Notes: a model not told the origin generated them from the letters alone. 64,000 bases of DNA from Sphaerodactylus townsendi (GCF_021028975.2 NC_059428.1:138570001-138634000); one strand, 5' to 3'. Counted from the stretch's first letter, positions 1-64,000 are shown. Translations and numbers: made by a program.

Positions 1-165
1 TCCTTACTCTTCACTATCTTCATCGTCTTCTTTTGCCGGCCATTTCTGTTGCCCTGTCAGAGGCCAGCTGCAGGATACCAGCCACACCCTCAGGGGGCCC
101 TATTGCATCCCTCCCCCCACTAACCTAGCTGCCTTTCCCCCAGGCCTGAGAGCTGAGGTGGGAGG

Positions 166-12864
<12,699 letters not shown>

Positions 12865-14017
12865 GCATGGCAGACTGCATACTCCCCCCACCCGAGCTGC
12901 CTTATCTACCAGACCGGACTGTTTGCTGCATACAGAAATAAGTCTGTGCCTTGTTCGATTTTGCAGAACCTCCTGTTTTTATTGTGCTAGTTTCCAAATG
13001 GCCTTTTAAACTAGATTTGATACCTGTTGCCCAGGTGGTAATTAAAATACTACAGGTAGCGTTTTAGCTACATTTCCAGACATGTTGGGCTCTTGATATG
13101 TGCTGCTTTGTGCTGTTGAGAAAAAGGTCCTGATTCAGACACACACACACCCCTTTTCTTGATTCAGTGCCAGCCAGTCCAAGCTCAAAACTAAGGTGGA
13201 TTTATTATAACATTAAAACTAAAAGTGTGCCTAATCTAGAAACTGAGCCCACATGGGCTTTGTGCAAGAACACTTCACCTCCACTTGGTAGAAATAATTT
13301 ACAGTATTCAGAGCTTGGGGGAAGCAAATCTATCATTCCAAAGTGTTTGGGGGTTTTTTGGAGCAAGCATGGGGGGTGCGGTGGGGGAGGGGCATCTTCT
13401 TGCTGCCTCAATAACATTGATTTGCTGTTGCCTCAACATGTCAGGCTGGAGTCTGCGGTCAGTGCCGGCAGTTCCTACTCCGTGCCCACCCACCCCAACA
13501 CTGAGCACACCTGAGAGCTTGTATTGCACTTGTGTTTTATTGGGGAAATGGAAATGTCCCTGTGCATCTCCAGTGGCGTGGGGCGCTCAGCTGGGTACAG
13601 CAGTGTCTGCTTCTCAGGAGCTGCCTTCCAGCCACTTCTGCGCCTCTGTGGCAGCCCTGTTGCTCCTTGCGTTGCTTGCAGATAAGAGGAGCTGTCAAAA
13701 GCAGGTCTGCTCCAAGGAGTGGCTGAGGATGGGCCTTTGTGCTCACGGGGCCCCGTGGCAGCAACTCTGGCTCAAACAACCCTCCCTCGCAGCAGGCTTC
13801 ACACAGATGTCAGAGAAGGCCCCTTCGTTCCAATGGGAATGCAACACACTCCTTGGATGGGGGGCTCTCTGTGATTAGAGACAGAAAACACTGCCAGGCT
13901 CAAACCCCTCCCCCCCATACCATCAAAGAGAGAAGATGCCAGAGACAGAAACACCACACACCCCTTCAAAATGGCCACTGAAAGGCATGGTTGGATACTT
14001 CAATCTCATCTCCAGCA

Positions 14018-14023
14018 TTTATT
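14018..14023 (-). terminator. Probable SNRNP25 polyadenylation signal AATAAA
   Basis: TTTATT on the + strand, about 270 nt downstream of the SNRNP25 stop. Confidence 0.65.
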
Positions 14024-14279
14024 GACACCCGCATGGGAACAGATGCCCTGCACTTTCCCTTAAAAAGATGTCTCACAGTGGAAACCTACGGGCTGAGTTG
14101 GCCGACCCCAACCCCCATCAACTGGAGCCTCCTGGAAGGATGCAAGCCCCCTGCCAAGCCAGGCCCTCTATGTAACTGCTGAAACCAGCCAAGTTCGGGG
14201 GGGGGGGGGGGGCTGAGCAATCCACACACATCAGGGCGGAGATCCCACTAAGCCCGTGTCTGGATCGGTGGGAAGGCGC

Positions 14280-15500
14280 CAGACTCGCCTCACTTGCGGA
14301 GCCTCTTCACGAAGCTGACCTCGTCCCGGTTCCGGATGCCATACCTGCAAGCAGCACGGCGGGGTCACTTAGGTCCTAACCCCTCCCCCGCCCAAGAGAC
14401 CCCCCTGCCCCCCCAACTCACTCGCGAAGCTTCTTGCGATCGTCGTCCAGCTTCTCGCCCCCGAAGGCCAGGCTGTATGTCCGCCACACGCGCCTCCTGC
14501 GGGAAAAACCGGCGGTGGGCGGGGGGGGGGGGAAGCGTAGCATGGTGGTTAGCCTTGGGAGCGGGGGCGGGGGGGGTCCCTTCCCAGCCTTCCCCCCCGG
14601 GGGGCGGGGCTCACCAGCTGATGTGACGGACGCCGCCCTGGCGCTCCTGGCGGAGTTGGAGGAAGCGCTGCAGGGCCTTCTTCAGGTCCAGCACGGCCGC
14701 CTGCTGCACCACCACCACCGCTGCGGGGACAAGGGAGAAGAGCAGGTCAGGTCGGGCCGGGCCGCCCACCCGCGCGCATGCTCAACAGCGCCCCGCCACT
14801 CACGCATGGGCTCCGCGGCGTCCGGTCTGCGCACGCGCACCGTAATCGCCTGGCCGTACTCCAGCGCCACCTGCGAGGCAATCTCTTCCGGGGTCACCTA
14901 ACGAAGGAAAGAGGGGAAGCACGCCCGCGTGATTGGCCGCCCGCCCGCCGAGCGACAGCACGCCGTTCCGCCCCCTCGCTAGCCGAGGCCTCACCTGAGC
15001 CGGCAGGTCGCAGAGCAGCGGGTCCCGCACGAGGCGCGCCAGTCCGGCCTGCCAGAGCGCCACCGCCTCGGCGTGCGCCAGCTCCTCGCCCTCCTCCTCG
15101 CCCGCCATGCTGCTGTTCTGCCCGGCCTGCGGGAACGTGCTGGTCGCCGAGGAGGGCACGCGCTGCCTCCGCTTCGCCTGCACTACGTGCCCCTACGTCC
15201 GCAACGTCACGCGCAAGGTGGGTGTGGCCTCTACACTAGGGCCCCGACGGCGCCAACCTCCCGGCTGGGCCTGGAGGCCTCCCGGGGGTCTCCAGGCAGC
15301 TCCTCCGGACGAGGGGGCGGGGGTGGTGCCGCCCTCCCATCGCCGCGGCTTCCCTCTCCCACCCGGACTGACGCTCTCCCTTCCCTCTGCAGGTGACCAG
15401 CAGGCGCTACCCGAAGCTGAAGGAGGTGGATGACGTCCTCGGGGGAGGCGCCGCTTGGGAGAATGTGGACTCCACTGCTGGTCAGTGGGCGCGGGTTTTG
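14280..15500. promoter_or_regulatory. CpG island covering SNRNP25 and POLR3K exons 1-2, with interleaved promoters
   Basis: Very high GC and CpG density. CCAAT box (ATTGG, 14932-14936), NRF1-like GCGCGCATGC (14772-14781), GC box at 15311-15324. Confidence 0.8.
14290..15108 (-). CDS. SNRNP25: U11/U12 snRNP 25 kDa protein, 5 exons, 147 aa
   Basis: Exons 15108-14995, 14897-14804, 14720-14615, 14496-14422, 14344-14290; GT-AG, phases consistent, 444 nt. Peptide ...DPLLCDLPAQVTPEEIASQVALEYGQAITVRV...PVVVVQQAAVLDLKKALQR...YGIRNRDEVSFVKRLRK*. The start codon is inferred as the only in-frame ATG upstream of the conserved region. Confidence 0.95.
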
Positions 15501-16402
15501 GGGGCTCTGGGAGGAGCAGATAGTGGGGTGGAAAGAGACCCCCCCCCAGAGCTGCTGCCTGGCTGAGCAGACAAGATCCAAGGTCTGCCCCAGTATCAAG
15601 ATCTAGGGTACCAGTGGAGTATGAACAGTCAGTGTGGTGCAGCAGCAAAAAAGGCTAATGCGATCTTAGGATGTATCATAACATCCGAATCGCAAGATGT
15701 CCTAGTCCCACTGTATGCCACTGTAATCAGGCCACATCTAGACTCCTGTGCACAGTTATTGGTGGACTCAGTTCAAAACACGTGGACAGAATAGAGCAAG
15801 TGCAGAGGAGACCAACAAGGATGATCGGGGCCCGTGACCAAGCCATGAGGAAAGGCTGAGGGACTTGGGGATGGTTCGTCTGGATAAGAAGAGGTTAAGG
15901 GTGGACATGATTCCTCTTGTGGAGTATTTGAAGGGCTGTGTCTTTAGAGGAGGGCAGGGAGCTGTCCCTGTTGGGAGCAGAGGGCAGGACTCGCAATCAT
16001 AGGTTTAAATTAGACAGAAAGGTTCTGGTTGGATGGGGGGGGGGGGGATCTTACAGTAAGAGTTGTGCAGCAGTGGAATCGGCTGCTTCAGGAGGTGGTG
16101 AGCTCCCGACTGGCAGTTTTAAAGCAGCAGCAGGAGAAACGGGCTGCTCTAGTCAGGGATCGCTCAATGGGGCAGGGGGTTGGACTAGATGGCCCTCCTT
16201 TGTGTGCTCATGTTGTGCGGGGGCTCTGCTGGTGTGGCCCATCTCTGAATTAACCCCATCCTTCCCTCCTGCAGAGCCATGCCCCAAGTGTGAGCACCCA
16301 CGGGCTTACTTCATGCAGCTGCAGACGCGCTCGGCCGACGAGCCCATGACCACCTTCTACAAGTGCTGCAGCCCCCAATGTGGACACCGCTGGCGGGACT
16401 GA
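15107..16402 (+). CDS. POLR3K: RNA polymerase III subunit K (RPC10/C11), 3 exons, 108 aa
   Basis: Exons 15107-15217, 15393-15480, 16275-16402 (327 nt). [10 protein letters not shown]...[11 protein letters not shown]...[30 protein letters not shown]...HRWRD*: two zinc ribbons and the TFIIS-like RSADEP motif. Confidence 0.98.
15620..16195 (+). mobile_element. Degraded CR1 LINE 3' fragment in POLR3K intron 2
   Basis: Remnant CR1 ORF2 C-terminal peptides ([29 protein letters not shown]) and CR1 3' UTR GGGGTTGGACTAGATGGCC. Confidence 0.75.
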
Positions 16403-16438
16403 GCCCAAAGACACGCAGGCCGCTTCCTACAAAGTCAC

Positions 16439-16444
16439 TTTATT
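16439..16444 (-). terminator. Probable GTF3C1 polyadenylation signal AATAAA
   Basis: TTTATT on the + strand, 35 nt beyond the GTF3C1 stop, inside the 77-bp gap between the two stop codons. Confidence 0.65.
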
Positions 16445-16479
16445 GGCCAATGAGTCCCACATCCTCTCCCCTCCCCCCA

Positions 16480-45941
<29,462 letters not shown>

Positions 45942-46055
45942 CGCCGCCGCAGCCGCACCGCTGCGCACGCGCGACCCCGCCGCCCCGGATGTGTCCCGCA
46001 GTGGCGGCCGGCAATACGTCACCTGCAGGCGCCCGCGCGTCCCACCGCCTCAGCG

Positions 46056-46069
46056 GTAACCGAGGCAAC
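46056..46069 (+). promoter_or_regulatory. RFX X-box motif
   Basis: GTAACC-GA-GGCAAC fits the consensus GTNRCC(N0-3)RGYAAC and lies upstream of the ciliary gene KATNIP. Confidence 0.65.
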
Positions 46070-46840
46070 GGCTCCAGGCCCGCCGGCGGCGACTGTTGTC
46101 AGGAGCGGAAAATGGGGGCGGTGTGAGGCTCGGAGCCCCTGGCTGGGCCGGCGGCGAGCGCCGACTGCCTGGGTGGGTTGGAGGCCCTCGGGGCGGGGCG
46201 GAGGGAGGTCGGGGCGGTGCCGCCCGGCAGGCCCAGAGTGGGGCGGCGGGCGGTGGCTACTCTGCAGCGGGTAACACTTCACTCCCCTCCGGGCGAAGCC
46301 TGGAGACCTCCCGGATTTACAGGTGATCGAGAGGCTAGAAAGGGAGCAGCTCTCCCGGAGAGAACGGTACCCCTCCCCCAGATCCCCACTGGCTTAATTA
46401 GCGGGAGTTGGCAACCCAGGCAGACAAGCTCCGGAAACCCTGCTGTGCGAAGGGGATGGGAAGGGTCTTCCTGCTCGGAAGCTAGGAGAGTTTCAATGGT
46501 CAGAGGAGACAAGGCCAAGCAGAAGAAACTGACACCAAACGCATCCTGGTGAGACCTCTTCTGTGCTTCCCATGGACAGCCATCCCACGGAGGGACGGCC
46601 TTTTGCTGCCCCCAGGAAGGAGATTAAATGGATGCACAGGCACAGTGTAAGCCCACCATGAGGGAGCAAACTGATTTGACCAAATTTATCTTCATTTTCC
46701 AAATAAGTCCTTTGTAAGGAACTTTAGCTTTGATGTATGCAATTGATTTGCGAAACATGCTGTCAAAGAGCAGGAGGCTGCTTGACTAAACCCCCTTTTC
46801 CACTGTAGCTCATCTGCATGTGTGTGTGTGTGTGTTTCAG

Positions 46841-49800
46841 AGTCAACCCAGGGACATGGTGACTGACTTTGATGAGAAGCATGACAAACATTTAGTGTTA
46901 CTTCAGCAGAGAAAAAGGTATGCTTCGTAATTCACTGCATCACCCATCACAGGATGTCACTGGTAGGAAAGAAACCAGTTCTGATTTTGAATCTGACCTG
47001 GATAATCAAGAACCCTTCACATAAACTGTCTCTTCTTTTTCGGTCTTCCGGTGCAGCCCCATCAGCAGATCTCTGTCTTGTTCTAGAACTGTGGGGGGGA
47101 CACCCCTCCCTCCCAGTCAGGAGATATGGGAGGTTTTCCCACTCAAAGTCACATGTATTGGGCGGGGCATCCTCTACTCCAATTCTTCTTATTGCTTTAG
47201 TGTGCAGTTCAGCTGTACTCTAGTTTCTTTATTGTCTGAGTGTTTCTACAGTTTATTTTCTTCTTCGGGTCTTCCCAGTTGAAATGGAATCTATGATGGG
47301 CTTTAAGAAGCGTACCCCTTGTGGTACGAAGATGACTAAGTCTGACAACCATGTTGCCTGTCTCCTGTGCCTCAACAAGACATACAACATGCAGACCTGT
47401 AACATCTCCTTGAGTTTTACTCACAAAGCGAGGGCTTTTTGACTCAAAGCAGCCCTTTGGAAGCGTACTCCGGTGGCTGCTTCTCCCTGCTGTGGTGCTC
47501 AGACCCCTAAAGCCGCATCAGCTAGATCAGTGCCAGGCGCAGGAACCTTGCAAATGCATTTCAAGGCCATCCACTCGTTCCGATATACTTGCCTCTGTTC
47601 CCAGCCCTGTTCTTCCCTCCAAATTGAGAGGATCCTCCGCCCTAGGCAGCTCCACTGTTCCCATGGTTGTTCCCTCTGTTCTGGTGCTGTTGGTTCAGGC
47701 AATTCCTCTATTCAGGCAACTGCCTCCATTCTGAAAAAGTGGACCTCTGTTCCAGAGGAGCCCTCCTCCGTTCCGATGGTTTCTACTGCCTGGAAGTACA
47801 ATGCAGGGAAACACAAATCAGATAAGAAAGAGAGTGTTCCTCTAATTAAAAATCACAAAACACACAAGGACACGGAAACACCACCACAAGACCAAGTCTG
47901 CCAAGAACCTCTCCTCTGCTCCTGAGCAGGTCTTAGCTCTCCCTGTGTTTACACTCTGAGTCCCTGATCTTGTCCTTTTCTAATGGGGAAGCAGAGATCC
48001 CGCCTAACCAAGAAGTCCTCATGACGTCCGTGACCCAGTAGCGACTTGAACCCCACTGGCCTCAGTATGGCAATCAGGGATATCAGGGCTTGTTGGGTCA
48101 ACATTTTTCAGAGGCTACCCATTGGGACCTCCCCCCAAAAGCCCCTGCAAGTCCAGGATTACGTGCAGGGCTCAGATGCAGAGGCGGGCAAGGTTGTCAC
48201 TTCAGTTTGAGGATCTGAGGTTCTATCCAAGACGTTGTCTGATGACAGAGTGGGGGACCCCAACCCTGTGTCTCCCAATGAAAATGTGCGGATTTATTCT
48301 GAACAAATGCTGCTCATTGCCACAGCTTTGGACCTGCAGATGACTACTTCAGATAACCATCCTAAGGACAGGATCCTGGGTCACCTTCACCCTGAGGCGC
48401 TCGCTATCATGGCCCTTCCCATCCTGGGGGGCCTTACTGAACTGACTGGTCCATTATGGCCAAAGCCTTCCTCTGTCCCTGTGTCATCTAGGAAGATAGA
48501 GAACTTCTATCATATTCAATCAGAGGCAGGGCACTTCTTCATCCCCCATTCCCCCACCTTCATCCGTGGTCACCGAAGAGCTCCAGCAGAAAGCTCGTGC
48601 TGGCCAGCACTCAGCACCTGCTGATAAAGGGAGCTGGCACTTGGTTGCTGTGGGCAGGAAGGTCTATTTGGCCACAGCGCCAAGCTATCCTGGGCGGATA
48701 CCACCTCCGTGTGGCAGAACCTTTCCTTCTACCTAGAAGGCATCCCAGAGGAAGCAAGGGCCACTATTCAAGCCCTGCAAGCTGAGGCGTTCAGGGTTTC
48801 CAGACAACAGATAGCTGCAGGGAAACTTGCAGCTGACACCAAAAATGAAGACAGGGTTGGACTTCCTTGTAACTGCTGTTCATTGAGGTCTTCAGTGCAG
48901 ACCCTCCCTCCTGCCCCTCTGTGATTGATGTTTGAGACCTGAGCTTACAGCGGCAAGCAGGAACTGAGGATAGTGGTGATGCTCTGCCCAGTACATGTGA
49001 CTGAGTGGGAAAACCTCCTGCATTTCCTGACTAAGAGGGAGGGGCGTCCCCCCCATAGTTCTAGAGCTAGATAGAGATCTGACTATAGGCAGGCCTGCGC
49101 ACAGGCACAGTCTCACTCGGATGTCTGCACCAAAAACCTCAGTGCACAGCAGCTTCAGGTCAGTACAGTCCTGTCTTCTGCAGACAAGAAAAGAAAATTT
49201 GAAATCAGAAGCTTCACAAAATACTTCTAGGGTCCTGAGGGAGCAGAAAATCAAATTGTTAAATACAAAAAAAAAAGGTTTCAAATGGCTGTTTTAATTG
49301 AATGTTGAGCACTGCAATGCCACATAGTGTTACTCCAGCCTAAGCTAATGTGTTGAGACTAGAGTAATCCTGCATGGGATTGCACTGTCAACAATTCCTG
49401 CTAGACATTGCCCCTTCCAGGGATAGGCCATTCCTTCTTGCTCCCTTGCAGTAGGATCTATCAGGCTGAACGGCAAAGGCCCCCTCCTTCTGCCTAAATT
49501 TAGGGTGAGATGTATGAATTGCTCTCAGGAGGGCAGAGGGATAGTTCACATCATTCTGGCTTTCTCAAGGCTTCCAGTTTGCTGCTGCTCTTGTTTGAGT
49601 TAACAGGGATTGTTGCCTTGTCGGTCCAGTTGTGCCCCAGTTCTCAGCTGCGTCACTGCTAAGGGCCAGTCAGTGGGCTTGGGCTGGAATAATTATGCCT
49701 AAGCCTGCGCTGTGACACTACCTTGCATGTGAAGCAACAGAGCACGGAATGGCTGACCTTTTGTTTTCAGGATCTTGAAGCGTCTCCAGAAGAAAGACCC

Positions 49801-52800
49801 CATCCAGATTAAACTGGAGCAGCTGGAGCAGGGCTTTACTCTGTATGTGAACGGAGCCCATTCAGAGCCGAGCACCTGCTGCAAGAAGGTCAGCTTTCAG
49901 CTCGCTTCCAGAAGTGGCGCACGAACAGCAAGGGCAAACGGTAGGTGCCAGCCTTCTGGTGTAGATCTCACATTTTGTTCCTAAGCAAGAACATGTCTGG
50001 ATCAGGGGATTCTGAGCATAAGCTGTGTCTTCAGTTGGATGAGAAATCCTGGGTGCTCTCTTTCACTTCATAACTTGAAGATACATTAGTGAACCTCAGG
50101 CACTGTGGCAACAACAAGTTGTCTGCGCAAGGCTGGTATCGGCCTGCCCCTGCACTAGGCCGTTGGCAGTGAGGTGTTTCTTTAGGGGCAGTGGCTGGAA
50201 TAGCAGCCAAGAAGCAAAAGTCCCCCCCTCCTTGCTGCAGTTGCTTCCTCCTTCAGTCACTTTACTGACCTTATTGCAAACCACATCCTTCATTTTTAAC
50301 TTTTCTTGCCAAGAGGCACAAGATGGATGGTGGAAGCGGCATCATTTATTGGCAGGCGGGTTTTTGGCAAGAGCAGCTGGGCATGCAGAGGGGTGCTTTT
50401 TCCCTGCTGGCTGTTCTCATAGTGGAAAAAGACAGTTCAGGAGAGGAGTAAGGTCGGTGGAGGGAGAACAAGAGCAGTGACTGCTAGTGAGCTTTCCTGG
50501 TGTGCTGCCAGGTGAGGTGGTGGGAGCAAGAGAGTGCCCCTGGTCTGGGATTTGGTCCTCAGACCTCCTGACCTCCCCATCCTGGCCCTAAAGGACGGAA
50601 AGGAGCGGAGGAGCTCACTCTCCCGTGCAAATGCTGCAGTTTTAGAAACACATCTTGCTGCCAGAAAGACACATATGTCTTATAGTCAGGACTATAAGAA
50701 AAAAGGGACAGCTCACTGCTGTTCTTGCCCAAGAAACAGGACTATTTGAATAACAAGGACCCCTCTCTGTATTTGGTGCCTCATTTCCATGTGATCTCCT
50801 ATGAATCAGCTGATAGGAATGTACATTATTTTCAGTCCTTCCTTACACCAGGAGGGTAGACTTTGATGGCTTTTGACCCTTCCTGTTCCTATGTCATTCC
50901 CTGCCCCTAATTTCTTTTCAGATACTGGCCCAGGAGCCCCGTTGAGCAGAGGAGACGCCCAAGGGAGGAGCACACAGAGTGCCCCAAGTAACATCCAGCG
51001 CAGAGAATGGCTCCCGGTATGGAAAGCCGAGGGAGGGCCTGTTCTGTGCAGCTGGGCCCCTACCTTCAACCAGACTGGGCAGCGGGGGGACCAAAAGAGA
51101 CACATTTGGAGCCTGGGAGATTAGCCAGCGTGGTGTAGTGGTTAAGAGCAGATGGATTCTAATCTGGAGAATCGTGTTTGAATCCCCACTCCTCCACCTG
51201 AGCGACAGAGGCTTATCTGGTGAACCAGATGTTTCCACACTCCTACATTCCTGCTGGGTGACCTTGGGCCAGTCACAGTTCTCTCTGAACTCTCTCAGCC
51301 CCACCTGCCTCACAAAGTATCTGTTTTGAGGAGAGGAAGGAAAAGGAGCTTGTAAGCCACCTTGAGTCTCCTTACAGGAGAGAAAGGCGGGGTATAAATC
51401 CAAACTCTTCTTCTTAGCTTGGCTGGGAACAGCCGCTTCCTAGCCCACTCCTGAGACAGTTTCCTTTCAGCTGATGGCCTTCTCCTTCATCAGCCGTCTA
51501 TAATCAAGTGACGATGGAAACAGAGGATGCTTTTTCTAAGTAAAATCATGTATCTCAAGGTTCCCCTGGTCCTTTGACTATACAACTGCTGTTTCAGCAT
51601 TTGTTCCTGCCTTAGCCTGCATGCGGAGGGGCTTTTTTAAACAGATGTCTTGGGGAGATATTGTATGGAACCTTTCTGAAAACAGCCAGTAGGACGAGCG
51701 AAGGGTTATGGTGTTTGGGGTTGTTTCTTTTTAATGTTAGACAAAAGATGATGACCGAAAGAAAGAGATTCAGAAAACTATGCACAATGTGGAGGTTCCC
51801 CTCCCTCCCCTTATAACGCTGGAACTCAAATCACCCAGTGACAGGCCCCGGGGGGGAGGGGGGAATGGAAACATTCAGAAAAAAAGTTTTTTCCCCTGAA
51901 AATTTTCTTCAGAAAAAAACTGCCTCTGCCTATACGGTAGACATATGCAATATTTTTTGTATTTTTTTGGCGTTGGAATTATCCTCACAATAGTCTTCTG
52001 AGGTAGGCCAGTCCTGGAGATTCTGACTGGCCTGAGGTCACTCAGAGAGTCCCACTAACGTCAGTAATGGGCTTGTTCTTTCTAGAAAACCGTACAGATC
52101 AAAACAGAGGGTGGATCTAAGCTGTATGTGGCCCCTCCAGTGGAGTACTCCGATGACTTTGAACCTTACGAAAGCCTTGACCAGGAGACAAGCGATTGTG
52201 AGCAAAATGGCCCTACCCAGGTGTGCGTCTCTTCTTCCTTTGACTCAAATGCCAGCAAAGAGGGAGGGTCAGTTTGCCCCTCTGTTGTCACTGAGCTTCA
52301 GTTGCCCATCTCAGCTATGCATGGGATTGACAGGCAGCATCTGGGGACACAGGCTTCCCTCACCCCCCACACCTTACTTGGTTGCTTGCACAATCATCCA
52401 GGCATGGAAAGTCCCCTGCAGAGAGCATCTGTGAACCTGTCAAGCTTTCCTCTCCCTGATACCACCAGGAGCCCACAGGGGCCTCTTCCCCTTCCAGCTG
52501 AGATTCCTGGTCTCTTCACTGCTTTTTGAAACCTTTTTATATTTTGAGCAGTCGCTTGTACTTGAGAACCAGCATGGTGTAGTGGCTAAGAGTGGTGGAC
52601 CCTAGTTTGGAGAACCTGGTATGATTCCCCACTTCTCCACTTGAGCGGCAGAGTCTTATCTGGTGAACTGGATTTGTTTCTCAGCTTCTACATTCGTACC
52701 GGGTGACCTTGGGTTAGTCCCAGTTCTCTCAAAACTCTCTCAGCCCCACCTACCGCACAAAGTGTCTGTTGTGAGGGGGGGAGAGGAAGGGAAGGGATTT

Positions 52801-55800
52801 GTGAGCTGCTTTGAGACTCCTTACGGTTGAGAAAATCAAGGGACAAATCCAAACTGTTCTTCTACTTTTCTTCTCTGAGCGTTTTGGACGTCCCAACTGC
52901 CAGGATGGTTTTGTCTGTTAAATTAAACTGGATAGCATTGCCTATCAGGAGGGTCCAGGATACTTATTCAGACTAGCAGAACTATAGTCATGCCAAGCAA
53001 TCAGATGACATTCTAAGTTTTGCTCTTAGCCTTTTCCTTCTTTGCATAGAGGCAGATTTGCAGCAAGTTCTGTCTCTTCCAGAGCCTCAAGTCTCCTAAA
53101 GGCCCAGCCTCCAGGGACTCCATTCCAAAGACAGAAATAACTGTGGGTGAGGATGCTGAAAAGGAAGGCCTGCTGCTTAGCCTCAGCAAAGCAAAGGTAC
53201 CGAACACCCAGGCCTTGACATGATGATGCACCCAAAGGTGGGCAGGACTTCTTCATAGCTGGGGATGGCTTTGCTCATGTGCAGTCCATAGTTGACCTGA
53301 GGTGGGGAGGCTGGAATGTAGCAAGACCTCCTCTTTCAAAACTTCAGTTCTTCTTTGAGTTTCCCACCTTGTCATGCACATAAGAGAACCCCAGACCCAA
53401 AGAATGGGAGATTTGGCTTCAGTTAGTGCTTCTAGCTGAGATTTCTGAAGATGCAGAGCAGAGGCAGATCGGGAGGGGGTGCTGGGTGCCCCGCCCCCCC
53501 CACTGCGCGCCCCCAAGCTTTGCCCCTGACCTCAGTGCTTATAAAAGCACCTCTCAAAGGACAGAGGATGGCAGTCTTTCCCCAGAGGCGAGGGCAGAAA
53601 CTGGGCTGCTGGCTCCCAGGAGCCCGAGGGGGGGCATCCTCGGCCGTCCTTGGCCCCACCCATGTCGATGATGACATGGGCGGGGCCGAGGGAGCCTGAA
53701 GACGACGAAGCAGGAGCAGGACTTCCTGCTGCCTCGTCTTCGCGCTAGATCTAGTCACATGATGGAGCCAATTTTGCACCCCAGCCCCCCCACACGTGAC
53801 CAGATTAGTGGCGCCCGGGGACAAAGGGTAGCCCCTTGTCCCTGGGCAGATACGCCACTGATACAGAGATTTAATATATTTGTATAAAATTCAGGTCTTT
53901 CTCTACCCTGTTTAACGAACTTGCGGGGTTTTTTATGCAGAGGGTGTGGGGAGGAGTTTGCATAGCCAGTGTGAGACTGCTGACCATCCTGTTTGCCAGG
54001 AACTCCAGCAGAGTTTGCAGTTGGATGTGAGCCAGGAAGCCATGGTGGAAGACTGGGTGGATGCTGCCCCACTGGAATTATCTGGTGGAGAGGACTCAGA
54101 CTCTGTGGAAGAGGAGGGGCCTGCTGAACCCTACATGACCGAAGAGCCAGTGGAAGCTTCCCAGGAGAGTCCTGAGACCTTTAACTGGGCTGCAGCCTCC
54201 TCTCCAGTGGCTGGAAGACGCTGTGGCCTGTCTGCTGATCCTCTCATTGTGCTGGAAACAAAGGCCAACTCTCCAAGTAAGTCCAGTCTTTTACTAGTGT
54301 GCTAACAGCACTGCAGAACCCATGAGAGATGTCTTCAAAATCAGAGACCTCTTTAGACCACAAGCTGTTATATCAGCTCCAAAAGACGAAAGAATATTGT
54401 TTGTCTGGAAGAGCAATCAGTAGACCTGTCTTGAAACTCTGTTAATGTTGGGTCTCAGAACCTTAAGCCAATAAATGGACTCTGAAGTACTGATCAGTAG
54501 CGTTTATTGAATAGGCATGGAAGCACCACATGTGCAAAGCTAGTTCTGACAAAGGAAGCTGGCATTTGCAGTCCCCTTTATTCCTCGCAGAGAACCCCCC
54601 TCCCGTTTTCCCAAGAGTTTGAGAAAAACAGTCTTTGGAGCTGAGGCGCCCTAAGGTCGGAGGCAGATTGGAAGAGAGAGCCACCTGGCTTGCTGCCCTA
54701 CGAGATAACGGATGTAACACAGTTCCCATTGGACAGGCGTACCAGGGGAAGCCTAGTTGTCTACAAAGTGTGTGAAGTCATAAAGTGAAGATCAAGGACA
54801 GAATGCACAGATGGCAGTGGATACATATAGCAGGCTGGTTACATATATCTTTCTAGCAGCAGCAATTTGTTATTTTAAGCAGTGGCACGATTCTGGGAAT
54901 ATCTCAATCACCTAGATAGATTCCCTCTGAAGATTAGTTTTAAATAAAGTACAACTCATGTCTTCATTTTTAAAAACTCTCATGTGATTGCCCTGTGACT
55001 ATCACCTGATAGGTGTGGTGTGGCATGCTGTAAGTATCCTTGTCTCCCACAATGCTGTGCTTCCACATGATCTGGAGAGGTGTGCTGGCATCAGCGTTAG
55101 AAGTTTGACCTGATTGGGACAAAAAAGCGAGCCTGTTGGGTGCTGCAGGTGTGGAGTGACCCCAGAGCACTGGTTGGGGGGGGGGGGGCGTGCAGCTCTG
55201 CATCTTGCTTGCCTTTGTCTGCAGACTTTGCTGTCTTTCTCTCAGATACATCTCCCGAATTTAACTCTCCGCCTTTTGGTTTGGTTTTTCTGCAGGCCTG
55301 AAGAAACAACGAGTGCTTTCTGCCAAAAGGAGGGAGAATGCTGAATCCTACATCCCCACCAAGCCTGTGATGGTTAAAAGCCAAACCGCCCATCCCCTCT
55401 CTGCTGGGTGTCTGAAACAGGAAGGACAGGAAGCAGCCCCTTCCAGTAAGGGAGATGCTCTGCTCCACCCCCTGTGTCTCAGAGCAGCCTGGTGGGGCGA
55501 CTGCCAAGGGAAGACCTGGCTCTTGCATTACGGGTGTGATGTGTTGCAGGCAGCAAGCGAGCGCCCTTCTCTTGCTCAGACTCCCGATCCTGCTGGCTCT
55601 TTCTCAGCTTCCCCAGCTTCCAAGATCTCTCTTCTTAATGCCTAGAGGTCCAGGAAACTGCTGGTCTTCACGTTCCTTGCCACCCTATTTGTAAATCTCT
55701 GGGACTGGGGCTGTGATTACCAACGGTGTTTTTTTCTGCTAGCCGTGCCTGGGATCTGTTTCTGGATCGCAGGCAGGTGAAACAGCCGAGCCTTCCTCTT

Positions 55801-58800
55801 CTGTTTCAGTGTTCCTGCAGGCATTCTCTTGTGCAGTGGAGAATTTGAAGGAGAATGGGACCTTGCCCTGTTCCTCTGCTGCTGGGCTGGCTGTGTTCCT
55901 TGTGGGGCCAAGTAGGGATTATATCCAATGGAGTCTGATTGATGCCAGATTGTCAGTTGTTCTCTAGGGAGCTATTCTGACCTGGGTGGGAGGGATAGGC
56001 ACTCAGGCCTTGAACATGCCCCTCTGTCCATCCCATGTGGTAGAAAGCGGGGCCTTCTCCATCCTGGTGTCTCTTCTAGGAACCTCTCACCTGGCAGCTG
56101 TGCTGCCATCTTCCCAGCTCCACTTCAGCCTTGGTGTGGGGGTGTCTCTGACAGGATATCCTGCAGCACTTGGTGCTTTCAGACTGTAGTCTGAGGGTGT
56201 CTTCTGTTTTGGATGCCAGGGCCAGTCAGCCGCTCAGAAAGGCCACTCTCTGCAACTCGGAAGATCGTGTGTGAGAAGAAGGACCCGGCACACTCTGCCT
56301 CCCTTGTCCTGAAGGCTGTGCAAGTGGAGAACGAGCTTCTCTGCAGGCTCCAGGAAGCGTCTCGGGGCTCCCAGCTGGAGCAGGCAGCCTCAACAGAGGT
56401 CAGTGCAGGACCTATTTGGCCAGCCCAGCCTGAACATGCCCTTTGCCAGTCCCGCCGCCTGGCAGGCCACCAATCCTCTCAGGGACTTCCTGGAGTAGAG
56501 AGAAGCGCCTTTGCGGGGTAACAAAGAGGGGTTTTTGAGCAAGCAAAAGGCAGGTGTCACCTGTGATTGATTTGAAAGCCAGTATCCACTTGCCAGTAAA
56601 AAGATGGCACATCCCTCACTGTTCCCAGGGAGAGCCAGCATGGCGTAGTGGTTAAGAGCAGGTGCACTCTAATCTGGAGAACCGGGTTTGATTCCCTGCC
56701 CTGCCACATGAGCTGTGGAGGCTTATCTGGTGAACCAAGATTACCTTGTGCACTCCAGCACGTGCCAGCTGGGTGACCTTGAGCTAGTCACAGTTCTCTC
56801 AGGACTCTCTCAGCCCCACCCACCTCACAGGGTGTTTGTTGCGGGGGAGGGAAAGGAGGTTGTAAGCCCCTTTGTGTCTCCTTACAGGAGAGCGGGTGGG
56901 GGTTATAAATCCAAACTCTTCTTCAAACTCTTATTTCTGGGCAAGTCTGGCAGACACTGGGCTCATCGCAGAAGGGAATTCTTCCATCAAAAAGGTGCTA
57001 GAGGCCCTCTGGGAGATGCTGGGCATTGTATAGTCCCAGTGGTGAGGTTGATACAGAGGACACAAAAGGGGCTGACAATCTCCTTTCCCTCCCCCCCCCC
57101 CACACCCTGTGAGGTAGGTGGGGCTGAGAGAGCTGTGACTAGCCCAAGGTCACCCAGGTGGCATGTGTTGGAGTGCACAAGCTAATCTAGTTCATCAGAT
57201 AGGCCTCCACAGTTCAAGTGGCAGAACAGGGAATCAAACCCGGTTCCACAGATTAGAGTGCACCTGCTCTTAGCCACTACACCACGCTGGCTCTCTTGGC
57301 TGTTGAATTGCCATTTTATTCATGTTTTCCATACGTTTTGAAACTTTTGTTATTGTTTCTAAAAATGGTTCATAAATCAGCAATATTTATTTATAGAGGT
57401 CAGTATTTATAGTACTTACAGTATGTATAGTATTAATATAATGTAGCCCATGCTGCTCCCAGGTTCCTTCATAAGTGGGGGGACGGGGGACGGGGGACAG
57501 TTCCACCCAAGCTTTTCTGCCAGCATCTGCTGCTCCTGCAGGGGAGAAAGGAAGAAATGTGCAGGCCAGCAGGCAGCCTAGGAGGCCCTGAGCTTTTTTC
57601 CAGTAAACAACCAGCTCAACCCCCCCCCCCATTACTGGTCTAAGCTCTCTGAAGGGTATTTCTCCCCCCCCCCCCTCAGTGGCCATCACCATCTGCTTCT
57701 GCAGCCAGCGACGCTCCTGTGAAGCAACCGGAAGGCAGAGAAGTCTCCACAGCCGTCAACAGGATCAGCCTCTCAGGAAGCAGGTTGCTGTGGGGAGAGT
57801 CTTTGCATTGTCAGGGGCCAGTTTGCACAGGGGGCTGATGTCCACATGACTCTTGCTGGCTCTTGGGACAAAACCCCCACCATCCGCATAAGGGCGGGGC
57901 AAGTGGCAGGGGCCTTCCCTGGAAAGAGCGGGTGGGCTTATGGCAGGGGTGGAGCAGACCTGGGCTGGGGGTCAGCTGGTTGGCCACCAGCTCCTCCTGG
58001 TTTAGCGGGTAGCTCTGGTCATTTGGGGGCTGGGGGGGCAAGCTGTAGTTCTGCATGAGGAAGCCAAGGCTAGCAGGGAGTTTGCCAGTTCCCGTCCCCG
58101 GGATTGGCATGTTCAAAAGGTTCTCTTGGAACAGGCCTTGAGTGATGGTCTGCCTGGCCACCATGCCTGCTTCCTACTGGGACCTTTTGTGTGACTGCCC
58201 AGATCTCACCTGTCACTCCCCCTGAGAGAGCAGCTGGGTGCCCCCGTCTTGGGCTGAAGGATCAGGGGGTGCTTGTGTCGGGAGCCCTTCTTTAGGTGTT
58301 GGGTCTCCCTCTTTCAGGCCACAGAAGAAGCTGCTGAAAGTTCTGCAGGAGATTGAGAGCCCGTTGGCCTGCTGTGGTCCTGCAGTCCCAGCCCCTGTCC
58401 AGCTGGAGCCTGCAGCTCTGGTATGAAATAGTTTCACTTACAGAAGGCACAGCTTGGTAATCCGCTTATCCTCCAGCACAGCCGCTGTCTCCACAGAGGG
58501 AGGGCTGGCCTGGAAGGAAGAGCCCAGAAGGCCTGGGAAGCCTTGACGGGGGGACAGGGGGCTCTCATCTGTTGCCGAGTTCACATCCAGAGCTTTAGGA
58601 ATGGCAGAACCGTCCTTGTGTCTGTGCTTCCAGGCCTGGTGAAAATGCCTCCTCTCTTGATAGGAACATTTGACATTCAGTCACTGGAACAGTGTCAATA
58701 AATTCTGCTGTGGCTGTCATTTGCTGTGTGCATGAAAGAAGGCAGGGCCTTCTTTGTTGCTGCCCCAAATCCCAGGAGCCCCCGGCACTGCTCGGGTGCC

Positions 58801-61760
58801 GTCTTCTCTGCGTCCCCTTGACGCCCGAGTTCATTTTATGCGTCTGTCTGTCCTTTCAGGACCAGCTAGAATTGGGGCGAGATGTCCGGGATGCCATTTA
58901 TATCACCCTGGAGATTCACTCCAACTGGGGGAGTCCCCTGAGGGTGGGCCTGGCAGAAGTGGAGTTCTTTGACCTGCACAATGGGAAAGTGTTTGTGTCT
59001 CCTCACGATGTGGACATCAGGCACACTGACTCACCCGGTGACCTCTGCTGCCTGGTCAACAGGAACCTGCACGTAAGCCCTCGCAGTTGCCCCTCCGTTG
59101 CACCTGTCCTGTTCTTCCGTGGAGAGCCAAAGGCCTCCTGGGAAAGCTTTGAACTGATTTTGCCCTTCAGCATGTTCGTGTTGTGCTTCCGGCTTAGGTG
59201 GCTTGAATGAAGCTGGTCAGGTAAGTGGCTGCCATGGGAGGGATGGGCGGAAGGCCTGGGAGGCCTGCACTGTGGGGAGTGCCGGTTTCCCTCCCTTCCC
59301 CAGCAACAGGCATCTCTTAGCCACATGGTGGATGTTTTATTCTCATTCTCCTTCTTATTGTCATTACGGAGAGTTCTGTAAGCTACTTTGGGTCCATTTG
59401 CAGGAAGAAAGCAGCCCAGAAATATTTTCTTAGGGCTCCTAACCAGCATAAGCCTGTAAGCTGTGTCAGGAGCTTCTACAAAGGCTGGGCAGCTTCTTTA
59501 CCTGTAATGTTCACATTCCATGCCAGCTGGTACATTTGATAAACTTCTTCATGCCAGCCAGATGGCCAGTGGCTTCTTTCACCCAGAAATGCTGGCCTCA
59601 CTCGGAGATCCAGCCTGTTAATCTGTACTTAAATGTCCACTTGAGATCCTGCCGTGCCGGAAAGCGGATTAATTTGCTTAGAATGTTCTTGGGTTGCCTG
59701 GTGGCTACGCAGCCCCGTGCGGCTCTCTGGAGGCTGCTGCTTCTGGGAAATGCCGAGCGGGGGCACCTCAGTCTTTCTGCTCTCTTGGTGAGAGTTCCCC
59801 CTTCCTTGCTGTGCAGGTCAGCAAAGACCTTTGCCCTTGGACATGCCCCTTCCAGCCACCTTTGCAGCTCTACTTCGTACTCCGAAACCCCAGCCTGTCA
59901 GGTGACTTTGGGATATCCAGGATTAGGATTTGGAATCACTACTCGCTCCTCCTTGGCGTAAGTGACTGCTTCTTTCTTGGGGGCCCTTTTCAGCATTTCC
60001 AGACCTTCCTTAGAGGGAGGGAGGGAAGGAGGAAGAAGACCAGACCAGACCAGGGATAAATGAACGGTTTTGTATTCTCATTACGGTGGCTTCTGCTCAG
60101 TGCCAGAGAAGTTATTTTGTGACACCTTTGATAAAAGATCAGCAGTATCTACAGAACAGCCACAAGAGCAAGCCGAGGTCTGTGTAGGATTCCAAGTCAC
60201 AGGACTGTTAGATTGATCTGGTTGTGATTTTGTTCGCATCATCATCAGGAGCAGTGAGTTACCTTGCCTGCTGGTTGCTGCCACTGGGATCTAGCCTGGT
60301 TTCCAGCTGCATGCACAGACATGGTGACATTCTAAGCCAACATGTAGAACAATGTGATTAAGTGGCTTGTGTGGAACAAATGCCACATCCTGTGGCAGAT
60401 TGCAGTTTTTGGTCCTGAGATACTCTCAAAAATTGCTGTAGGGAGTCATGTTCGAGACAAAGAGGATTTTCCATGCTGGATTAGAGATGAACTCATCTCT
60501 ATCCTTTCTCATTCATCATTTGTTTTTTTTCAAGGTGCTCCTCTGTCAGCACCAATAGATGGGAAATATGTGCTGTGTAACCCAAGAAAAGTGCCCCTTT
60601 CTCAACTTTTCAGAGTGTGGACTGGGTTGGCAGTGGGGGTAGGCTGACAGGCTACGAGTCCAGTCTGCAAAACAGGGAGATTATCTAGAGCAAATTGGTG
60701 TCAGAGACGGAAGGAAAAGCTTTGCAAACAGTATATTTAGCGACAGAGATTGTAGGAAAAGTGCAGGCTGCGATGAGATTCCTTAGCACCTTGCACGCAT
60801 GACTCTTGAAAAGATTTTTGCAGCATTCAATGACTTGGGTTGGAATCTGCTTTTTAGAAACGTTCTATGTGAGTGGCGTCTCTCTTTATGCATTGCCATT
60901 TGGGCTTTTCGAGACAGGAGGAAATACAAATAAGGGGGAGCTGTGACTTCATCACTGTTTATCTGTGATCCTTCAGGATCTTGATGTAGGAGCCAGAAAG
61001 GTCACTGTCTATGTGGATGGAACCCTGGTCTTTGCTGGAGAATTGCCAAAAAGCTGTGGGACTTTTGATCCTGAGGACAGCACTACCATTGATCTCCGGA
61101 AGAGCAGCACCCTTTCTCCTGAAGAAGGGGAAGGGAGGGTTTGGAATGAGGGGTCGAGTGGGCTGCTGTTAAATCCAAACTCTCCTGTAGAGGAACCAGT
61201 GATCCCCATCAGCCTTGTTAAGGTCCAGGAATGTCCCCCAGTGCCTTCAGACTCCATTTCCATGGAAAATGTCCAGAGCTCTTCCTCTCCAGAGATCCCA
61301 GAATTTGCCCATTCTGAGGATAAACTTTCTCTGAGCGAGCAAATGGACAAACTCTCAAGCAGAAAAATGACTCCGATTCTGCCCTCTTCGTGCACAAAGG
61401 AAAAAAGCAAACTCAGCTCCGGTCCAGAAAAGCTGCCTTTGTGGCTTGAATCAGAGCCTCCTTTGGACTTCAGGGCCCAGCTGCTCCCTGAGGACAGGAG
61501 AAAGGTCTCCCTAGAAATGACGCGTGAGAGCCCCCGCCTCCGTCCAGCTGCATCTGAGAGAGGCTGCTGCAGTGGGGCTGTGGATGCTGAGATGAAGGCA
61601 CTGACACTGGCAAGGGAGCTGTCTGCTGCTGACTTGGATTTCCTGAATCTGCTGTCCCATAAGCCTAGCGGCCCACCCGAGCAGCTTTCCTCTGGGAGAA
61701 AGAGAGGAAAGGAGGACTCCAGCAGTGACTGTGGTGAAGGTGAAGCTCCCCGCAACAGAG
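46841..61760 (+). CDS. KATNIP: Katanin-interacting protein (KIAA0556), partial; first coding exon(s) unresolved and gene continues past the window
   Basis: Exons 46841-46917 (DMVTDFDEKHD..LLQQR), 49771-49940 (DPIQIKLEQLEQGF), 50922-51016, 52086-52220 (PPVEYSDDFE), 53050 or 53083-53196 (less certain), 54000-54276, 55296-55445, 56220-56398 (RPLSATRK), 57680-57783, 58318-58420, 58860-59072 (DAIYITLEIHSNWG..EVEFFD..VSPHDVDIR), 59817-59957, 60977-61760 (DLDVGARKV). Phases consistent. A further upstream exon may end at 46498 (SSCSEARRVSM|gt). Confidence 0.9.
47042..49138 (+). mobile_element. DIRS1-like (tyrosine-recombinase class) retroelement, gag-only deletion derivative
   Basis: Inverted terminal repeats of about 180-200 bp (47042-47220 and 48940-49138). 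Decayed gag zinc-finger peptide GFKK..PCGTKM..DNH.ACLLCL..C...FTHKAR..LKAALW at about 47298-47460. LAP2alpha-like gag segment at 48235-48840. No RT, RNaseH or YR remnant recognised. Confidence 0.7.
51123..51416 (+). mobile_element. Sauria-type SINE, full length
   Basis: Same consensus, with a CTT tail. Confidence 0.85.
52564..52875 (+). mobile_element. Sauria-type SINE
   Basis: Same consensus as the other copies. Confidence 0.8.
53459..53860. mobile_element. Non-autonomous hAT element
   Basis: TIRs CAGAGGCAGATC / GATACGCCACTG. TSD ATGCAGAG versus ATACAGAG (7 of 8 match). GC-rich interior. Confidence 0.65.
56629..56932 (+). mobile_element. Sauria-type SINE, full length
   Basis: Same consensus as the other copies. 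Confidence 0.85.
57064..57295 (-). mobile_element. Sauria-type SINE, inverted relative to the neighbouring copy
   Basis: Reverse-complement consensus, about 130 bp from the + copy. Confidence 0.85.
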
Positions 61761-62180
61761 GTAAGAGAGGTCATGACCATGTGCCCAAGTGAGGCTGTGA
61801 CCGTGCTGCCCTTTGCCTGGGGCTGTCCAGAAAGCCCATTGCTCCATATGTGGCCGCGGGGCTCTTGGCAGGGGAGGGAAGCAGAGACCAGATTGATCCT
61901 CAGATGAAAAATCTGCAGAGGCTCCTGGTCAGTTCCCAGCAAAATTCAAAGTGCTGGTTCTTACTCTTAGAGCTCTCAATGAGATTGGGGCCCTTACTTA
62001 AAACATTTCTGTGGCACCCCTTCATTCAGAGAGCTGCTCAAGAAAATGTTTTGTGAATGTTGTTTATCTAGCTGTGCCCAAGTCTAGTGGAACAAAGATG
62101 TCTGTGAGCTTCCTATACCTGCCCCAAGAGGCACACCTTCCTCATGCTCCCTGATGGATGGCACATGGCAGCCAACTCTA

Positions 62181-62420
62181 CCAGCATGGTGTAGTGGTTA
62201 AGAGCAGGTGGATTCTAATCTGGAGAACCGGGTTTCATTCCCCACTCCTCCACCTGAGTGGCAGAGGCTTATCTGGTGAACCAGATGTGTTTCTACACTC
62301 CTGCATTCCTGCTGGGTGACCTTGGGCTAGTCACAGTTCTCTCTGAACTCTCTCAGCCCCACCTACCTCACAAGGTGTTTGTTGTGGGGAGAGGAAGGAA
62401 GAGGAGCTAGTAAGCCACCT
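62181..62420 (+). mobile_element. Sauria-type SINE interrupted at its 3' end by a LINE
   Basis: Consensus stops abruptly at gtaagccacct, where the other copies continue tgagtctcc. Confidence 0.8.
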
Positions 62421-64000
62421 TATTATTGTAGATTTCACAGCTGCCAGATCTTTCGCTGGTTGTTGGCCTTTAAATACAATTTGAGCCTTACCCTGAGGCA
62501 TAGGAAGTTGTAATGTATCGGCGTAGTATTCGTGCGGATCCCAGCAGGGCTGCCTTCTGAATTTGACAAATGTTAATTTTGTCAATTCGAAGATGTTTCA
62601 AGTGCTGCCCTAGTGTTTTCCGAATGGCGCCCAGCGTGCTGATAACCACTGGGATGACCCCAGCTGGTTATCATCGAAATATCTGTGCTGAATATTCAGA
62701 CTATGTTTACTAGTGACTGGATTTCTGTGTCTGATTTCCCATACAGCTTCAAATCATCCATGTACAGCAAATGTGAGATTTTTTCTGAGTCTTTGGCCAT
62801 TTGATAGCCCAACTTTGTTTTCTTTAAAATTACTGTTAGTGGGATCATGGCAATGATAAACAGTAAAGGTGATAGTGAATCACCTTGGAAAATTCCTCGC
62901 TTAACGTTGACTGTTCCGAAGTTTTCATTTCCAACTGTCAGTTCAGTTTTCCACTGTCTCATCGCTTTTTCAGTGAATACTTGAATGTTTTTGCTGACGC
63001 CAATTGTTTCCAAGCATTTCATGATCCAACTATGGGGCAGTGAGTCAAATGCCTTCTTGTAATCAATCCAGACCATATGCAAATTTGTTCTTCGATTCTT
63101 GCAATTCTCCATTATCATTTTGTCTATCAGGAGTTGATCTTTTGTACCCCTGCTTCTTCTTTTGTTCCCTTTTTGCTTCACTGGCAGGATGCTATTTGCT
63201 TCCAAGTAGTCCATGATGTTATCTGCTATTATGCCAGTGAGCAGTTTGAGCATCGTGGGTAAACATGTTGTTGGCCTGTAGTTTCCAGGTATTTTTCCTT
63301 TGGCTGGAGCTTTCTGAATCAAGTATGTCTTCCCAGTTGTTAGCCATTGATCAATTTCACCATTTTGCATGGCTTCATTGAACTGCTTGGCCATTGTCGG
63401 ATGCAAACTAGTTAGGCATTTGAGCCAGAAGCCATGCAATTGATCATGTCCTGGTGCCGTCCAGTTTTTCACTTTTTTGCTTCAGTTTGTTAGCATATCA
63501 GTTGCTATTTCCAGCTCTTGCATTTGTTTTTGGCCAACATCTTTCTCAAAATCTTTTATCCACTGCGCCTTCCTGTTGTAATCTTTCTCGTTTTCCCAGA
63601 GATCTTTCCAAAATCGAAGTGTTGCATTTTTTTTCTGTTTTTTTGCTTTCAACATTGATTTTTGTGTTGAGGCTTTGGTAGAAATGCCTTTGGTTTGAAC
63701 GAAATTGCTGATTTTGTCTGTACTGGATGTTTCTTGCTTCATATCTTTCCATTTTTCTTGCTGTGGCTGTTATTTGTTGTTTGGTGATCTCCAGTGATTC
63801 TTCAATTGTTCTAGTGTCTAGCCAGTACCTTCTAATTAATTCTTTCATGATCTTGCCATTCTTTAACCTTTGTTCTTTCATATTTTTCAGGTTACTGGCA
63901 TCTGATCTTAGTTTTCAGATCTTCTGTTCCAGTTTAATTTTCCACTTTGGTTTTGATGGTTGATTTATCTTGGGTTTAGGTATTTCAATGCCCATTTCTG
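62421..64000 (-). mobile_element. R4/Dong-clade non-LTR retrotransposon, defective, extending beyond the window
   Basis: RT motifs WTAPGHDQLHGFWLK, NYRPTTCLP, WIDYKKAFDSLPHSWI, KRGIFQGDSLSPLLF, HLLYMDDLKLY. C-terminal VIPVVISTLGAI..IQKAALLGSARILRR. 3' end CAATAATAA. Contains frameshifts and stops. Confidence 0.85.

What the first reader, a model, noticed from the sequence alone, without database searches (positions are those of the whole stretch)
15095..15120. Two genes share one CATG: interlocked start codons of SNRNP25 (-) and POLR3K (+)
Seen: the POLR3K ATG is 15107-15109 (+). The only in-frame ATG upstream of the conserved SNRNP25 region is 15108-15106 (-), so both come from the palindrome CATG. 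Both have good Kozak contexts (cccGccATGc and cagcAgcATGG), each encoded by the partner's first codons. Neither strand has an upstream ATG for more than 200 nt. The position of the recalled human initiator Met is Val here. Inference: each mRNA's 5' UTR is the antisense of the other's first coding exon, so the TSSs must be crossed rather than divergent. A sense/antisense duplex would mask both AUGs at once, allowing mutual transcriptional or translational coupling of a minor-spliceosome subunit and a Pol III subunit. Head-to-head arrangement of these genes is known in mammals; I do not know a report of shared start codons.
Basis: partly seen in the sequence, partly recalled or inferred. Interest (0 to 1): 0.85.

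Follow-up and report, generated by a model that had tools for sequence, protein, structure and literature searches.

The report
Two gecko genes share one CATG start
In geckos the first codons of two housekeeping genes on opposite DNA strands (SNRNP25 and POLR3K) overlap in a single CATG, so each messenger RNA must begin inside the other gene; this is real and conserved but is the extreme end of an already very tight gene pair, and no regulatory coupling has been shown.

Summary
At 15106-15109 one CATG gives the POLR3K ATG (+, 15107-15109) and the only usable SNRNP25 ATG (-, 15108-15106). The window matches Sphaerodactylus townsendi, and NCBI's 147-aa SNRNP25 model starts at this ATG.

The same CATG is present in Heteronotia, Paroedura, two Gekko species and three unnamed gecko contigs. 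A second Sphaerodactylus species shows no listed change there. So it occurs in both Gekkonidae and Sphaerodactylidae.

Other sauropsids keep a short ATG-to-ATG spacer:
- Eublepharis, 24 nt
- Anolis, 30 nt
- a bird, 35 nt
- a skink, 71 nt
- a snake, 77 nt
- a turtle, 101 nt

The stretch between the CATG and the residue aligned to human Met1 carries a motif (E-L-A/P-H-A-E) conserved from sharks to mammals. SNRNP25 translation must therefore start upstream of the GTG, and the human Met1 is the derived state.

RNA-derived contigs from two CATG geckos run straight across the CATG into spliced mRNA, so the 5' ends overlap. No transcription start site was mapped, because no RNA run was on offer for this species.

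I read this as a new variant of the known divergent overlapping gene pair.

The parts
15106..15109 (.). CATG palindrome. ATG of POLR3K on + (15107-15109) and ATG of SNRNP25 on - (15108-15106).
   Evidence: The same CATG is in L002, L003, L009, L011, L012, L013 and L014. DNA contigs of independent runs show it unchanged.
15107..15217 (+). POLR3K coding exon 1 (37 codons, N-terminal zinc ribbon), with a GT donor at 15218. Its antisense must hold the SNRNP25 leader and probably the SNRNP25 start site.
   Evidence: Fewer codon columns vary synonymously here than in exons 2+3 across 8 squamates: 12/34 against 40/58, Fisher p = 0.0023.
15218..15392 (+). POLR3K intron 1, G+C-rich and poorly conserved among geckos. 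Candidate upstream promoter region for SNRNP25. Holds the nearest - strand upstream ATG at 15340.
15393..15480 (+). POLR3K exon 2.
   Evidence: tblastn of Gekko POLR3K (P0248) on the window, plus the splice letters.
16275..16402 (+). POLR3K exon 3 (C-terminal TFIIS-type ribbon) with the stop codon.
   Evidence: Exon lengths 111 + 88 + 128 = 327 nt, which is 108 aa plus the stop.
14995..15108 (-). SNRNP25 coding exon 1 (38 codons: acidic N-terminus, LAHAEA motif, LLCDLP block), with a GT donor at 14994-14993. Its antisense must hold the POLR3K leader.
14898..14994 (-). SNRNP25 intron 1. Contains a CCAAT box (- strand, 14936-14932) present in all five geckos aligned, about 170 nt upstream of the POLR3K ATG. 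Candidate POLR3K promoter element.
   Evidence: Alignment A3 and motif scan. The box is also in RNA contig L014, position 60.
14804..14897 (-). SNRNP25 exon 2.
14614..14720 (-). SNRNP25 exon 3 (start of the ubiquitin-like domain).
   Evidence: (Pfam Ubiquitin_4, E = 1.8e-7).
14421..14495 (-). SNRNP25 exon 4.
14290..14343 (-). SNRNP25 exon 5 with the stop codon.
   Evidence: The five exons sum to 444 nt, which is 147 aa plus the stop.
14250..15500 (.). CpG island centred on the CATG (G+C up to 0.73, CpG observed/expected up to 1.05). The shared promoter region.
14774..14783 (-). GAGCATGCGC block (NRF1-like half site) in SNRNP25 intron 2, identical in all five geckos aligned.

Best explanation
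**What it is.** The CATG is the genuine start codon of both genes. SNRNP25 (a minor-spliceosome 25K protein) and POLR3K (Pol III subunit RPC10) form an old head-to-head pair driven from one CpG island.

**How it arose (inferred).** In sauropsids the distance between the two ATGs had already shrunk to 24-101 nt. In an ancestor of Gekkonidae and Sphaerodactylidae the last of the spacer was lost and the two ATGs came to interlock. After that, purifying selection on two essential start codons froze the arrangement. A change at the A or the T destroys both ATGs.

**What follows for transcription.** No spacer is left, so each gene's start site, and part of its promoter, must lie inside the other gene's first exon or intron. 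The two 5' leaders are therefore antisense to each other's first coding exon. This step follows from the sequence and is supported by RNA contigs in relatives.

**Candidate elements (inferred).**
- A gecko-conserved CCAAT box in SNRNP25 intron 1 may serve POLR3K.
- G+C-rich POLR3K intron 1 and exon 1 may serve SNRNP25.
- The SNRNP25 ATG sits in a context close to the TISU/YY1 element, so it may be read from a very short leader.

**What is not shown.** Nothing shows that the overlap does more than the usual co-expression from a bidirectional promoter.
For: **Sequence**
- Searches show both ATGs and both exon-1 reading frames.

**The SNRNP25 start is used**
- P0001 (S. townsendi, 147 aa) matches the exon-1 translation at 100% identity and begins MAGEEE.
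- All 17 full-length squamate models carry the acidic N-terminus plus AHAE.
- In 29 vertebrates from sharks to mammals the motif before the human-Met1 position is conserved, with an invariant His.
- The CATG-to-LAH distance is 27, 30, 42, 24, 33, 48, 54 and 42 nt in eight gecko sequences, always a multiple of 3.
- Eublepharis differs from the others in this motif by synonymous changes.

**Distribution**
- The CATG is shared in L002, L003, L009, L011, L012, L013 and L014.
- Spacers elsewhere: Eublepharis 24, Anolis 30, Molothrus 35, Tiliqua 71, Logan contig L010 71, Pseudonaja 77, Emys 101 nt.
- Families were checked.

**Transcript overlap**
- L009 is one RNA contig holding spliced POLR3K, the CATG and spliced SNRNP25.
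- L014 holds spliced POLR3K plus 239 nt upstream, collinear with the genome. Contiguity at word length 31 (Logan's) needs the two leaders to sum to about 30 nt or more.

**Promoter reshaping**
- Non-gecko sauropsids have an ETS motif (CCGGAAG) in the spacer and no CCAAT box in SNRNP25 intron 1.
- Geckos have the reverse.

**TISU resemblance**
- The consensus is SAASATGGCGGC, with a median leader of 12 nt.
- The match is 10/12 here and 11/12 in Heteronotia and L011.

**Extra constraint**
- POLR3K exon 1 has fewer synonymously variable codons than exons 2+3 (p = 0.0023).

**Known background**
- Divergent overlapping pairs are common and the most strongly co-expressed class.
- The human pair is co-expressed.
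Against: **No start site was mapped**
- No RNA run was on offer for this species. The four runs laid were genomic DNA.
- De Bruijn contigs are strand-blind and can join two transcripts. L009 and L014 therefore show that RNA crosses the CATG, but not which gene's RNA or how far.
- The unspliced intron 1 in L014 could be SNRNP25 pre-mRNA rather than a POLR3K leader.

**Weak points in the start-codon argument**
- The multiple-of-3 rule is weakened because the acidic stretch is made of GAG/GCG triplet repeats, which slip in threes anyway.
- An upstream alternative first exon of SNRNP25, or non-AUG initiation, is not excluded by direct data.

**Weak points in the mechanism**
- The TISU match is imperfect: G instead of A at -2, and the last base differs in this species.
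- The low synonymous variation in POLR3K exon 1 is seen in all squamates. It could instead reflect G+C saturation of third positions (GC3 0.94-1.0).
- Whether the fusion is neutral or selected cannot be told from these data.
Confidence: 0.72

Rival explanations
1. Functional coupling. The obligatory complementarity of the two leaders is used by the cell. A sense/antisense duplex, or polymerase traffic through the shared CATG, ties the output of a minor-spliceosome subunit to that of a Pol III subunit, and the arrangement is kept for that reason.
For: - The arrangement has persisted across two gecko families.
- POLR3K exon 1 is unusually constrained at synonymous sites.
- The human pair is tightly co-expressed (PCC 0.70).
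Against: - Persistence is fully explained by selection on two essential ATGs.
- The synonymous constraint is found equally in squamates that have a spacer.
- Co-expression is the rule for divergent overlapping pairs in general.
- Eublepharis and all other sauropsids do without the fusion.
- No RNA data bear on duplex formation.
Confidence: 0.1
2. SNRNP25 does not start at the CATG. It begins at the GTG at 15063-15061 (aligned to human Met1), at another non-AUG codon, or from an unseen upstream exon. The ATG in the CATG would then be a coincidence in the leader.
For: - No start site or protein N-terminus was observed directly.
- The Gekko kuhli annotation (P0019) starts further in, at MELWQ.
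Against: - The E-L-A/P-H-A-E motif upstream of the GTG is conserved from sharks to mammals.
- Within geckos it changes only synonymously.
- The CATG is in frame with it in all eight gecko sequences.
- Gene models for S. townsendi, Heteronotia, Paroedura and Gekko japonicus all use it.
- RNA contig L009 is collinear through the ATG with no splice.
- The G. kuhli record is flagged by its source as unverified, and its DNA has the same CATG in frame.
Confidence: 0.07
3. Assembly or annotation artefact. A collapsed or mis-joined stretch removed a real spacer between the genes.
For: The region is 73% G+C, a composition at which short-read assemblies often fail.
Against: - Independent genome assemblies of four other gecko species, and three Logan contigs, have the same junction.
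- DNA contigs of three runs of this species span it unchanged, and a contig of a second species shows no listed change there.
Confidence: 0.01

Closest known systems
Divergent (head-to-head) overlapping protein-coding gene pairs with a bidirectional CpG-island promoter
   Same: - Two genes on opposite strands share one CpG island and have 5' ends that overlap.
- The class is common in human (157 divergent overlapping pairs; 51 pairs with overlapping coding regions).
- It shows the strongest co-expression of any overlap class.
- POLR3K with C16orf33 (the old name of SNRNP25) is itself a listed human head-to-head pair.
   Different: - Here the spacer between the coding regions is below zero. The coding overlap is exactly the two central bases of one CATG, so the two initiation codons are physically the same base pairs.
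- I found no paper describing this. That covers the searched library only.
[quoted passage not shown]
   Same: - The SNRNP25 start reads CAGCATGGCGG(G/C/A). It has A at -3, C at -1 and GGCGG after the ATG.
- It sits in a housekeeping gene that has very little room for a leader.
   Different: - The match is 10/12 here and 11/12 in some geckos, with G instead of A at -2.
- Its distance from a start site, which defines TISU, is unknown.
- YY1 binding was not tested.
Cis-natural antisense transcript pairs with regulatory duplexes
   Same: The two leaders are perfectly complementary by construction.
   Different: - No evidence of duplex formation, RNA editing or reciprocal regulation.
- Both partners are broadly needed housekeeping genes rather than a regulator and its target.
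The same gene pair in other sauropsids (Anolis, skink, snake, turtle, songbird, Eublepharis)
   Same: - Same gene order: RHBDF1, SNRNP25, POLR3K, GTF3C1.
- Same exon-1 proteins.
- ATGs only 24-101 nt apart.
   Different: - A short spacer remains. Outside geckos it carries an ETS-type CCGGAAG motif.
- The CATG geckos have lost the spacer. All geckos, Eublepharis included, carry a conserved CCAAT box in SNRNP25 intron 1 instead.

Membership tests
Divergent overlapping gene pair / bidirectional promoter | Two protein-coding genes on opposite strands, pointing away from each other. | tested here: met
   POLR3K on + from 15107 and SNRNP25 on - from 15108. Domains by Pfam, orthologues.
Divergent overlapping gene pair / bidirectional promoter | Start sites less than 1 kb apart, in a CpG island. 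| tested here: inconclusive
   The CpG island is shown (G+C 0.73, CpG o/e 1.05) and the ATGs coincide. No start site was mapped: there was no RNA run and only DNA contigs.
Divergent overlapping gene pair / bidirectional promoter | The mature transcripts overlap at their 5' ends. | tested here: inconclusive
   It follows logically if both ATGs are used. RNA contigs L009 and L014 of other CATG geckos cross the junction, but contigs are strand-blind. Not tested in this species.
TISU element | Match to SAASATGGCGGC with the ATG as initiator. | tested here: inconclusive
   10/12 in the window. 11/12 in Heteronotia and L011 by the scan, and the same letters can be read in Gekko japonicus. Consensus taken.
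TISU element | Lies about +5 to +30 from the transcription start (median leader 12 nt). | not testable with these tools
   Needs CAGE or 5' RACE. Definition.
Regulatory cis-antisense pair | Both RNAs are present in the same cells, and the duplex or the act of transcription alters the partner's output. | not testable with these tools
   No RNA data for this species.
SNRNP25 orthologue | Ubiquitin-like domain (Pfam PF18036) plus the conserved N-terminal LLCDLP block. | tested here: met
   Exon 3 matches PF18036 at E = 1.8e-7. The LLCDLP block is invariant in 29 vertebrates. P0001 maps to five exons.
POLR3K (RPC10) orthologue | N-terminal RPB9-type zinc ribbon and C-terminal TFIIS-type ribbon, 108 aa. 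| tested here: met
   Exon 1 matches PF02150 at E = 3e-8. Exons 2 and 3 are 93-98% identical to Gekko POLR3K.

The most novel reading that the evidence does not exclude
The interlocked CATG is a working dual initiation element. A single palindromic site acts as a core-promoter and translation-start signal in both directions: TISU/YY1-like for SNRNP25, and Kozak GCC-G-CC-ATG for POLR3K. The two mRNAs have very short, mutually complementary leaders, and their production is mechanically tied through shared factor binding, polymerase traffic or leader pairing. That would link the supply of a minor-spliceosome subunit to that of a Pol III subunit.
Probability: 0.1. Interest if true: 0.7.

Novelty: new variant of a known kind. 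Interest (0 to 1): 0.5.

Why it matters
This is a natural limiting case of a bidirectional promoter. There is no intergenic DNA at all between two essential, unrelated housekeeping genes, and it has been kept across two gecko families.

- **What it forces.** Every promoter element of each gene must sit inside the other gene's transcribed and partly coding sequence. Each leader must be the antisense of the partner's first coding exon.
- **What it makes testable.** How little dedicated promoter DNA a CpG-island gene pair needs. Whether very short leaders of the TISU type are used outside mammals. Whether overlapping 5' ends have any cost.
- **A built-in comparison.** Sauropsids offer a graded series of spacers (101, 77, 71, 35, 30, 24 and 0 nt).
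- **For annotation.** SNRNP25's N-terminus is older and longer than the human reference start suggests.
- **If it is only a frozen accident.** It remains a tidy curiosity and a caution that coding ranges on opposite strands can legitimately overlap at their starts.

Tried and rejected
**RNA evidence for this species**
- The look-up of sequencing runs listed no RNA holder.
- The four runs laid were genomic DNA. They gave no splice joints over the two genes and no molecule ends. They confirm the sequence only.

**Upstream-ATG depletion as evidence for long leaders**
- Rejected. Dinucleotide shuffles give P = 0.57 and 0.72 for a stretch this free of ATGs.

**First pass at synonymous divergence**
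- Discarded, because BLAST alignments ran into introns (seen).
- Redone exon piece by exon piece.

**Pfam on SNRNP25 exons 1 and 2 alone**
- No family found. The pieces are too short.

**Literature**
- No paper was found on shared or interlocked start codons of divergent eukaryotic genes.
- One search failed on a syntax error.

**Earlier findings of the scan**
- Nothing on this feature.

Exons were searched one at a time by reference. One search used a stop-free read-through reference with region 1-40. Full-length comparisons used database proteins (P0001, P0002, P0248).
- No human contig was fetched, and the human locus was not examined.

**Limits of the RNA contigs**
- The species behind the Logan runs of L009, L010, L011 and L014 could not be named with these tools.

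**Outgroups**
The spacing outside sauropsids is therefore not measured.

Full report
**1. What is in the sequence**

The window has no N runs and sits in a G+C-rich region. A CpG island runs from about 14250 to 15500, peaking at G+C 0.73 and CpG observed/expected 1.05 around the finding.

On the + strand, ATG at 15107-15109 opens [17 protein letters not shown]..., which matches the RPB9-type zinc ribbon (Pfam PF02150, E = 3e-8). This is POLR3K exon 1 (15107-15217, GT donor at 15218). Exons 2 (15393-15480) and 3 (16275-16402) were placed with the Gekko protein.

On the - strand, ATG at 15108-15106 opens a 38-codon exon ([38 protein letters not shown]) with a GT donor at 14994. Four more exons follow and sum to 147 codons plus the stop. 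Exon 3 matches the SNRNP25-type ubiquitin-like domain (PF18036).

The two ATGs are the two readings of the CATG at 15106-15109. Upstream of the SNRNP25 ATG the frame stays open for 28 codons, which are the antisense of POLR3K exon 1, and holds no ATG.

The contexts are encoded by the partner's second codon:
- Ala2 of SNRNP25 (GCG) gives POLR3K its G at -3.
- Leu2 of POLR3K (CTG) gives SNRNP25 its A at -3.

**2. Is it an artefact?**

No.
- The exon-1 translation is 100% identical to NCBI's SNRNP25 of the gecko Sphaerodactylus townsendi (P0001, 147 aa), which starts at this ATG.
- DNA contigs from three runs of one organism span 14563-15667 with no difference at the CATG.
- A contig of a second, related organism (14624-15198) has nine differences. 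Eight are listed and none lies in the CATG. The two inside the first exons (15043 and 15115) are synonymous for Gly22 of SNRNP25 and Leu3 of POLR3K.

**3. Is the - strand ATG really the SNRNP25 start?**

The alternative was the GTG at 15063-15061, which aligns with the human Met1. The evidence is against it.
- Every squamate model carries an acidic N-terminus followed by AHAE(A/V) before the WQAGLA block.
- In an alignment of 29 SNRNP25 proteins from sharks, ray-finned fish, lungfish, amphibians, sauropsids, marsupials and placentals, an acidic run plus E-L-(P/A/S)-H-(A/S)-(E/D) precedes the position of human Met1. The His is invariant.
- The N-terminal extension is therefore ancestral and translated. 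The short human start is the derived state.
- Within geckos the motif differs only by synonymous changes (Eublepharis TTG for CTG, GCT for GCC).
- The distance from the CATG to the LAH codons is 27, 30, 42, 24, 33, 48, 54 and 42 nt in eight gecko sequences, always in frame. I discount this somewhat, because the stretch is built of GAG/GCG triplets that slip in threes.

The POLR3K start is not in doubt. MLLFCP, with the first zinc-binding Cys at residue 5, is identical in every sauropsid locus read.

**4. How widespread is it?**

I fetched the locus for annotated proteins and for Logan contigs and measured the spacer between the two ATGs.

The CATG is shared in:
- the window;
- Heteronotia binoei, Paroedura picta, Gekko japonicus and Gekko kuhli;
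- three unnamed gecko contigs (L009, L011, L014).

In Heteronotia, Paroedura and G. japonicus the annotated coding ranges overlap by 2 nt. These species belong to Gekkonidae and Sphaerodactylidae.

A spacer is present in:

| Taxon | Spacer (nt) |
|---|---|
| Eublepharis (Eublepharidae) | 24 |
| Anolis | 30 |
| Molothrus, a songbird | 35 |
| Tiliqua, a skink | 71 |
| Logan lizard contig L010 | 71 |
| Pseudonaja, a snake | 77 |
| Emys, a turtle | 101 |

So the pair is extremely tight in all sauropsids sampled, and the CATG is the end point of that trend. The simplest history is loss of the last spacer bases in an ancestor of Gekkonidae plus Sphaerodactylidae. Loss of the CATG in Eublepharis is not excluded. 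From memory and not checked here, those two families separated roughly 100 million years ago.

**5. Do the transcripts overlap?**

If both ATGs are used, they must. There is direct but limited support.
- L009 is a 1061-nt contig from an RNA run. It contains POLR3K spliced across its introns, the CATG, and SNRNP25 spliced across all its introns, in one piece.
- L014, from a sister run, contains spliced POLR3K preceded by 239 nt that follow the genome through SNRNP25 exon 1 and unspliced intron 1 into exon 2. It holds no upstream ATG.
- At word length 31 (Logan's), a contig across the junction requires the two leaders together to be about 30 nt or more.
- Such contigs are strand-blind and can merge two RNAs. 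They show RNA across the CATG, not whose RNA it is.
- The intron-1 part of L014 may be a long POLR3K leader or SNRNP25 pre-mRNA.

For S. townsendi itself no RNA run was available, so no start site is mapped.

**6. How it probably works**

*Shown.* There is one CpG island, no intergenic DNA, and strong initiation contexts on both strands.

*Inferred.* Promoter elements have moved into the gene bodies.
- In Anolis, skink, snake, turtle and bird the little spacer carries an ETS-type CCGGAAG motif, typical of bidirectional promoters, and there is no CCAAT box within 450 nt on the SNRNP25 side of the ATG.
- In all five geckos aligned the spacer ETS motif is gone. A CCAAT box in SNRNP25 intron 1 (window 14936-14932, - strand) is invariant, about 170 nt upstream of the POLR3K ATG. 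This is a plausible position for an NF-Y site serving POLR3K start sites inside SNRNP25 exon 1.
- A second invariant block (GAGCATGCGC, 14783-14774) lies in intron 2.
- On the other side, POLR3K exon 1 shows fewer synonymously variable codons than exons 2+3 across eight squamates (12/34 against 40/58, Fisher p = 0.0023). SNRNP25 exon 1 shows no such deficit (15/21 against 50/70).
- That fits POLR3K exon 1 doubling as the SNRNP25 core promoter or leader. It holds in species with a spacer too, and may partly reflect third positions saturated with G+C.
- The SNRNP25 start (CAGCATGGCGG followed by G, C or A) is close to TISU (SAASATGGCGGC). TISU is a YY1-type element that supports scanning-free initiation from leaders with a median of 12 nt. 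The match is 10/12 here and 11/12 in Heteronotia and L011. If it acts as TISU, the SNRNP25 cap would lie within the first few codons of POLR3K, antisense.

**7.

The idea that a duplex masks both AUGs and couples the genes has nothing for or against it in these data.
- Persistence of the CATG needs no such function, because a change at the A or the T destroys both ATGs.
- Co-expression is the norm for divergent overlapping pairs, and is reported for the human POLR3K/C16orf33 pair.
- The lack of upstream ATGs is what the composition predicts.

**8. Comparison with what is known, and novelty**

Divergent overlapping protein-coding pairs are a well-described class. One human-mouse survey counted 157 human divergent overlaps and 51 human pairs with overlapping coding regions.

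What is unusual here is the exact geometry: a 2-nt coding overlap made of the two start codons themselves, in two conserved housekeeping genes, kept across two families. The overlap is implicit in public gene models of several geckos. I found no paper that mentions it, which speaks for the searched library only. I class it as a new variant of a known kind.

Exons were searched singly by reference, and full-length work used database proteins.
- No human contig was fetched or compared.

**10. Verdict**

| Item | Verdict |
|---|---|
| Observation | Confirmed |
| Shared start codons and crossed 5' ends | Well supported |
| Start sites | Unmapped |
| Regulatory coupling | Speculative |
| Interest | Moderate (0.5) |

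Noticed in passing
window 14995-15063 (-) and alignment A2: The SNRNP25 N-terminal extension (acidic run plus E-L-P/A-H-A-E, with an invariant His) is conserved from sharks to mammals. Annotated starts vary widely (132 to about 240 aa in mammals). The short start that aligns with Val16 here looks derived rather than ancestral.
   Followed up: partly
window 15107-15217 (+); loci L001-L006, L012, L013: POLR3K exon 1 is almost frozen at synonymous sites across squamates (12/34 variable codon columns against 40/58 in exons 2+3, p = 0.0023). Paroedura and both Gekko species are identical over all 111 nt. SNRNP25 exon 1 shows no such deficit.
   Followed up: partly
window 14932-14936; L001-L008: Promoter motif turnover. 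Non-gecko sauropsids carry an ETS-type CCGGAAG in the ATG-to-ATG spacer. Geckos lack it and instead share an invariant CCAAT box in SNRNP25 intron 1 and a GAGCATGCGC block in intron 2 (14774-14783).
   Followed up: partly
window 15577-16224: A high-copy repeat lies inside POLR3K intron 2. Summed contig word depth rises from about 20-115 to thousands in all four DNA runs, with many partial contigs and loose ends. Probably a transposable element; not classified.
   Followed up: no
L010:1-4929 and L014:240-1009; window about 16400-17285: RNA contigs join the 3' end of spliced POLR3K to the 3' end of spliced GTF3C1 on the opposite strand. This fits the tail-to-tail 3' overlap noted earlier on this window (s1-753619), with the same strand-blind caveat.
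   Followed up: partly
window 15158-15169 (+): Sphaerodactylus POLR3K has Thr18 and Leu21 where the other sauropsid loci read have Ala or Pro at 18 and all have His at 21 (RCHRF becomes RCLRF). The second Sphaerodactylus species shows no listed difference there, so it probably shares both changes.
   Followed up: no
window 15266, 15538, 15548: The assembly differs from the laid DNA contigs. T>C at 15266 is seen in all three same-species runs. A CC insertion after 15538 is seen in two of those runs and in the second-species run X4. A>C at 15548 is seen in two same-species runs. All lie in POLR3K introns and are likely polymorphisms or small consensus errors.
   Followed up: no
window 14805-14808: A second CATG lies at the end of SNRNP25 exon 2 (Met69 on the - strand). 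Its + strand ATG at 14806 is the nearest upstream ATG for POLR3K. It has no evident significance.
   Followed up: no
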